Shown here: piece after piece, positions 1-64,000 of the stretch
Layout of the letters: each line of letters begins with the position of its first letter
How positions within the stretch are numbered: the first letter of the stretch is position 1
DNA from: Actinomycetes bacterium
GTDB taxonomy: Bacteria; Actinomycetota; Actinomycetes; Propionibacteriales; Propionibacteriaceae
Assembly (NCBI GenBank): GCA_030426725.1
Contig: JAUHXZ010000002.1
Coordinates: 5,673-69,672 of the forward strand
Reading direction: 5' to 3'
Length of the DNA stretch: 64,000 nt
Position numbers and translations under genes: made by a program
The notes under the pieces: model-generated
What the model was told of the DNA's origin: nothing
Seen by the model: only the letters and a program-made list of their open reading frames with translations
The model's database searches: none

Positions 1-702
1 GAAGTAGGCGTCGACGTCGAGCGACTCGGCGGCCTGCTGCACCTCCGACGAGTTGGTGATCGTGGCGGTCTTCACCTCGATGCCGAGCTGCTCACCGGCG
101 GCGACGGCGGCCTCGGCCTGCACCTGTGCGTTCACCTCGGCCGACGAGTACACGATGCCGACGGTCTCCACGTCCGGGAGGATCCGCTGGATGACCTGGA
201 GCTGCTGGTCGGTCGGCAGCATGTCGCTGGTACCGGTGACGTTGCCGCCGGGTGCCTCGACCGAGTCCACCAGGCCGGCGGCGACGGGATCCGACACCGC
301 GGCGAACACGATGGGCCGGTCCTGGATGACCTGGGCCATGGCCTGCGCCGGGGGCGTCGCGATCGCGATGAACAGGTCGTGGTCGGAGGCCGCGTAGGTG
401 TTGGCGATGTTGCTCAGGGTGGCCTGGTCGCCCTGCGGGTTCTGGAACTCCAGGGTGAGGTTCTCGCCCTCGACGTAGCCGGCCTCGGCCAGCCCTTCCT
501 GGATGCCTTCGTAGACCGCGTCCAGCGACGGGTGGGACACGATGGTGACCGCACCGATCGACACCTCTGCCTTGGTCTCTTCGGCCCCCGAGGTGGTCGA
601 CTCGGCGGCACTCATGGTGCCCTCGGGCTCCGAGGTGCTTGCGCACCCCGCCAACATCAGGGCACCGGCCAGGGCCGTGCCCACCACTGCGCGTCGAAAC
701 AT
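1..702 (-). CDS. ABC transporter substrate-binding lipoprotein (ABC_sub_bind, putative aromatic amino acid binding); runs off window start
   Basis: Not in ORF track. Manual translation from ATG at 700-702 (SD GAGAGGAG) gives MFRRAVVGTALAGALMLAGC (lipobox LAGC), then IVSHPSLD, QNPQGDQATL, AIATP, GGNVTGTSD. Confidence 0.85.
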   Translation of the reverse strand, partial: MFRRAVVGTALAGALMLAGCASTSEPEGTMSAAESTTSGAEETKAEVSIGAVTIVSHPSLDAVYEGIQEGLAEAGYVEGENLTLEFQNPQGDQATLSNIANTYAASDHDLFIAIATPPAQAMAQVIQDRPIVFAAVSDPVAAGLVDSVEAPGGNVTGTSDMLPTDQQLQVIQRILPDVETVGIVYSSAEVNAQVQAEAAVAAGEQLGIEVKTATITNSSEVQQAAESLDVDAYF

Positions 703-806
703 CGTCGTGTCTCCTCTCGAACGTGGGTATCACCTTATCGGCGGCGGTGTGGCGCGGCGAAGCAGGTCCAGCTTGCGCTGAACAGGAGCGGGTCACACCC
801 GGCGTG

Positions 807-1538
807 CTACTCCGGCACGAACAGCCGGTCCAGTTCCCAGGGGGCCACGGGAGAGTTGACGATGATCCACGTCTGGAGGTCCTGGTCGAACCCCGTGAGG
901 ACCGCGACGCCGACGACCACGAAGGCGATGCCGAGACCGCGCCGCAGCCAGCTGCCGGGGTCGGCCGCCCAGCCGAGGCGGGTGGTGAGCCGCTGACCGG
1001 CCACGGCGATGGCCAGCAGGGTCCCGCACAGGCCGACGACATAGGCCAGCAGGAGCGTCAGCCCCCAGGCGGGGGTGGCGGGCAGGACGGTGACGACGAC
1101 GTAGCCGTAGAGGGGCGAGCAGGAGGTGAACACCGGCCCGAGGGCCGCGCCGGTGAGCACCGCCCCGCCGACGCCGGTGCCGCGCCGGGCACTGCCGAGC
1201 GCCCGCGCGGTGCCCGACTGCAGCCGCAGCGCTCTCGAGGCGGACTCCCAGATGCCGGGGAAGACGCTCACGAGCCCCAGCACGATGAGCAGGCCGCCGC
1301 TGAGCCAGCGCCATACGTCGGCGGGGATGTCGATGAGGGCGGTGCTGGCCCTCAGCAGGAGGGTGAAGGCGGTGACGGACGCGCCGAGCGACACGGTCAC
1401 CACCGCCGCCCGTCTGAGACCGGACAGCTTCCGGTCGGAGCCGAGAGCACCCCCGACGATGACGGGCAGGAGCGGCAGCACGCACGGGGCCAGCGTCGTC
1501 AGGGCCCCGGCCAGCACGGCCCCGAGCAGAGCGATCAT
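807..1538 (-). CDS. ccdA: CcdA/DsbD-type transmembrane disulfide reductase (cytochrome c biogenesis family)
   Basis: MIALLGAVLAGALTTLAPCVLPLLP, second Cys in GPVFTSCSP, about 6 hydrophobic segments; start overlaps thioredoxin stop (ATGA). Confidence 0.85.
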   Translation of the reverse strand: MIALLGAVLAGALTTLAPCVLPLLPVIVGGALGSDRKLSGLRRAAVVTVSLGASVTAFTLLLRASTALIDIPADVWRWLSGGLLIVLGLVSVFPGIWESASRALRLQSGTARALGSARRGTGVGGAVLTGAALGPVFTSCSPLYGYVVVTVLPATPAWGLTLLLAYVVGLCGTLLAIAVAGQRLTTRLGWAADPGSWLRRGLGIAFVVVGVAVLTGFDQDLQTWIIVNSPVAPWELDRLFVPE

Positions 1539-2074
1539 GTCGTCTCGGCCAGGATGTCCTCGCCCGTCCGGCTGCCCGTCCACTTGGCGAGTTCCTCGCC
1601 GTCCGCATCGACCTGGACGAAGGTGTGCTGGTAGGTGATGCCGTAGGTGCGCTTCAGTTCGTCGGCCGTGTCGTAGTCGACCTTGACCACGGCGAGCCCG
1701 TCGGGGACGCCATCCTGGGTGAGGGAGGCGTCGGTGGCCTGGCAGTTGGGGCACCAGCCGGCGTGGAAGAACAGCACGACGGCGTGGTCGGCGAAGTCGG
1801 CCTTCGAGGCCTGGTACTCGTCGTAGTCGAGGTACGCCCCCGCCGGCTCGGCCGCCATGGCCTCCCCGGTCTCCATGGCCTCGGCCGGCTCGGACTCGGC
1901 CGGCTCCGACGACTCCATCGGCGCCTCGGAGGCCATCGGTTCCTCCGACGCCATCGGCGCCTCGGAGGTCACCGGCTCCGTCATGGCCGGCTCCGTCGTG
2001 GCACCGGTGCCGCAGGCGGACAAGGGCAGCACGGTGGCGAGGGCGGCGACGGCGACCGCGGTGAGTTTCTTCAT
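1535..2074 (-). CDS. Thioredoxin-family lipoprotein with Met/Glu/Pro-rich linker
   Basis: Signal peptide with lipobox LSAC; active site FFHAGWCPNC; C-terminal YGITYQHTFV. Confidence 0.85.
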   Translation of the reverse strand: MKKLTAVAVAALATVLPLSACGTGATTEPAMTEPVTSEAPMASEEPMASEAPMESSEPAESEPAEAMETGEAMAAEPAGAYLDYDEYQASKADFADHAVVLFFHAGWCPNCQATDASLTQDGVPDGLAVVKVDYDTADELKRTYGITYQHTFVQVDADGEELAKWTGSRTGEDILAETT

Positions 2075-2119
2075 GCCACCAGTGAAGCCGCCGGCGGGGC
2101 TCAGGGCCAGAGCGTCGGG

Positions 2120-2136
2120 CTTACGAGGTCCTTACG
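2120..2136. promoter_or_regulatory. CTTACG-N5-CTTACG direct repeat (11-bp period), candidate response-regulator box
   Basis: Exact hexamer repeat one helical turn apart, ~45 bp upstream of the thioredoxin start. Confidence 0.45.
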
Positions 2137-2163
2137 TCTCGGACGGGCGGCCCCCAGACATGC

Positions 2164-2196
2164 GACGAGGGAGGGCCCCGTCGGACCCTCCCTCGT
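2164..2196 (-). terminator. Hairpin ending the alpha operon
   Basis: GACGAGGAGGG...CCCTCCCTCGTC inverted repeat 14 bp after the rplQ stop. Confidence 0.7.
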
Positions 2197-2210
2197 CAGC
2201 GTGGTGTGCC

Positions 2211-2723
2211 TTACTTGGCCTCGGCCTCGTCGGTGTCCTCAGCCTCGACGGCCTCGACCTCGGCTTCGTCGGCGACGGTCTCGACGACCTCCGCCTCCTC
2301 GGCCTCGGCCACCGGGGCCTCCTCGGCGACCGGAGCCGCGGCGGGGGCCTCGGCCTTGGGGGCCACGGCCTCGGTGATGATCTCGATGATGGCCAGGGGC
2401 GCGTTGTCGCCCTTGCGGTTGCCGATCTTCGTGATGCGGGTGTAGCCGCCGTTGCGACCTTCGAGCGTCGGGGCGACGTCGTCGAACAGGTGACGGACGA
2501 CCTCCTTGTCGGTGATCGAGCTCAGCACGAGCCGACGGGAGTGCAGGTCACCCCGCTTCGCCTTGGTCAGGAGCTTCTCGGCCAGCGGCTGGACGCGGCG
2601 GGCACGGGTCTCCGTGGTGGTGATGCGGCCGTGCTCGAAGAGCTGGGTGGCCAGGTTGCGCAGGATGATGCGCTCGTGGGTGGGGCTGCCGCCCAGACGA
2701 GCGCCCTTGGTTGGCTTGGGCAT
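2211..2723 (-). CDS. rplQ: 50S ribosomal protein L17 with acidic Ala/Glu tail
   Basis: [13 protein letters not shown]...HGRITTT...[18 protein letters not shown]. Confidence 0.98.
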
Positions 2724-2759
2724 TGCTGTGAATCTCCAGAATTCTTATGTCGTGGGCGG

Positions 2760-3782
2760 TCAGTACTGCTCGGTCTCGGCGAAGTCGCCGTCCTCTTGGA
2801 CGTCCTCGTCGTAGCGCTCGATGGCCTGCATCGGGTCGAACCCGGGCTGCGAGTCGCGCAGGGCGAGACCGAGACCCACGAGGGTCTCCTTGACCTCGTC
2901 GATGGACTTGGAGCCGAAGTTGCGGATGTCGAGCAGGTCCTCCTCGCTGCGGGCGACGAGCTCACCGACGGTGTGGATCCCCTCGCGCTTGAGGCAGTTG
3001 TAGGACCGCACCGAGAGCTCGAGGTCCTCGACGGGCAGGTTGAGCGACTCGGCGATCTGCTCGTCCACCGGGGACGGGCCGATCTCGATGCCCTCGGCTT
3101 CGACGTTGAGCTCACGCGCCAGGCCGAACAGTTCGACAAGCGTGCGGCCGGCGGAGGCGACGGCGTCGCGGGGGGCGATCGACGGCTTGGTCTCCACGTC
3201 GACGATCAGGCGGTCGAAGTCCGTGCGCTGAGCGACACGGGTGGCCTCGACCTTGTAGGTCACCTTGAGCACCGGCGAGTAGATCGAGTCCACCGGGATG
3301 CGGCCGATCTCGGCCTCCGGGTCCTTGTTCTGCACGCTGGACACGTAGCCGCGGCCCCGCTCGACGACCAGCTCCATCTCGAGCTTGCCGTTGTCGTTGA
3401 GGGTCGCGATGTGCAGCTCCGGGTTGTGGATCTCCACGCCGGCGGGGGGCTGGATGTCACCGGCGGTGACGGCCCCGGCCCCGGCCTTGCGGAGGTACAT
3501 GACCACCGGCTCGTCCTCCTCGGAGGAGATGACGAGGCCCTTGAGGTTGAGAATGATCTCGGTGACGTCCTCGACGACGCCCTCCAGGGTGGAGAACTCG
3601 TGCTGGTTGCCCTCGATCTTGATGCTGGTCACGGCCGCGCCCGGGATGGACGACAGCAGGGTGCGACGCAGCGAGTTGCCGAGCGTGTAGCCGAAGCCGG
3701 GCTCGAGCGGTTCGATGGCGAACCGGGACCGGAAGTCGGAGACGACTTCTTCGGACAGAGTGGGACGCTGTGCGATGAGCAT
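2760..3782 (-). CDS. rpoA: RNA polymerase alpha subunit
   Basis: Start trimmed to [12 protein letters not shown]; [25 protein letters not shown]; alpha[17 protein letters not shown]. Confidence 0.98.
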
Positions 3783-3890
3783 GAGGTGGTTCCTTCCCGC
3801 GCCAACCGCTATTTGATGGCGCGAACAGTGCCTGACGGCCGGTGGCATCCGGGCCGGCCGGCGTTGACCGACCGACCCGTAGCCGTTGGA

Positions 3891-4496
3891 TTACTTCGAG
3901 TAGAGCTCGACGATCATCTGCTCCTGGACGTCCACGACGATCTGCTCGCGGACGGGGAGCTGGTGCACGAGGATGCGCATGCGGTTCGGGCGGGCCTCAA
4001 GCCAGCCGGGAACGGTGCGCTCGTGGTGGGTCTCACGCGCGATCACGAACGGGCCCAGGTTCATCGACTTCTCGGCGACATCGATGATGTCGTGGGCGCG
4101 GACGCGGTACGACGGGATGTTCACGCGCTGGCCGTTGACCAGGAAGTGGCCGTGGACGACCAGCTGCCGGGCCTGACGGCGGGTGGCGGCGAAGCCCGAG
4201 CGGTACACGACGTTGTCGAGACGCGACTCGAGAATCTGGAGAAGACGGTCACCGGTCTTGCCGGGGTGACGGTCGGCCTCTTCGTAGTAGCGACGGAACT
4301 GCTTCTCGAGGATGCCGTAGGCGTAGCGCGCCTTCTGCTTCTCCTTGAGCTGCAGCGAGTACTCGGAGTCCTTGGTGCGGCCTCGGCCGTGCACACCCGG
4401 GGGGTACGGACGGCGCTCAAAAGCCTTGTCGTTGCCGACCAGGTCGGTCCCGAGACGACGGGACTTCTTGGTCAGTGGGCCGGTGTAACGAGCCAT
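3891..4496 (-). CDS. rpsD: 30S ribosomal protein S4
   Basis: MARYTGP...LESRLDNVVYR. Confidence 0.98.
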   Translation of the reverse strand: MARYTGPLTKKSRRLGTDLVGNDKAFERRPYPPGVHGRGRTKDSEYSLQLKEKQKARYAYGILEKQFRRYYEEADRHPGKTGDRLLQILESRLDNVVYRSGFAATRRQARQLVVHGHFLVNGQRVNIPSYRVRAHDIIDVAEKSMNLGPFVIARETHHERTVPGWLEARPNRMRILVHQLPVREQIVVDVQEQMIVELYSK

Positions 4497-4523
4497 TGTG
4501 TTAGTCCTTTACTTCTCGGGCGG

Positions 4524-4931
4524 TCAGACGCGACGACGCTTGGGCGGGCGGCAGCCGTTGTGCGGCGTCGGGGTCACGTCGGAGATCGCCCCGACCTCGA
4601 GGCCGACGGCGCCCAGCGAACGGATCGCGGTCTCACGGCCGGAGCCGGGACCCTTGACGAACACGTCGATGCGCTTCATGCCGTGCTCCATCGCGCGACG
4701 GCCAGCGGCCTCGGCGGCCATCTGCGCGGCGAACGGGGTCGACTTGCGGGAGCCCTTGAAGCCGACGGTGCCGGCAGAGGCCCACGCGATCACGGCACCG
4801 GTGGGATCGGTGATCGAGATGATGGTGTTGTTGAAGGTGCTCTTGATGTGCGCCTGTCCGGCGAGCACGTTCTTCTTTTCCTTGCGGCGCACCTTGGTCT
4901 TGGCGGCCGCCTTGCGGCTTGCAGTAGCCAT
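4524..4931 (-). CDS. rpsK: 30S ribosomal protein S11
   Basis: [37 protein letters not shown]. Confidence 0.98.
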
Positions 4932-4965
4932 TGAGTCTCCTTAAGTCCTCAGCGAGGGGCGCGGG

Positions 4966-5340
4966 TCAGCGCGCCTTCTTCTTGCCAGCGACGGCCTTCT
5001 TCTTGCCCTTGCGGGTGCGCGCATTGGTGCGCGTGCGCTGACCACGAACCGGGAGCCCGCTGCGGTGGCGGCGGCCCTGGTAGTTGCCGATCTCAACCTT
5101 GCGGCGGATGTCGGCGGCGACGGTGCGACGGAGGTCACCCTCGATCTCGTAGTTGCCTTCGATGTGGTCGCGCAGGGCGACGAGCTGGTCCTCGGTGAGC
5201 TGGTGGACTCGGATGTCTCCGCTGATCCCGGTAGCGGCGAGGGTCTCGGCGGCGCGGGTCCTCCCGACGCCGAAGATGTAGGTGAGTGCGACCTCGAGGC
5301 GCTTTTCGCGCGGCAGGTCGACACCAACGAGGCGTGCCAT
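4966..5340 (-). CDS. rpsM: 30S ribosomal protein S13
   Basis: [14 protein letters not shown]...[22 protein letters not shown]. Confidence 0.98.
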
Positions 5341-5584
5341 CAGGCGGTTACCTTTCTAGTTTCGGCCCTGACTCCCATGAGCCCGATCGTGGACCGCGAA
5401 GGTGTGTGGCGTGACGCGTCCCCGCCGCCTGTGACGCGTGTGCGTCGACGGGGCCTTGGCCTTCGTTCCAAGGGTTGGGGGTCCCTGTCGGGGCCCCTGC
5501 AATCACGTTGCTTCAGTTGTCGGCGGAGTGGGCGAACGACCCGTCCCGCGGTGGTCTACGGACCTGAGGCTCGGAAGCCCCGGA

Positions 5585-5698
5585 TCAGCCCTGGCGCTGC
5601 TTGTGGCGCGGGTTGTCGCAGATCACCATCACACGACCGTGCCGGCGGATGACCTTGCACTTGTCGCAGATCTTCTTGACGCTCGGCTGAACCTTCAT
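5585..5698 (-). CDS. rpmJ: 50S ribosomal protein L36 (Zn-ribbon type)
   Basis: [37 protein letters not shown]. Confidence 0.97.
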
Positions 5699-5884
5699 TC
5701 GAGCAACCTTTTCAATCGGCGACTGGGAGCGTGGTGCGTCCCAATCTTGGAGGTGGATAGTGTCGGCCGTCACCCGGGCACGCACGCGCGTCCGCACATA
5801 GACGACCGACGCACCACTCTACGCGAGGCGACCCCCGATCCCCAAATCCGCCCCGGCACGCAGAGCTACCGCTACCAGGGCATG

Positions 5885-5919
5885 AAAAAAGGGCTCCGCC
5901 GCGGTGCGCGGGGGCCCTT
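5885..5919 (-). terminator. Intrinsic terminator after infA
   Basis: GC hairpin AAGGGC...GCCCTT followed by a U6 tract on the minus strand. Confidence 0.6.
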
Positions 5920-5949
5920 CTCCCGGTCGGCGCATCGGCGCCGGGTGGA

Positions 5950-6171
5950 TCACTTGTGCCGGTAGACGATGCGGCCGCGGGTCAGGTCGTAGGGCGACAG
6001 CTCGACGACGACGCGGTCCGCCGGCAGGATGCGGATGTAGTGCTGGCGCATCTTGCCGCTGATGGTCGTAAGGACCTTGTGGCCGTTGGCCAGCTCGACG
6101 CGGAACATCGCGTTGGGGAGGGCCTCGACCACGGTGCCCTCAAGCTCGAGGGCTCCTTCTTTCTTCGCCAT
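5950..6171 (-). CDS. infA: Translation initiation factor IF-1
   Basis: [27 protein letters not shown]...[15 protein letters not shown]. Confidence 0.98.
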
Positions 6172-6227
6172 GTACTCTCTCTCGTCGCCCGACGCGCCTT
6201 GTGCGCGCCGGATAGTACCAATCGACC

Positions 6228-6256
6228 ATTCTACGCGGCCGCCGCGACGAGGCCAA
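6228..6256 (-). promoter_or_regulatory. SigA-type promoter for infA
   Basis: TTGGCC-N17-TAGAAT on the minus strand. Confidence 0.6.
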
Positions 6257-6296
6257 ACTCCCCTCCGCGCGGCCGCCTCAACCCGGGCCCACGCCC

Positions 6297-6720
6297 GACG
6301 CCAGCCATACCGCTCGACGCCTGCGCAATAGCGCATGCAACCCACAGCAAGGCCGGCGTCTGCGACTCAGGAGCGCACAGCCGGCGGCCAACAGGATGAG
6401 GTGGCGAGGGGTGGGGACGGGGCAGGTTGGGTGGGCGTCGCGACCGGACCGGCGCGAAGCGCCCGTCCCGGGAGCGTGGGCGGCCCGGCCATCAGCATGA
6501 GGGTGGCGAGGGGTGGGGACGGGGCAGGTTGGGTGGGCGTCGCGATCGGACCGGCGCGAAGCGCCCGCCCCGGGAGCGTGGGCGGCCCGGCCATCAGCAT
6601 GAGGGTGGCGAGGGGTGGGGACGGGGCAGGTTGGGTGGGCGTCGCGATCGGACCGGCGCGAAGCGCCCGTCCCGGGAGCGTGGGCGGCCCGGCCCCACCC
6701 CTCGACACCCGGGCTGGGCA
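6297..6720. repeat. Dispersed structured repeat, copy A (leader domain + 3 tandem 102-bp units)
   Basis: Units start at 6390, 6491 and 6593; homologous to 41481-41710 and 46568-46999. Confidence 0.92.
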
Positions 6721-6808
6721 ACAACTGGGCGGTAGGGCGGCGGAGGGCACAGTTTCGACGCGACGGCGCTTCGCGCCGGTCGGCTCAACCCACGGCGACG
6801 CGGGGGCG

Positions 6809-8191
6809 TCAGCCCGCCGCGAGGATCGCCGCGATCGAGGGGTGGGCCGCGACGTAGCCGTCGAGCAGCGCCGCCCCCAGGCGCGGGGAGCCCACGAGCG
6901 GGTGGCTGGAGAAGCCCTCCCATGCCTTCTCCCGGCTCCCGGTGAGCGCCGCCTGGGCGATGGCGCGCTCCGAAGCTCGCAGCGCGCTCATCTGGGCCAG
7001 CTGCGCCAGCGTCAGCGGGGCGACCGGCTGCGGGTGCACACCCCCGCCGTCGACGGTGCAGCCGACCTCCACCACCAGATCGCCCGGCAGTTCCGGGACC
7101 AGCCTTCCGGAGCCCGTCTCGTTGGCGACGTTGAGGATCATCCGCTCCTGAGCCCCGGTGGCCAACGCCGTCATCAACCGCAGCGCCACCTCCTGGTAGC
7201 CGCCGCCGGCGATGTCCTCCTCGCGACGCTCCCCGTCGTCGGCGCGCGCCTCGGCCATGTAGGTGGCCTCGCGCTCGTGCAGCGTCTCCCGCCATGCGGC
7301 CAGCGGCGACTCGCAGCAGCCGGCCGACTCGTAGAACCCGGCCTGCTGGCGCTCCAGGTACTCGCCGCGGGTCCGGTCGGCGGCGCGGATGCCGCGGATC
7401 GCCTCATCGGTCTTCCAGTAGTAGTACAGGTACTCGTTCGGCAGCGCCCCCAGCGCCCGCACCCAGTCCTTGCCGATGAGACGCGCCTCCTCGATGTGGT
7501 CGAGCCGCTCGTCGGAGGCGAGGATCCCGGGCAGCCTGTCTTCGCCGTCCACGGTGACCGACCGCAGCCACCCGAGGTGGTTCAGCCCGATGTAGTCGTA
7601 GCCCACCCGGTCGCGGTCGTCCTCGAGCGAGACGCCGAGCAGCCGCGACACCCGGCGGACCAGGCCGATGGGGGTGTCGCAGATCCCGACGACCCGCTCC
7701 CCCAACACCGCTCGCATGGTCTCGGTGACGATCCCGGCGGGGTTGGTGAAGTTGATCGTCCACGCGTCGGGCGCGACCTCGGCGATGGTCTCGGCCACCC
7801 GCCGCATCACCGGGATCGTCCGCATCGCGTAGGCGAGCCCGCCGGGGCCGACGGTCTCCTGGCCGAGCAGCCCCAGATCCAGCGCGACGCGTTCGTCGGC
7901 GATCCGCCCCTCGGCCCCGCCGACGCGGACCGCCGCGAACACGAAGTCCGCGCCCCCGAGGGCGTTGCGCAGGTCCGTCGTCGTCCGGACGGCGGGCGGC
8001 TCCTTGAGATCGCGCGAGCGCTCCTCGATCACGCGCGCGATCGTACGCAGCCGCTCCGGCGACCGATCGTGGAGGACGACCTCGCGGATGTCGACGGCGG
8101 GCTTCCCCGCGGCGGCGAGCGCGTCGGTGGCGACGGCGTCGTAGACGAGCGGGACGCGGAAACCGCCGCCGCCCAGGATCACGAGTCTCAT
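6809..8191 (-). CDS. GH4 glycoside hydrolase (6-phospho-beta-glucosidase-like)
   Basis: NAD-binding MRLVILGGGG; GQETVGPGG, INFTNP, GICD, GLNH, PNEY. Confidence 0.92.
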   Translation of the reverse strand: MRLVILGGGGFRVPLVYDAVATDALAAAGKPAVDIREVVLHDRSPERLRTIARVIEERSRDLKEPPAVRTTTDLRNALGGADFVFAAVRVGGAEGRIADERVALDLGLLGQETVGPGGLAYAMRTIPVMRRVAETIAEVAPDAWTINFTNPAGIVTETMRAVLGERVVGICDTPIGLVRRVSRLLGVSLEDDRDRVGYDYIGLNHLGWLRSVTVDGEDRLPGILASDERLDHIEEARLIGKDWVRALGALPNEYLYYYWKTDEAIRGIRAADRTRGEYLERQQAGFYESAGCCESPLAAWRETLHEREATYMAEARADDGERREEDIAGGGYQEVALRLMTALATGAQERMILNVANETGSGRLVPELPGDLVVEVGCTVDGGGVHPQPVAPLTLAQLAQMSALRASERAIAQAALTGSREKAWEGFSSHPLVGSPRLGAALLDGYVAAHPSIAAILAAG

Positions 8192-8337
8192 GCGGGTTCG
8201 TCCTCTCGTTCGCCCCTTCATCATGCACGACGCGGCCGCGACGCGCCTCCCGCACCGGATCGGATCCCGGGAGCCCCGCCCGCCGTGCCCCGCGGCCCGC
8301 AATACTGCATCTCAGGGATGCTGGAAGGAGCGGGCTC

Positions 8338-9483
8338 ATGACCACCCACAGCCACGCCGACGACATCACCCAGTGCAGCGAGTGCTCCCCCTGGGACCCG
8401 TTGGAGGCGCTGCGCGGCCCGGGCGACCCGCCGCTCGACGTGCTGACCACCGGCACAATCTTCTTCGACATCATCTTCACCGGGCTCCCCCGGCTGCCCA
8501 AGCCCGGCGAGGAGTTGCACAGCGAGGGGCTGGGGTCCTGCCCCGGTGGGATCGCCAACCTGGCCACCGCCACGGCGCGCCTCGGCCTGAGAACCGGCCT
8601 GGTGGCGGGCTTCGGCGACGACACCTACGCGGACTGGATGTGGGACACCCTGAGCGGCCAGGAGCACATCGACCTCAGCGCGTCGCGGCGCTTCGCGAAC
8701 TTCCACTCCGCCCTGACCGTGTCGATGGCGTACCACGAGGACCGGGGCATGGTCACGCACTGCCACCCGCTCCCCGAACCGCTCGAGCCCGCGCTGCTGT
8801 CCGCCCCGGCGGCACGGGCGGCCGCCGTCGACCTCAAGGAGCCGGGCGACTGGTGGGGAGCGCTGCGGGAGCGCGGCACGCTGCTGTTCGCCGACATCGG
8901 CTTCGACGAGACGGAGATGTGGGACCGCGCGGCCCTGCGCCCGCTCGACCAGTGCCACGCCTTCACGCCCAATGTCGTCGAGGCGATGGCCTACACGCGC
9001 ACCGACCGCCCCACCGACGCCGTGCGGCGGCTGGCGGATCTGGTGCCGCTGGCGGTGGTGACCGACGGCGTGCACGGCTCGTTCGGCATCGACCAGTCCA
9101 CGGGCGAGGAGGCCTACTGCCCCGCCGTCCCGGTGGCCGCGATCGATCCGACGGGCGCCGGGGACGTGTTCGCGTCGGCGATCATCCTGGGGACCCTCGC
9201 TCAGTGGCCCCTTGAGAACCGGCTCCGGTTCGCCAGTCTGTGCTCGGCCCTCGCTGTGCGGCAGTTCGGCGGGTCGCTCGCGGCGCCGGGCTGGGGCGAC
9301 ATCACCGACTGGTGGCAGCTCGCCTCCACTCGGGCCACCGACGGCGACCTGAAGGCCGCGTACATGCTGCGCGACTTCGAGTTCCTCCGGGATCTCCTCC
9401 CCGACCATCCGGTGCAGGGCGTCCGGCGCGCCAAGGGCACGTTCGCGCTGTCCTCGGATGCCGGACGCTCCCGGACGTCGTGA
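8338..9483 (+). CDS. PfkB/ribokinase-family carbohydrate kinase
   Basis: SD GGAAGGAG; PGGIANLA, VAGFGDD, signature DPTGAGDVF. Confidence 0.9.
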   Translation: MTTHSHADDITQCSECSPWDPLEALRGPGDPPLDVLTTGTIFFDIIFTGLPRLPKPGEELHSEGLGSCPGGIANLATATARLGLRTGLVAGFGDDTYADWMWDTLSGQEHIDLSASRRFANFHSALTVSMAYHEDRGMVTHCHPLPEPLEPALLSAPAARAAAVDLKEPGDWWGALRERGTLLFADIGFDETEMWDRAALRPLDQCHAFTPNVVEAMAYTRTDRPTDAVRRLADLVPLAVVTDGVHGSFGIDQSTGEEAYCPAVPVAAIDPTGAGDVFASAIILGTLAQWPLENRLRFASLCSALAVRQFGGSLAAPGWGDITDWWQLASTRATDGDLKAAYMLRDFEFLRDLLPDHPVQGVRRAKGTFALSSDAGRSRTS

Positions 9484-9487
9484 CCAC

Positions 9488-10363
9488 TCAGGACACGGCG
9501 CCCGCTGCCGCCAGCCAGGTGTTGCAGTCGCCCAGAGTCCGGGCGTCCAGCCCGGTGAGGGCCCACTGCGCCACGGAGTCCCTGGAACCGTGGACATCGT
9601 CGGCGAGCAGCGATCCCAGGAGCGGGTCGCTGGACTCGACAAGGTCGAGGTGGTCGGCGACCCGGTCATCGTGGGCGATCATCGCGTAGCCGAGGCAGGT
9701 GGCCTGCAGCTCAACCCGCCGTACCGACTCCGACGTCGCGCCGATCCGGTGCTGGGCGTCGAGCACCCCGATCAGGGACTGCAGGTGGTGGGCGTACTCG
9801 TGGTTGACGACTCCCTTGATTCCGAGGGCGAACCAGGTGGCGCTGTCGAGACTGGCCTCACCGAGCCAGATGCCGCCGCCGTCCTCGGCGCAGTACACCG
9901 CCGGGCAGCTGATCGTCCCGCACGGGGTGTCGGCGTGCTCGCCCGGGTAGACGTGGAGCGGGATCTCGGCCGCGTCCAGCCCTGCGGACTCAAGGAGCGG
10001 CCGCCACGCGTCCTGCACGCAGTCGAGCTGCCTTGTGGCCTGAGCCTCGAGGCCGGACATCGTCGCGGCCGTGGCCGGCGCGGGGCAGCCGGTCAGGTCG
10101 GGCAGCTCCGCCGGGTACAGGGCGTTGTCGATGAGCGTTGCCCAGTCCGGGTCCGACTCCGCCCCGGCCGGGGGCGTCCAAGGGTCGTCGTGGGCGCGTG
10201 ACGCGCAGTCGGTGGCCTGGCCCTGCACTGCCGTCGGCGGCGGGGCGCAGCCCTCGACGCCGAGCGTCGCCGACGCCCCCACGAGCGCCAGCGGGACGCT
10301 CCACGGCAACAGTGCGGCCGTCGTGCGGGAGCGACGCGACGCGGCCCGTGTACGACCGGTCAT
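9488..10363 (-). CDS. Neutral zinc metallopeptidase, paralog 3
   Basis: HEYAHHLQ, RRVELQATC, HGS, GDCNTW; hydrophobic N-terminus; ATGA overlap with paralog 2 stop. Confidence 0.82.
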   Translation of the reverse strand: MTGRTRAASRRSRTTAALLPWSVPLALVGASATLGVEGCAPPPTAVQGQATDCASRAHDDPWTPPAGAESDPDWATLIDNALYPAELPDLTGCPAPATAATMSGLEAQATRQLDCVQDAWRPLLESAGLDAAEIPLHVYPGEHADTPCGTISCPAVYCAEDGGGIWLGEASLDSATWFALGIKGVVNHEYAHHLQSLIGVLDAQHRIGATSESVRRVELQATCLGYAMIAHDDRVADHLDLVESSDPLLGSLLADDVHGSRDSVAQWALTGLDARTLGDCNTWLAAAGAVS

Positions 10364-11310
10364 GTCACGGACTCCGCGTCCGCGACCCACGTGTTGCAGT
10401 CGCCAACGGTCTCGGCGTAGAGCCCCCTCAGCCCCCATTCGCTCACCGACTCCTTCGAGCCGTGAATGTCGTCCTCGACGACCGCCCGCAGGAATCTCGA
10501 GCTGTCCTCGTAGATCTCACGGGTCACGGTCACGGCGTCGTCGTGCGCGATCATCGCGTAGGCGAGGCAGGTGGCCTGCAGTTCCAGCCTTCGGGCCGAC
10601 TCGTCGGTGCCGACCTTCGCCTCCTCCGAGAAGAGGCCGGCTACGGCCTGCAGGTGGTGTCCATACTCGTGGCCGGCGACGCCCTTGACCCCGAGCGCGA
10701 ACCAGCGCGATCCCCGGAGGGTGTTCTCTCCGAAGTACACCGCCCCGCCGCGCGCCGCGCAGTACACCGCGGGGCCCACGATGACGCCGCAGGGAGTCGA
10801 CACCCGGTCGCCACGGTAGAAGTAGACGGGGATCTCGCCCGCCGCGTAGCCGTCGGCCTCGAGTACCGGTCGCCAGGCCGCCTGGATGCACGTCATCTCG
10901 GCGCGAGCCTGCATCTCCAGCTCCTCCATGGTCGAGACACGGCGGGGCGCCGGGCAGCCGGTGAGCTGGGGGACGGTCAGATCGTGGAGCGGGTTCTGCT
11001 GCAGGGCCAGCGACAGCGGGTTGCGCCCCGCGACGGCGGCGAGGGGCAACTCGGGTGGAGGCGTCACCCCCAGGACCCGGGGCGGGTCGGCACCGCCCTC
11101 ACCAGGGGGCTGCGCGCCGACAGTGGGATCCGAGGCGGGTCGCACCGTCGGCATGAGCACCGGTGGTGCCATGGCGCGGTCCGCCGTGGCGCCCAGGAGC
11201 GCGCCGGTCGCGACGACCACCGCAGCGATCAGCAGGATGGCCGCGGCGACGAAACCCGACCGGCGTCGGCCGCCGGATGGTGAGGCGTACGGGAACGCCC
11301 GCCGGGGCAT
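10360..11310 (-). CDS. Neutral zinc metallopeptidase, paralog 2 (N-terminal TM anchor)
   Basis: HEYGHHLQ, RRLELQATC, GDCNTW; start trimmed to MPRRAFPY, 1 nt after paralog 1 stop. Confidence 0.85.
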   Translation of the reverse strand: MPRRAFPYASPSGGRRRSGFVAAAILLIAAVVVATGALLGATADRAMAPPVLMPTVRPASDPTVGAQPPGEGGADPPRVLGVTPPPELPLAAVAGRNPLSLALQQNPLHDLTVPQLTGCPAPRRVSTMEELEMQARAEMTCIQAAWRPVLEADGYAAGEIPVYFYRGDRVSTPCGVIVGPAVYCAARGGAVYFGENTLRGSRWFALGVKGVAGHEYGHHLQAVAGLFSEEAKVGTDESARRLELQATCLAYAMIAHDDAVTVTREIYEDSSRFLRAVVEDDIHGSKESVSEWGLRGLYAETVGDCNTWVADAESVT

Positions 11311-11311
11311 G

Positions 11312-12286
11312 TCACGCCACCGTCTCCGGGGGCGCCACCCACGTATTGCAGTCGCCCATGGTCTCGGCGTACAGGCCCCGGAGCCCCCAGTAGAGGATCG
11401 ACTCCCGGGTTCCGTGCGCATCATCGGCGCGCATCGTCTCCAGCCGTGCCGTCCACGACGCGTGCGCCTGCTCGTTGAACCCGACGGCCGTGTTCCGCAT
11501 GGTCATCACCGAGGCCCAACAGATCGCCTGCAGCTCCGATCGCCGCACGATGTCGTCGGTCTGCTCGCCCACCATCCGCACCGACGTCACCCCGGCCAGA
11601 TACTGAAGGTGGTGGCCGTACTCGTGGTTGACCATCTCGTTGATCGACAGGTCCCAGATCCCCGCCATCTCGAGATGCTGCCTTCCGAAGAACACCTGCC
11701 CGACGCCGGAGGCGCAGTAGAAGGCGGGGGCCACCAGGTATCCGCAGTCGCTGTCGGCGCCGTCGCCGGGGAAGAACCCGACCGCTGCGCTCTCCGCCGG
11801 CCACTCCAACTCCTCGAAGACGGGTGCCCAGGAGTCGTGCAGGCAGTCCCACTGCGCCTCGACGGCCTCGCGCCACTCCCCCTCCACGGCCACCGTCTCC
11901 GGGGCGGGGCACCCCTCCAGTACGGGGGGTTCGAGCTCGTCGAGGGCCGTCACCTGCGCCGTGTACAGGGGCGAGTCCGGATCGGGGGCCGGCAGCGGCT
12001 CCCAGGTCCGCTCGGGAAGGGTCCAGACCTGTGGACCCGCGTTGGCGGTGGGGACCACGGTGGGTTGCGGCGCGGGCGTCCGCTGCGCCGGCGTCGTCAC
12101 GCTTGCCGCCGGCCCCGCCTCCGTCAGGTCGCGGGCGAGACTGTAGCCGACGACGACCATCGCGGCCACGAGGGTCAGTGCCAGCGCGGCGAAGCCCACC
12201 CGGGTCCCGGGGCCCGGACCGGCGGGTTCGGGGGGCGCGGCGTGGCGCGGTGCCGGCGAGGCCCGGCCATCGGGCCTGTACTCCAT
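11312..12286 (-). CDS. Neutral zinc metallopeptidase, paralog 1 (N-terminal TM anchor)
   Basis: SD AAGGAGGT; HEYGHHLQ, RRSELQAIC, GDCNTW. Confidence 0.85.
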   Translation of the reverse strand: MEYRPDGRASPAPRHAAPPEPAGPGPGTRVGFAALALTLVAAMVVVGYSLARDLTEAGPAASVTTPAQRTPAPQPTVVPTANAGPQVWTLPERTWEPLPAPDPDSPLYTAQVTALDELEPPVLEGCPAPETVAVEGEWREAVEAQWDCLHDSWAPVFEELEWPAESAAVGFFPGDGADSDCGYLVAPAFYCASGVGQVFFGRQHLEMAGIWDLSINEMVNHEYGHHLQYLAGVTSVRMVGEQTDDIVRRSELQAICWASVMTMRNTAVGFNEQAHASWTARLETMRADDAHGTRESILYWGLRGLYAETMGDCNTWVAPPETVA

Positions 12287-12317
12287 ACCGACACCTCCTT
12301 GCGCCGCCGGAGTGTTC

Positions 12318-12680
12318 TCAGATGAACAGCATGACGACGAGCAGCAGGAGCACCGCGATGAGTGTGACGCCCACCACGCCGGCGCCGATCGCAAGCGGCA
12401 GCAGGTTGCGCGACTCGGTCACGTCGCCCGCGGGCGGGCCGGCCTGGGCGACGATCGCCGGGGTGTCGTTCTGCGGGGCGGGCAGCCGCTCGACCACGGG
12501 GACGAGTTCCCCGAGGGTGCGTGCATCGTAGACCACGTCCATGGCGCCTGCGTACTCGTCGTGGTTGATCCGCCCGTCCTCGAACGCGCCGTTGAGGCGC
12601 GCGGTGATCGACTCGCGCTCCGCATCGTCGACCGGGTCGGCGGAGCGCTGCAGGTACTTCGAGGACGGGGGGAGCGCCAT
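12318..12680 (-). CDS. DUF1707 (SHOCT-like) protein with C-terminal TM helix
   Basis: DAERESITARLNGAFEDGRINHDEY...ARTLGEL pattern; hydrophobic C-terminus; TATGCT 6 nt before ATG (probably leaderless). Confidence 0.75.
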   Translation of the reverse strand: MALPPSSKYLQRSADPVDDAERESITARLNGAFEDGRINHDEYAGAMDVVYDARTLGELVPVVERLPAPQNDTPAIVAQAGPPAGDVTESRNLLPLAIGAGVVGVTLIAVLLLLVVMLFI

Positions 12681-12715
12681 ACCCACAGCATACGTCCGGG
12701 TACGGCGCGCCGCGT

Positions 12716-13534
12716 TCACTCGGCGAGCGGTCCGAACAGGTCCCCGAGCATGCCGGCGCCCCCGTCGGGTTCGGTGAGCACCCACAGCCCCCGGTCGGTG
12801 ACCGCGACGGTGTTCTCCCAATGCGCCCCGCGGGACCGGTCGCGGCTCACGACCGTCCAGCCGTCGTCGAGTTCAAGGGTCTGATTGAGCCCGCGGGTGA
12901 GCATGGGCTCGATGGCGATGGCCATACCCACGCCGAGCTTGGGCGTGGGGCGGAGCCGGTACCAGTTCGGCACGTCGGGCTCCATGTGCATCTCGGAGCC
13001 GATCCCGTGCCCGGTGTACTCGCGCAGCGACCCGTAGCGCACCGGCTGAGCCTTGACACTCTCCTCGATGGCGCGCGACACGTCGCCGACGCGGCCGCCG
13101 GCGCGCACGGCGCGGACCCCGGCCCACATGGCCTGCATCGTGGCGTCGATGAGCGCACGATCGGCGGGGTCCTCGGTGCCGACGATGACGGTGCGGGCCG
13201 CGTCGCCGTGCCACCCCTCGACGACGGCGCCGAAGTCGATCGACACGACGTCACCGTCGACCAGGACCCGGTCCCCCGGGATGCCGTGGACGAGTTCGTC
13301 GTTGACGGAGATGCAGGCGACGGCCGGGAAGGGGTTGCCCCACACTTCGCCGTAGCCGAGGAAGGACGATGCGGCGTCGTGGCGGGCGAGGACCTCACGG
13401 CCGACGGCGTCGATCTCGGCGGTCGTCACACCGGGGGCAGCCGCCTCGCACATCTCGGCCAGCCCGTCGGCCACCACGAGCCCCGCGCGCCGCATGAGCA
13501 GCAGTTCGGCGTGGGACTTGACCTCGATGGTCAC
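12716..13534 (-). CDS. map: Methionine aminopeptidase type I
   Basis: [48 protein letters not shown]. Confidence 0.96.
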
Positions 13535-14106
13535 GACGCGACGTGCGCGTCGACGGCCGCGAACATCCGCTCGCGCACCTCGTCGACGGTGCCGGTGCCG
13601 TCGACGTCGACCAGCGAGCCCTTGTTCTCGTAGTGGAACAGCAGCGGCGCGGTCTGGCCGGCGTAGACCTCCATCCGGCGGCGGATGGTGTCGGCGTTGT
13701 CGTCGGCGCGGCCCTCGAGTTCGGCGCGCTTGAGGAGGCGCTGGACGAGCGCCTCCGGGTCGACGTGCAGCGAGACGACGGCGTCGAGGCCCTGCCCGCG
13801 CTCCGACAGGTAGCGGTCGAGGAAGTGCACCTGGTGCATGGTGCGGGGGAAGCCGTCGAGCAGGAAGCCGGGCTCGCAGTCGGGCTCCTCCAGCCGGGCG
13901 GCGACGATCTCCTCCGTGACGTCGTCGGGGACGTACTCCCCCGCGTCGATGATCGCCTTCACCTTGAGCCCGAGCGACGTCTCGTTCTTGATGTTGAAGC
14001 GGAAGATGTCACCGGTGGAGATGGCGGGAACGCCGTAGTGCTCGGCGAGCGCCGTCGCCTGTGTCCCCTTGCCCGCCCCCGGGGCACCCATGATCAGCAG
14101 TCTCAC
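13531..14106 (-). CDS. adk: Adenylate kinase
   Basis: [28 protein letters not shown]. Confidence 0.97.
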
Positions 14107-15416
14107 CGCAGGAATCCTTCATAGTTGCGTTGCTGTAGCTGGCTCTCGATCTTCTTCACCGTGTCGAGTGCGACACCGACGATGATGAGGATCGACGTCC
14201 CGCCGAACGGGAAGTTCTGCTGCGCCCCCACGGCCATGAAGGCGATGGTCGGGAGGAGTGCGATGGTGGCGAGGTACAGCGAGCCGGGGGCCGTCAGCCT
14301 CGACAGCACATAGGCGAGGTACCGCTCCGTGGGCTTGCCGGCGCGGATCCCGGGGATGAAGCCGCCGTACTTCTTCATGTTGTCCGAGACCTCCTCCGGA
14401 TTGAAGGTGATCGACACGTAGAAGTAGCAGAACGCGATGATGAGGACGAACTGCGTGACGTTGTAGACCCACGACGCGCTGCCCTGGCCGGTGAAGTTCA
14501 TCTGGATCCACTGCGACACGGCGCCATCGGGGCGGAACGTCGCGAACAGGACCGGCAGGTAGAGCATCGACGACGCGAAGATGACGGGGATGACTCCGGA
14601 CTGGTTCACCTTGAGCGGGATGTAGGTGGTGGACCCGCCCACGAGGCGGCGACCGACCATGCGCTTGGCGTACTGCACCGGGATGCGCCGCTGCCCCTGC
14701 TCGACCCAGATGATGCCGAGCATCACGAGCAGGCCGATACCGATGACGATGAAGAACAGGACCCAGCCGGTCACGCCCGGGTGGTTCTGCTTGATGGACC
14801 ACAGGCCGGCGGGGAAGCTGGCCGCGATCTGGGTGAAGATCATGATGGACATGCCGTTGCCGATGCCGCGCTCGGTGATGAGCTCGCCCATCCACATGAT
14901 GATGCCGGTGCCGGCCGTCATCACCATGACCATGGTGACCAACGGCAGCAACTCGTCGGAGTACAGGATGCCGGTGCAGCCGGGGAACAGCTGGCCGGTG
15001 CGGGCCAGGGTCACGAACGCGGTGGCGTTGAGGATCGCCAGCACCAGGGTGAGGTAGCGGGTGTACTCGGTGATCTTCTGCTGACCCGAGCCGCCCTCCT
15101 TCTTGAGGGCCTCGAGCCGCGGGATCACGACGGTGAGCAGCTGCAGGATGATCGACGCCGTGATGTACGGCATGATCCCGAGCGCGAAGATCGTCAGCTG
15201 GAGCAGCGCGCCACCCGAGAACAGGTTGATCATCGAGTAGATGCCGGCGGCGCCACCCTGCTGGGCGAGCGCGAGACACTGATCGATCCTCGAGATGTTC
15301 ACGTTGGGCGACGGGATCGTCGAACCCAGCCGGAACACTACGATGATGCCGAGCGTGAAGAAGATCTTCTTGCGAAGATCAGGAGTCTTCAGCGCGTTAG
15401 CCATGGCGGAGATCAT
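14103..15416 (-). CDS. secY: Preprotein translocase SecY
   Basis: [43 protein letters not shown]; start uncertain between 15416 and 15404. Confidence 0.96.
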
Positions 15417-15482
15417 CCGACCCACTTTCAACTCGTTGATGAACGCGCCGCGGGCGCGACAGGGCGCACGGGCAACCAGGGC

Positions 15483-15510
15483 AGCCTATCAACTGCCGCA
15501 CCGCCACCAA
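15483..15510 (-). promoter_or_regulatory. Internal promoter for secY-adk-map
   Basis: TTGGTG-N16-TAGGCT with TGn extension. Confidence 0.45.
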
Positions 15511-15538
15511 AACGCCGACCCCCGGGCGGGAATGCGAC

Positions 15539-15574
15539 GACGGGGCGGAGCCGGTCTCCCGGTTCCGCCCCGTC
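15539..15574 (-). terminator. Hairpin after rplO
   Basis: GACGGGGCGGA...TCCGCCCCGTC inverted repeat. Confidence 0.7.
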
Positions 15575-15604
15575 GGGCTTGTCTGTTGCGTCAGGGCCTG
15601 GGTG

Positions 15605-16045
15605 TCAGGCCTCGATCGCGGAGCCGCCCGCGGCCTCGAGCTTCGCCTTGGCGGAGCCGGAGAACGCGTGCGCGGTCACGTCGAGCTTGACGCTGACGTC
15701 ACCGTTGCCGAGCACCTTGACCAGGTTGCCGGAGCGCACGGCGCCGGCGGCCACGAGGTCCTCGACGCCGACGGAGCCGCCCTCGGGGAACAGCTCGGCG
15801 ACGCGGCCGACGTTGACGACCTGGAACTCGACGCGGAACGGGTTCTTGAACCCCTTCAGCTTCGGCAGGCGCATGTGGATGGGCATCTGCCCACCCTCGA
15901 AGTTCTCGGGCACGTTCTTGCGTGCGCCGGTGCCCTTCGTGCCGCGGCCCGCGGTCTTGCCCTTGGAACCCTCGCCTCGACCGACACGGGTCTTGGCGGT
16001 CTTCGCGCCCGGAGCCGGACGCAGATCGTGAAGCTTCAGAGCCAT
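15605..16045 (-). CDS. rplO: 50S ribosomal protein L15
   Basis: [26 protein letters not shown]. Confidence 0.98.
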
Positions 16046-16050
16046 ATCAC

Positions 16051-16230
16051 TTACACCTCTTCCACGGTAACGAGGTGGGAGACGGCGCGGAGCATCCCGC
16101 GGACCTCGGGAGTGTCCTCACGGACGACCGAGGAGCGGATCTTTCCGAGGCCGAGCGTCCGCAGCGTGTCACGCTGGTTCTGCTTGCCACCCACCCCGGA
16201 CTTTGCCTGGGTGATCTTGAGTTGCGACAT
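16051..16230 (-). CDS. rpmD: 50S ribosomal protein L30
   Basis: [28 protein letters not shown]. Confidence 0.96.
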
Positions 16231-16835
16231 CAGCCGGCCACCTCTTCCTTGGCAGCGCGCAGGAGAGCCGCGGGGGCGACGTCCTCGACCGGCATGCCGC
16301 GACGCTTCGCGACGGACTCGGGCGTCTCGAGCTGCTTGAGAGCGTCGACGGTCGCGTGCACCACGTTGATGGCGTTGGACGAGCCGAGCGACTTGGCGAG
16401 CACGTCGTGCACGCCGGCGCACTCGAGCACCGCGCGGGCGGAGCCGCCGGCGATGACACCGGTACCCGGGGAAGCGGGGCGGAGCATGACGACACCGGCC
16501 GCCTTCTCACCCTGCACCGGGTGCGGGATGGTCTTCTGGATCAGCGGCACGCGGAAGAAGTGCTTCTTGGCCTCTTCAACGCCCTTGGCGATCGCGGCCG
16601 GCACCTCCTTCGCCTTGCCGTAGCCGACGCCGACCATGCCCTCGCCGTCGCCGACGACCACGAGCGCGGTGAAGCTGAAGCGACGACCGCCCTGGACCAC
16701 CTTGGCGACGCGGTTGATGGTCACCACGCGCTCCAGGTACTTGTTGTCTTCCTTGGGAGCCTGGCCACGACGATCGTCACGGCCACGACGCTCACCGGTC
16801 GCGCCGGAACCCCGGCGCTGCTGGGTTTCACTCAT
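16230..16835 (-). CDS. rpsE: 30S ribosomal protein S5
   Basis: [38 protein letters not shown]. Confidence 0.98.
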
Positions 16836-16861
16836 CGTGTGAACCTATCCTTTCGTCGTGA

Positions 16862-17245
16862 TCAGAAGCCGAGACCGGCCTCGCGGGCGGCGTCGGCCAG
16901 AGCCGCGATCCGCCCGTGGTACTTGTTGCCCGCACGGTCGAAGACGACCTGCTCGACACCGGCGGCCTTGGCGCGCTCGGCGATCAGTTCGCCGACCTTG
17001 CGGGCCTTGTCCGACTTGTCGGCCTCGAGGGCGCGCAGGTCCGCCTCCATGGTCGACGCCGACGCGAGAGTGAGACCCTGCACGTCGTCGATGACCTGGA
17101 CGAACATGTGCCGCGAGGACCGCGTGACGACCAGACGGGGGCGCTGAGCCGTGCCGCTGATCTTCTTGCGGGCCCGCAGCTGCCGACGGGCGCGGGACGC
17201 GGCCTTGGGGGCCAGCGTCTTTGAGTTGCTGAGCGAGATGGCCAT
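16862..17245 (-). CDS. rplR: 50S ribosomal protein L18
   Basis: [23 protein letters not shown]. Confidence 0.98.
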
Positions 17246-17248
17246 GGG

Positions 17249-17791
17249 TTACTTACCAGCCTTTCCAGCCTTGCGGCGGACGTGCTCGCCCGCGTAGCGG
17301 ACGCCCTTGCCCTTGTAGGGCTCGGGCTTGCGGAGCTTGCGGATGTTGGCCGCAGTCTCGCCGACCAGCTGCTTGTCGATGCCCGCCACCGTGAACTTGG
17401 TCGCGGACTCGACGGCGAAGGTAATGCCCTCCGGAGCGTCGACGACGATCGGGTGCGAGTAGCCGAGCGCGAACTCGAGCTGCTTCGGGCCCTTGGAGAT
17501 CACGCGGTAGCCGACGCCGACGATCTCGAGCTTCTTCTCGTAGCCGTCGGTGACACCGATGATCATGTTGTTGACCAGGGTGCGGGTGAGCCCGTGCAGC
17601 GAGCGGTTCTCACGCTCGTCGTCGGGACGCGACACCTCGATCTGGCCGGCATCGTTCTTCTCGAGCACGATCGGGCTGGCGACGGTGAGCGAAAGCGCCC
17701 CCTTGGGGCCCTTAACGTCGACCTGCTGGCCGTCGAGCTTCACGTCGACACCGGACGGGATGGCGATGGGGAGCCTGCCAATACGCGACAT
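17249..17791 (-). CDS. rplF: 50S ribosomal protein L6
   Basis: MSRIGRLPI...[13 protein letters not shown]. Confidence 0.98.
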
Positions 17792-17817
17792 ATCTGTTTC
17801 TCCTTACCTTCGCCCGG

Positions 17818-18222
17818 TCACCAGACGTAGGCGAGCACTTCGCCGCCCACGGACTTGGACTTGGCCTCACGGTCGGTCAGCAGACCATGCGAGGTGGAGA
17901 TGATGGCGATACCAAGGCCACCGAGCACCTTCGGAAGGTCGTTTGCCTTGGCGTAAACGCGCAGGCCCGGCTTGCTGATGCGGCGGAGTCCGGAGATCGA
18001 GCGCTCGCGCGAGTCCCCGTACTTGAGCGTCAGCTTGAGCACCTTGCCGACCTGGCCCTCGACCTCGGTCTGCTCGTAGCCCGAGATGAAGCCGTTGGCC
18101 TTCAGGATCTCCGCGATGCCCACCTTGATCTTGGACGACGGCATGGTCGCCGAATCCTGGTACGCCTGGTTGGCGTTCCGCAGACGCGTCAGCATGTCTG
18201 CGATCGGATCAGTCATGGTCAT
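17818..18222 (-). CDS. rpsH: 30S ribosomal protein S8
   Basis: [33 protein letters not shown]. Confidence 0.98.
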
Positions 18223-18241
18223 GACTTGTTGCCTCTTTCTC

Positions 18242-18274
18242 GCGCCGGTTTCCGGTCATTGCCGGACCTTGCGC
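18242..18274 (-). promoter_or_regulatory. Candidate S8-binding mRNA hairpin upstream of rpsH
   Basis: GCGC-AA-GG-UCCGG-loop-CCGGA-AA-CC-G-GCGC; same architecture as the rplN leader. Confidence 0.6.
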
Positions 18275-18304
18275 AACTTGAATTCTGTGAGTGAGTGGGT
18301 CCGG

Positions 18305-18490
18305 TCACCAGGACGACTTGGTCACGCCCGGCAGCTCGCCGGCGTGGGCCATTTCGCGCAGGCAGACGCGGCAGAGTCCGAACTTGCGGTAGACCGAGTG
18401 GGGTCGGCCGCACTTCTGGCACCGGGTGTACGCGCGCACGCCGAACTTCGGCTTACGGGACTGCTTGACCTTGAGTGCTGTCTTAGCCAT
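18305..18490 (-). CDS. rpsN: 30S ribosomal protein S14 (Zn-binding type Z)
   Basis: [21 protein letters not shown]. Confidence 0.97.
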
Positions 18491-18498
18491 GGCTCAGC

Positions 18499-19128
18499 TC
18501 ACTTCTTCTTCTTGGCGTAGTACGCGGGGCCGCGCTTCGACTTCTGCTTCTTCGGATCGTCGACGGCCTTGAACGGGAAACCGAGGTGCTTGAGGAGCGC
18601 TTTGCCCTCCGCGTCGTTGGTGGCCGAGGTCACGAACGTGATGTCCATGCCGCGCACGCGGTCGATCTTGTCCTGGTCGATCTCGAGGAACATGACCTGC
18701 TCGTTGAGACCGAAGGTGTAGTTGCCGTTGCCGTCGAACTGGCTGCCGTTGAGGCCACGGAAGTCGCGGATGCGGGGAAGAGCCAGCGTCAGCAGACGGT
18801 CGGCGAACTCCCACATGCGGTCACCGCGGAGGGTGACGTGGCAGCCGATCGGCTGGCCCTCGCGCAGCTTGAACTGCGCGATGGACTTGCGGGCCTTCGT
18901 GACGGACGGCTTCTGGCCGGTGATCGCGGTGAGGTCGCGGATGGCGCCCTCGATGATCTTCGAGTCACGTGCGGCCTCGCCGACGCCCATGTTCACCACG
19001 ATCTTGACCAGACCGGGGATCTGCATGACGTTGTCGTACTCGAACTCCTCCTGGAGCGTGGGAACGATCGTCTCGCGGTACTTGGCCTTGAGGCGCGGCA
19101 TTGCGGTGGTAGCTGCGGTGGCGGTCAT
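18499..19128 (-). CDS. rplE: 50S ribosomal protein L5
   Basis: [29 protein letters not shown]. Confidence 0.98.
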
Positions 19129-19499
19129 CAGATCTCCTCACCGGTCTTGCGGGCGATGCGCACAGAACGCTCCGCCTGGTACTCCGAGCCGTCGGGGCGA
19201 CGCTTGGTGACCTCGACGCGCTTGTGGCCGACGCGGGTCAGTACGTCCTTGCCGTCGACCTTGACCACGAGCTGCACGTTGGACACGTGGATCGGGGCCT
19301 CGACGGTGATGACGCCACCCTCGACGCGGCGGCCGGTGGCGGTCTGGGACTCGCGGCGGTGACGCTTGACGAGGTTGACGCCCTGGACGGTCACGCGCTG
19401 GTTCTCGGGATCGACGGCGATGATCTCGCTGACGGTGCCCTTGTCCTTGCCCGAGATGACCTTGACGCGGTCACCCTTCTTGATGTTGAGCGATGCCAT
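19128..19499 (-). CDS. rplX: 50S ribosomal protein L24
   Basis: [25 protein letters not shown]. Confidence 0.98.
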
Positions 19500-19500
19500 G

Positions 19501-19869
19501 TCAGATCACCTCCGGGGCGAGCGAGACGATGCGCATGAACTTCTTCTCGCGCAGCTCGCGGGCCACCGGGCCGAAGATGCGGGTGCCACGGGGCTCCCCG
19601 TCGTTCTTCAGGATGACGGCGGCGTTCTCGTCGAACTTGATGTAGGAACCGTCGGCGCGGCGACGCTCCTTGACGGTGCGGACGACGACGGCCTTGACCA
19701 CCTCGCCCTTCTTGACGTTGCCGCCAGGGATCGCGTCCTTGACGGTGGCGACGATGGTGTCGCCGAGGTAGGCGTAGCGGCGCTTGGAGCCACCGAGAAC
19801 ACGGATGCACAGGATTTCCTTGGCACCAGTGTTGTCGGCGACCTTCAGTCGCGACTCCTGCTGGATCAT
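19501..19869 (-). CDS. rplN: 50S ribosomal protein L14
   Basis: [18 protein letters not shown]...[12 protein letters not shown]; SD AAGGAG. Confidence 0.98.
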
Positions 19870-19884
19870 TACTTCTCCTTGTCC

Positions 19885-19914
19885 CACCGGTTCCCGCACA
19901 TGACAGGCCTTGTG
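19885..19914 (-). promoter_or_regulatory. Candidate S8-binding mRNA hairpin upstream of rplN
   Basis: CAC-AA-GG-CCUG-loop-CGGG-AA-CC-G-GUG, 4 nt upstream of the SD. Confidence 0.6.
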
Positions 19915-20035
19915 AAACTAGAAACGAACCCCCTGGATTTTGCCAGGAGGCAACCCCCAGCTCGAGGGAGAGGGAGCCATGGCGATGCCCGGGAAAGGTC
20001 CCCCCGAAGGGGCACAGACCCAGGGCAACTTGCTT

Positions 20036-20064
20036 AGTCTATCCCACGCGACCCGACGCGTGAA
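20036..20064 (-). promoter_or_regulatory. spc operon promoter
   Basis: TTCACG-N17-TAGACT. Confidence 0.5.
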
Positions 20065-20081
20065 ATCGCAGGCCCTTCCCC

Positions 20082-20123
20082 ATCGTGGCGGCAAGAATCA
20101 GCATGCTGACTCCCCCGCACACG
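20082..20123. repeat. 42-bp imperfect palindrome, direct-repeat copy 1
   Basis: 40/42 identical to 20934-20975; core TCAGCATGCTGA. Confidence 0.9.
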
Positions 20124-20136
20124 ACGACCTCGGAAC

Positions 20137-20886
20137 ACTCTCTCGCAAAGGACGGCCGCATACCTGCATGGTCTGGTGAGCGACCTTCCCCCGGTGCTGG
20201 AGGTCTCAGCGCCATTGGCGGCCGGGCTGCGCTCCACTTCGCGGTGCACCGTGCACCGCACGCGGGTCCCGCTGTGCCCCGTGGGCGCCCCGCCCCGCAC
20301 CTCACTCGAACAGACCGTCGTCGATCTCATCGACGACGCCCCCACCGAGTCCCACGTGCTGCAGATCCTGATGAAGGCGATCCAGGCGCGCATGAGTCTG
20401 CCCCGCTTCCTGGCTCAACTCGCAGCCAACCGCCGTGTCCGGCACCGCGGCTTCGTCCTGCGGGTGACGGCGATCGCGGAGGAGGGCGTCGAGTCGCATC
20501 TCGAACTCGAGTACCGCCGTCGGGCCGAACGTGCCCACGGACTTCCACGCTCGGTGCGGCAGAAGTGGGAGCGGATCCGTGGGCGCTGGATTCGCTCGGA
20601 CAACTGGTACCCGGGGTTCGGCGTGCGCGTCGAGCTCGACGGCGAACTCGCCCATCCGGGTAGGGCCACCGCGCAGGACCTCGTCCGGGACAACGACGTG
20701 CGTCTCAAGCTGGATGAGATCACTCTGCGCTACCGCTGGCGCCACGTGTGGGACTCGCCGTGCCTGGTCGCGGGTCAGGTCGCCGCCGCGCTGCGCAAGC
20801 GCGGCTGGCCGGACGTGCCGCAGCCGTGTTCGTCCGGGTGTGTGGCCCCAGCGGTCTTCGCGTCGCTCACCGCCAGTGGGACGTGA
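20137..20886 (+). pseudogene. 5'-truncated AbiEi-like/DUF559(Vsr)-like nuclease-domain gene
   Basis: Frame opens after TGA at 20107. TLSQRTAAYLHGL lies upstream of the GTG at 20176 and matches the family motif SHxTAAxLHGL; then GVESHLE, RSDNWY, VELDGELAH, RDN, TLRYRW. N-terminal HTH region absent. Confidence 0.6.
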
Positions 20887-20933
20887 CCCCAACAGCGTGG
20901 TCGATAACGTTCGGTCCCTGCGGAAACGCCAGG

Positions 20934-20975
20934 ATCGTGGCGGCAAGTGTCAGCATGCTGACTCCCCCGCACACG
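20934..20975. repeat. 42-bp imperfect palindrome, direct-repeat copy 2
   Basis: Perfect 14-bp core GTCAGCATGCTGAC, flanked by CGTG-GCGG / CCGC-A-CACG arms. Confidence 0.9.
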
Positions 20976-20993
20976 TTGAGCGGAACACCCGGC

Positions 20994-23900
20994 TCACTCG
21001 CTGCGCAGGGCCTCCACCGGGTCCTTGTGGGACGCCGCCGTCGCCGGGATGAGGCCTGCCAGCAGCGTCAGACCCATGCTGACCAGGACGAGGATGCCCG
21101 CCGCCGCCCACGGCAGCTGCGCGATGTCCGGCACGTCGAAATTGGCGTACACGATCGCGTTGGCGGGGATCGTGAGCAGGAGCGTGATCGCGATGCCGAG
21201 CGCACCGGCGACGAAGCCGACGATGAGGGTCTCGGCGTTGAACACGCGGCGGATATCGCGCTTACTGGCGCCGATGGAGCGCAGGATGCCGATCTCCTTC
21301 TTGCGTTCCAGCACCGAGATGTAGGTGATGACCCCGATCATGATCGACGACACGACCAGCGAGATGGCGACGAAGGCCACGAGCACGTAGCTGACCATGT
21401 TGATGATCTCGGTCACCGACCCCATGAGGGCCCCCACGATGTCGGTGTAGGTGATGACCTTGTCCTCGTCGCCCTGGGCGCTCATCGCGTCGTTGTACTC
21501 GTCGAGGATCCGGATGACCTGTTCCTTGCTCTCGAAGTCGATCGGGTACAGATCGATGCCCGAGGGATCGGCCACGTCCGCATAGCCGAGCCGGCTGAGG
21601 TTGCCCTCGTAGGACGCCGACTCCACGGCGGCCATGGACACCAGCAACTGGGTGAGCTCCTCCTGCGTCTTGTCCATCTGGAAGGCGGACATGAAGGCGT
21701 CCTCGTCGATGCTCATCGCATCGGACATGTTCGTGGCGAGCTGGGTCATCGCCGAGTCGAGCGATGAGGCGATCTGGTCCTGGAGAGCGAACGCGACCTG
21801 GGCGCCGACCTGGTCCATGTAGACGTTCATCACCTCGCCCATGTACGAGGCGATGGCGCCCTGGAGCTGGTCCTCGAGCGCGCCGGTGTCGATGAGGCCC
21901 ATCGCCTCGTCGAGGAGCGCCTGCCCGTCCTCGGTCTCGAGGAAGGCTGGGAAGTTGCCCGCGACGTCGGTGAGGTCGAGGTCGTTGCTGATGGTGTAGT
22001 CCAGGTATCCCCCGACGAGCCTGACGAGCAGACCGGGCTCGCCGTCGAGGCCGGCGTCGGTGAGGATCTGCTGCCCGGCGTCGGACTCGATGAACAGCGG
22101 GAAGTTCGTGGCGAGATCGGCGGGGTCGAGACCGTTGGCGTCGACGTAGGCCTGGTAGCCGTCGGAGAGCGCCGTGACCGTCTCGGAGGCCTGGTCGAGG
22201 TCGAACTCGAACTCCGGCGTGTCCGGCAGCGTGATGAGCGAGCCGAGGTCCAGGTCCCCCAGCAGCGACGCCAGGTCCAGGTCCGGCATGAGCGACGGGT
22301 CGATGTCGATCTGCGGCATCGCCAGCCCGTCGAGCCCGGAGAGGTCGAGCTGGAGTTTCGACTGGTCGAAGGTGAAGGCGTCGGTGATCGCGTCCTCGTC
22401 CACCGTGATGAGCGACGTGAGGTCCAGGTCGTCCCCGGCCTCGTCGTCGGCGAAGCTGCGGCCGGAGAACACGTTGACGGACGGCTCGTCGAGCTGGTTG
22501 CGCACGATGTCCGTGCCGGCGGCCCGGTCCATGACGTGCCGGGTGAGCGCCGGGGTGTAGTAGACACCGGTGCTGAGCACCGACGTGTCACCGGTGGGCT
22601 GCACGACGCCGACGACGCGCAGACGATCCCCCGCGTCGACGAGTTCCCGGACGAGGTCGTCGTCCCCGCTCAGGTCGGTCCACACGTCGTACTGGTCGTC
22701 GTAGGAGTAGAAGTCCGTCGCGTTGACCAGCCGGAAGTCGACGCCCATGAGGTCGTCGTAGCTGAGCGTCATCGGGTCGTCGGAGACCTGCACAGGCTCC
22801 TCGTCGACGTACTGCCGGACCATGGTGTCGAGTTCTTCCGGGTCCCGCAGTCCCATGGCGTAGAGCGCGTAGTCGCTGATGCCGCCGCTGGGGGTGAGCA
22901 CCACGACGACCTCATCGGCCGCGGAGGGCCACCGGCCGGCCTTGACGTCGTACTGCTCGTCCACGAGCGACAGGTCGTCGACGAGTTCGGAGAACACGTC
23001 GCTGCCGCCGGCCGATCCGCCGAAACCGCCCGAAGGACCGCGGAACCCCACGGCACTGAAGGTGCTGTCGGGATTGACCTGCCGGGGCTCCTCCCCCGCG
23101 TCGGAGTAGATGAGCGGGGTCACGTCGTAGGCGTACTGGATGGAGTTGACGTAGTCGTCGATGCCGCCGCCGTTGTCGTCGAAGTACGACTTGAGGGAGG
23201 CGAGGTCGTTGGTGCCGACCCCCTCGAACATCGCCGAGACCATCTGGATCTCGTGCACGTCCCCCTCGTCGTCGCGTTCGGCTGTGGAGCTCATCTCGTC
23301 CATGAGCCCGGCCGAACTGGCCAGCAGGGCGGTGAGGTCGACGCCCCGCCGTTCAATGCTCAGCGGGTACATCGAGAGTGTGTCCTCCTCGACGCCCTTG
23401 ATGTAGGCGTTGACGCCGTTGGCGAGCGCCAGGATGGCCGCGATGCCGATGATCCCGATGCTGCCCGCGAAGGACGTCATCAGGGTGCGGCCCTTCTTGG
23501 TCATGAGGTTGTTGAACGACAGCGCGATGGCGGTGAGGAACGACATCGCCGTGCGCCGCACGGCTCGCCCCGCCTCCTCCATCTCCGTCTCGGGGTCGAA
23601 GGGATGGGTGTCGGCGGAGACGGCGCCGTCGCGGAGGTGCACGATGCGGTTGGCGTAGGTCTCCGCGAGCTCGGGGTTGTGGGTCACCATGATGACCAGC
23701 CGGTCCTTGGCGATGCTCGTGAGCAGGGCCATGATCTGCACGCTGGTCATGGAGTCCAGTGCGCCGGTCGGCTCGTCGGCCAGCAGGATCTCGGGATCGT
23801 TGACCAGGGCCCGGGCGATGGCGACGCGTTGCATCTGCCCGCCGGAGAGCTGGTTGGGGTGCTTGTGGATGTGCTCGACGAGCCCGACCTCGTCGAGTGC

Positions 23901-24272
23901 CTGCGTAGCGCGCCGGCGTCGCTCGGCCGGGGACACTCCTGCCAGAGTCAGCGCCAGCTCGACGTTCGACAGCACTGTCTGGTGCGGGATCAGGTTGTAG
24001 CTCTGGAAGACGAAGCCGATGCGGTTGTTGCGGTAGGTGTCCCAGTCGCGGTCGCTGTAGCGCTCGGTGGCCGTGCCGTCGATGACGAGGTTGCCCGAGT
24101 CGTAGTGGTCGAGGCCGCCGACGATGTTGAGCAGGGTGGTCTTGCCGGATCCGGAGGGGCCGAGGATGGCGACGAACTCGTTGTCTCGGAACGCGATCGA
24201 GACGTCGTCGAGCGCCACCTGGGTGAAGTCGCCGGTGGTGTACGACTTGCGCACGTCTGTGAGCTGGAGCAT
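20994..24272 (-). CDS. Fused ABC ATPase/permease (MacB/FtsX-like) with large acidic extracytoplasmic domain
   Basis: Walker [36 protein letters not shown]; C-terminal [16 protein letters not shown] FtsX-type permease; start trimmed to MLQLTDVRK. Confidence 0.92.
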
Positions 24273-24385
24273 GGCCTTCCTCTGCACGCGCCGTGGGACG
24301 GGACACGCGGCACAGCAATAATACGGTCCTGTATCAAACTCCCGGCCGCCGGCCCCGGGGCGGTGACGGGCCCGTCGACGACGAC

Positions 24386-24414
24386 GGCCCGCCCCTCGCG
24401 GTGAGGGACGGGCC
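24386..24414 (-). terminator. Hairpin after the opuA-type operon
   Basis: GGCCCG-CCCCTC...GAGGG-A-CGGGCC. Confidence 0.5.
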
Positions 24415-24431
24415 ATCGGGCGCGTTGTCGG

Positions 24432-25343
24432 TCAGGACATAGAGGGGATGACGTCCGGGTTGGCGTCCATCCAAGCGGTGATGGCCTCGGACTCTTCGCC
24501 CTCCGCGTACTCGTTGACCACGGTGTCCTCGAGGTCACCGTACTGGTCGTTGAGGTTCAGCTCGGCGACCCAGTCGACGACCTCGGGGTACTCCTCGGAG
24601 AAGCCCTCCGTGGCCAGGAAGTGCAGGGCCTCGGAGCCACCGAGGGCACCCTCGGGATCCTCGAGGTCACGCATGTCGAAGACCGAGTTGGCCCAGAACG
24701 GACGCCACAGGGTGACGACGATCTCCTCCTCGGCCTCGGTCTTGGTCTTGAGCTCGGCCAGCATCGCGGTGGTCGACGACGTGACGAGCTCGAAGTCCTC
24801 GAGACCGTAGGCCGGGATCACGCTGTCCTGCGAGGCGGCGGTAAGGCCCGCGCCGGGCTCGATGCCGATGATCTTGCTCTCGAGGGCATCCGCGTAGTCC
24901 GGGATGTCCGCGATGGACTGGATCTCCGAGTAGGACGGCACCGCCCAGGTGAGCTTGGCGTTGTCGTAGTACGTGCCGAGGTCCTCGATGGTGTCGCCGT
25001 ACTCCTCCATGTAGGAGGCGTGGGTGACCTCGGGCCATGCCGACGGGTACACGTCGATGTCGCCCTGAGAGAGCGCGGTGTACAGCGGGCCGGCCTCGCT
25101 GAGCTCTTCGGTCTCGACCGTGTAGCCGGCGTTCTCGAGCTCGAGCTTGAGGAGGTTGCCCATGGTGCGGCCGTCGCTCCAGGAGGGGATGAAGCCCAGG
25201 GTGATGGTGCCCATCTCGCCGTCGCCGGAGTCGCCTCCGGCAGCGGCCTCGCCGCCCTCGGTCGAGGAGCAGGCACCAAGGGCGGTGGCCGCGGCCAGCG
25301 CGATTGCGCCGGCGCCGAAGCGTCGCAGTGTCTTCTTGTTCAT
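24432..25343 (-). CDS. Glycine betaine/proline ABC substrate-binding lipoprotein (OpuAC/ProX-like)
   Basis: Lipobox LGAC; SAWPEVTH, IIGIEPGAG, LWRPFW aromatic-cage residues. Confidence 0.9.
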   Translation of the reverse strand: MNKKTLRRFGAGAIALAAATALGACSSTEGGEAAAGGDSGDGEMGTITLGFIPSWSDGRTMGNLLKLELENAGYTVETEELSEAGPLYTALSQGDIDVYPSAWPEVTHASYMEEYGDTIEDLGTYYDNAKLTWAVPSYSEIQSIADIPDYADALESKIIGIEPGAGLTAASQDSVIPAYGLEDFELVTSSTTAMLAELKTKTEAEEEIVVTLWRPFWANSVFDMRDLEDPEGALGGSEALHFLATEGFSEEYPEVVDWVAELNLNDQYGDLEDTVVNEYAEGEESEAITAWMDANPDVIPSMS

Positions 25344-25365
25344 GGGGGATTTCCTTTCTTGTCGG

Positions 25366-26301
25366 TCAGGCCGCGGCTGGTGCCACTGCCTGTTCCTTGA
25401 CTTCCTGGTCCTTCATGGCCCGCTCGCGGCGAGCCCTCCACTTCGAGAGAAGGGAGTGAGGATAGTCGGCCGGGTCGCCCAGAGCGGCGGTGAAGCGGTC
25501 GAGGAAGATCGCCAGGAAGACGATCGAGAGACCGGCCTCGACACCACGGGCGGTGTTGATGGTGGACAGTGCGCCCACGACCTCCTTGCCGAGGCCGTCC
25601 GCGCCGACCATGCCGGCGATGACGGCCATCGAGAGTGCGAGCATGATGACCTGGTTGATACCGGCCATGATCGTGGGAAGGGCGAGCGGCAACTGGATGC
25701 CCCGCAGGATCTCCCAGTCGGTCGCGCCGAACGACTCACCGGCCTCGACGGTCTCCTTGTCGACGCCGCGGATGCCGAGCTCGGTGAACCGGACGCCGGG
25801 CGGCAGCGAGAAGACGATGGTGCTGAACAGGCCCGGCACGACGCCGATGCTGAAGAACACGATGGCCGGGATGAGGTAGACCATCGCGGGCATGGTCTGC
25901 ATCAGGTCCAGGATCGGCTTGACGATCGCGCTGACCCGGGCGCTCTTGGCGGCCCAGATGCCCACCGGGATCCCGATGATGATCGCGGTGAAGGTCGCGA
26001 TGAGGACCAGCGCCAGTGTCTGCATGGCCTGGGTCCACTGCCCCATGCTCATGATGAGCAGGAACGAGACCACGACCCCGACGCCGAGGCGCCAGGAGCG
26101 GACGAACCAGGCCAGCGCCGCGAAGATCAGAACCATGATCAGCGGTGGCGGCGCCAGAAGCACGTTGACGAGCGCGTCGTTGATCGCGGTGCCCGTGACC
26201 TTGATGAAGTCGAGCAGGAACCTGAGGTACTCGTTGACCCAGTCGATACCATCGGCGACCCAGTCACCGATGGGGATGGCGGGAGGGAAGTTCTCGATCA
26301 C
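25366..26301 (-). CDS. Glycine betaine ABC permease (OpuAB/ProW-like)
   Basis: LDLMQTMPAMVYLIP, EAGESFGA, GINQVIMLALSM. Confidence 0.93.
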   Translation of the reverse strand: MIENFPPAIPIGDWVADGIDWVNEYLRFLLDFIKVTGTAINDALVNVLLAPPPLIMVLIFAALAWFVRSWRLGVGVVVSFLLIMSMGQWTQAMQTLALVLIATFTAIIIGIPVGIWAAKSARVSAIVKPILDLMQTMPAMVYLIPAIVFFSIGVVPGLFSTIVFSLPPGVRFTELGIRGVDKETVEAGESFGATDWEILRGIQLPLALPTIMAGINQVIMLALSMAVIAGMVGADGLGKEVVGALSTINTARGVEAGLSIVFLAIFLDRFTAALGDPADYPHSLLSKWRARRERAMKDQEVKEQAVAPAAA

Positions 26302-27518
26302 AGGTTCGCTCCTTCGGCTTCCTTGGACGACGGCTCTTCGGTAACGCCGCCGCTGACGGCCGCGAGCAGCGTGACACGCGGAATCACGCCCGCGACGCGC
26401 CCATCGGGATCCGTCACCACGAGCGGCGAACGGTGCTGGGCCGAGCGCTCGAACAGTTCGTGGACCGGAGTGGACTCATCGACGAGGGGCATCTCGTGCC
26501 TGGTCGAGAAGGGCAGGTCGTGCCGGCCGGTCCTGACGGCCTCGGCCACGTCGTCCTCCCAGACCATCCCAACGGGCTTCTTCTGCCTGTCGACGACGAG
26601 GAGCCACGACGGCTGGTTCTCACGGAGCAGCTTGTGCGCGGCCTGCGGCCCGAGCTCGCGGCCGATCACGGCGTAGGGCGGCTCGGCGATGCTGCCGGCG
26701 GTGAGCACTCTTGTCCGGTCGACGTCGGCGACGAAGCGCGCGACGTAGTTGCTCGCGGGGTCGTTGAGGATCTCCTCGGCGGTTCCCACCTGTTCGATCC
26801 GGCCGTCGCGCATCATGGCGATGCGGTCGCCGAGACGCATGGCCTCGTTGAGGTCGTGTGTGATGAACAGGATGGTCTTGCCGAGCTTCTGCTGCAGCTC
26901 GATGAGCTGGTCCTGCATGCCACGGCGGATGAGCGGGTCGAGCGCGGAGAACGCCTCGTCCATCAGCATGATGTCGGTCCCGGCCGCGAGTGCGCGCGCC
27001 AGACCGACGCGCTGCTGCATACCGCCGGACAGCTCGCCCGGCTTGTAGTTACCCCAGCCGCCGAGGCCGACCATCTCGAGCGCCTCGTTCGCCTTGGCCT
27101 CGCGCTCGGTGCGGTTCATGCCCTGGATCTTGAGGCCGTAGGCGGCGTTCTCGCCGACGGTGCGGTGCGGTAGCAGTGCGAAGTGCTGGAACACCATCGA
27201 CACCTTGTGGCGGCGCACCTTGAGAAGCTCGGACGAGCTGAGCTTGCTCAGCGGCTCGCCCTGGATGGACATCTCCCCCGCGGTGAGCGGAAGGAGTCCG
27301 TTGACCATGCGGATGATCGTCGACTTGCCGGAGCCCGACAGGCCCATGACGACGAAGATCTCACCGGGCTCCACCTCGAAGCTCGCGTCGATGACGGCGG
27401 CGGTGTTCCCGCGCTTCTGCAGCTCCTCGCGGGTGGCGCCGGCCTGCAACTGCTTGACCGCGGCTTCCGGCCGTCGGCCGAAGACCTTGTAAATGTTCGA
27501 TGCTGAGATCGCGCTCAC
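26298..27518 (-). CDS. Glycine betaine ABC ATPase with CBS region (OpuAA/ProV-like)
   Basis: GLSGSGKST, LSGGMQQRVGLARALA, LMDEAFSALDP. Confidence 0.94.
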   Translation of the reverse strand: MSAISASNIYKVFGRRPEAAVKQLQAGATREELQKRGNTAAVIDASFEVEPGEIFVVMGLSGSGKSTIIRMVNGLLPLTAGEMSIQGEPLSKLSSSELLKVRRHKVSMVFQHFALLPHRTVGENAAYGLKIQGMNRTEREAKANEALEMVGLGGWGNYKPGELSGGMQQRVGLARALAAGTDIMLMDEAFSALDPLIRRGMQDQLIELQQKLGKTILFITHDLNEAMRLGDRIAMMRDGRIEQVGTAEEILNDPASNYVARFVADVDRTRVLTAGSIAEPPYAVIGRELGPQAAHKLLRENQPSWLLVVDRQKKPVGMVWEDDVAEAVRTGRHDLPFSTRHEMPLVDESTPVHELFERSAQHRSPLVVTDPDGRVAGVIPRVTLLAAVSGGVTEEPSSKEAEGANL

Positions 27519-27809
27519 TCAACACTCCTCTGGACAGGGGACGGATGGCCCGCAGTCCGCTCGTGTGAGCGGCCCTACAGTCCCGGCCCGCGCCCGCCGG
27601 AGCGGGGGCGATTCAGCGCACCAGTGCCCGGCCTGGCGCTCGTTGCCGGGATATCCACCGTCCCCCGCATCGTGGCGGAGGTCAAACCTCCTCGCCGGGA
27701 GTGCCGGTTTCCTGAGAGCGACTGAAGATCTCTGCACCTAGTCAGGGAAGTTGAACGTTCACGGCTAAGACTTTTCTGAGATTTCCGTTATCTTGCGGGA
27801 TCGAGCACG

Positions 27810-27851
27810 AAAAAGCCGCATGGCCGCCCCGGTGGGGCGGCCATGCGGCTT
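27810..27851 (-). terminator. Intrinsic terminator of the S10 operon
   Basis: Perfect stem AAGCCGCATGGCCGCCCC/GGGGCGGCCATGCGGCTT plus a U tract. Confidence 0.9.
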
Positions 27852-27870
27852 GGGACCGTGAGGCCGTGGA

Positions 27871-28146
27871 CTACTTGGCGCGCTCGATGATCTCGACCAG
27901 ACGCCAGCGCTTCTGCGCGGACAGCGGGCGGGTCTCCATGACCCGGACGCGGTCGCCGATGCCGGCCTCGTTGTTCTCATCGTGGGCCTTGAGGCGCGAC
28001 GACTTGGTCATGACCTTGCCGTACAGCGAGTGCTTGACCCGGTCCTCGACGAGGACGACGATCGTCTTGTCCATCTTGTCGGACACGACGACGCCCTGCA
28101 GCACCTTGCGGGAGGCGCGCTCCGTGGTGGTGGTGTCTTCGCTCAT
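27871..28146 (-). CDS. rpsQ: 30S ribosomal protein S17
   Basis: [25 protein letters not shown]. Confidence 0.98.
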
Positions 28147-28148
28147 GC

Positions 28149-28382
28149 TCACTTCTCCTCAACAACCGGCTCGTCGACGATGCCGAGGTTGCGCTCCTGC
28201 AGCACGGTGTAGATCCGCGCGATGTCCTTGCGGACGTTGCGCAGCCGGGCGCTCGACTCCAGCTGGCCGGTGGCAGCCTGGAAACGAAGACCGAACAGCT
28301 CTTCCTTCAGTTCAACGACCTTGGCGTTGAGCTGGTCACGCGACAGACCACGCAGGTCATGTGCGGTGAGGGACTTGCTCAT
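28149..28382 (-). CDS. rpmC: 50S ribosomal protein L29
   Basis: [25 protein letters not shown]. Confidence 0.97.
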
Positions 28383-28801
28383 CAGATGTCACCTGCTTCG
28401 CGCTTGATGAAGCGTGCCTTGAAGGGCAGCTTGTGGATGGCCAGACGCATCGCCTCTCGCGCCACGTCCTCCGGGACGCCGGAGAGCTCGAAGAGGACGC
28501 GGCCGGGCTTGATGTTGGCGACCCACCACTCGGGCGAGCCCTTACCGGAGCCCATGCGGGTCTCGGCGGGCTTCTTGGTGAGGGGACGGTCCGGGTAGAC
28601 GTTGATCCACACCTTGCCGCCACGCTTGATGTGGCGGGTCATGGCGATACGGGCGGCCTCGATCTGACGGTTGGTCAGGTACGAGGACTCCAGCGCCTGG
28701 ATGCCGTAGTCGCCGAAGGCCAGCTTGGTGCCGCCCTTGGCCGCACCGCGCCGCGTGGGGTGGTGCTGCTTACGGAACTTAACTCGACGAGGAATCAGCA
28801 T
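28382..28801 (-). CDS. rplP: 50S ribosomal protein L16
   Basis: [27 protein letters not shown]. Confidence 0.98.
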
Positions 28802-28803
28802 GC

Positions 28804-29616
28804 TCAGGCTCCTGCGTTCTCAGATGCGGGCGCAGCCGAGGCCTCGGCCTGGGCTGCGTCGGCGCGACGGCGACCGCCGCGCTCGGGACGATCCCCGCGG
28901 CCCTCGCCACGGGCGGGACGACGCCCCGGACGCTGCCGACCACCGGGGGCCTGCGCACGGGAGGCCTTCTGGGCGGCGCGCTCGGCACGGGTGCCGGCCA
29001 CATCGCCCTTGTAGATCCACACCTTGACGCCGATGCGGCCGAAGGTCGTGCGGGCCTCGTAGAAGCCGTAGTCGATGTCGGCGCGGAGGGTGTGCAGCGG
29101 CACGCGGCCGTCGCGGTAGCCCTCGGAGCGCGACATCTCGGCGCCACCGAGACGACCGGAGCACTTGATGCGGATGCCCTTGGCTCCCGCACGCATGGCG
29201 GTCTGCTGCGCCTTGCGCATCGCGCGGCGGAAGGCCACGCGGGCGCCGAGCTGCTCGGCGATGCCCTGGGCGACCAGCTGCGCGTCGGTCTCGGGGTTCT
29301 TGACCTCGAGGATGTTCAGCTGGACCTGCTTGCCGGTGAGCTTCTCCAGGTCGCCGCGGACACGCTCCGCCTCGGCGCCGTTGCGGCCGATGACGATGCC
29401 CGGACGCGCGGCGTGGAGGAAGATCGTGACGCGCTCGGAGCGGCGCTCGATCTCGATCGAGGAGATGCCGGCCCGCTCAAGGGTCTTGGTCAGGTACTGG
29501 CGGATCTTGACGTCCTCACCGACCAGCTCCGAGTACTGCTTGTCGCTGTACCAGCGGGTGGTGTGGTCGGTGGTGATGCCGAGGCGGAAGCCGTTCGGGT
29601 TGATCTTCTGGCCCAT
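28804..29616 (-). CDS. rpsC: 30S ribosomal protein S3
   Basis: [27 protein letters not shown]. Confidence 0.98.
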
Positions 29617-29619
29617 GAA

Positions 29620-30021
29620 TCAGGCTCCCTTCGTCTCGCGGGGTTCGACGACCACGGTGATGTGCGCGCCGCGCTTGAGGATCCGGCTGGCGGAGCCCTT
29701 CGCACGGGGACGGATGCGACGGAGCGTCATGCCCTCGTCGACGAACGCCTTGGAGATGTAGAGGTCGTCGGTGCGGAGCGCCTCGGTGGTCTCGGCGTTG
29801 GCCGCGGCGGAGGCCACGACCTTGTACACCGGCTCCGAAGCGGCCTGCGGCGCGAACTTCAGCGCGACCAGGGCGTCGTTGACGTCCATGCCGCGGACCA
29901 GGTCGACGACGCGACGGACCTTCGTCGGGCTCATCCGGACGTGCCGCGCGATGGCGTACGAGCCAGGACGATCCCCGAGCAGGGTCTCGCGACGACGGCT
30001 GTTGCCGTTCTCGTTGCTCAT
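29620..30021 (-). CDS. rplV: 50S ribosomal protein L22
   Basis: [25 protein letters not shown]. Confidence 0.97.
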
Positions 30022-30048
30022 AGTTGAATCAGTTCCTTATCTCGCGCC

Positions 30049-30330
30049 TCAGCGGCGACGGGCCTTCTTGTCGTCCTTCACGTGCCCCTTGAAGGTGCGC
30101 GTGGGAGCGAACTCGCCCAGCTTGTGTCCGATCATCGCCTCGGTGACGAACACCGGGATGTGCTTGCGACCGTCGTGCACCGCGATCGTGTGCCCGAGCA
30201 TGTCGGGGACGATCATCGAGCGGCGCGACCAGGTCTTGATGACATTCTTGGTGCCCTTTTCGTTCTGAACGTCCACCTTCTTCTGCAGGTGGTCGTCGAC
30301 GAAGGGGCCCTTCTTAAGGCTGCGTGGCAT
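30049..30330 (-). CDS. rpsS: 30S ribosomal protein S19
   Basis: [21 protein letters not shown]. Confidence 0.98.
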
Positions 30331-30348
30331 TGTTTCTCAGGCTCCCTA

Positions 30349-31185
30349 TCAGCGCTTCTTACCGGTCTTGCGACGGCGGACGATCAGGCGGTTGCTCGCC
30401 TTGTTCTTGTCGCGGGTGCGACCCTCGGGCTTGCCCCACGGCGACACGGGGTGGCGGCCACCGGAGGTGCGGCCCTCGCCACCACCGTGCGGGTGGTCGA
30501 CGGGGTTCATGACGACACCGCGGACGGTCGGGCGGACGCCCTTCCAGCGGCTGCGGCCCGCCTTGCCCCAGTTGATGTTCGACTGCTCGGCGTTGCCGAC
30601 CGTGCCGATGGTGGCGCGGCAGCGGACGTCGACCATGCGCATCTCACCGGAGGGCATACGCAGCGTGGCGTACTTACCCTCGCGGGCGACGAGCTGGATC
30701 GCCGCGCCGGCCGAGCGGCCGAGCTTGGCGCCGCCGCCCGGACGCATCTCCACCGCGTGCACCGTGGTGCCGACGGGGATCTGACGCAGCTCGAGGTTGT
30801 TGCCCGGCTTGATGTCCGACCCGGTACCGGAGGACACGACCGTGCCCTGGTTGAGGCCGTTGGGGGCGATGATGTAGCGCTTCTCACCGTCGAAGTAGTG
30901 CAGCAGCGCGATGCGGGCGGTGCGGTTGGGGTCGTACTCGATGTGAGCGACCTTGGCCGGCACGCCGTCCTTGTCGTAGCGCTTGAAGTCGATGATGCGG
31001 TATGCCTGCTTGTGGCCGCCGCCGATGTGACGGGTGGTGATACGGCCGGTGTTGTTCCGGCCGCCCGTCTTCGACTTCGGCGCGAGCAGGGACTTCTCCG
31101 GCGTCGAGCGCGTGAGTTCAACGAAGTCGGACCCGCTGGAGCCGCGGCGGCCCGGCGTGGTCGGCTTGTACTTACGGATACCCAT
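30349..31185 (-). CDS. rplB: 50S ribosomal protein L2
   Basis: [24 protein letters not shown]. Confidence 0.98.
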
Positions 31186-31218
31186 GAGTGTTCGTTCCTT
31201 CTCTCAGCGGCTCGCCGG

Positions 31219-31530
31219 TCAGTCGACCGGGCCTCCGAAGATGTCGATGCGCTGGCCCTCGGCGACAGTCACGATCGCACGCTTGGTGTCGACCCTCTTG
31301 CCGTAGCCGTAGCGCGTGCGACGACGCTTGCCGGGCCGGTTGAGGGTGTTCACGGAGGTGACCTTGACGTCGAAGATGGCCTCGATGGCGATCTTGATCT
31401 CGGTCTTGTTGGCGTCGGGGGCCACCACGAAGGTGTACTTGCCCTCGTCGAGAAGGTTGTAGCTCTTCTCGCTCACCACCGGGCGAAGGATGATGTCGCG
31501 GTGGTCGCGGATCTTCAGTGCCTGCGTCAC
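31219..31530 (-). CDS. rplW: 50S ribosomal protein L23
   Basis: [19 protein letters not shown]. Confidence 0.97.
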
Positions 31531-32273
31531 TTGTCCTTCTCCTCAGTCTTCTTGGCGGCCTTGGCCTTGGGGGCCTCGGCGGCGGTCTCCTCGGCCGCGG
31601 CCTCCGACTCGGTCGCGACGGCCTCGGCCGACGCGCCGCCGGCGGGGCCGGCCACGAACGCGGCCAGGGCTGCGGAGGTGAACACGACCTTGTCGTTGAC
31701 CAGCACGTCGTAGGTGTTGAGCTGATCGACAGCCAGGGCGTGAACGGTGGGAACGTTGCGGAGGCTGAGCCAGGCGACGTCCTCGAAGCGGTCGAGGACG
31801 ACGAGGACCTTGCTCAGGTCACCGGCGACCGAGTTCAGCGCGGCGATCGCCGACTTGGTCGACGGCTTCTCGCCGGCGACGAGCTCGGAGATGACGAACA
31901 CCTGGCCGTCGCGGGCCCGGTCAGACAGCGCGCCGCGGAGAGCGGCGGCGACCATCTTCTTGGGGGTCCGCTGCGAGTAGTCGCGCGGCTGGGGGCCGTG
32001 CACGACGCCACCGCCGGTCCACTGCGGGGCGCGGCGCGAACCCTGGCGGGCGCGGCCGGTGCCCTTCTGGCGCCACGGCTTGATGCCACCGCCGCGGACG
32101 TCGCCGCGGGTCTTGGTGGCGTGCGTGCCCTGGCGGGCGGCGGCCAGCTGGGCCACCACGACCTGGTGGATAAGGGGGATGTTGGTCTGCGCGTCGAACA
32201 GGTCCGCGGGCAGCTCGGCCTTGCCGGCCTTCTTGCCCTTGGCGTCGACGACGTCAACGGTCAGATCGCTCAT
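31527..32273 (-). CDS. rplD: 50S ribosomal protein L4 with acidic tail
   Basis: [28 protein letters not shown]. Confidence 0.98.
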
Positions 32274-32926
32274 GCTGCGTCACCCTTCTTGGCTGCACTG
32301 CGGACGACGACGAGGGAGCCCTTGTTGCCGGGGATGGCGCCGCGGACGAGCAGCAGGCCACGCTCCGCGTCGACGGCGTGAATCTGGAGGTTCTGGACGG
32401 TGACCTTGTCATTGCCCATCCGCCCGGCCATGCGCAGGCCCTTGAAGACCCTGCCGGGGGTGGCGCAGCCACCGATGGAGCCGGGCGCGCGGTGCTTGCG
32501 GTGCACACCGTGCGAGGCCTTGAGGCCACCGAAACCGTGGCGCTTCATGACACCGGCGGTGCCCTTGCCCTTGGTGGTGCCGGTCACGTCGATGACGTCG
32601 CCGTCGGCGAAGACCTCTGCGGTCAGCTCCTGGCCGAGGGAGAATTCCGACGCGTTGGAGGTGCGCAGCTCGACGAGGTGCTTGCGCGGAGTCACGTCCG
32701 CCTTGGCGAAGTGACCCGCCTCCGGCTTGGTGACCTTCTTGGCCTTGACGGCGCCGTAGCCGAGCTGGACGGCGGAGTAGCCGTCGGTCTCGGGGGTCCG
32801 GACCTGGGTCACGACGCAGGGGCCGGCCTGGATCACGGTCACGGGGACGACACGGTTGTTCTCGTCCCAGAGCTGGGTCATGCCGAGCTTGGTGCCCAGG
32901 ATGCCCTTCACGATTCGTTCACTCAT
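32270..32926 (-). CDS. rplC: 50S ribosomal protein L3
   Basis: [26 protein letters not shown]; start trimmed to MSERIVKG. Confidence 0.98.
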
Positions 32927-32937
32927 CTCAACAGACC

Positions 32938-33249
32938 TCACGGAAGCTTGATCTCGATGTCGACACCGGCAGGCAGGTCGAGCCGCATGAGCGAGTCGAC
33001 GGTCTTCGGCGTGGGATCGAGGATGTCGATCAGACGCTTGTGCGTGCGCATCTCGAAGTGCTCGCGGCTGTCCTTGTACTTGTGGGGCGAACGGATCACG
33101 CAGAACACGTTCTTCTCGGTAGGCAGCGGCACCGGGCCGGCCACCTTGGCACCCGTGCGAGTCACGGTGTCGACGATCTTGCGCGCCGAGCTGTCGATGA
33201 CCTCATGGTCATACGCCCGCAGCCTGATGCGGATCTTTTGTCCAGCCAC
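32938..33249 (-). CDS. rpsJ: 30S ribosomal protein S10
   Basis: [33 protein letters not shown]. Confidence 0.98.
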
Positions 33250-33469
33250 AGTCGTTCCTTCTTCTCTAGCCCTTTGGAAATTTCAAAAGTCCCTGGGGGT
33301 TAAACCCCTAGTCGCTCCAGCACCCGAGGTCGGGAGTGTCGCGCTTAGTCCCCTACGGCGGCCCTGGATTCCTTCGGGATCCGGACCCAGACCCGTGGGT
33401 CTTTCAGTTCGATCACCTGCTCGAGGCCGGCGGCGCAGAACCACCCACCCCTCGCGGAGCAACCTGACT

Positions 33470-33498
33470 ATTCTGGCATGCCTGTCCCCGCTGACCAA
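33470..33498 (-). promoter_or_regulatory. S10 operon promoter candidate
   Basis: TTGGTC-N17-CAGAAT. Confidence 0.45.
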
Positions 33499-33532
33499 AT
33501 CGGGCCCGGATAGGGCGGGCCCGGTCCCCCGA

Positions 33533-33655
33533 CGTCGCACAGCGTGCCGCACTTCGCACAGCTGGATGTTCCTCGCATAGCGCATGCGCTATGCGAAGAG
33601 CGCCAGCCTATGCGACGTGGCTACGGACGCGCCACGAGCTGTGCGACGACGTGCG
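33533..33655. repeat. Nested palindromic (REP-like) element
   Basis: Perfect 24-bp palindrome 33573-33596 inside an 11-bp outer inverted repeat (33533-33543/33638-33648), plus a hairpin at ~33616-33636. Confidence 0.75.
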
Positions 33656-33666
33656 GGGCGCCGGGC

Positions 33667-34527
33667 CTAGTAGGTGGTCAGCCCGTGGGCGCGGAAGATG
33701 TCACGCGCCCGCTCGACGTCGGCGGCCGACGGCGCCTGCGTGGCGGTCAGCGCGTAGTCCATCCCCAGCTCGGTCCACTTGTCGCGGCCCATCTGGTGGA
33801 ACGGCAGGACCTCGACGCGGGTCACCTGGGGCAGGCTCGCCGCGTAGGCGGCGACCCGGCCGACGTTGGCGTCGCCGTCGGTGAGGCCGGGGACCAGCAC
33901 GAAGCGGATCCAGGTCTCGATGCCGCGCTCGGCGAGGCGGCGGCCGAACTCGAGCGTCGGCGCGAGGGTGCGGCCGGTAACAGCCTTGTAGGTGTCCTCA
34001 TCGCCGGACTTCACGTCGAGGAGCACGAGATCCACGTCGTCGAGCATCGCGTCGTCGGCGTTGCGCCCGAGGAAGCCGGACGTGTCGATGGCGGTGTGGA
34101 TGCCCATCTCCTTGGCTCCGCGCAGGATCCGGCGGGCGAAGGCGGGCTGCTGCAGCACCTCTCCACCCGAGAGGGTGATCCCCCCGCCCGTGGCCCGGAA
34201 GACCCCGCGGTAGCGCCGGATCCGGGCGAGCAGGTCGTCGGCGAACACAGGGACGCCGCGCGCCGCGCTCATGGTGTCGGGGTTATGGCAGTAGAGGCAG
34301 CGCAGGGGGCACCCGGCCAGGAAGGTAGTCATGCGGGTGCCGGGCCCGTCGACGGCGGTGACAAGCTCCCAGGAGTGCACGGAGCCCACCTGGCCCGAAC
34401 GCTGCCCGGCAAGCAGGTCGGAGCGATCCAGGTGCTCGGCGGTCGCCAGGCCGCCCAGCATCGTGGAGACGCGCGCGGGCGTCGCGGCCGCCGGAGCGGC
34501 CACGACGCCCGTCGTGGTGTCGGCCAC
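33667..34527 (-). CDS. pflA: Pyruvate formate-lyase activating enzyme (radical SAM)
   Basis: VDGPGTR, GCPLRCLYCHNPDT, SGGE, DTSGF. Confidence 0.95.
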   Translation of the reverse strand: MADTTTGVVAAPAAATPARVSTMLGGLATAEHLDRSDLLAGQRSGQVGSVHSWELVTAVDGPGTRMTTFLAGCPLRCLYCHNPDTMSAARGVPVFADDLLARIRRYRGVFRATGGGITLSGGEVLQQPAFARRILRGAKEMGIHTAIDTSGFLGRNADDAMLDDVDLVLLDVKSGDEDTYKAVTGRTLAPTLEFGRRLAERGIETWIRFVLVPGLTDGDANVGRVAAYAASLPQVTRVEVLPFHQMGRDKWTELGMDYALTATQAPSAADVERARDIFRAHGLTTY

Positions 34528-34532
34528 GGCGC

Positions 34533-36803
34533 TCAGAGCGCCTCGTGGAACGTGCGCGACAGCACGTCCATCTGCTGCTCGCGCGTGAGCCGGACGAAGT
34601 TGACCGCGTAGCCCGAGACCCGGATGGTCAGCTGCGGGTACTTCTCCGGGTTGTCCATCGCGTCGATGAGGGTCTCCCGGTTCAGCACGTTGATGTTGGC
34701 GTGGTAGAGCCCCTCCCCCATGCCGGCGTCCAGGATGCCGACCAGGTTGGCCACGCGCTCCTCCTCCGTGCGACCCAGCGCCGACGGCGTGATGGTGTTG
34801 GTGAGCGAGATGCCGTCGAGCGCGTCGTCGTAGGACAGTTTCCCGACGCTCATCATGGAGGCGAGCATGCCGTGCGTGTCGGCGCCGTTGCGCGGGTTGG
34901 CGCCCGGAGCGAACGGGGTGCCGGCGGCATGCCCGCAGGGGAACGCCCCGGTGGCCTTGCCGTACACGACGTTGGAGGTGATCGTCAGCACCGACTGCGT
35001 CGGAACGGCATCGCGGTACAGCTTGATGCTGCGGATCTTGTCCATGACGGTGCTGACGACGAGCTGGGCCAGTTCGTCGGCGCGGTCATCGTCGTTGCCG
35101 TAGGTCGGGAAGTCGCCCTCGGTGATGTAGTCGACGACCAGGCCGGACTCGTCGCGCACAGGGGTGACGGTGGCGTACTTGATGGCCGCCAGGGAGTCGG
35201 CGACGATCGACAGACCGGCGATCCCGCAACCCAGCGTGCGAACGATCTCGTCGTCGTGCAGCGCCATCTCGACGGCTTCGTAGGCGTACTTGTCGTGGCT
35301 GTAGTGGATGATGTTGAGCGCCTCGACGTAGGTCTCGACGGCCCAGGTGAGCATCCGGTCGTAGGCGGCCCACACGGTGTCGAAGTCCAGCGGCGCGTCG
35401 CCGGTCAGCGGCTCGCACCCCTCAACGACCTGCTTGCCGGTCATCTCGTCACGCCCGCCGTTGATGGCGTACAGCAGCGCCTTGGCGGAGTTCAGCCGGG
35501 CCCCGAAGAACTGCATCTGCTTGCCGACGGCCATCGGGGACACGCAGCACGCGATCGCCGTGTCGTCGCCCCAGTGGCAGCGGATCTCCTCGTCGGACTC
35601 GTACTGGATGGCCGACGTCTCGATGGAGATCGCCGAGCAGAAGTCCTTGTAGCCCTGCGGCAGGCGGGCGTCCCAGTAGATGGTGATGTTCGGCTCGGGC
35701 GCCGGGCCGAGGTTGCGCAGCGTCTGCAGCAGACGGAAGGACGTCTTCGTCACCAGGGTGCGGCCGTCGTCGGCGAACCCGCCGTCGGACCAGGTGGCCC
35801 AGTAGGGGTCACCGGAGAAGATCTGGTCGTAGTCCTGGGTGCGGAGGAAACGGACGATGCGCAGCTTGGTGACCAGCGCGTCAATGATCTCCTGGGCGTC
35901 GGACTCCGTGAGCGTGCCGGCGGCGAGGTCGCGCTCGGCGTAGACGTCGAAGAAGCCGGAGAGGCGGCCGATGCTCATGGCGGCGCCGTCCTGGCTCTTC
36001 ACCGACGCGAGGTACGCGAGGTAGGTCCACTGGACGGCCTCGGCGAACGTCGCGGCGGGGCGGCCGAGGTCGAAGCCGTAGGAGGCACCGAGGTTCTTCA
36101 GCTTCTGCAGGGCCTTGATCTGCTCGGCGTGCTCCTCGCGGTAGCGGGCCCAGTTCTCGCTGAAGGGCTGGTCGACGATGGAGTCCATGTCGGCGCGCTT
36201 GGCCTCGATGAGCCGGTCCAGGCCGTAGAGGGCGACGCGGCGGTAGTCGCCGATGATGCGGCCGCGGCCGTAGGCGTCGGGCAGGCCGGTGATGAGGTGC
36301 GCGCTGCGGGCCTTGCGGATGCGCGGGGTGTAGATGTCGAAGACGGCCTCGTTGTGCGTCTTGCGGTAGCGGGTGAAGATCTCCTTGACCTGTGGGTCGA
36401 TCTCGAGCCCGGCCTCACGGATGGCGGTCTCGACCATGCGCCAGCCGCCGGCGGGCATCATGGGGCGCTTGAGCGGGGTGTCGGTCTGCAGGCCGACGAC
36501 GACATCGTCGTCGCTGCTGATGTAGCCCGCGGGGAAGGCGTCGACGTCGGCGGGGATGTGGGTCTCCACGTCGTAGACCCGCTGCGTGCGCTCCACGCTC
36601 AGGAACTCGCGCTGCAGGGTGTCCCACACCCGGAGGGTCTTCTCGGTGGGGCCGGCGAGGAACTCGGCGGTGCCGGAGTAGGGGGTGAAGTTGGTGAGGA
36701 TGAAGTCACGGACGTCGATGGCGGACTGCCACTCACCCGGGTGGAAACCTACCCAGGGATCATCGGACGAGGTTGCTTCTTCGAGGGTGGCCGAGGCCGT
36801 CAT
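34533..36803 (-). CDS. pflB: Formate C-acetyltransferase (pyruvate formate-lyase)
   Basis: [17 protein letters not shown], catalytic IACCVS, glycyl loop [11 protein letters not shown]; start trimmed to MTASATLEE (SD CAGGAG). Confidence 0.96.
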
Positions 36804-36964
36804 GGTGCTCCTGAGTGTCGCGAGAAACTGACTGTTACTCGGAGGCACCACGATGGCCGACACCCCGGGGACGGTTCCCGCCAGGGAAGCCGGCCACCGC
36901 GGTGTCGCCAACGATCTTCATTAATACTACTACTCGTAGGAATACCCAAAACGGGCACCCCCGG

Positions 36965-39937
36965 TTAGCGCCCGTCCACCTCCAGGGCCAGCGCCCAGGC
37001 CGCCGCGCGGGGCCGCAGCTGGTACTCGGGACGCACGTCGGGGCCGCACGACCGCGAGCCGAGCCCGTGCTGCTGCACGTCCAGGTAGAGATGGGTCGCC
37101 GTCGACTCGGGCAGCTCGAACGGGTGCGCCGCCGCGGCCACCTGGTGCGCGTCGTGGGCCCGGATGGTGAAGCCCGGCAACTCTCCACCGGCGCGCTCGG
37201 CCCGGACGGTGAGCCCGAGGCCGGGGAGCGCCAGCTCGCGGAGGTCCATGCGGTGGCCGCTCTCCTGCGGCACGGCGTAGTCGACGACCAGGTCCGCGAC
37301 GTTCGACTCGAACCGGCCGACGTAGGCGGCCGTCGCGGAGTCGGCGTAGTTCTCGGCCGGACCGGTGCCGAACCAGGCGACGCGGTCCACGCCGGCGGGC
37401 AGCTCGAAGTGGAGCCCGACCCTGGGCCACGTCCCGGTCCATCCGCGGGTCGGTTCGGCGGAGGCGTCGAGACGCAGTACGCCGCCGTCGAGGCTCCACC
37501 GGAGCTCCACCACGACGGCCTGGCGGGTGGCGGCGGGCGCGTAGCGGTGCAGGACAGTGACGGTCCCCGTGCCGGCTGCCACGTCGAGGACGCGGCGGTG
37601 CACGCGGTCGAGGCCCGCCTCGCGCCACAGGTCGGCCGACGACGGACCCGGCCCGCCGAGCCCGCGCGACGCGGTGGGCTCCACGTCGACGTAGGAGGGG
37701 AACTCACCGAGGGCATCGTTCTCCGTGGGCGCGCGCCACAACTCGAGGCGGGGGCCTCGCACGCTTCGCCCGGCCAGCTCGACGAGATCGCCGGTGCGCG
37801 AGTCGAAGGTAGCCGGGCCGAGGCGGAGGGTCCCGTCCTCGGCAGCGGACACGTCCCCGGCGGGGGCGCGCCGGGGCGCGGGCGGCGCGGCGGCGATGAG
37901 CGTCTGGTCGCGCGCCACGACGTGCCCGGCGGGCGCCCAGGCTCCGTCGGCGGCGGTGACGGCCTCGACGGTGCGCCACAGCTCCCCCTCCGTGGGTCGC
38001 TGCGGCGTGGGCATCTCGGCCGCCACGAGCTCGCCGGGGGCGACGTGGCGGATCTCCACCTCGCCGGAGGCGGTGACCACGCCGTCGATCTCGTCGCGCC
38101 AGAGGATGCGCAGATCTCCGGTGTCGCCGTCGTGGCGGCGGTTCTCGACGGTCAGTTCCCAGTCCTCGACCGTGAGCTTGATCGGCGCGACGACGGCCGC
38201 GAACTCGCCGAGCATCGGGCTGGGCGTGCCATCGGAGAGCAGGAGGCCGTCGCAGACGAACGAGCCGTCGTGGAGCTGTTCGCCGAAGTCGCCGCCGTAG
38301 CCGAAGTACTCGACCCCGTCGGGAGTGGTGGTGCGCAGGCCATGGTCGCGCCACTCCCACACGAAACCGCCGTGCCACTGGGGCAGGGTGTCGAACTGCT
38401 CCTCGTAGTCGGCGATGGCGCCGGCGCCGTTGCCCATGGCGTGGACGTACTCGCACTGGATCATCGGGCGCCCGGCCAGCACAGCCGCGCGGCCGGCGGA
38501 GCCGTGCGCGTTGTTGCCGGTGCCCGCGGACATGTCCTGCATCTCCTCGACCGTCGCGTACATCCGCGACACGAGGTCGGTGTAGCGGCCCTCGAAGTCG
38601 GGCTCGTAGTGCACGGGGCGCTCGGGGTCGCGGCGGTGCAGCCAGGCCGCCATGGCCGCGGCGTTGGCTCCGGTCCACGACTCGTTGCCGAGGCTCCAGG
38701 CGACGATCGACGGGTGGTTCTTGTCGCGCTCGAACATCCGCTCGACGCGGTCGAGCAGCGCGTCGCGCCAGCGCGGGTCGTCGGTGGGGTTGTCCACCCA
38801 GTCGCCGGTCACGAAGCCATGCGTCTCGAGGTCGCACTCGTCGATGACCCAGAAGCCGATCTCGTCGGCGAGGTCGAAGAACGCGGGGTGCGGCGGGTAG
38901 TGGGAGGTGCGGATCGCATTGACGTTGTGCCGCTTCATGAGGTGCATCTGGGCGCGCACCTTGTCGGCGTCGAACACGCGCCCGTTGTCGGGGTCGTACT
39001 CGTGACGGTTGACGCCGCGGATGCGTAGCTTGCGCCCGTTGACGCGCCACTCGTGGCCGACGATCTCGATACGGCGGAAGCCGACGTGGAGACGCCTGGT
39101 CTCAGCGGCGCAGGACACGACCGCCTCGTAGCGCGTGGGGCGATCGGCACTCCAGGGCGACACGTTGCCCGCCGGGATGGGGGCGACGTCTTCGGGGGTG
39201 TCGAAGGTGGCCTCGACGCCGAGCGCGTCGACGCGGACGGTCACGGGATACGCGGCGGCCTCGGCGCGGATCTCCGGGACGAGGGTGCCCTCGCGGGTGG
39301 TGGGGTCGAAGTCGGCGCGCAGCCACACGTCGTCGATGCCGGCGTCCGGGCGCGAGAGGATCGTGACGGGGCGGAAGATGCCGGGCAGCCACCACTGGTC
39401 CTGGTCCTCGAGGTAGCTGGCGGCCGACCACTGGTGGACGCGCACGTGCAGCACGTTGCGGCCGGGTCGCGCCTCGGCGGTGACGTCGAGTTCCTGCGCG
39501 AGGCGGCTGCCCCGCACGACCCCGACCCGGGTCCCGTTCAGCGACACGATCGCGAGGGATTCGACGCCGTCGAAACGGAGGATGACGCGTTCGCCGAAAC
39601 CTTCCGGAAGCTCGAAGTCGACGCGGTGGTCGCCCGTGGGGTTGTCGTCGGGCACGAACGGCGGCTCGACGGGGAACGGGTAGTTGACGTTGGTGTAGAT
39701 GGGGCGGCCCCAGTCGTCGCGGCCCTGGAGCACCCAGTGCCCGGGGACCGCGATGGTGTCCCAGCCCGAGTCGTCGAAGTCGACCGCCTCGGCGCCCTCG
39801 GGCGCGAGATCCGGACGGGCCGCGAAGTGGAACCGCCACGTGCCGCTCAGATCGATCTCGGGGGCGCTCGACTCCAGCCTGGACCGCGGCTGGATCCGTC
39901 GGCCGGAACCGGGAGAGAAGGAGATGATCTCGGACAC
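36965..39937 (-). CDS. GH2 beta-galactosidase (LacZ/EbgA-like)
   Basis: RGVNRHE, NAIRTSHYP, acid/base WSLGNES, nucleophile CEYVHAMGNG; GTG start with SD GGAGGT. Confidence 0.92.
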   Translation of the reverse strand: MSEIISFSPGSGRRIQPRSRLESSAPEIDLSGTWRFHFAARPDLAPEGAEAVDFDDSGWDTIAVPGHWVLQGRDDWGRPIYTNVNYPFPVEPPFVPDDNPTGDHRVDFELPEGFGERVILRFDGVESLAIVSLNGTRVGVVRGSRLAQELDVTAEARPGRNVLHVRVHQWSAASYLEDQDQWWLPGIFRPVTILSRPDAGIDDVWLRADFDPTTREGTLVPEIRAEAAAYPVTVRVDALGVEATFDTPEDVAPIPAGNVSPWSADRPTRYEAVVSCAAETRRLHVGFRRIEIVGHEWRVNGRKLRIRGVNRHEYDPDNGRVFDADKVRAQMHLMKRHNVNAIRTSHYPPHPAFFDLADEIGFWVIDECDLETHGFVTGDWVDNPTDDPRWRDALLDRVERMFERDKNHPSIVAWSLGNESWTGANAAAMAAWLHRRDPERPVHYEPDFEGRYTDLVSRMYATVEEMQDMSAGTGNNAHGSAGRAAVLAGRPMIQCEYVHAMGNGAGAIADYEEQFDTLPQWHGGFVWEWRDHGLRTTTPDGVEYFGYGGDFGEQLHDGSFVCDGLLLSDGTPSPMLGEFAAVVAPIKLTVEDWELTVENRRHDGDTGDLRILWRDEIDGVVTASGEVEIRHVAPGELVAAEMPTPQRPTEGELWRTVEAVTAADGAWAPAGHVVARDQTLIAAAPPAPRRAPAGDVSAAEDGTLRLGPATFDSRTGDLVELAGRSVRGPRLELWRAPTENDALGEFPSYVDVEPTASRGLGGPGPSSADLWREAGLDRVHRRVLDVAAGTGTVTVLHRYAPAATRQAVVVELRWSLDGGVLRLDASAEPTRGWTGTWPRVGLHFELPAGVDRVAWFGTGPAENYADSATAAYVGRFESNVADLVVDYAVPQESGHRMDLRELALPGLGLTVRAERAGGELPGFTIRAHDAHQVAAAAHPFELPESTATHLYLDVQQHGLGSRSCGPDVRPEYQLRPRAAAWALALEVDGR

Positions 39938-40065
39938 GTGTGCTACCTCCGTTGGAATGGACCTGCAGGAACCAACCCTAGTGGGGCGACGCGGCGCCAC
40001 CGCATCCGCGGGTCCCACCTAGACTCGCCCCAACCCGCCGACCGCGCGGGAAGCGAGGAGGGGCG

Positions 40066-41451
40066 ATGACCACCATCTGCTGGTTTCGACGAGGGCTCCG
40101 CCTGGACGACCATCCCGCCCTCAGTGCGGCCGCGGCCGGCGGCCCCGTGGTCCCGCTGGTGATCCTCGACCCCGCGGAGGCCGCGGCGCGGCCGGCGTCG
40201 GCGGAACGGCAGGCACTCGCTCTCCGCCCGCTCGACGAGGCCCTGCGCCGGCACGGCAGCCGGCTCGTCGTGCGGCGCGGCCAGCCGAGGGAGGTGCTCC
40301 GGGACCTCATCGCGGAGACCGGGGCGACGGTCGTCCACACAACGGCGGGGTTCCCGTCGGCCTCCGATGACGACCCGGCGGCCGCGGTGCAGGCGTGCGG
40401 GGCCGAGCTGCGCGTCCATCCTCCGGGGGACCTGGCGGAGCGGGGGTCGGTCCTCACCGGCGCCGGCGGAACGTTCAAGGTGTTCTCGCCGTTCTTCCGG
40501 GCGTTGAAGCGGGTCGACGTCGCGGCTCCGATCGGGGTGCCCGAACTCACCGCCCCGGCGTCGTGGCCGGGCTCGGAGCCGCTCGACTGGTCCGAGGCGC
40601 GGGCGTCGATGAGGCACGGCTGGGATCCCGTGGCCCGCGCGGCCCGGCCCGGCGCAGACGCGGCCCTCGGGTCGCTGGAGGAGTTCCTCGACGGCCCGGT
40701 GGCGGACTACCCGGAGCACCGGGATCTGCCGGGCCTCGCCGCCACCTCGGGGCTCTCGGACGCGCTCGCCGTCGGGGAGATCAGCGCCCGGAGCGTCTGG
40801 CACCGCTGCCTGCCGGCCTGGCGCTCGGGGGCGCCGGGCGTCGAGGACTTCCTGTCCGAGCTCGCCTGGCGGGAGTTCGCGCGGGACCTGCTGCACGACT
40901 TCCCGGAGCTCGCGACCCGGTGCTGGCGGCCCGAATGGGAGCACTTCCCCTGGGAGGGGGACTCCGACGCGGCGGAGGCATGGCGGCGTGGCGAGACCGG
41001 CGTCGAGATGGTCGACGCCGGGATGCGTGAACTGTTCGCCACCGGCCGGATGCACAACCGCGTGCGGATGATCGCCGCCAGCTACCTGACCAAGCACCTG
41101 CTCACCGACTGGCGCGTCGGGCTGGCGTGGTTCGAGCAGACGCTCACCGACTGGGACGCGGCGTCGAACGCGATGAACTGGCAGTGGGTGGCCGGCTGCG
41201 GCCCCGACGCATCGCCGTTCTTCCGGGTCTTCAACCCGGACACGCAGGCGAAGAAGTTCGACGGCGACGGCGCCTACCGCCGCTACTGGCTCTCCCCCGA
41301 CGGGGCCGGCGCCCGACTCTTCGCCGAGGCGGCGCCGAGGTCCTGGGGGGTCGACCCTTCCGCCCCGCGCCCCGAGCCGCTGGTGGACCTGTCGGCCGGC
41401 CGGGCCCGCGCGCTGGCCGCCTACGAGTCGCTGCGGGCCGCCAACTCCTGA
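40066..41451 (+). CDS. phrB: Deoxyribodipyrimidine photolyase (class I-like)
   Basis: WFRRGLRLDDHPAL, TSGLS, ELAWREF, GRMHNRVRMIAASYLTK, DWR, NWQW, PFFRVFNP. Confidence 0.9.
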   Translation: MTTICWFRRGLRLDDHPALSAAAAGGPVVPLVILDPAEAAARPASAERQALALRPLDEALRRHGSRLVVRRGQPREVLRDLIAETGATVVHTTAGFPSASDDDPAAAVQACGAELRVHPPGDLAERGSVLTGAGGTFKVFSPFFRALKRVDVAAPIGVPELTAPASWPGSEPLDWSEARASMRHGWDPVARAARPGADAALGSLEEFLDGPVADYPEHRDLPGLAATSGLSDALAVGEISARSVWHRCLPAWRSGAPGVEDFLSELAWREFARDLLHDFPELATRCWRPEWEHFPWEGDSDAAEAWRRGETGVEMVDAGMRELFATGRMHNRVRMIAASYLTKHLLTDWRVGLAWFEQTLTDWDAASNAMNWQWVAGCGPDASPFFRVFNPDTQAKKFDGDGAYRRYWLSPDGAGARLFAEAAPRSWGVDPSAPRPEPLVDLSAGRARALAAYESLRAANS

Positions 41452-41480
41452 CCTGCCCGTCTTCCGTAGGTCTCATTCCC

Positions 41481-41710
41481 GACGCCAGCCATATGTCGCA
41501 ACGCCTGCGCAATTGCGCTGGCATCGCGCACCAAGACTGGCGTCCACCGGTGATGAGCGCCCAACCGCCGGCCAACAGCATGAGGGTGGCGAGGGGTGGG
41601 GCCGGGGCAGGTTGGGTGGGCGTCGCGAATGGAGAGGGCGCGTGTCGCGCACTCTCCAGAGCGTGGGCGGCCCGGCCCCACCCCTCGACACCCGGGCCTG
41701 GGCACAGTTC
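41481..41710. repeat. Dispersed structured repeat, copy B (single unit)
   Basis: Same leader and arms as copies A and C; different apical hairpin. Confidence 0.9.
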
Positions 41711-41806
41711 TCCTGACCGGCTCCGGCTCAAACGGCGGATCGCAAGCGGGATCGGCGTGTCGGGGGTTGGGGCTGCACCCCGGGGTTGGCTACAGTCAAC
41801 GGCCGT

Positions 41807-43558
41807 ATGTCTTCCTCCGCGCTGGACCATCTCTCCCCCGCCTTCCCGCAACGCGCGGCGTGGGGCACGGCGTCGTCGCTGCGCGCCTGGCAGCAGGCGG
41901 CCCTCGAGCAGTACGAGCGCGACCAGCCGCGGGATTTCCTCTGCGTTGCCACACCCGGTGCCGGCAAGACCACGTTCGCGCTGCGCATCGCCACCACCCT
42001 CCTGGCCTCCCGGACGGTGCGCCGCATCGTCGTGGTGACTCCCACTGAGCACCTCAAGGTGCAGTGGGCCGACGCCGCGGCCCGGGTGGGCATCCAGCTC
42101 GACCCAGGGCTCGGCGGATCGTCGCGCCGCGGCCGGTCGCGGGAGTACCACGGCTCGGCCGTCACGTATGCGGGCGTCGCGGCCCGCAGCTACGTCTACG
42201 AGGCCCTGTGCCACTCGAAGGAGACGCTGGTCATCTTCGACGAGATCCACCACGCGGGCGATTCCAAGAGCTGGGGCGAGGCGGTGACCTACGCCTTCAC
42301 GCACGCCGCCAGGCGGCTGTCCCTCACCGGCACCCCGTTCCGGTCGGATGACAACCCGATCCCGTTCGTCTCGTACGACGAGGTCGCGCCGGGGGTACGT
42401 CAGTCGCACGCCGACTACACCTACGGTTACACCGAGGCGCTGGCCGACCACGTCGTCCGCCCGGTGCTGTTCATGAACTACGGCGGCCAGATGCGCTGGC
42501 GCACCAAGGCCGGCGACGAACTGGCGGCCGACCTCGGGGTGCCGATGACCAAGGACCTCACCGCCAGCGCCTGGCGCACCGCACTCTCCCCCACCGGTGA
42601 GTGGGTGCAGGCGGTGCTGCGGGCCGCTGACACCCGCCTGACCGAGGTGCGCCGCCACGTCCCCGACGCGGGCGGGCTGGTCATCGCCACGAACCAGACC
42701 ACGGCGCGCGCCTACGCGAAGCTGCTGCACGAACTCACCGGCCACAAGCCCTGCGTCGTGCTGTCGGACGACCAGAAGGCCTCGTCGCGGATCGAGGAGT
42801 TCGCCGAGTCCGACGACCGTTGGATGGTGGCGGTGCGGATGGTTTCCGAGGGTGTCGACGTGCCCAGGCTGTCGGTGGGCGTCTACGCCACTGCGACCTC
42901 GACGCCGCTGTTCTTCGCCCAGGCCGTGGGCCGGTTCGTCCGGACCCGGCGTCGCGGCGAGGTGGCGACAGTGTTCCTGCCCACGGTGCCAGTGCTCCTG
43001 GCGCACGCCGCCACGATCGAGAAGCAGCGCGACCACGTCCTGGGCCGCCCAGCGAAGGACGAAGCCGACATCTGGGCCGAGACGGAAGCGCTGATGGAGC
43101 AGGCCAACCGCAAGGAGGCGGCTTCCGACGACCTGCTGGGCCAGTTCGAGGCGATCGAGTCGAACGCGACGTTCGACCACGTGCTGTTCGACTCGCAGGC
43201 GTTCGGGATGCACGCCGAACCGACGACCGCCGACGAGCAGGACTATCTCGGTCTGCCGGGCCTGCTGGAGCCCAGCCAGGTGACCGCCCTGCTGGCGGAC
43301 CGGCAGCGCCGGCAGCTGCGCCGCCGCGAACGCCACGACAAGAAGTCCGAGCCGGAGGTGCCGCTGCACCGGGCGCTCGCGTCGAAACGCAAGGAGCTCA
43401 ACTCCTTGGTGGCGCAGTACGCCCGTCTCAGGGGCGTCCCGCACAGTCACGTCCATGCGGATCTGCGCCGCGAGTGCGGCGGGCCGCCGTTGGCGTCGGC
43501 ATCGCAGGATCAGGTCGACGCCCGGGTGCGCGCCATCCGCGGCTGGCTGCGCGGTTAA
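41807..43558 (+). CDS. SF2 DEAD/DEAH-box helicase
   Basis: TPGAGKT, FDEIHH, LSLTGTP, VRMVSEGVD, QAVGRFVR. Confidence 0.9.
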   Translation: MSSSALDHLSPAFPQRAAWGTASSLRAWQQAALEQYERDQPRDFLCVATPGAGKTTFALRIATTLLASRTVRRIVVVTPTEHLKVQWADAAARVGIQLDPGLGGSSRRGRSREYHGSAVTYAGVAARSYVYEALCHSKETLVIFDEIHHAGDSKSWGEAVTYAFTHAARRLSLTGTPFRSDDNPIPFVSYDEVAPGVRQSHADYTYGYTEALADHVVRPVLFMNYGGQMRWRTKAGDELAADLGVPMTKDLTASAWRTALSPTGEWVQAVLRAADTRLTEVRRHVPDAGGLVIATNQTTARAYAKLLHELTGHKPCVVLSDDQKASSRIEEFAESDDRWMVAVRMVSEGVDVPRLSVGVYATATSTPLFFAQAVGRFVRTRRRGEVATVFLPTVPVLLAHAATIEKQRDHVLGRPAKDEADIWAETEALMEQANRKEAASDDLLGQFEAIESNATFDHVLFDSQAFGMHAEPTTADEQDYLGLPGLLEPSQVTALLADRQRRQLRRRERHDKKSEPEVPLHRALASKRKELNSLVAQYARLRGVPHSHVHADLRRECGGPPLASASQDQVDARVRAIRGWLRG

Positions 43559-44181
43559 GCCAGGGGGCGGCGCGCCACCGCGAGGAAGATGCCGAACTCG
43601 CGTTCGGCGCCGTCGACGTCCTTCTTGAGCCGGCCGGCGTCGTGGAACGTGACGTCGGCGAAGCCCGCCTCGCGCAGCCAGCGGCCGAAGTGCTCGCGAC
43701 TGAAGCCGTTGTGGCCGTCGAAGTGCTCGTGGTTGGAGTGGAAGGCACCGTCGGGATCGTCGTCCAGGTCGGCCAGCGCGACGCGACCACCCGGCGCGGT
43801 GGCCTCGAAGACGCGAACCAGGACGCCGGCGACATCGGCGATGTGATGGAGCGCCAGCTGGGAGATGACCAGCGAGTAGGGTCCGCCCGACAGCGGTGCG
43901 TCGGCCAGGTCGACGGCGACCGCGGACCAGCCTTCGAGCCCGGCGACGGCACGTGACGCGGCGGCGACCATCTCGGGCGAGGCGTCGAGCAGCGTGGTGG
44001 GGCCGAGCTCGGACGCGAGTGAACGCGCCAGCAGGCCCGTGCCCGCCCCCAGCTCGGCGGTGACCGGACGGTCGTCCAGCGGCACCGCTGCACGGATGGC
44101 GTCGGCGACGCGCCGGCTGCGCTTGACCCGGGCGGGGTCGTCGTCCCAGGTGGCCGCAACTGTGTCGAAATAGTCCTGCAC
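43555..44181 (-). CDS. Class I SAM-dependent methyltransferase
   Basis: FDTVAATWD, ELGAGTG, LDASPEM, LALHHI; GTG start 7 nt after TAGGCT. Confidence 0.85.
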   Translation of the reverse strand: MQDYFDTVAATWDDDPARVKRSRRVADAIRAAVPLDDRPVTAELGAGTGLLARSLASELGPTTLLDASPEMVAAASRAVAGLEGWSAVAVDLADAPLSGGPYSLVISQLALHHIADVAGVLVRVFEATAPGGRVALADLDDDPDGAFHSNHEHFDGHNGFSREHFGRWLREAGFADVTFHDAGRLKKDVDGAEREFGIFLAVARRPLA

Positions 44182-44240
44182 GAACCTGAGCCTAGCCCGG
44201 CGGTTCGGAGACTCGGGATCGACTGGGTACCCTTGAGCCC

Positions 44241-45197
44241 ATGAGCGAGAAAGTTGAACACTCAACCGGTGGCGTGTACTCGGTCAAGGGCCAGGAGTTC
44301 ACACGGGACTCGCGCTACATCGAGACGCGCATCATGGCCGACCCGAGGCCCGGTACCGACGACTACCCGGTGGAACCTGGGCGGTACCGCCTGATCGCCG
44401 CGAGGGCGTGCCCGTGGGCGAACCGGTCGATCATCGTGCGCTCACTGCTGGGACTCGAGGACGTCATTTCGCTCGGCACCCCGGGCCCGGTCCACGACGC
44501 CGACTCCTGGAGCTTCCATCTGGACCCGGACGGCGTCGACCCGGTGCTCGGGATCTCCAAGCTCAAGGACGCCTACGAGCGCCGCTTCCCCGGCTACCCG
44601 CGCGGCATCACGGTCCCGGCGATCGTCGACCTGTCGACCGGTGAGGTCGTGACGAACAACTTCCCGCAGATCACCGAGGACCTCTACTTCCAGTGGCAGG
44701 AGTTCCACAAGCCGGACGCCCCCGACCTGTGGCCGGCCGACCTGAGGCCCGAGATGGACGAGGTCATGCGCCGCGTCTACACCGAGGTCAACAACGGCGT
44801 GTACCGCTGCGGGTTCGCGGGATCCCAGGAGGCCTACGACGAGGCCTACGCCCGGCTATGGACGGCAATGGACTGGCTCGAGGAGCGTCTCGCGGACCGC
44901 CGCTACCTGATGGGCGACCGGTTGACGGAGGCCGACGTCCGGTTGTTCACGACCCTGGTGCGCTTCGACGCGGTCTACCACGGGCACTTCAAGTGCAACC
45001 GTAACAAGCTCACCGAGATGCCCAACCTGTGGGGCTACGCGCGCGACCTCTTCCAGACGCCGGGCTTCGGCGAGACGATCGACTTCGAGCAGATCAAGGC
45101 GCATTACTACGTGGTGCACACGGACCTCAACCCGCTGGGCATCATCCCGAAGGGTCCGGACCTGAGCGGCTGGACGTCGCCGCACGGTCGCGCCTGA
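44241..45197 (+). CDS. Glutathionyl-hydroquinone reductase (YqjG/Xi-class GST-like)
   Basis: [53 protein letters not shown]. Confidence 0.9.
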
Positions 45198-45304
45198 CAC
45201 CGACACCGCGGGACGGCGTTCAGCGCTCCCGCCCTCACGCGGGCGCGTATCGTGGAGCGCAGGGAATCCCAGCGCCCTTCCGTGAACGGGAGGGGGTGAG
45301 AGAA

Positions 45305-45796
45305 ATGAGCAAGGTCAGGACCAGGATCGAGGACTCGATCCACATCGACGCCCCGCCACACGAGGTCTACGCGTACTGCATGGATCCGGCGAAGCTCTTC
45401 GCCGACGACCCCAAGACCGTCGTCGACTCGTTCGTCGAGCCTGCCGGCATCGGGACGACCGCACGTCTCGAGTACCGCAGCGGCGACATGGTCGAGGACG
45501 ACCGACTCTGGTACTCCGACGTCGTACCGGATTCGAGGATCGACATCTCCATGCAACCGAACCTGTCGATCCACGGGGCCAGGAGCCCCCTCCACGAGTC
45601 GGCGCTGTACACGCTGACACACACCTTCGAGGCCGACGGCGGCGGAACCCGCATGACGATCGCCGTGAAGGTACACGACGAGCCCGTGTTCGAGCGCATC
45701 GCCGACCGGTTCCACGACCACGGCCCCGAACGCCTCGTGCACGATCGGCTCAGCAGGATCAGGGAGGCCGTCGAGCAGAGCCTCGCGACCGCCTGA
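45305..45796 (+). CDS. SRPBCC/polyketide-cyclase-like protein
   Basis: IHIDAPPHEVYAY start, HTFEADGGGTRMT; family call by pattern only. Confidence 0.65.
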   Translation: MSKVRTRIEDSIHIDAPPHEVYAYCMDPAKLFADDPKTVVDSFVEPAGIGTTARLEYRSGDMVEDDRLWYSDVVPDSRIDISMQPNLSIHGARSPLHESALYTLTHTFEADGGGTRMTIAVKVHDEPVFERIADRFHDHGPERLVHDRLSRIREAVEQSLATA

Positions 45797-45906
45797 GTCA
45801 GCCGAGGCACGGGTCCGGCCCGATCACGAGCGGGCGGCATCGGCCGCATCCGCCGTCTCACCACTGAAGCGACGGCAGCCGCAGAACCGTCGCCACACCG
45901 AATACG

Positions 45907-45938
45907 GGAAGGGCCGGGGCATCCGCCCCGGCCCTTCC
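45907..45938. terminator. Hairpin between convergent SRPBCC and hsp20
   Basis: GGAAGGGCCGGGGC/GCCCCGGCCCTTCC perfect stem. Confidence 0.8.
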
Positions 45939-45966
45939 TGCTTGATTCGGGCGATCGCCCCGAAGG

Positions 45967-46386
45967 TCAGCCGCCCTCGATGACGTTCTCGCGCCCGGCG
46001 TGCTGCACCTCGATCTTGCGGGGCTTCGCGGCCTCCGCGACCGGGATGGTCAGGGTCAGGACGCCGTCGGAGTAGGAGGCGCTGATCTGGTCGGTGGCGA
46101 GCCCACGGCCGAGCGTGAGCTGGCGGGCGAAAGTGCCGACCGCGCGCTCACGTGCGAACCACTGGACGTCGTCGTCGGTCGGGGCGGTGCGCTCCGCCCG
46201 GACCGTGACGGTGGCGCCGTCCATGTCGATGTCGATGCTCGACGGGTCGACGCCGGGCATGTCGATGTGGGCGACGAAGTCGTCGCCGGTGCGGTAGAGA
46301 TCCATCGGCATCGCCACCGAGGCGGGCGAACGGGTGACGTCGCTCAGCAGGCGGTCGAAGTCGCGGAGGGTGTCAAAGCCAGGCAT
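45967..46386 (-). CDS. Hsp20/alpha-crystallin small heat shock protein
   Basis: MPMDLYR, DMPGVDPSSIDI, RERAVGTFARQL, ASYSDGVLTLTIP. Confidence 0.93.
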   Translation of the reverse strand: MPGFDTLRDFDRLLSDVTRSPASVAMPMDLYRTGDDFVAHIDMPGVDPSSIDIDMDGATVTVRAERTAPTDDDVQWFARERAVGTFARQLTLGRGLATDQISASYSDGVLTLTIPVAEAAKPRKIEVQHAGRENVIEGG

Positions 46387-46428
46387 TGGGGCTCCTTTCA
46401 TCTGTCGTGAAATGCCAGACCTGTTTGA

Positions 46429-46520
46429 GTTGAGTCTAGCACGCTCAACTTGAGTAATCATGGATTGAGTCTAGCACGCTCAACCGGCATCGCCAACACC
46501 TTGAGCCGGGCACGCTCAAC
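46429..46520. promoter_or_regulatory. Three HAIR (HspR operator) inverted repeats
   Basis: TTGAG-N9-CTCAA at 46430-46448, 46465-46483 and 46501-46519; matches CTTGAGT-N7-ACTCAAG. Confidence 0.88.
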
Positions 46521-46567
46521 CTTGATTCAGGGCCAGTGGGCGTCGCATCGCAGCGCGAAAGACGACC

Positions 46568-46999
46568 GACGCCAGCGCTCCTGTCCGACGCCCGCGCCAT
46601 TGCGCTGGCATGGAGCAGCAAGGCTGGCGTCCACAAAGTGATGAGCACCCACCCGCCGCCACCAGCACGAGGGCGTCGAGGGGTGGGGCCGGGGCAGGTT
46701 GGGTGGGCGTCGCGACCGGGCCGGCGCGAAGCGCCCGTCCCGGGAGCGTGGGCGGCCCGGCCACCAGCATGAGGGCGTCGAGGGGTGGGGCCGGGGCAGG
46801 TTGGGTGGGCGTCGCGACCGGACCGGCGCGAAGCGCCCGTCCCGGGAGCGTGGGCGGCCCGGCCACCAGCATGAGGGTGGCGAGGGGTGGGGCCGGGGCA
46901 GGTTGGGTGGGCGTCGCGACCGGACCGGCGCGAAGCGCCCGTCCCGGGAGCGTGGGCGGCCCGGCCCCACCCCTCGACACCTGGGCCTGGGCACAGTTC
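46568..46999. repeat. Dispersed structured repeat, copy C (leader domain + 3 tandem 102-bp units)
   Basis: Units start at 46661, 46763 and 46865. Confidence 0.92.
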
Positions 47000-47092
47000 C
47001 GCTGGCGGGCGGACGTCGGTTTCGACGCGGGGACGTCGCAGAGCGACGTCGCCCGGCTCACCCGCGGGGTGGCCGGGCCCGACCGGCGAGGA

Positions 47093-48550
47093 TCAGAGGG
47101 AGGCGCGCAGGGCGCGGAGCCGGGCGAGCGAGGACTCGCGGCCCAGCAGTTCCATCGACTCGAAGAGCGGCGGGGAGACCTTGCGCCCCGACACCGCCAC
47201 CCGGATGGGCGCGAACGCGAACTTCGGCTTGATGCCCATCCCCTCGACGATCCGTTCGCGCAGGGCCGCCTGGATCGCGTCCGCCTCGAACGGCACCGAC
47301 TCGGTCACCGAGATGGCGGCGTCCAGGACGTCGGCCGCGGTGTCCGCCAGGCCCGCGACTGCGGCCTCTTCGACGGTGAGCTCGTCGTCGGCGACGAAGA
47401 GAAAGTCGAGCTGCGGCAACGCGTCCTTCAGCAGCACGAGGCGCTCCTGGATGATCGGCACCGCGCGCCGCAGGGTGTCCTGCTGCCCGGGCGTGGGCGA
47501 CCAGGCGTCGGCCGTGAATTCCAGGATGCGGTCGGCCAGCTCGTCGGCGCTGAGCGAGCGGATGTAGTAGCCGTTGAGCCAGTCGAGCTTCTTGAGGTCG
47601 AAGATCGGGCCAACCGTGTTGACCTTGCCCCACGAGAAGTCGGCGACGAAATCGTCGAAGCTCTTCACCTCGTTCTCCTCGTCCCCGGCGTAGCCGAGGA
47701 GCTGGAGGAAGTTGCGCACGGCCTCCGGCAGGTAGCCGTTCTCCTTGAACCACATGAGCCTGGCGGCCGGGTTCTTGCGCTTCGAGATCTTGGACTTGTC
47801 GGTGTTGCGCAGCAGCGGCATGTGGGCGAAGGCGGGCCGCTCCCAGCCCAGCCAGTCGTAGAGCAGGATGTGCTTCGGCGTCGAGGAGATCCACTCCTCG
47901 CCGCGGACGACCGTGTTGATCCCCATGAGGTGATCGTCAACGACGACGGCCATGTGGTAGGTCGGGAACCCGTCGGTCTTGAGGATCACCTGGTCGTCGG
48001 GGCGCGGGGCCTTCACCGTGCCGCGGATGATGTCGGCGAACTCCAGCTCCACGTCGTCGGGGATGAGCATCCGCACGACGGGCTTCTCGGAGAAGCCGGG
48101 CAACGCGGCGCGCTCCTCACGGGTCTTGCCGAGGCACAGCCGGTCGTAGCCGGTCACCGACTGCTTCTGCGCCTCCTGCTCCTTGCGCAGCCCCGCGAGC
48201 CTCTCCGCGGTGCACCAGCAGTAGTAGGCGTGGCCGTCGGCGACGAGCTGGTCGACGAAGGGGCGGTAGGTGTCGAGACGCTCGGACTGCCGGTACGGGC
48301 CGAAGTCCCCGCCCAGGTGCGGGCCCTCGTCGGGCTGCAGTCCGAGCCACGCCAGGCCGTCGTAGATCTGCTGTTCGCTGCCCTCGACGAGCCGCTTGCG
48401 GTCCGTGTCCTCGACGCGCAGGACGAACGCGCCCCCCGTCTTGCGCGCCCAGGCGAGGTCGAAGAGAGCCATGAAGGCGGTTCCGACGTGGGGGTCGCCC
48501 GTGGGCGACGGCGCGACACGGGTGCGCGCGGGGGTGGAGGGTTCGCTCAT
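47093..48550 (-). CDS. gltX: Glutamate--tRNA ligase
   Basis: APSPTGDPHVG (HIGH), LRVEDTD, PTYHMAVVVDD, KISKR (KMSKS). Confidence 0.95.
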   Translation of the reverse strand: MSEPSTPARTRVAPSPTGDPHVGTAFMALFDLAWARKTGGAFVLRVEDTDRKRLVEGSEQQIYDGLAWLGLQPDEGPHLGGDFGPYRQSERLDTYRPFVDQLVADGHAYYCWCTAERLAGLRKEQEAQKQSVTGYDRLCLGKTREERAALPGFSEKPVVRMLIPDDVELEFADIIRGTVKAPRPDDQVILKTDGFPTYHMAVVVDDHLMGINTVVRGEEWISSTPKHILLYDWLGWERPAFAHMPLLRNTDKSKISKRKNPAARLMWFKENGYLPEAVRNFLQLLGYAGDEENEVKSFDDFVADFSWGKVNTVGPIFDLKKLDWLNGYYIRSLSADELADRILEFTADAWSPTPGQQDTLRRAVPIIQERLVLLKDALPQLDFLFVADDELTVEEAAVAGLADTAADVLDAAISVTESVPFEADAIQAALRERIVEGMGIKPKFAFAPIRVAVSGRKVSPPLFESMELLGRESSLARLRALRASL

Positions 48551-48583
48551 AGTGGTTTCACCCTATCGGGCATCCTGGGTGGC

Positions 48584-49141
48584 ATGGACACGCAACCCGG
48601 CCCGCCCCCGGAGAGGGCCCTGCGGGAGGCGCGTGACGCGGTTCAGCAGGCCGCGGCCGGCGCGTCCCCCCGTGGGGAGCCGCAACCCGCGCCGCTGACG
48701 CGGGCCGTGGCGCATGTCCTCGACGATCTGCTCCCGGTGCCGGGCACCTCGGCGCGGGTCGGCGTCGATCCGTTCCTCTCCCTCGTCCCCGGGGCGGGAA
48801 GCACGGTCGGCACCGCGGTGGGCGGGGTCGTGCTCGTCGACGCCGTGCGGCTGCGCGCCCCCGTGCCGGTGCTGGCGCGCATGGTCACCAACGCCCTGCT
48901 CGACTGGCTGCTCGGCCTCATCCCTTTCGCCGGCCCGTTCTTCGACGTCGCCTACCGGTCCAACCGCAAGAACATCAAGCTGCTCAACCGCACCATCGAG
49001 GATCGCGCACTCGTGCATCGCGCGTCGGTGCGCTACTGGTTCGCGGCGGCCGGTCTCCTGGCCCTCCTCCTGGTGGCGATCCTCGCCGTGCCGCTGGTCA
49101 TCATCCTCGGGCTCGGCAACCTCCTCACCGGCGCAGGCTGA
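48584..49141 (+). CDS. DUF4112-like membrane protein
   Basis: VLDDLLPVPGT...GVDPFLSLVPGAG...LIPFAGPFFDVAYRSNRKN. Confidence 0.75.
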   Translation: MDTQPGPPPERALREARDAVQQAAAGASPRGEPQPAPLTRAVAHVLDDLLPVPGTSARVGVDPFLSLVPGAGSTVGTAVGGVVLVDAVRLRAPVPVLARMVTNALLDWLLGLIPFAGPFFDVAYRSNRKNIKLLNRTIEDRALVHRASVRYWFAAAGLLALLLVAILAVPLVIILGLGNLLTGAG

Positions 49142-49179
49142 CTGCGGGTCCGACGATGAGGGCGTGCTAATTTACCGCC

Positions 49180-50862
<1,683 letters not shown>

Positions 50863-50876
50863 TCTCCGGCTGACCC

Positions 50877-51308
50877 TCAGGTGTCGCGGCGCATGAGGAC
50901 GTGCGGGATGCCCGCCTCGAGGAAGACCTCGCCCTCCCTGGTGAAGCCCTGGTCCGCGTACCAGCGCTGCAGGTGCGCCTGTGCGTGCAGTTCCACGGGC
51001 GCGTCGCCAAGAAGGTCCAGCGTGTAGCGGATGAGGCGGGCCGCGAGCCCCTTGCTTCGATGCTCGAGGTCCGTGGCGACGCGCCCGATCACCCAGCCAT
51101 CGCCCTCGCGGAGCACCCGGAGCGTCGTGACGGGGTCGCCCTCGAGCTCCCCCCAGACCAGGAACGCCCCGGACTCCAGCTCGCGGCCGTCGAGGTCCGG
51201 CTCCGGCACGTCCTGCTCGACGATGAACACGCGGCTGCGGAGCCAGAAGATCCGGTAGGCGGTGAGGGTGTCCACGTCGGGCAGCGGAGCGTGCGAGATC
51301 TGCAGCAT
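50877..51308 (-). CDS. GNAT N-acetyltransferase (ElaA-like)
   Basis: LRSRVFIVEQ, IGRVAT...RSKGLA, LHAQAHL, FLEAGIPH. Confidence 0.88.
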   Translation of the reverse strand: MLQISHAPLPDVDTLTAYRIFWLRSRVFIVEQDVPEPDLDGRELESGAFLVWGELEGDPVTTLRVLREGDGWVIGRVATDLEHRSKGLAARLIRYTLDLLGDAPVELHAQAHLQRWYADQGFTREGEVFLEAGIPHVLMRRDT

Positions 51309-51370
51309 GGCTCGACACCCTATCGCCCGGCGCCCGCCCCACGCATCGCCGTGCCCCGCGGCGGACATGA

Positions 51371-51408
51371 CACGAGGGCCGTGCAGCAGATGCTGCACGG
51401 CCCTCGTG
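51371..51408. terminator. Hairpin after tuf
   Basis: Perfect inverted repeat CACGAGGGCCGTGCAGCA/TGCTGCACGGCCCTCGTG. Confidence 0.85.
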
Positions 51409-51432
51409 GATGTGTCGCTGGCGCGACCTAGA

Positions 51433-52632
<1,200 letters not shown>

Positions 52633-52740
52633 GAGGGCTCCTTCTTGGGGTATCGCCACGCCGGGTGCGGGGCGTCTCTAGTTTGTTTCCTCGATCGGAG
52701 GTCAGCAACCGAGCCTACTGCTCAGATGCATACCTGCCTA

Positions 52741-52768
52741 ATCGTATCGGAGCCTCTCCCCCAGTCAA
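52741..52768 (-). promoter_or_regulatory. Internal tuf promoter
   Basis: TTGACT-N16-TACGAT. Confidence 0.55.
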
Positions 52769-52847
52769 ACCGATGGCGAAGGCTGCCCCGAAAGCACTCG
52801 GGCCGACCGGGGAGTCCCCGACCGGCCCGAGCCAATTGTGCGTCAGA

Positions 52848-54932
<2,085 letters not shown>

Positions 54933-54975
54933 TGTGCAGCCCTTCGGAAGTGGATCTTAAGAAGTTGGGCAGGTG

Positions 54976-55006
54976 GATGCCCCCGGCCCGAAGGCGCGGG
55001 GGCATC
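54976..55006 (-). terminator. Hairpin between rpsG and fusA (terminator, attenuator or stabiliser)
   Basis: GATGCCCCC/GGGGGCATC stem 3 nt after the rpsG stop. Confidence 0.5.
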
Positions 55007-55009
55007 GAA

Positions 55010-55480
55010 TCACCAGCGGTAGTGCGCGAAGGCGCGGTTCGCCTCGGCCATCTTGTGGGTGTCCTCACGACGCTTCACCGAAGCGCCGAGCCCGTTGGAG
55101 GCGTCGAGGATCTCGTTCATCAGACGCTCGGTCATCGTCTTCTCGCGGCGGGCGCGGGAGAAGCTGACGAGCCAGCGCATGGCCAGCGTGTTCTGACGGC
55201 CCGGCTTGACCTCGATCGGCACCTGGTAGGTGGCGCCGCCGACGCGGCGGGACTTGACCTCGACGGACGGCTTGACGTTGTCCAGCGCGCGCTTGAGCGT
55301 CTGCACCGGATCCACGCCGGTCTTGGCGCGGGTGCCTTCGAGGGCGTCGTAGACGATGCTCTGCGCGACGGTCTTCTTGCCGTCGAGCAGGATCTTGCTG
55401 ACGAGCTGGGAGACCAGCGGCGAGCCGTAGACCGGGTCGACGAGGACCGGGCGCTTCGGGGCGGGACCCTTACGAGGCAT
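55010..55480 (-). CDS. rpsG: 30S ribosomal protein S7
   Basis: [34 protein letters not shown]. Confidence 0.98.
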
Positions 55481-55851
55481 TACTTCTCCTTCTTCGCGCC
55501 GTAGCGGCTGCGGGCCTGCTTGCGGTTCTTGACACCCTGGGTGTCGAGCGCGCCACGGATGATCTTGTAGCGGACGCCGGGGAGGTCCTTCACGCGGCCA
55601 CCGCGGACGAGCACCATCGAGTGCTCCTGAAGGTTGTGTCCGACGCCGGGGATGTAGGCGGTGACTTCGATGCCGGAGCTCAGACGCACGCGCGCGACCT
55701 TGCGGAGCGCGGAGTTCGGCTTCTTCGGCGTGGTGGTGTACACACGGGTGCACACGCCGCGGCGCTGGGGCGAGCCCTTGAGCGCGGGGGTCTTGTTCTT
55801 GGAGACTTTGTCCGTCCGGCCCTTACGGACCAGCTGCTGAATAGTTGGCAC
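55480..55851 (-). CDS. rpsL: 30S ribosomal protein S12
   Basis: [32 protein letters not shown]. Confidence 0.99.
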
Positions 55852-56060
55852 CTGCTGGTATCGCTTTCTTCGTTGTCTGTGTACGTTTGTCTTCCCTGGC
55901 GCAGCTTCTCCAGCCCGCCCCCGAGGTCACCGTTTCCCGGGTGGCGGCGGTATGGATCACTGCCGTGCGATACTCCGCACGTCTCGCTCTCCGCAACGTC
56001 AAGAGCGATCTGCAAGCCAGCGCACGCACAAGTAGCCCGAGCGTTCGGGCACGCCTGACT

Positions 56061-56089
56061 AGATTACTCCAGCCCCACCGCAGGGTCAA
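56061..56089 (-). promoter_or_regulatory. str operon promoter
   Basis: TTGACC-N17-TAATCT; the -35 overlaps the U tract of the rpoC terminator. Confidence 0.7.
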
Positions 56090-56130
56090 AAACGGCGGGG
56101 TCCGGGCGCTTCAGCGCCCGGACCCCGCCG
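56088..56130 (-). terminator. Intrinsic terminator after rpoC
   Basis: CGGCGGGGTCCGGGCGCT/AGCGCCCGGACCCCGCCG stem plus U5. Confidence 0.9.
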
Positions 56131-56144
56131 TAGACCTGGGACGA

Positions 56145-60083
<3,939 letters not shown>

Positions 60084-60187
60084 GTTTTCTTCTCTTTCCC
60101 CTACGCCGTCGCGCGCAGGTGCCGATTCGTGTGTGAGTCTGAGTTGTTGGTCCGGGTGCGTGACCCGGTGATGACTGAGCGCAACAC

Positions 60188-63100
60188 TCAGACTTCGCCG
60201 ACGTCCATGAAGGTGTCGCTGCCGGGGCGGCGGCCGAGGTCGATGCCGAAGTCCTCGGCGGTGCGGATGTCGTCCTCGGTCTCGCGCAGGTCGATGATGC
60301 GGCCGTCGTCGGAGAGGACGTCCACGTTGAGGCAGAGGGACTTCATCTCCTTGACCAGGACCTTGAACGACTCCGGGATGCCGGGCTCGGGGATGTTCTC
60401 GCCCTTGACGATGGCCTCGTAGACCTTCACACGGCCGGGAACGTCGTCCGACTTGATCGTCAGCAGCTCCTGGAGAGCCCATGCGGCGCCGTAGGCCTCG
60501 AGGGCCCACACCTCCATCTCGCCGAACCGCTGGCCGCCGAACTGGGCCTTACCGCCAAGCGGCTGCTGCGTGATCATCGAGTACGGGCCGGTCGAACGCG
60601 CGTGGATCTTGTCGTCGACCAGGTGGTGCAGCTTCAGCATGTACATGTAGCCGACGCCGATCCGCTCCGGGTACATCTCACCGGTGCGACCGTCGAACAG
60701 GCGGGCCTTGCCACCCTCGCCGATCAGCCGGTCGCCGTCGCGGGTCTCGAGGGAGTGGGCCAGCAGACCACTGATCTCCGCCTCGCTCGCGCCGTCGAAC
60801 ACCGGGGTGGCGAGCTTCGAGTCGCCCTCCACGCGGCCGAGGCCGAGCTCCTGGAGCCGCTCGGCCCAGGCCTCCTGGACACCGGTGATGTCCCAGCCGG
60901 TCTTGGCGATCCACCCGAGGTGGTTCTCCAGCACCTGCCCGACGTTCATGCGGGAGGGCACGCCCAGCGGGTTGAGCACGATGTCGACGGGGGTGCCGTC
61001 CTCGAGGAACGGCATGTCCTCGACGGGCAGGATCTTCGAGATGACGCCCTTGTTGCCGTGGCGGCCGGCGAGCTTGTCGCCGTCGGAGATCTTGCGCTTC
61101 TGGGCGACGTGCACGCGCACCAGCTGGTTCACGCCGGGGGGCAGCTCGTCGTCGTCCTCACGGTTGAACACGCGCACGCCGATGACGGTGCCGGACTCGC
61201 CGTGGGGCACCTTGAGGGAGGTGTCGCGGACCTCGCGGGCCTTCTCGCCGAAGATGGCGCGCAGCAGGCGCTCCTCGGGGGTCAGCTCGGTCTCGCCCTT
61301 CGGGGTGACCTTGCCGACGAGGATGTCGCCGGCCGAGACCTCGGCGCCGATGCGCACGATGCCGCGCTCGTCGAGGTCCGCCAGCATCTCGTCGGAGACG
61401 TTGGGGATCTCACGCGTGATCTCCTCGGCGCCCAGCTTCGTGTCGCGGGCGTCGACCTCGTGCTCCTCGATGTGGATCGAGGTGAGGACGTCGTCCTGCA
61501 CGATGCGCTGCGACAGGATGATCGCGTCCTCGTAGTTGAGGCCTTCCCACGGCATGAACGCCACGAGCAGGTTCTTGCCGAGCGCGAGCTCGCCCTGGTC
61601 GGTGCAGGGGCCGTCGGCGAGCGGGGTGCCGACCTCGACGCGCTGACCGGGGTACACCAGCGGGCGCTGGTTGATGCAGGTGCCGGCGTTGGAGCGGACG
61701 AACTTCTCCAGGCGGTACGACTGGTAGGTCGCGTCGTCGTTGGCGATCTCGATGATGTCCGCGGACACGGACTGCACGACGCCCGGCTTCTTGGCCAGGG
61801 TGACGTCGCCGACGTCGACGGCCGCGCGGTACTCCATGCCGGTGCCGACGAAGGGCGACTCGCTCTGCAGCAGCGGCACGGCCTGGCGCTGCATGTTGGC
61901 GCCCATGAGCGCGCGGGACGCGTCGTCGTGCTCGAGGAACGGGATCAGCGCGGTGGCCACCGACACCATCTGGCGGGGCGACACGTCCATGTACTCGACG
62001 TCGTCGCGCGGGATGGTGTCGACGTCGCCGTGCTTGATGCGCACGAGGACGCGGTCCTCGGCGAGGTGTCCGTTCTCGTCGACCACGGCGTTGGCCTGGG
62101 CGATGGAGTAGCGGTCCTCCTCGTCGGCGGTGAGGTACACGACCTCGTCGGTGACCCGACCCTCGACGACCTTGCGGTACGGCGTCTCGATGAAGCCGAA
62201 GGCGTTGACGCGGCCGAAGGAGGCGAGCGAGCCGATGAGGCCGATGTTGGGGCCTTCAGGGGTCTCGATGGGGCACATGCGGCCGTAGTGCGACGGGTGG
62301 ACGTCGCGGACCTCCATGCCGGCGCGGTCACGGGACAGACCGCCGGGGCCGAGCGCCGAGAGGCGACGCTTGTGCGTCAGGCCGGCGAGCGGGTTGTTCT
62401 GGTCCATGAACTGCGACAGCTGCGAGGTGCCGAAGAACTCCTTGAGCGCCGCGGTGACGGGCCGGATGTTGATCAGCGTCTGCGGCGTGATCGCCTCGAT
62501 GTCCTGCGTGGTCATGCGGTCGCGCACGACGCGCTCCATGCGGCCGAGGCCGGTGCGGAGCTGGTTCTGGATCAGCTCGCCGACGGTGCGGAGGCGACGG
62601 TTGCCGAAGTGGTCGATGTCGTCGGCCTCGACGAGGACGTCGCCCAGCATCTCGCGGCGCTCGTGGAGCGCCGCGACGTAGCGGATGGCGGCCGCGATGT
62701 CGTCGTTGGTGAGGACCTGCTGGTCGAACGGCTGGTCGACGCCGAGCTTCTTGTTGATCTTGTACCGGCCGACCTTGGCGAGGTCGTACCGCTTCGGGTT
62801 GAAGTAGTAGTTCTCGATCAGGGCCTGGGCGGCGTCGCGGGCCGGGGGCTCGCCCGGGCGAAGCTTGCGGTAGATGTCGAGGAGGGCCTCGTCCTGCGTC
62901 TTGACGGTGTCCTTCTCGAGGGTCAGGCGGATCGACTCGTACTCGCCGAGTTCCTCGAGGATCCGGTCCTCGCTCCAGCCGAGCGCCTTGAGCAGCACGG
63001 TGACGTTCTGCTTGCGCTTGCGGTCGAGGCGCACGAAGACCATGTCGCGCTTGTCGATCTCGAACTCCAGCCACGCGCCGCGCGACGGGATGAACTTGGC

Positions 63101-63661
63101 GGAGAAGATGTCCTTGTCGGACGTCTTGTCGGGGGTCTGCTCGAAGTAGACGCCCGGGGAACGCACCAGCTGGGACACGACGACGCGCTCGGTGCCGTTG
63201 ATGACGAAGGTGCCGCGGTCGGTCATCAGCGGGAAGTCGCCGATGAAGACGGTCTGGCTCTTGATCTCACCGGTGTCGTTGTTGACGAACTCGGCCGTCA
63301 CGAAGAGCGGGGCGGCGTAGGTGACGTCGCGGTCCTTGCACTCCTCGATCGTCCACTTGGGGCTCTCGAACCGGTGATCGCGGAACGACAGCGACATGGT
63401 CTCGTTGAAGTCCTCGATGGGAGAGATCTCCTCGAAGATCTCCTCGAGACCCGAGCGCGTGTTGACGTCGGTGCGGCCGGCGGCCAGCTGCTCCTCCACC
63501 TTGCGCTTCCAGATGTCGTTCCCGATCAGCCAGTTGTAGGAGTCGATCTGCAGGTCCAGGAGGTTCGGAACCTCGAGTGGCTCATGAATCTTGGCGAAAG
63601 AGATTCGGCCAGTGGACGAGACGACATTGGAGTTCTTCAACGCAGAGCGCGAGGCGGCCAA
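60188..63661 (-). CDS. rpoB: RNA polymerase beta subunit
   Basis: TTG start with SD GGAAGGA; [54 protein letters not shown]. Confidence 0.99.
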
Positions 63662-63755
63662 GATACGGTCCTTCCAAGAACGCTTGAAGCTGTTTACTGC
63701 GCAACGAAGCGCCCGTGTCAATCAACGGGTACAGCGCATAGCAGGGCAAACAACT

Positions 63756-63784
63756 ACTATAGGGCAATCCTGGCAAGACAGCAA
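63756..63784 (-). promoter_or_regulatory. rpoBC promoter
   Basis: TTGCTG-N17-TATAGT. Confidence 0.6.
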
Positions 63785-63900
63785 CTACCGCAGGCCGAGC
63801 CCGGGCCCTGCGGTGCCAGCCGGTCGTCGTTGACCGTTGGCGATGATGATACAGCGACCGCGCCGGGCCGCAACCCCGCCCCACGTCCAGGAACGGAACC

Positions 63901-63930
63901 GCGGCCCGCCCCCTGACGGGGACGGGCCGC
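63901..63930 (-). terminator. Hairpin after rplL
   Basis: GCGGCCCG-CCCC/GGGG-A-CGGGCCGC. Confidence 0.7.
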
Positions 63931-63955
63931 GGCGTGATTCGACCGTGGGGTCAGA

Positions 63956-64000
63956 TCACTTGAACTCGACGGAGCCGCCGGCGGCCTCGAGGGCCTCCTT
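63956..64000 (-). CDS. rplL: 50S ribosomal protein L7/L12, 3' end only
   Basis: KEALEAAGGSVEFK-stop; expected position upstream of rpoB. Confidence 0.9.
   Translation of the reverse strand, partial: KEALEAAGGSVEFK

Follow-up and report, generated by a model that had tools for sequence, protein, structure and literature searches.

The window analysed here (C70:5673-69672), a stretch of 64,000 nt from a bacterium of the Propionibacteriaceae, contains three homologous hairpin-forming elements between its genes, which raises the question of whether these are RNA genes or copies of a mobile DNA repeat. A first-pass annotation had described them as a two-domain structured repeat of ~230 nt present at three loci, and had proposed either a multicopy structured noncoding RNA or a non-autonomous mobile element whose functional strand is minus. 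The three copies probably belong to a family of mobile DNA repeats of the REP/BIME/BOX/MITE kind that form hairpins and are non-autonomous. The family itself is undescribed, with no Rfam match and no papers found, and its kind is a familiar one, namely a BIME/BOX-like mosaic in which the core of one module (M2) acts as a palindrome-seeking MITE.

Copies A, B and C share one orientation and match each other in pairwise blastn comparisons with E values of 1e-40 to 1e-154, which bears out their homology and position as first reported. Their full extents are 6297-6791, 41481-41722 and 46568-47063, respectively, so that a length of ~230 nt is too short: the two domains originally recognized, the first corresponding to module M1 and the second to module M2 together with its closing arm, are followed by a conserved tail (M2end) and by an overlooked third module, the 45-nt hairpin M3 (Table 1). 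Copy B contains a single M2 unit, while copies A and C contain three each in tandem, detected by TRF as a 102-nt unit repeated 3.0 times with 97 and 98% matches, respectively. All three copies are intergenic, copy A having the 3' end of a GH4 glycosidase gene (-) on one side and the infA (-) start on the other, copy B being located between photolyase (+) and helicase (+) genes, and copy C separating the gltX (-) 3' end from the hsp20 (-) operator region. This agrees with the original description of two copies behind minus-strand genes and one behind a plus-strand gene, from which it had been argued that they are not simple terminators, and simple terminators they are not. Spurious ORFs of 100-150 aa run across the three copies, which are best masked in annotation as repeats and not entered as RNA genes or as ORFs of this size.

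Table 1. Positions in the window of the modules of copies A, B and C and of the stretch absent from the sister species at site B.
Feature	Position	Strand	Basis
Copy A, M1	6297..6360	+	nhmmer match C70:11969-12032
Copy A, three tandem 102-nt M2 units (~6399-6488, 6497-6590, 6599-6693)	6385..6694	+	TRF; nhmmer
Copy A, M2end: 3' closing arm CCCGGCCCCACCCCTCGACACCC and conserved tail	6687..6745	+	nhmmer C70:12359-12417; alignment
Copy A, variant M3 hairpin GTTTCGACGCGACGGCGCTTCGCGCCGGTCGGCTCAACC	6752..6791	+	alignment with M3 of other copies
Copy B, M1	41481..41544	+	nhmmer match C70:47153-47215
Copy B, single M2 rod and M2end	41580..41722	+	nhmmer; fold
Site B, whole stretch missing from sister species	41454..41762	+	~309 nt here vs ~10 nt there
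Copy C, M1	46568..46631	+	nhmmer match C70:52240-52302
Copy C, three tandem 102-nt M2 units (46668-46760, 46769-46862, 46871-46964)	46658..46966	+	TRF; nhmmer
Copy C, M2end	46959..47012	+	nhmmer match C70:52631-52684
Copy C, M3 hairpin GGGGACGTCGC-AGA-GCGACGTCGCCC, then GGCTCA	47019..47063	+	nhmmer C70:52691-52735

M1 is a 64-nt nested palindrome in which the 9-mer GACGCCAGC occurs twice directly and twice inverted around GCGCAATTGCGC, a 12-mer with 14 occurrences in the genome, each of them within M1. In copy A it takes the form GACGCCAGCC-N12-GACGCCTGCGCAATAGCGCA..-N12-GGCCGGCGTC. The stem originally described for this domain (GACGCCAG / CTGGCGTC) and the enclosed GCGC-N4-GCGC hairpin with loops AATA, AATT and CATT are present as described. 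The termini of M1 form 10-bp inverted repeats, and as a near-perfect palindrome it scores alike on both strands with nhmmer. None of its 12 consensus pairs shows a compensatory double change among 32 copies, and the flanks of solo M1 copies display no consistent pattern of target duplication.

M2 is a 102-nt unit, present one to three times per element, that closes into a rod with arms complementary over 20-23 bp in all 42 copies folded. From the outside inwards, the rod has an outer stem and a conserved CCGGGG/CCCGG step, then an asymmetric internal loop whose 5' strand is CAGGTTGGGTGGGCGT and whose 3' strand is GTGGGCGG; a short helix, which covaries, leads to the apical hairpin at the tip. 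The bubble with GTGGGCG on both sides and the apical hairpin reported for this domain are thus present, as is the 23-bp outer stem, except that the latter includes one G.A mismatch. The apical hairpin exists within this genome in two unrelated, equally paired versions, copy B carrying the alternative one (GGAGAGGGCGCGTGTCGCGCACTCTCC) and an identical variant being found at C15. The outer stem, by contrast with the apical hairpin, is a single sequence in all M2 copies of this genome, suggesting that here the element spread together with its stem, within the mosaic. M3 (GTTTCGACGCGGGGACGTCGCAGAGCGACGTCGCCCGGCTCAACC) follows M2end in most full copies; the variant in copy A, which also occurs at C26 and C92, scores below the nhmmer threshold.

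In tandem arrays, the junction between units lies at a CCGGCC microhomology shared by the leader and the 3' arm, and the last unit alone is closed, as in copy A. The two-unit arrays at C7 and C58 have a private junction variant, GCGAGGGTGACG, in common and have therefore been copied whole.

The element is not confined to three loci. The genome is a 2.92-Mb, 70% GC draft in 144 contigs, whose best protein matches place it in the Tessaracoccus lineage. Searching it by blastn and iterated nhmmer identified at least 52 clusters comprising 39 M1, 36 M2, 26 M2end and 23 M3 modules, which together span 9.1 kb (0.31% of the genome). Because several clusters sit at contig ends, 52 is a lower bound. The modules always follow the order [M3]-M1-M2(x1-3)-M2end-M3(x0-2), and every one of them is also found solo, as are truncated forms. 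The clusters are without exception intergenic (16 convergent, 22 tandem and 6 divergent contexts), with an enrichment of convergent contexts. Where the context is tandem, five clusters are co-oriented with the genes and nine anti-oriented, and no orientation rule emerges. In 16 of the 18 composites of this genome, most genes of the region lie on the strand opposite to the G-rich one, which may point to a bias in orientation relative to replication; no such bias was seen in the relatives (11 versus 10).

Comparison with related genomes shows that the presence of the element is lineage-specific. At site B, the photolyase-helicase spacer is 334 nt long here and 58-60 nt long in Tessaracoccus sp. 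MC1679 and two related MAGs, and for site C, three relatives have a gltX-hsp20 spacer of ~30-50 nt. Orthologous sites empty of copies B and C therefore exist, although no clean target duplication is readable at any of the three window copies because their flanks are too diverged from those of the sister species. The gltX-hsp20 spacer of T. lapidicaptus holds a fragment resembling the M2 3' arm.

The sole filled/empty pair at the nucleotide level comes from another genus, Micropruina, and concerns the M2 core only. In one Micropruina MAG, an M2 core lies inside dnaE2, which encodes an error-prone polymerase, and is read in frame, adding ~36 aa in a variable loop. The empty site in M. sonneratiae is an intact 16-nt perfect palindrome (GCGGCGGATCCGCCGC), while in the filled site GCGGCGGATCC and GGATCCGCCGC flank an insert of the form GGCTGCCCGGG..core..CCCGGGCAGCC. 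The palindrome is split at its dyad and its centre is duplicated, the length of the duplication being ambiguous (2-12 bp) because the target is itself palindromic. This pair indicates that the M2 core entered dnaE2, as far as can be read from the two sequences, at the palindrome dyad and duplicated the palindrome centre. A scan with the 16-base half-sites across a collection of genome contigs returned chance matches only.

The gyrB-gyrA spacer of Micropruina measures ~330 nt with the element in four genomes and one further MAG, and ~25 nt without it in another MAG. It was considered as a second clean empty site and rejected, since the element-free genome lacks ~300 nt, which is more than the element alone; the case gives presence or absence, with no target information and no clean junction.

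Within the genus, M2-like copies were found in three of 68 genomes (T. lapidicaptus IPBSL-7, Tessaracoccus sp. MC1679 and an 'Arachnia sp.' MAG). These carriers are the closest species by GltX identity (84-86%), and their M2-like copies are 77-84% identical. A covariance model of M2 additionally recovered the motif in Micropruina, with two or three copies per genome, while exact-pattern scans for the M2 core matched Tessaracoccus-lineage genomes and, beyond these, a single Micropruina MAG. Across all of these lineages, the internal-loop sequences are invariant, and 16 of the 28 consensus pairs of M2 show double compensatory changes. In Micropruina the outer stem differs from copy to copy and is always perfectly complementary, as would be expected if the stem is partly target. 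DNA palindromes can also covary without selection, through template-switch correction of quasipalindromes, so that an RNA and a DNA element cannot be told apart by covariation.

Elsewhere in the genome, the modules are physically associated with nuclease and transposase genes. A 502-aa gene product with a DUF222 domain (PF02720, E = 1.4e-35) and an HNH motif is encoded in five or six close copies (81-88% amino-acid identity) as well as in diverged ones. Each close copy has the layout M1, 9-35 nt, inverted M3, a leader of ~100 nt, the gene, 27 nt, M2, M2end and M3, with the exception of one that has M1-M2-M2end on its 3' side. M3 (the module present in copy C) thus borders the gene as an inverted repeat, and a gene-less mosaic has identical outer parts. 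For such a mosaic as an internal deletion of an HNH-bearing unit, the M1-M2 linker gave no convincing match to the 3' end of the HNH gene. No REP13E12-type ORF (DUF222 and HNH) is contained in the three window copies, their gene-bearing relatives lying elsewhere in the genome. In addition, an IS110-family transposase gene (PF01548 and PF02371) is situated exactly between M3 and M1 modules that are adjacent elsewhere. IS110 is the only transposase found near the modules and does not share the termini of the element, and nhmmer partial matches in the 144-contig draft included no autonomous IS with cognate termini. The ends that an autonomous element would carry are of the form TGCCCGRGGCAGG. Counting against a mobile repeat as the best explanation, no enzyme is tied to the element and no autonomous copy has matching ends.

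A GIY-YIG gene was also considered as the mobilizer of M2, given that the only two M2 rods of T. lapidicaptus border a GIY-YIG ORF in inverted orientation. It was rejected because the gene is missing both from the 'Arachnia' MAG and from this genome (36 M2 units) and occurs in congeners that are free of M2.

The association with DUF222-HNH genes could mean that the system is driven by the nuclease, the modules being cis-acting ends or docking sites of these genes and the mosaics, gene-bearing or gene-less, being copied to new sites by hairpin cutting and break repair. This is unlikely, but several observations agree with it. All high-identity HNH copies in this genome are bracketed by modules in a uniform layout, with M3 as the inverted repeat; in T. 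lapidicaptus the HNH genes lie between inverted arrays of M3-like units (GGTTGAGCCGG..hairpin..TCGAAGCC); and each of the six congeners tested has 4-13 copies of the gene. However, in sister species neither M1 nor M2 occurs within 1.5 kb of an HNH gene, and the M2 copies there do not adjoin HNH genes. HNH genes also occur in genomes without M1 and M2, so that co-occurrence cannot discriminate, and the four HNH gene copies inspected contain no conserved M1-like palindrome. Mobile genes may simply land or persist in repeat clusters, as IS110 did. A more specific proposal, which is unlikely though of wider consequence, is that the invariant M2 loop on a hairpin of variable stem is the recognition structure of an undescribed mobility system, as might be the gene-bracketing M3, with the DUF222-HNH protein as the most plausible structure-specific nuclease. 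Extruded palindromes would be its substrate, and the modules, alone or together with the gene, would be copied into other palindromes during repair. If true, this would constitute an HNH-based analogue of REP-RAYT and would account for the movement of the actinobacterial 13E12 repeats.

The alternative of a structured noncoding RNA family, comprising sRNAs or cis-acting 3'UTR stabilizers or terminators, with loops that would bind protein or RNA and a multiplicity of copies that would be secondary, is quite unlikely. It draws on the combination of invariant loops and covarying stems across four Tessaracoccus-lineage genomes and Micropruina, and on a gyrB-gyrA spacer copy that is conserved in four Micropruina genomes. 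The rods themselves have a strand preference: the G-rich (+) strand gives the more stable fold in all 42, with a mean difference of 8.3 kcal/mol and 151 versus 34 G.U pairs, and the M2 copies adjoining nuclease genes are 3' of the gene in sense orientation. The preference is opposite to that proposed from two substitutions said to be G-U wobbles only on the minus strand, an observation that does not generalize; a functional minus strand is accordingly unsupported for the second domain and meaningless for the palindromic first. Copy B taken as a whole is the more stable as the minus strand (RNA z = -3.6 for the + strand and -6.1 for the - strand, and DNA z = -5.8, relative to shuffles). This goes against the preference of the rods, as do the orientation of the Micropruina gyrB-gyrA copies described below and that of the 16 composites in this genome. 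Loop invariance across two genera, the conserved gyrB-gyrA copy and the G.U excess would fit a functional RNA too.

Several features disfavour the RNA reading. Orientation relative to neighbouring genes is mixed, and the G-rich strand of the Micropruina gyrB-gyrA copies runs antisense to gyrBA. One copy is translated within dnaE2, and others are truncated, tandemized, nested or mosaic. Neither a sigma-70-like promoter nor an intrinsic terminator was found in copies B and C, and there is no promoter or terminator consensus. Rfam has no match at gathering score in the whole window and gives chance-level matches only at E <= 1 for copies B and C, which also removes any assignment to a known RNA family. 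Lastly, M1 has no compensatory pairs in 32 copies.

It is highly improbable that the elements are structural DNA serving the host, such as a gyrase or nucleoid-protein site or a domain boundary under selection, like the roles reported for E. coli BIMEs. The BIME-like mosaic architecture and the invariant loop motifs are compatible with such a role, and Micropruina copies are found near dnaN as well as in the gyrB-gyrA spacer. Against it, most species of the genus lack the element, the gyrB-gyrA spacer is without it in this genome and in one Micropruina genome, and close relatives differ in copy number, with values between 2 and 36. A REP/REPIN system with its RAYT, or PATE or omega-RNA remnants derived from IS200/IS605, has a negligible probability in spite of the resemblance of intergenic hairpin repeats that are in part inverted pairs around a nuclease gene: these families, named in the first-pass annotation, are ruled out by the lack of their defining genes, as the 99.9%-complete assembly gives no match to the Y1 transposase/RAYT (PF01797; 6 of 14 control genomes positive) and no TnpB zinc ribbon (PF07282) scores above cut-off in this genome or in three carrier genomes, and the modules are 45-110 nt long without a GTAG-type head, whereas REP sequences are imperfect palindromes of 20-40 nt, often arranged as inverted doublets.

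The mobile repeat reading, the other of the two original alternatives, is thus the one supported by a multicopy intergenic family, by lineage-specific occupation of sites B and C and by the filled/empty M2 pair. In this reading, the M2 core would be the oldest and best-defined module, with two invariant G-rich loop strands around a variable apical hairpin. It would integrate at the dyads of pre-existing palindromes and duplicate their centres, so that the long outer stem would be partly target-derived. In the present genome, a fusion may have linked M2 to the palindrome M1 and to M3, the terminal hairpin of the multicopy DUF222-HNH genes, and the fused mosaic would then have spread as one unit to ~50 intergenic sites, with local amplification of the 102-nt unit by slippage or unequal exchange at the CCGGCC microhomology. 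Movement presumably takes place as DNA, with a trans-acting enzyme reading the extruded hairpin and loop, and whole mosaics may be copied by transposition, by repair of nuclease-made breaks, or by both. The family would have no dedicated host function.

Small hairpin repeats fragment assemblies, give rise to rearrangements, are landing sites for insertion sequences and can change the expression of genes nearby, and to our knowledge they are poorly catalogued in high-GC Actinobacteria. The present family offers a clear modular grammar and a nucleotide-level example of apparent insertion at a palindrome dyad, including one in frame in dnaE2. It also gives a physical link to multicopy DUF222-HNH genes. 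If this link is causal, it provides a handle on a widespread selfish nuclease family; if not, the family is an ordinary lineage-specific repeat expansion.

Among known systems, the REP13E12 repeats of Mycobacterium tuberculosis, 13E12-family genes with DUF222 and HNH (Gordon et al. 1999, as cited in PMC10589994), are similar in that a multicopy DUF222-HNH gene is embedded in repeated noncoding DNA. They differ in that the three window copies are gene-less and in that flanks of the M1, M2 and M3 type are undescribed for REP13E12 in the literature considered.

MITEs such as the Rickettsia palindromic elements and the Neisseria Correia elements share with the present family a small noncoding sequence with perfect terminal inverted repeats (here the 20-23-bp arms of M2 and the 10-bp termini of M1) and a target duplication, here read from the filled and empty sites of the M2 core in Micropruina dnaE2. 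The Rickettsia elements also insert in frame in tolerated protein loops. In contrast to MITEs, no parent IS is known here, the target is a palindrome dyad and not TA, the conserved part is an internal loop and not the termini, and in the present genome the element would spread within a larger mosaic.

The BOX elements of Streptococcus pneumoniae (boxA-boxB(n)-boxC) have the same A-B(n)-C arrangement, with a tandem middle module and outer parts that pair, comparable to one to three M2 units closed by M2end. Their sequence and host phylum are unrelated, and the present family has an additional M1 upstream, an M3 downstream and the tie to a nuclease gene. Finally, the BIMEs formed by the REP/PU palindromes of E. 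coli and its relatives are, like this family with its 52 or more clusters, intergenic hairpin mosaics with motifs in a fixed order and in variable number at tens of loci. IS110/IS1397-type elements insert in REPs, and insertion sequences target both families, as seen here for IS110 between M3 and M1. The differences are the lack of sequence similarity to described families (Rfam and exact-pattern scans), of a GTAG head and of a RAYT gene, the longer modules, the MITE-type insertion of the M2 core with its duplicated palindromic target and the association with DUF222-HNH genes, so that the family combines a BIME- or BOX-like architecture with a core of MITE character.

An M2-type element, M2 being the 102-nt rod unit of the mobile hairpin repeat family, has entered the error-prone polymerase gene dnaE2 of one Micropruina MAG, where the in-frame insertion lengthens a variable loop by ∼36 aa; the empty site is seen in M. 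sonneratiae. In Micropruina, the spacer between gyrB and gyrA carries an M2-type element in four genomes and in an additional MAG (L155, L156, L157, L166 and L301), with its G-rich strand antisense to both genes, and is just 25 nt long in another Micropruina MAG (L300). A second M2-type copy is present in one Micropruina genome, 11 kb from that in the gyrB–gyrA spacer, near dnaN in the oriC-proximal region.

Coordinates of features in and beside the repeats
Feature	Location	Details
M2-type element within dnaE2	Micropruina MAG, L154 1503-1610	in frame
Empty dnaE2 site	M. sonneratiae, L171 2533-2548	perfect 16-nt palindrome, GGATCC inside
IS110-family element	own genome, C54:190-1476 (L173)	ORF 435-1433, PF01548 + PF02371
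GIY-YIG ORF between two M2 rods	T. lapidicaptus IPBSL-7, L141 5458-6280 / L094 757-1579	103 aa; rods inverted
Array-crossing ORF (example)	window 6278-6724, minus	148 aa, triplicated peptide
Photolyase gene	window 40066-41451	
Three inverted repeats	window 46430-46520	TTGAG(T/C)-N7-GCTCAA, upstream of hsp20

In the genome that holds the window, 16 of the 18 composites, the mosaic loci of M2 and the 64-nt nested palindrome M1, have their G-rich strand opposed to the one that encodes most genes within ±15 kb. The skew may mean that orientation is biased with respect to replication; when 8-kb windows were used for the relatives, it did not recur. On contig C54 of the same assembly, an IS110-family element separates M1 from the 45-nt hairpin M3, modules that lie side by side at four loci elsewhere, and CCGGCTCA(A)TCAG is present on either side of it. 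Its leader (∼245 nt) could encode a candidate bridge-type RNA with the M3 tail as its target.

Nuclease genes also adjoin the repeats. The M2 rods around the GIY-YIG ORF of T. lapidicaptus IPBSL-7 are the sole two in that genome and are accompanied by tandem 45-nt hairpin units; the locus looks like a small nuclease cassette with hairpin-repeat boundaries. In the window's own genome, matches to the 502-aa DUF222-HNH protein at one copy, C124:8967-10444, are split over two overlapping frames (residues 1–101 and 101–502), pointing to a pseudogene with a frameshift or else to programmed frameshifting.

ORFs of 100–150 aa cross the repeat arrays on both strands at window positions 6278-6750 and 46568-47000. 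These are spurious and should not be annotated as genes.

The top matches of the photolyase are three Propionibacteriaceae sequences (69–71%), followed by dozens of Paracoccus (Alphaproteobacteria) genomes (60–66% amino-acid identity), and this order suggests horizontal transfer between the two groups.

Copy C, the repeat locus between gltX and hsp20, lies immediately distal to the hsp20 inverted repeats, which are kept in four congeners, also upstream of hsp20. We take these to be putative operators, given their likeness to the HAIR-type heat-shock operators of HspR.

Follow-up and report, generated by a model that had tools for sequence, protein, structure and literature searches.

What is the hairpin that separates rpsN from rpsH in this actinobacterial genome, and what might it do there? 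In the window, by which we mean the whole stretch of 64,000 nucleotides that was analysed, the genes of the spc operon lie on the minus strand, and the rpsN-rpsH gap of 82 nt contains the hairpin. The features of the locus are as follows.

19869 (start), minus strand: rplN, followed by rplX and rplE
19128..18499, minus strand: rplE
18490..18305, minus strand: rpsN, encoding a type-Z zinc-binding S14 of 61 amino acids, the 5′ neighbour of the hairpin (open reading frame and translation)
18240..18276, minus strand: the entire hairpin, with a 6-bp basal stem, an asymmetric internal loop and bulge, a 5-bp apical stem and a 6-nt loop (minimum free energy and centroid fold; 43.2 bits with the covariance model R1 described below; covariation)
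18241..18232, minus strand: the purine tract GAGAAAGAGG, the Shine-Dalgarno (SD) region of rpsH, its first two bases inside the basal stem (sequence)
18222..17818, minus strand: rpsH, encoding S8, the presumed regulated gene and ligand (translation), followed by rplF and the remainder of the spc operon

From 18274 to 18242 the minus strand reads GCGC AA GG UCCGG CAAUGA CCGGA AA CC G GCGC. The hairpin had been drawn at exactly this place in the original prediction, and both its sequence and its position were confirmed: when a 45-nt segment was folded with RNAfold, the hairpin was recovered as both the minimum free energy and the centroid structure (-18.2 kcal/mol), with a stability z-score of -2.85, and 3 of 200 shuffled sequences were equally stable. 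The basal stem can be extended to six pairs (U18276-A18240), by which it reaches into the purine tract; the tract itself, which we take to be complementary to CCUCCUUUCU at the 3′ end of 16S rRNA in actinobacteria, stops 9 nt 5′ of the rpsH ATG. A G+C-rich hairpin in an intergenic gap might be expected of a transcription attenuator or terminator within the spc operon. However, purines rather than U residues follow this hairpin, a terminator scan of the rpsN-rpsH gap was empty, and we found no conserved alternative pairing that could serve as an antiterminator. Because it is not followed by a U-tract, the hairpin is not a terminator, and we regard attenuation as a very improbable function.

The hairpin is not the product of chance. 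Eighty loci encoding relatives of S8 were fetched, including those of Streptomyces, Kitasatospora, Micromonospora, Actinoplanes, Nocardioides, Bifidobacterium, Isoptericola, Nanopelagicales and Blastococcus, and with the window they gave 81 sequences, in every one of which the element lies immediately 5′ of rpsH. A matching S14 C-terminus, the product of rpsN, also precedes the element in related loci. The consensus can be written as stem-N-A-GG-Y-(apical stem-loop of 9-63 nt)-R-(A/U)A-CC-N-stem-AGARAGG. The covariation that the original prediction had anticipated among actinobacterial rpsH leaders was strongly evident in two alignments and in the scans with the model. In the first alignment (A1), which comprises 31 sequences, was made by hand and with MAFFT, and was not fitted to any model, 92% of the cells were paired, compared with 30-46% when the 3′ partners were slid, and the covariation score was 0.335, compared with 0.148 ± 0.017 in shuffled alignments. 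The covariance model R1 was built from A1. In the second alignment (A3), which comprises 82 distinct sequences and is biased toward the structure because it was fitted to R1, 94.1% of the cells were paired against 37-47% in slid registers, and changes on both sides of a pair were seen in 82 cells against 20.6 ± 3.7 in shuffles. The unfitted alignment thus gives the same picture as the fitted one. G-U pairs occur on the sense strand (one basal pair is UG in 12 sequences), so that the conserved structure is one of RNA and not a DNA palindrome.

Scans with R1 extended this result, with the reservation that its E-values are rough and that the tallies are samples of loci. The element was matched at the expected place in 79 of the 80 loci of the first set, the match in a Corynebacterium metagenome-assembled genome (MAG) being weak. 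Among 80 loci retrieved with a mycobacterial S8 as query, which come from Mycobacteriales, Pseudonocardiales and others, 66 gave a match (Mycobacterium, Mycolicibacterium, Rhodococcus, Nocardia, Gordonia, Williamsia, Amycolatopsis, Lentzea and Nocardiopsis among them), and so did 26 of another 28 genera, a set in which no locus came from M. tuberculosis and which includes Arthrobacter, Brevibacterium, Cellulomonas, Actinomadura, Nonomuraea, Microbispora, Saccharothrix and Serinicoccus. Over the genome to which the window belongs, R1 gave one match at E <= 0.05. The sequence A-G-A-R-A-G-G directly 3′ of the stem is kept across the 82 homologues (column counts), and the SD tract starts either within the basal stem or 0-1 nt past it. 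The hairpin is therefore a conserved, covarying structure in an untranslated region beside the ribosome-binding site of a ribosomal protein gene.

Which part of the element is conserved as sequence? Among the homologues, the sequence of both stems and of the apical part (9-63 nt) is free to vary, and the invariant bases are found in the following two short stretches, numbered here by their counterparts in Escherichia coli 16S rRNA.

18265..18270, minus strand: 5′ half of the core, A-A-G-G-U-C, equated with 16S positions 594-599 (A3 column counts)
18246..18252, minus strand: 3′ half of the core, G-A-A-A-C-C-G, equated with 16S positions 639-645 (pairing and column counts in A3)

The original prediction had likened the hairpin to the S8 site in 16S helix 21 by setting AA/GG/AA/CC against AA/GU/AU/AC. 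The match of the core stood, but that register proved to be one base off, and with a shift of one base the loose likeness becomes a match at the core positions. In the best register, A18269 corresponds to A595, the pairs G18268-C18247, G18267-C18248, U18266-A18251 and C18265-G18252 correspond to 596-644, 597-643, 598-640 and 599-639, and A18250 and A18249 correspond to 641 and 642. In A3, A595, G596-C644, G597-C643, C599-G639 and A642 are invariant (82 of 82), and the pair 598-640, always pyrimidine-purine, is UA in 61 sequences and CG in 21, with no mismatch among the 82. With helix 21 (E. coli nt 588-604/634-651) the element thus shares A595, a Watson-Crick pair at 596-644, G597-C643, U598-A640 and C599-G639, as well as an odd number of unpaired bases and the two-base bulge 641-642, in which A642 is invariant. 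Beyond these positions the two differ, in that helix 21 carries a long conserved arm whereas the mRNA element carries a short and variable apical hairpin.

The likeness falls on the nucleotides that S8 recognises. The signature of an S8 site has been described as an invariant A642, a base triple of 641 with the pair 597-643, a base triple of 595 with the pair 596-644, and an internal loop of odd size (PMC4176348). In all 82 distinct sequences, the bulged equivalent of A642 stands beside the equivalent of G597-C643, and likewise in all 82 the unpaired purine A595 lies next to the Watson-Crick pair G596-C644, the predicted base-triple element. The S8 encoded in the window, which is 87-88% identical to Tessaracoccus-type records and so points to the Propionibacteriaceae, retains the STS and RVY motifs (translation), which contact A642 and G597 in the solved complexes (PMC4176348).

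We compared the element with helix 21 from genomes of the same genus; the genome of the window has no assembled 16S gene. The same-genus helix reads ...UGUC-A-CG-U-CGG...UCG-A-UA-CG-GGC..., with A-C-G-U-C at 595-599 and G-A-U-A-C-G at 639-644. The pair 596-644 is therefore G-C in the mRNA element, C-G in the rRNA of the genus and A-U in E. coli. At position 641, where the bulge begins, 79 of the 82 homologues have A and 3 have U, and the same-genus rRNA has U; the sequence GAUACC, identical to the rRNA, occurs in three homologues. In Bacillus subtilis, the rRNA has A641, and an A at this position is therefore probably tolerated. The flanking positions 594 and 645 vary (U/C in 32 sequences, C/A in 10, A/A in 9) and are mostly unpaired in the mRNA element, whereas they pair in the rRNA. 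We speculate that the prevalence of A641 and the unpaired 594 and 645 might lower the affinity for S8 below that of the rRNA, as would be expected of a feedback site.

How specific is this likeness? An R1 search of 16S loci did not recover helix 21, which indicates that the likeness is limited to about 11 core nucleotides; because R1 is dominated by the basal stem and the SD consensus, such a search is also an unfair test of mimicry, and the positions were compared directly. A loose helix-21 descriptor gave about 30 matches in the 5.8 Mb of the genome (both strands), from which the chance probability of a match in a gap of 82 nt is about 4e-4, conservation aside; by itself the bare descriptor is unspecific, and it carries meaning only when position and conservation are added. 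A loose sequence pattern that required no pairing was no commoner than its reversed control. One exact copy of AAGGUCCGCGGAAACC, core-like but without a loop, was noted about 600 nt upstream of the 16S gene of a relative (L081, positions 878-894, in genome G001); it is unique to that genome, its frequency equals that of the reversed control, and we attribute it to chance.

Position alone does not reveal the ligand of a ribosomal leader, and this element lies just 3′ of rpsN and 5′ of the genes for several RNA-binding proteins. It might accordingly be an operator for S14, L5, L6, L18 or S5, or for a regulator from outside the ribosome. The targets of L5 and L18 lie in 5S rRNA and that of S14 in the 3′ major domain of 16S rRNA, and we saw no resemblance of the element to these L5/L18 or S14 sites; instead, its core equals helix 21 at the S8 contact nucleotides. 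[quoted passage not shown] Recognition by a protein other than S8 is, in our view, distinctly unlikely.

We consider it probable, judging from the core, its conservation and its place, that the rpsH hairpin is a translational operator on the spc mRNA at which S8 is bound through mimicry of its docking site in helix 21, and we extend this reading to the copy that precedes rplN in the genus of the window (see below). In the proposed mechanism, S8 in excess over free 16S rRNA would bind the internal loop and bulge of the hairpin, where its predicted contacts are A595, the pairs G596-C644 and G597-C643, and the bulged A641 and A642. Binding would stabilise a helix that, with its 3′ strand, overlaps the SD of rpsH or borders on it; the SD would be occluded, the 30S subunit would be kept off, and rpsH would be repressed. 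The downstream genes rplF-rplR-rpsE-rpmD-rplO would probably be co-repressed by translational coupling or by mRNA decay, and through the copy at rplN the genes rplN-rplX-rplE-rpsN might come under the same repressor. Control at initiation fits, because the element always lies beside an SD and a start codon, even where that start codon belongs to a short upstream open reading frame (uORF), because loci in which rpsH is coupled directly to rpsN lack it, and because no U-tract follows it. From the conservation, the covariation, the helix-21 core and the adjacency to the ribosome-binding site, we infer, in line with the original prediction, that S8 controls its own gene here autogenously.

A hairpin that is stable by itself, and that is confined to rpsN-rpsH gaps too long for coupling, might also be a structural element that acts independently of S8. 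It could be a determinant of processing or stability, such as a hairpin that protects the 5′ end left by RNase cleavage in the rpsN-rpsH gap, or it could act as an insulator or standby structure and set the basal rate at which rpsH is translated when no longer coupled to rpsN. However, such a role would leave unexplained why at least eight loop and bulge nucleotides are invariant while both stems are free to vary, why the invariant bases coincide with the S8 determinants of helix 21, and why rplN should have acquired the same core. We therefore regard a purely structural role as unlikely.

The rplN copy is the second-best R1 match in the window (19919..19874, 14.9 bits, E = 0.011). Its surroundings comprise the following features, in the order in which they are transcribed.

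19928..19951, minus strand: hairpin GCCUCCUGG-CAAAAU-CCAGGGGGU of the rplN leader, on the 5′ side of the second S8-like site (terminator-like match)
19918..19881, minus strand: the motif for a second time, in the leader of rplN, GUUUCAC-A-A-GG-C-CUG..CGG-G-AA-CC-G-GUGGGAC (R1 and minimum free energy fold)
19880..19875, minus strand: SD of rplN, AAGGAG, which begins 1 nt past the second hairpin
19869..19867, minus strand: ATG of rplN

The minimum free energy structure of this second hairpin has the same architecture as that of the rpsH hairpin, and the earlier observation that a hairpin in the rplN leader (CAC AA GG CCUG...CGGG AA CC G GUG) repeats the unpaired bases of the rpsH hairpin on different stems was borne out. 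All 23 sequences of the same or a near genus (the window, two Tessaracoccus-type loci and others, duplicates included; 17 are distinct) contain the copy, as judged by the model or by pattern. Its core is A-GG-C...G-AA-CC, with G at 595 in one genome; its basal stems covary (CAC/GUG, CGC/GCG, CGAC/GUCG); and 92.9% of its pairs form, compared with at most 58% in slid registers. The SD lies 1-4 nt downstream of the hairpin throughout the genus, in which the N-terminus encoded by rplN is conserved as well. Among the first 80 loci, the copy was present only in the two Tessaracoccus-type ones; the second copy is conserved in the Tessaracoccus-like genus only.

In the window, the S10 operon (rpsJ at 33249 to rpsQ at 27871) lies about 8 kb from rplN (19869). 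With about 8 kb of unrelated genes between the S10 and spc operons, spc is a separate transcription unit and must have a leader of its own. The intervening minus-strand region 20994-27871 encodes an opuA-like ABC transporter of the glycine-betaine type, a fused MacB-like ABC transporter of 1140 amino acids and a nuclease-like relic. The sequence and the loop of the terminator-like hairpin GCCUCCUGG-CAAAAU-CCAGGGGGU are conserved in the genus, and its U-tract is not kept in the relatives; the CCUCC arm of this hairpin (19928-19951) could in principle pair with the SD of rplN.

How widely does the element at rpsH occur? In a sample of the phylum, it was found in 11 of 11 genomes of the same class, in nine by the model and in two by eye. 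The search of whole genomes with R1 across the phylum was insensitive, 38 candidates being scored per genome, and the regions upstream of rpsH were therefore fetched directly. Within the class, the element has also been lost or altered. It is absent from 14 of the 80 loci of Mycobacteriales and Pseudonocardiales, which have short rpsN-rpsH gaps; in L218, L221, L223, L224, L226, L229, L233, L236, L239, L245, L248, L254 and L267 the gap measures only about 10-25 nt. Among the genomes that lack it are several slow-growing Mycobacterium (M. gordonae, M. palustre and M. interjectum), Mycolicibacter algericus and one MAG of Pseudonocardiaceae. These short-gap loci look like cases of secondary loss. 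In five other Mycobacterium loci (L220, L222, L231, L232 and L238, at positions about 160-304; M. parascrofulaceum is an example), the hairpin and its SD precede a uORF of 18-29 codons, whose product reads MTA...AAMKRSSAR and whose TGA overlaps the ATG of rpsH (ATGA). The retention of hairpin and SD in front of a uORF that is coupled to rpsH would be expected if the hairpin controls the initiation of translation. At L220, two such uORFs are chained.

Other lineages have modified parts of the element. In Microbacteriaceae, the core is kept and the SD tract is different. In Corynebacterium (L033 at about 2395-2500 and L358 at about 190-300), the 3′ half GG-G-AA-CC-C-CAACG-AGAAAGG is kept, the 5′ half is A-AGU-GG-CC, and the sequence does not fold convincingly into a hairpin, so that these copies look degenerate or like a differently built variant. 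A conserved extension of 50-60 nt forms the apical part of the hairpin in Streptomyces, and in many lineages a small GGCC-NNN(N)-GGCC hairpin lies between the purine tract and the ATG; both observations were made in L009, L014-L032 and other loci of Streptomyces and Kitasatospora, at about 2402-2500.

On balance, we lean toward reading the element as an S8 operator that is ancient in the class Actinomycetes, which would make it the first feedback control of spc found outside the gamma-proteobacteria, and as a portable one: it may have been copied or re-invented at rplN when spc was split from S10, kept on the coupled uORF of some mycobacteria, and lost where rpsH became coupled to rpsN.

In E. 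coli, S8 represses the spc operon, and in a 2024 review the mechanism in other species was called unknown and phylogenetic studies were said not to have advanced (PMC10931766). In a survey of the regulators known from E. coli ribosomal proteins, the S8 RNA was confined to gamma-proteobacteria (PMC3616713), and a list of 20 new ribosomal leaders contains no S8 leader (PMC7247131). Our search of the literature found no description of an actinobacterial S8-like element. The gamma-proteobacterial operator at rplE is, like the element described here, a mimic of helix 21 in the spc mRNA at a ribosome-binding site (PMC3616713, PMC10931766), and the presumed logic is shared, in that an excess of S8 would block initiation and the downstream genes would follow by coupling. 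The two differ in their position, since the gamma-proteobacterial operator overlaps the start of rplE, whereas the element of this other phylum lies 5′ of the SD at rpsH and, in one genus, also at rplN. In the window, the rplX-rplE and rplE-rpsN junctions are tight and R1 has no match there. Nor does the gamma-proteobacterial operator have sequence homology to the actinobacterial element or an Rfam model that matches it: no family of Rfam 15 reached its gathering score in the window, and over 17700-20300, with matches admitted up to E = 10, there were only two weak and irrelevant ones elsewhere in the region. The two elements are evidently of independent origin. A further parallel is provided by the dual L1 sites before rplK and rplA in Firmicutes (Fu et al. 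2013, PMC3616713), in which, likewise, two mimic sites serve one repressor, at two points of entry into one gene cluster. There the protein and the rRNA site are different ones, whereas here the second site is confined to a genus in which spc is split from S10.

The logic of the proposed circuit, with an rRNA mimic as an autogenous operator, is therefore familiar, and its location, lineage and sequence are new. The regulation of the longest ribosomal protein operon outside E. coli-like bacteria is an acknowledged gap, for which the element offers a candidate of 40-90 nt with clear mutational predictions. Its carriers include Streptomyces, Mycolicibacterium, some Mycobacterium, Bifidobacterium, Micromonospora and Rhodococcus, genetically tractable bacteria that matter in industry or medicine. 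The element could join the databases of RNA families and thereby improve annotation. The second site, the uORF variant and the losses give a comparative handle on the evolution of the circuit and, if the proposal is true, would form a natural series of feedback rewiring.

Outside the class, 58 genomes of other classes mostly had rpsN-rpsH gaps of 0-20 nt with no hairpin, and the R1 matches in other classes did not lie beside rpsH and were rejected as false positives. In a few families of these classes, a long rpsN-rpsH gap contains a different, apparently conserved hairpin of the form GGGAAG-Y-RC-(stem)-G-N-AACCCC, followed by GGAG (L159, L163, L164 and L166 of family f16, L168 of f34, and L179 of f50; in each, within the final 60 nt or so 5′ of rpsH). 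This hairpin may be another variant of the S8 site, or it may be unrelated.

Follow-up and report, generated by a model that had tools for sequence, protein, structure and literature searches.

Two leaders of the ribosomal spc gene cluster in this member of the Propionibacteriaceae, one in front of rplN and the other in front of rpsH, carry hairpins that are conserved, covary, hold a fixed position and are each retrieved by a covariance model built from sites of the other kind. From comparison of sequences, we propose that they are probably two uS8 translational operators on the spc mRNA, acting as mimics of helix 21 (h21) of 16S rRNA. The rplN hairpin had been singled out in a first-pass annotation of the same DNA as a second S8-site-like element, and one repressor, most plausibly S8, had been suggested for both leaders.

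The window analysed here is the whole 64,000-nt stretch of DNA, in which the spc genes lie on the minus strand in the order rplN, rplX, rplE, rpsN, an 82-nt gap, rpsH and rplF onward. The features on which the argument turns are as follows.

19918-19881, minus strand: rplN-leader hairpin, full helix (sequence, fold, covariation in alignment A2 and a score of 48.7 bits with model R2)
19914-19885, minus strand: core part of the rplN-leader hairpin, reading CACAAGGCCUGUCAUGUGCGGGAACCGGUG
19880-19875, minus strand: rplN Shine-Dalgarno sequence (SD) AAGGAG, abutting the 3' end of the full helix
19869-19501, minus strand: rplN (uL14) coding sequence, with its ATG at 19869 and a product 81-97% identical to those of relatives
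18490-18305, minus strand: rpsN, encoding a 61-aa S14, last gene of the rplN-rplX-rplE-rpsN block
18276-18240, minus strand: rpsH-leader hairpin in the rpsN-rpsH gap (covariation in alignments A1 and A3 and a score of 49.4 bits with model R1)
18237-18232, minus strand: rpsH SD AAGAGG, 9 nt before the ATG at 18222
18222-17818, minus strand: rpsH, encoding a canonical uS8 (Pfam Ribosomal_S8, 1.4e-48; PDB uS8 chains, 1e-61)

ViennaRNA folds positions 19914-19885 as (((..(((((((.....)))))..)).))) at -7.3 kcal/mol, which is the hairpin drawn in the first-pass annotation, and the 3' end of this stretch does lie 4 nt before AAGGAG, as had been stated. The full helix has the outer stem GUUUCAC/GUGGGAC and the inner stem CCUG(U)/(G)CGGG, with a core made of A19910, G19909 and G19908 on the 5' strand and A19892, A19891, C19890 and C19889 on the 3' strand. 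The bulges described previously are real, but the fixed AA/G internal loop is not: only three unpaired nucleotides are conserved, namely A19910, which stands singly, and the two A residues bulged at 19892-19891, and the closing position (the second 'A' and the 3' 'G') is variable, being A.G here and C:G in many relatives. The rpsH-leader hairpin reads UUGCGC A A GG UCCGG caauga CCGGA AA CC G GCGCGA, with a 7-nt core identical to that of the rplN hairpin, and the uS8 encoded just downstream has the conserved I-S-T-S RNA-contact tripeptide. The S8-like rplN hairpin is followed by AAGGAG and by no U tract, and is thus not an intrinsic terminator or attenuator. A promoter/terminator scan of the 82-nt rpsN-rpsH gap returned no promoter-like or terminator-like site, so that the 'split' spc operon of the first-pass annotation can be at most a break in translational coupling, a transcriptional split being unsupported.

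Two covariance models were used, R1 built from rpsH sites only and R2 from rplN sites only. Over the whole 2.9-Mb genome R2 gave exactly two matches, at the rplN leader (48.7 bits) and at the rpsH leader (28.7 bits, E 1.7e-4), and R1, run without filters in the 64-kb window, ranked the rplN site third (15.5 bits, E 0.026). The second-ranked R1 match in the window (3794-3827) was rejected, as it comprises the outer stem only and the core is missing. The cross-hits between R1 and R2 were repeated in Tessaracoccus and Propionibacteriaceae loci, bearing out the earlier view that both leaders carry one motif. Matches had also been predicted to sit before rplN and rpsH, and that is where they fell: 29 of the best 30 R2 loci lie directly before rplN, and all of the best 30 R1 loci in the gap before rpsH. 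Among 80 named loci, every match with E <= 0.26 is at the rplN or rpsH position, the rplN-leader matches ending 10-17 nt before the rplN start. Across a class sample of 151 genomes, R1 matched 66 and R2 matched 42, almost always once per genome, with R1 alone in 43 genomes and R2 alone in 19; at least seven of these last 19 matches are outside spc genes, and strict model filters probably lose further sites in this sample. The 42 genomes matched by R2 comprise about 34 with rplN sites, five with a locus upstream of an RNase E/G gene (discussed below) and a few stray matches. Three of the R2 matches (L063, L188 and L184) have no spc context and were treated as chance; that in L063 is antisense to a coding sequence starting just downstream on the opposite strand, and that in L188 lies inside a P-loop NTPase-like frame. 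Some model matches with E-values around 1e-5 are clearly spurious, at least one at ~4e-5 plainly so, and the E-values of these short models are accordingly rough.

The rplN leader is conserved along its whole length across the genus, its hairpin immediately precedes rplN in 28 of 30 loci from relatives, and the same hairpin is found ahead of rplN in many Actinomycetia, among them further genera and families whose stems differ in sequence. In the alignment of rplN sites (A2, 23 sequences), 84% of cells are paired, compensatory change is seen in 7 of the 14 pairs, and the covariation score is 0.385 against 0.207 in shuffled alignments; none of 500 shuffles reached either the score or the share of paired cells, and in slid registers pairing collapsed to 28-50%. 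The alignment of rpsH sites (A1, 26 sequences) behaved similarly, with 86% pairing, compensatory change in 8 of 14 pairs, and a covariation score of 0.376 (0.140 in shuffles) that, like the paired-cell share, was reached by 0 of 500 shuffles. A wider model-based alignment (A3) of 77 distinct sequences, three rows of which are rplN cross-hits, raised the number of pairs with compensatory change to 11 of 14. Throughout A2 (23/23) and A1 (26/26) the A/GG...AA/CC core is invariant while the stems vary.

Named carriers include Tessaracoccus, other Propionibacteriaceae, Microlunatus, Nocardioides, Isoptericola, Cellulomonas fimi, Schaalia/Actinomyces, Propionibacterium, Arthrobacter, Oryzobacter and many Streptomyces. 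Where rpsQ abuts rplN (Microbacterium, Planktophila, Micropruina and some Nocardioides), the rplN site is missing and the rpsH site is kept. Gordonia (L119, L164) has an rplN leader without the S8-like hairpin, and rpsH is not found within 1.5 kb downstream of rpsN, so that from these loci the layout in Mycobacteriales seems to differ. In Streptomyces (L115 and others, ~2520-2588 and ~4150-4240), both leader hairpins bear long apical extensions, the matches spanning ~50-83 nt with the AGG/AACC core kept; these extensions parallel the freely varying distal stem of the E. coli operator. In another class of the phylum (L175 and L178, ~1500-1540), a motif of the C:G type defined below for rplN sites occupies the rplE-rpsN gap, and rpsH follows rpsN after only ~19 nt, the two genes being tightly linked. 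The presence of the site before a linked rpsN-rpsH pair suggests that the operator shifts its place along with whichever gene block includes rpsH.

The primary uS8 site on 16S rRNA is a helix interrupted by seven conserved nucleotides, with a G597-C643 pair, an invariant A642, and a purine at 595 that forms a triple with the Watson-Crick pair 596-644, A-(A-U) in E. coli and G-(C-G) in Thermus (PMC4176348). We took the site within h21 as E. coli nt 588-603/635-651 and, the host MAG having no 16S gene, made the comparison with 16S sequences of relatives. In a genus relative the h21 sequence is ...GUC-G-C-G-U-C-G.../...C-G-A-U-A-C-G-G...; A595 occurs in another family of the same order. The leaders and h21 have in common a 3+4 internal loop, a bulged purine 595, a paired 596:644, G597:C643 and A642, the leader equivalents being A at 595, G:C at 596:644, G:C at 597:643 and A at 642. 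The A at the 595 equivalent (alignment position A11) is invariant in A1 and A2, as is the A at the 642 equivalent, which is kept in all sites inspected by eye, and the 597:643 equivalent is G:C in 23/23 sequences of A2 and 77/77 of A3. At the 596:644 equivalent, 76 rows of A3 have G:C and one, from Planktophila, has A:U, a compensatory exchange by which this sequence matches the E. coli core AAG/AACU exactly. Both A and U occur at the 641 equivalent, U being found in Isoptericola, Cellulomonas and others. Two further features bring the leaders closer to rRNA: the rpsH sites, the host's included, have U598:A640 and C599:G639 as rRNA does, and in the rplN leader the lower stem (GUUU.../...GAC) is similar to that of h21, with compensatory differences.

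The likeness has clear bounds. The h21 of the genus relative has G595, C596:G644 and U641, the leader equivalents being A, G:C and A (or U), and the 39-nt apical part of h21 gives way to a short stem-loop in the leaders. With filters off, neither R1 nor R2 matched h21 in four rRNA operons, so the argument for mimicry stands on a manual, rule-by-rule comparison of a small core. In the comparison with h21 that the first-pass annotation had called for, the core agrees with the published definition of the uS8 site but the models do not find h21.

Feedback by S8 on the spc operon is a textbook case, known for E. coli and its close relatives only, and the S8-interacting spc operator of E. coli is reportedly the subject of Cerretti (1988) and Merianos (2004). 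That operator overlaps the start of rplE (Fu et al. 2013, PMC3616713), and has bulged AA at the 641/642 equivalents, with A8 A9 C10 U11 on its 5' side and A80 A81 on its 3' side (PMC4176348, PMC3616713). The actinobacterial leaders share with it the operon, the presumed ligand uS8 and the logic of repression by an rRNA mimic, along with a core of bulged AA, a G:C pair and an A beside a Watson-Crick pair. In contrast, the actinobacterial sites are untranslated and precede rplN and rpsH, whereas the E. coli operator lies in coding sequence at the rplE start; the strand order of the leaders is that of h21 (AGG 5', AACC 3') and is reversed in E. coli; and there are two sites, found in Actinomycetota, as opposed to one of the E. 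coli type in gamma-proteobacteria. R1 and R2, run on the window with filters off, gave no match near the rplE start at 19128, and the arrangement does differ from the single rplE site of E. coli in the way the first-pass annotation had supposed. Given these differences in position, translation, strand order, number and distribution, we read the leaders as analogous to the E. coli operator and not homologous to it. A precedent for two copies of an operator in one cluster is offered by the dual L1-interacting RNA sites before rplK and rplA in Firmicutes (PMC3616713), which differ from the spc leaders in protein, motif and phylum.

The motif is not an annotated leader family: Rfam 15 gave no match at gathering score in the 64-kb window, and at E <= 10 only two weak and unrelated matches in 17700-20300. 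Most E. coli ribosomal-protein regulatory RNAs are narrowly confined to Gammaproteobacteria (Fu et al. 2013, PMC3616713), and a 2024 review states that spc regulation outside the gamma-proteobacteria "remains unknown" and that phylogenetic studies "have not been advanced" (PMC10931766). Full-text literature searches returned no description of an actinobacterial S8 operator or rplN leader. The leaders would accordingly fill a gap in Rfam, suggest how actinobacteria control the spc operon, and add one more case in which mimicry of rRNA arose independently for the same protein, in a two-operator layout. They are short and sharply defined, and occur in the tractable genera Streptomyces, Arthrobacter, Cellulomonas, Nocardioides and Propionibacterium, which makes the question of spc control directly testable.

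We infer that uS8 is the ligand, that translational repression is the effect and that one protein serves both sites. Under this model, uS8 in excess over free 16S rRNA would bind both leader helices, which end 10-20 nt before the start codons, at or next to the SD, and the bound protein together with the stabilised helix would deny the 30S subunit access to the ribosome-binding site. In the host lineage, the helix of the rplN leader may extend to pair with the SD itself: in the minimum free energy (MFE) fold of this leader the SD AGGAG is paired with a UUUCU element, and the helix is thereby longer.

19925-19921, minus strand: UUUCU helix extension, partner of the SD in the MFE fold and kept only in the host's subgroup of the genus

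Repression of rplN-rplX-rplE-rpsN would come from the first operator, and that of rpsH with the downstream genes coupled to it from the second; the two operators may differ in affinity owing to their base pairs at 598:640. All rplN sites in A2 (23/23) have C:G at this equivalent, unlike the U598:A640 of rRNA, whereas 73 of the 77 A3 rows, taken from rpsH-type sites, have U:A, the others being the three rplN cross-hits and one gap.

That same distinction gives an opening to a different reading, in which only the rpsH site belongs to uS8, the rplN hairpin is an operator for uL14, uL24, uL5 or uS14, and the shared core is convergent. The sites of rplN and rpsH type are partly independent in distribution, and the C:G type stands directly before rpsN in the other class, making uS14 a formal candidate ligand there. 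Yet the site before rpsN in that class also precedes a tightly linked rpsH, the seven core nucleotides and the bulge geometry of the rplN hairpin are identical at the rpsH site, and the models built from the two kinds of site detect each other. The lower stem of the rplN leader is moreover the one that resembles h21, and no likeness was seen to the rRNA sites of uL14, uL24, uL5 or uS14, a comparison for which the models were run on rRNA operons only, with no match. We regard an operator for another protein at rplN as unlikely, and retain uS8 as the proposed ligand of both leaders.

Outside the spc cluster, the best R2 match in a Streptomyces-like genus with 8-9 Mb genomes lies upstream of an RNase E/G gene and not in the rplN leader. 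The hairpin there is nearly identical to the rplN type (UUUCGCC A GG CC...GG AA CC GGCGAGAC; in full GACUUUCGCC-A-GG-CCGU.CGC...GCG.ACGG-AA-CC-GGCGAGAC), and in five of five genomes it follows a DUF2344 gene and precedes the RNase E/G gene (1402 aa) by 147-194 nt (L180 ~1501-1549, L182 and L185-L187; L190 6099-6146, minus strand). Its inner stem has one compensatory change among the five genomes. Either the uS8 regulon is wider than the spc operon, or the hairpin has a ligand other than uS8. A uS8 regulon in Actinomycetota, reached through non-homologous h21 mimics whose placement varies with lineage and taking in rplN, rpsH, rpsN (in the other class) and the Streptomyces RNase E leader, is a tentative and rather unlikely extension of our proposal; if true, it would tie the state of ribosome assembly directly to global mRNA decay.

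The RNase E/G locus also invites a view of the hairpin as a determinant of RNA decay or processing, such as an RNase E-responsive or protective 5' stem-loop, and RNase E genes are indeed autoregulated through their leaders, as for E. coli rne. Such a role would account for a near-identical hairpin upstream of RNase E/G in all five Streptomyces-like genomes, but it leaves unexplained why an invariant unpaired A and AA obey the rules of uS8 binding and why a sister site stands exactly before the uS8 gene. The rplN-leader sites of the named loci keep a fixed distance of 10-17 nt from the rplN start, and the host genome has no such hairpin before rne, the two R2 matches being those in the spc leaders. 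A decay or processing element is, to our mind, very unlikely, and the reading of the leaders as paired uS8 operators is the one carried forward.

Within the host genome alone, neither hairpin stands out. The folding energy of the rplN hairpin is ordinary (z = -0.07, with 86 of 200 shuffles folding equally well), as is that of the rpsH hairpin (z -0.88), and z-scores for folding energy of the whole leaders were likewise non-significant. A loose descriptor of the motif (stem / A GG / stem-loop / AA CC / stem) has 93 matches in the genome, where Markov simulations give ~68, and of these matches only the two spc sites unite long stems with a compact span. The statement in the first-pass annotation that two such leaders in one operon are unlikely by chance can therefore not rest on the host genome, where energy and descriptor frequency give it no backing, and stands only on the comparative evidence of position and covariation. 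A chance likeness between ordinary GC-rich hairpins with no shared function, for which one could cite the ordinary energies, the common descriptor and the spurious nature of some model matches at E ~1e-5 (one of them antisense within a coding sequence), is barely credible, being already contradicted by comparative sequence data, which show positional conservation and covariation of the two sites in many families and at least two classes, with core nucleotides constant while the stems change.

Upstream of the S8-like hairpin, the rplN leader holds a second conserved hairpin and a possible promoter.

19951-19928, minus strand: second conserved rplN-leader hairpin, CCUCCUGG-CAAAAU-CCAGGGGG, followed by a U-rich tract
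20064-20036, minus strand: possible rplN promoter, TTCACG-17 nt-TAGACT, identified by eye, below the scan threshold and unreported by the scan

The second hairpin is terminator-like, and is the sole terminator-like site near the rplN leader in the promoter/terminator scan. This hairpin, with its CAAAAU loop (CUGGCAAAAUCCAG), is unique in the host genome and present in the rplN leaders of Arthrobacter and Gordonia; the loop was absent from the 16S and the first 1.1 kb of the 23S rRNA of relatives. The -10-like box of the possible promoter is kept in relatives.

Further upstream, ~8 kb of transporter genes on the same strand (20994-27518, minus) separates rplN from rpsQ.

28152-27871, minus strand: rpsQ, upstream of the transporter insert

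The products of the insert are an OpuA-like ABC ATPase that carries a CBS domain, a permease, a binding protein of the glycine-betaine type and a MacB-like ABC/FtsX fusion of 1140 aa, and the insert detaches rplN from the S10 operon, so that rplN would need a promoter of its own. Between the insert and the presumed rplN promoter, and close to the latter, direct repeats (gtgtgcgggggagtcagcatgctga...) at 20082-20123 and 20934-20975 bracket a relic of ~850 bp with a plus-strand reading frame that matches no Pfam family.

Follow-up and report, generated by a model that had tools for sequence, protein, structure and literature searches.

A probably structure-constrained mosaic repeat with a variable hairpin tip in a Tessaracoccus/Arachnia genome

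The window analysed here is a 64,000-nt stretch of DNA from a Tessaracoccus/Arachnia genome assembly of 2.92 Mb in 144 contigs. It contains three loci, A, B and C, of a repeat made up of modules designated L, U and T. Module U is ~100 nt long and consists of an outer helix, an internal loop and a variable inner hairpin, the variable end of which is referred to as the tip. The outer helix has at least 18 bp and covaries. The internal loop is asymmetric (17/7 nt) and carries conserved G runs, GCAGGTTRGGTGGGCGT / TGGGCGG. Its consensus is 5' G-C-R-GG-N2-4-GG-Y-GGGC-R-T on the 5' side and (T)GGGC-R-G on the 3' side. In full copies of the repeat the tail 3' of U holds the hairpin module T. The features of the three loci are as follows.

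6296..6360, unstranded: module L, locus A
6398..6712, + strand: locus A, three tandem 102-nt U units with tip type T1 (array of 102-nt units at 6385-6694)
6753..6790, + strand: module T, locus A (TTTCGACGCG, hairpin, GGCTCAACC)
41480..41544, unstranded: module L, locus B, a 65-nt palindrome (CGACGCCAGCC...GCGCAATTGCGC...GACTGGCGTC) upstream of U, found also solo elsewhere
41584..41606, + strand: unit B, outer helix, 5' arm (pairs with 41671..41693; covariation)
41607..41623, + strand: unit B, internal loop, 5' strand GCAGGTTGGGTGGGCGT (G runs invariant in 38 distinct members)
41624..41663, + strand: unit B, whole inner hairpin, with CGC/GCG closing pairs, a GA/AG internal loop and then the tip (folding; inner-stem covariation)
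41630..41658, + strand: unit B, tip, type T2 (pattern match and folding)
41664..41670, + strand: unit B, internal loop, 3' strand TGGGCGG (conserved across family members)
41671..41693, + strand: unit B, outer helix, 3' arm (pairs with 41584..41606; covariation)
41694..41734, + strand: degenerate tail, locus B (GGGCCTGGGCACAG...GGCTCAAAC), T hairpin lost
46567..46631, unstranded: module L, locus C
46672..46982, + strand: locus C, three tandem 102-nt U units with tip type T1 (array of 102-nt units at 46658-46966)
47020..47063, + strand: module T, locus C

An earlier note on this DNA had described A, B and C as three copies of a repeat that carry different tips of like architecture between identical flanks. 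There are three loci, but A and C each consist of three tandem units. The pattern CGTCGCGA-N20-40-GAGCGTGGGCGG gave seven matches in the window, all on the + strand (positions 6436, 6538, 6640, 41621, 46708, 46810 and 46912), and none in shuffled sequence. The tip of unit B (41630-41658, +) is TGGAGAGGGCGCG-TGT-CGCGCACTCTCCA, a 29-nt hairpin of 12 bp with one G.A mismatch and a 3-nt loop. All six units of arrays A and C have the tip CCGGACCGGCGC-GAA-GCGCCCGTCCCGG or single-base variants of it. When both tip versions were folded with their CGCGA/GAGCG flanks, the architecture was nearly identical: 3 bp, a GA/AG internal loop, 6-7 bp, a 1x1 mismatch, 5 bp and a 3-nt loop. Folding energies of -23.9 and -24.8 kcal/mol were obtained, and the z-scores relative to shuffled sequence were -3.0 and -4.4. 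The seven matches and the folding of both versions confirm that different tips of like architecture lie between identical flanks. The two tips had also been called largely unrelated, which holds for the lower 7-8 bp and the loop, but is too strong as a whole because the five loop-proximal pairs (GCGCG/CGCGC) are identical.

In the tandem arrays A and C the outer helix is complete in the last unit only. The units join at a CCGGCC that the 3' arm has in common with the end of L, consistent with slippage or unequal exchange. The period of 102 nt equals 34 codons. A coding origin was considered and dropped: the units are intergenic, and GC-rich DNA gives spurious long ORFs in several frames. A 42-bp repeat elsewhere in the window (20082-20123) has no sequence relation to L, U or T. 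A tRNA/tmRNA scan found none, and Rfam gave no match in the whole window at either gathering or permissive thresholds, the best sub-threshold matches being chance microRNA models.

U is present in the genome as 36 units at 28 loci, with 1-3 tandem units each. There are 29 copies of module L, 14 of them without U, and 30 copies of module T, 16 of them without U. Since L, U and T occur solo as well as combined, the repeat is a mosaic of modules. The nested palindrome around GCGCAATTGCGC in module L is an independent repeat family in its own right, about half of its 29 copies lying away from U. By crude gene calls the U loci are mostly intergenic; several have a called ORF spanning the element. 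The repeat is a probable cause of assembly breaks, several copies having been found at contig ends. Defective copies, in which L is fused to the tail or U ends inside the tip, were seen at C86:1990-2060, C144:32323-32355, C143:4700-4781 and the end of contig C28.

The tips of all 36 units were tabulated, as the earlier note had proposed, and fall into at least four types. About 30 units have type T1. Type T2 is found in unit B and in C15. Type T2' (C40 and C85) shows a compensatory A:T to G:C change relative to T2, and C1 and C68 have singleton tips. T1 varies mostly in its 3-nt loop (GAA, GGA, GCA, AGA). Changes in its stem consist of wobbles, one A.C mismatch, two bases added near the stem base and one compensated whole-pair deletion (C26). 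Random, non-pairing substitutions in the other copies would speak against selection on structure; the substitutions are mainly in the loop, and those in the stem are mostly wobbles or compensated. Together with covariation of the inner pairs, this upholds the proposal that the tip is under a pairing constraint. The outer helices are of three very different types, which combine variously with T1 or T2'. The C85-type outer stem, for example, is joined to T2' in C85 and to T1 in C122. Outer-stem and tip types combine differently, and the phrase "a variable cassette in a constant scaffold" describes the element fairly.

The distribution of U was examined using an exact pattern, GGTTRGGTGGGCGT-N30-60-TGGGCGG, with the reversed pattern as a control. 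The pattern matched in 6/68 Tessaracoccus/Arachnia genomes and the reversed control in none. A scan of one genome per species across bacteria and archaea added Micropruina and Varibaculum cambriense. Some 30 singleton matches fell in unrelated phyla; they had neither of the helices and were set aside as chance. Covariance model R1, for which 26 diverse U members were used, identified U in 23/401 Propionibacteriaceae genomes belonging to three genera, mostly with 1-5 copies per genome. In a class-wide sample the model found U in 0/400 other genomes, and the source genome alone matched (1/401). Copy number rises in bursts to dozens in single species. V. cambriense is an actinomycete of another order (52-58% GC). 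Its three U copies (L116: 284-379, 3061-3156 and 3466-3562) surround ispG-proS, their stems covary, and one lies 46 nt upstream of proS in the sense orientation. The patchy distribution of U across orders may reflect horizontal transfer.

In Tessaracoccus sp. MC1679, U is set among different accessory modules. As other species embed U in other modules, U is the sole module common across species. Contig 1 of another genome (G057, 623850-624343) carries three direct tandem U copies that repeat every 188 nt, which shows that tandem amplification is found in other species too, with another unit length. Tips from other species are unrelated in sequence, range from 23 to >70 nt and have arbitrary loops, some of them large. 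All of them close as a hairpin directly between GGGCGT and TGGGCGG.

In a 26-sequence alignment of U, 86% of the cells pair, vs. 61% in shuffles. Double changes were found at 23/24 pairs, and the observed values were reached by 0/500 shuffles and by no slid register. The first six pairs of the tip have double changes at 6/6 positions. One position of the outer helix is G-C, T-A, A-T, C-G or G-T among the paralogues of this genome. Orthologous copies in the gyrB-gyrA, rsmE-tgt and sufC-sufS spacers differ between species by compensatory pairs. Both helices of U covary, while the tip may take any sequence that still closes as a hairpin. The tip keeps its shape because the U module is constrained as a fold. 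Compensation in DNA palindromes is also possible via templated repair or gene conversion within the palindrome, and is therefore no proof by itself of selection on an RNA.

The four G runs of the loop (GG, GG, GGG and GGG) and its two GGGC motifs show no variation among 38 distinct members, partly through ascertainment, since the search pattern and the model both demand the core. Between the G runs letters and lengths vary (TT(R), T(R), TTT, CGC or TGC; and T or C). A G-quadruplex would be expected to show such a pattern. The sequence has the four runs of two or more G and the short loops that one requires, and on that basis the conserved runs may form one. The G-rich strand could then be the functional one, either as a small RNA or as a DNA template strand, with a loop G-quadruplex clamped between the two helices and serving as a ligand- or protein-binding site or as a roadblock to transcription or replication. 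The invariance of the runs alongside varying spacers fits such a role, as do the sense copies that lie before some genes, e.g. proS of Varibaculum. The helix wobbles (G.T 46 vs. A.C 20) give a weak preference in the same direction. Most copies are, however, antisense to flanking genes, a scan of positions 41300-41900 found no promoter-like site (and no terminator-like site on either strand), and the way in which members were found accounts for part of the invariance. We therefore consider a functional G-rich strand improbable.

The earlier note had likened the tip to a guide or specificity module. On this reading the tip would be an exchangeable cassette that steers the scaffold to different targets, and it would account for the different tips between identical flanks and for the shuffling of tips with outer stems. 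In this genome U is also found beyond the 3' end of a nuclease gene that has the same orientation (see below), which recalls the guide RNAs of TnpB and IscB. The tip itself argues against a guide: it is nearly all paired, with a loop of 3 nt, and there are only about four types in 36 units. The suggested search with the arms of the unit B tip yielded few near-matches (with one mismatch allowed, the 13-mers match 6 times and once elsewhere in the genome, as raw counts without a chance expectation). BLAST of the whole element against phage and plasmid sequences gave no match. A single match in a pattern scan of IMG/VR had no outer helix and was rejected as chance. Tips of 23 to >70 nt with arbitrary loops in other species are likewise not what a guide would predict, and we find this role for the tip hardly credible.

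The position of U relative to genes is asymmetric. At 18/24 loci in this genome, the gene 3' of the G-rich strand lies on the opposite strand, usually 20-120 nt off. The same arrangement was found at 7/9 and 6/8 loci in two other high-copy genomes and at 16/18 low-copy loci, a statistic that overcounts because many of the low-copy loci are orthologous and not independent. Relative to this neighbouring gene the C-rich strand of U is sense and lies shortly past the stop codon. Co-directional spacers in this genome show no orientation preference (5 vs. 4).

U was present in 4/19 gyrB-gyrA spacers examined in one genus (18 species). The other spacers are 25-40 nt long and nearly empty, or contain a different palindromic repeat. 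This presence and absence across species means that U has been gained and lost. The gyrB-gyrA spacer of this sister genus, probably Micropruina (L194-L212), is a repeat hotspot, and the alternative palindromic repeat, GTCATCCCGGCGAACGCCGGGATCTC, is found in several tandem copies in L194. At locus B, relatives do not share the gene order upstream of the helicase gene, leaving no empty-site comparison. Target-site or terminal duplications of U were not seen.

A role at transcript 3' ends can be proposed by analogy with TRIT of Mycobacterium and with Correia elements. U would be gained and lost in intergenic spacers and would be tolerated, or useful, mainly just downstream of genes. Its C-rich strand would be transcribed into a 3' UTR or an intercistronic RNA, and the folded transcript would be a two-helix hairpin of great stability in which C-rich strands are exposed unpaired. 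Such a hairpin could influence 3'-end formation or stability in one or more ways, as an RNase III substrate, as a barrier to 3' exonucleases or as a loading site for Rho or for some other factor. A putative factor would probably recognise the conserved loop, with the tip needed only to close the helix. Transcript 3' ends and apparent RNase III cleavage fall where TRIT and Correia elements lie, and REP elements at the 3' ends of genes are likewise cited as shaping transcript ends, presumably via RNase III (PMC3152330; PMC13714241). Taken alone, this RNA-level role is a tentative proposal with the odds somewhat against it. A long stable hairpin leaves the invariant G runs of the loop unexplained. 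The explanation of U as a repeat of this kind is also weakened by the missing U-tract (a T-run follows neither arm, so that U does not resemble an intrinsic terminator), by the lack of a preference in co-directional spacers, by the lean of the wobbles toward the G-rich strand and by the failure to find a mobilising enzyme or target-site duplications.

No enzyme that mobilises U was identified. The Y1/RAYT transposase (PF01797) was found in 0/20 Tessaracoccus/Arachnia genomes, all high-copy ones included, while control genomes matched. This genome has about six close paralogues (83-88% amino acid identity) of a gene for a ~500-aa endonuclease with DUF222 (PF02720) and HNH (PF01844) domains.

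Contigs C71, C83, C112, C105, C124 and C59, outside the window: DUF222-HNH paralogues

Five of the paralogues are followed, within ~35 nt of the stop codon, by U and T on the same strand. In three there is in addition L with a reverse-complement T on the 5' side, so that inverted T modules bracket the gene. The U copies at these genes are 95-100% alike, more so than the genes themselves. The only similarity to IscB is a weak match to the HNH domain. DUF222 plus HNH is the architecture of the REP13E12 repeats (PMC10589994). In Tessaracoccus lapidicaptus (NZ_MBQD01000001.1, 5463-6275), a 111-aa GIY-YIG ORF (5743-6078) lies between two inverted U copies; other short tandem repeats surround this region. 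A GIY-YIG partner was rejected here, as this genome encodes no homologue.

By analogy with the REP hairpins recognised by RAYT, or with the ends of IS200/IS605, U could be a DNA-level element whose single-stranded or cruciform fold is recognised by the nuclease or recombinase responsible for copying or moving U; DUF222-HNH is the candidate partner. The genes bracketed by inverted T or U modules and the gain and loss of U between species are consistent with such an element. So are the many tips that end in GCGAAGC, a DNA mini-hairpin of unusual stability. Motif-bearing genomes also tend to have more DUF222 genes (mean ~9 vs. 5 in motif-negative genomes), although the count tracks the motif loosely and reaches 11 and 24 in two genomes without the motif. 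A general partnership with DUF222 was rejected, as U does not adjoin DUF222 genes in eight other genomes tested. The absence of a Y1/HUH transposase from the 20 genomes and of visible terminal duplications also argues against a DNA-level element. The nuclease genes beside U are of two different families, which fits hitch-hiking, or preferential insertion into repeats, as well as it fits partnership. On balance we view the DNA-level explanation as unlikely. A more specific version, in which U is a functional structured cofactor or recognition element of DUF222-HNH (REP13E12-type) endonucleases and the loop is a G-quadruplex or another G-run fold, is very improbable. If it were true, a large uncharacterised actinobacterial nuclease family would gain a structured RNA or DNA partner, as IscB has in HEARO.

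The reading that we prefer, with a probability of roughly 60%, is that the element is a mosaic repeat under structural constraint and that its tip does not act as a guide. We infer that the U family is a non-autonomous, selfish-type repeat of the same kind as REP/BIME, BOX, Correia and TRIT. The shuffling of outer stems and tips suggests that the tip of unit B was acquired when diverged members recombined across the conserved core. Recombination or gene conversion of this sort, followed by compensatory drift, is the most likely origin of the replacement, which does not look like programmed cassette exchange.

The U family is of a known general kind, the closest relatives in kind being REP/BIME, BOX, Correia and TRIT. 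It is apparently undescribed, having no Rfam match and no description encountered in passing in the literature. Like REP/BIME, it comprises multi-copy extragenic imperfect palindromes that form mosaics with short modules, lie in intergenic regions and at operon 3' ends, show compensatory stem evolution and differ greatly in copy number between related genomes. A REP, however, is a ~35-nt hairpin with a 5' GTAG, whereas U is ~100 nt long with two coaxial helices and a 17/7-nt internal loop of G runs. The core of U is conserved across genera, and the Y1/RAYT gene of REP/REPIN systems is absent from the 20 genomes searched. Nor does U have the form of a REP/REPIN, a short imperfect palindrome of ~20-40 nt with a conserved 5' tetranucleotide that often occurs in inverted pairs; U is mostly single or in direct tandem. 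It agrees with mosaic repeats of the BIME or BOX type in having several module types, solo and combined, and in being present or absent at orthologous sites.

BOX of Streptococcus pneumoniae (boxA-boxBn-boxC) is a structured intergenic element of three modules, the middle one tandemly repeated in variable number. The arrangement L-Un-T (n = 1-3) resembles it, although the sequences are unrelated and BOX belongs to another phylum. Unlike those of BOX, the modules L, U and T also occur solo and in other orders.

Integron attC sites share with U the conservation of structure over sequence and conserved boxes that flank a variable terminal structure of differing lengths. U has neither the R/L core sites of attC (RYYYAAC / GTTRRRY) nor cassettes between copies, an integrase was not noted in its surroundings, and the likeness is conceptual only. 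U also differs from an omega-RNA-like scaffold of TnpB or IscB in that its variable part is base-paired and its linkage to a nuclease is confined to this genome. REP13E12 of Mycobacterium tuberculosis has the DUF222-HNH architecture of the gene that lies beside five U units here. REP13E12 is, however, itself a gene-bearing repeat, while U is non-coding, mostly gene-free and unlinked to DUF222-HNH in other genomes. The association of U with DUF222-HNH and GIY-YIG genes is nevertheless a lead on how such repeats spread without RAYT.

High-GC actinobacteria have few canonical terminators. U-like elements are candidates for shaping mRNA 3' ends in these organisms, as TRIT is in Mycobacterium. TRIT is a lineage-restricted GC-rich palindrome without a U-tract, found in many copies at gene termini (PMC3152330; PMC13714241). 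Its authors proposed a binding factor from the high sequence conservation, and 3'-end mapping suggests RNase III processing (PMC3152330; PMC13714241). TRIT, a short, near-perfect and mostly bidirectional palindrome, overlaps stop codons (around -8), whereas U is found 20-120 nt after them and is a strongly asymmetric element with a variable tip. The comparison, which drew on the published description of TRIT (PMC3152330), showed no sequence similarity between the two. For annotation, recognising the U family averts false ORF calls and explains contig breaks. Within the general kind to which U belongs, three features together are unusual: the conserved internal loop of G runs, the two freely covarying helices, and persistence in housekeeping spacers alongside bursts of copy number.
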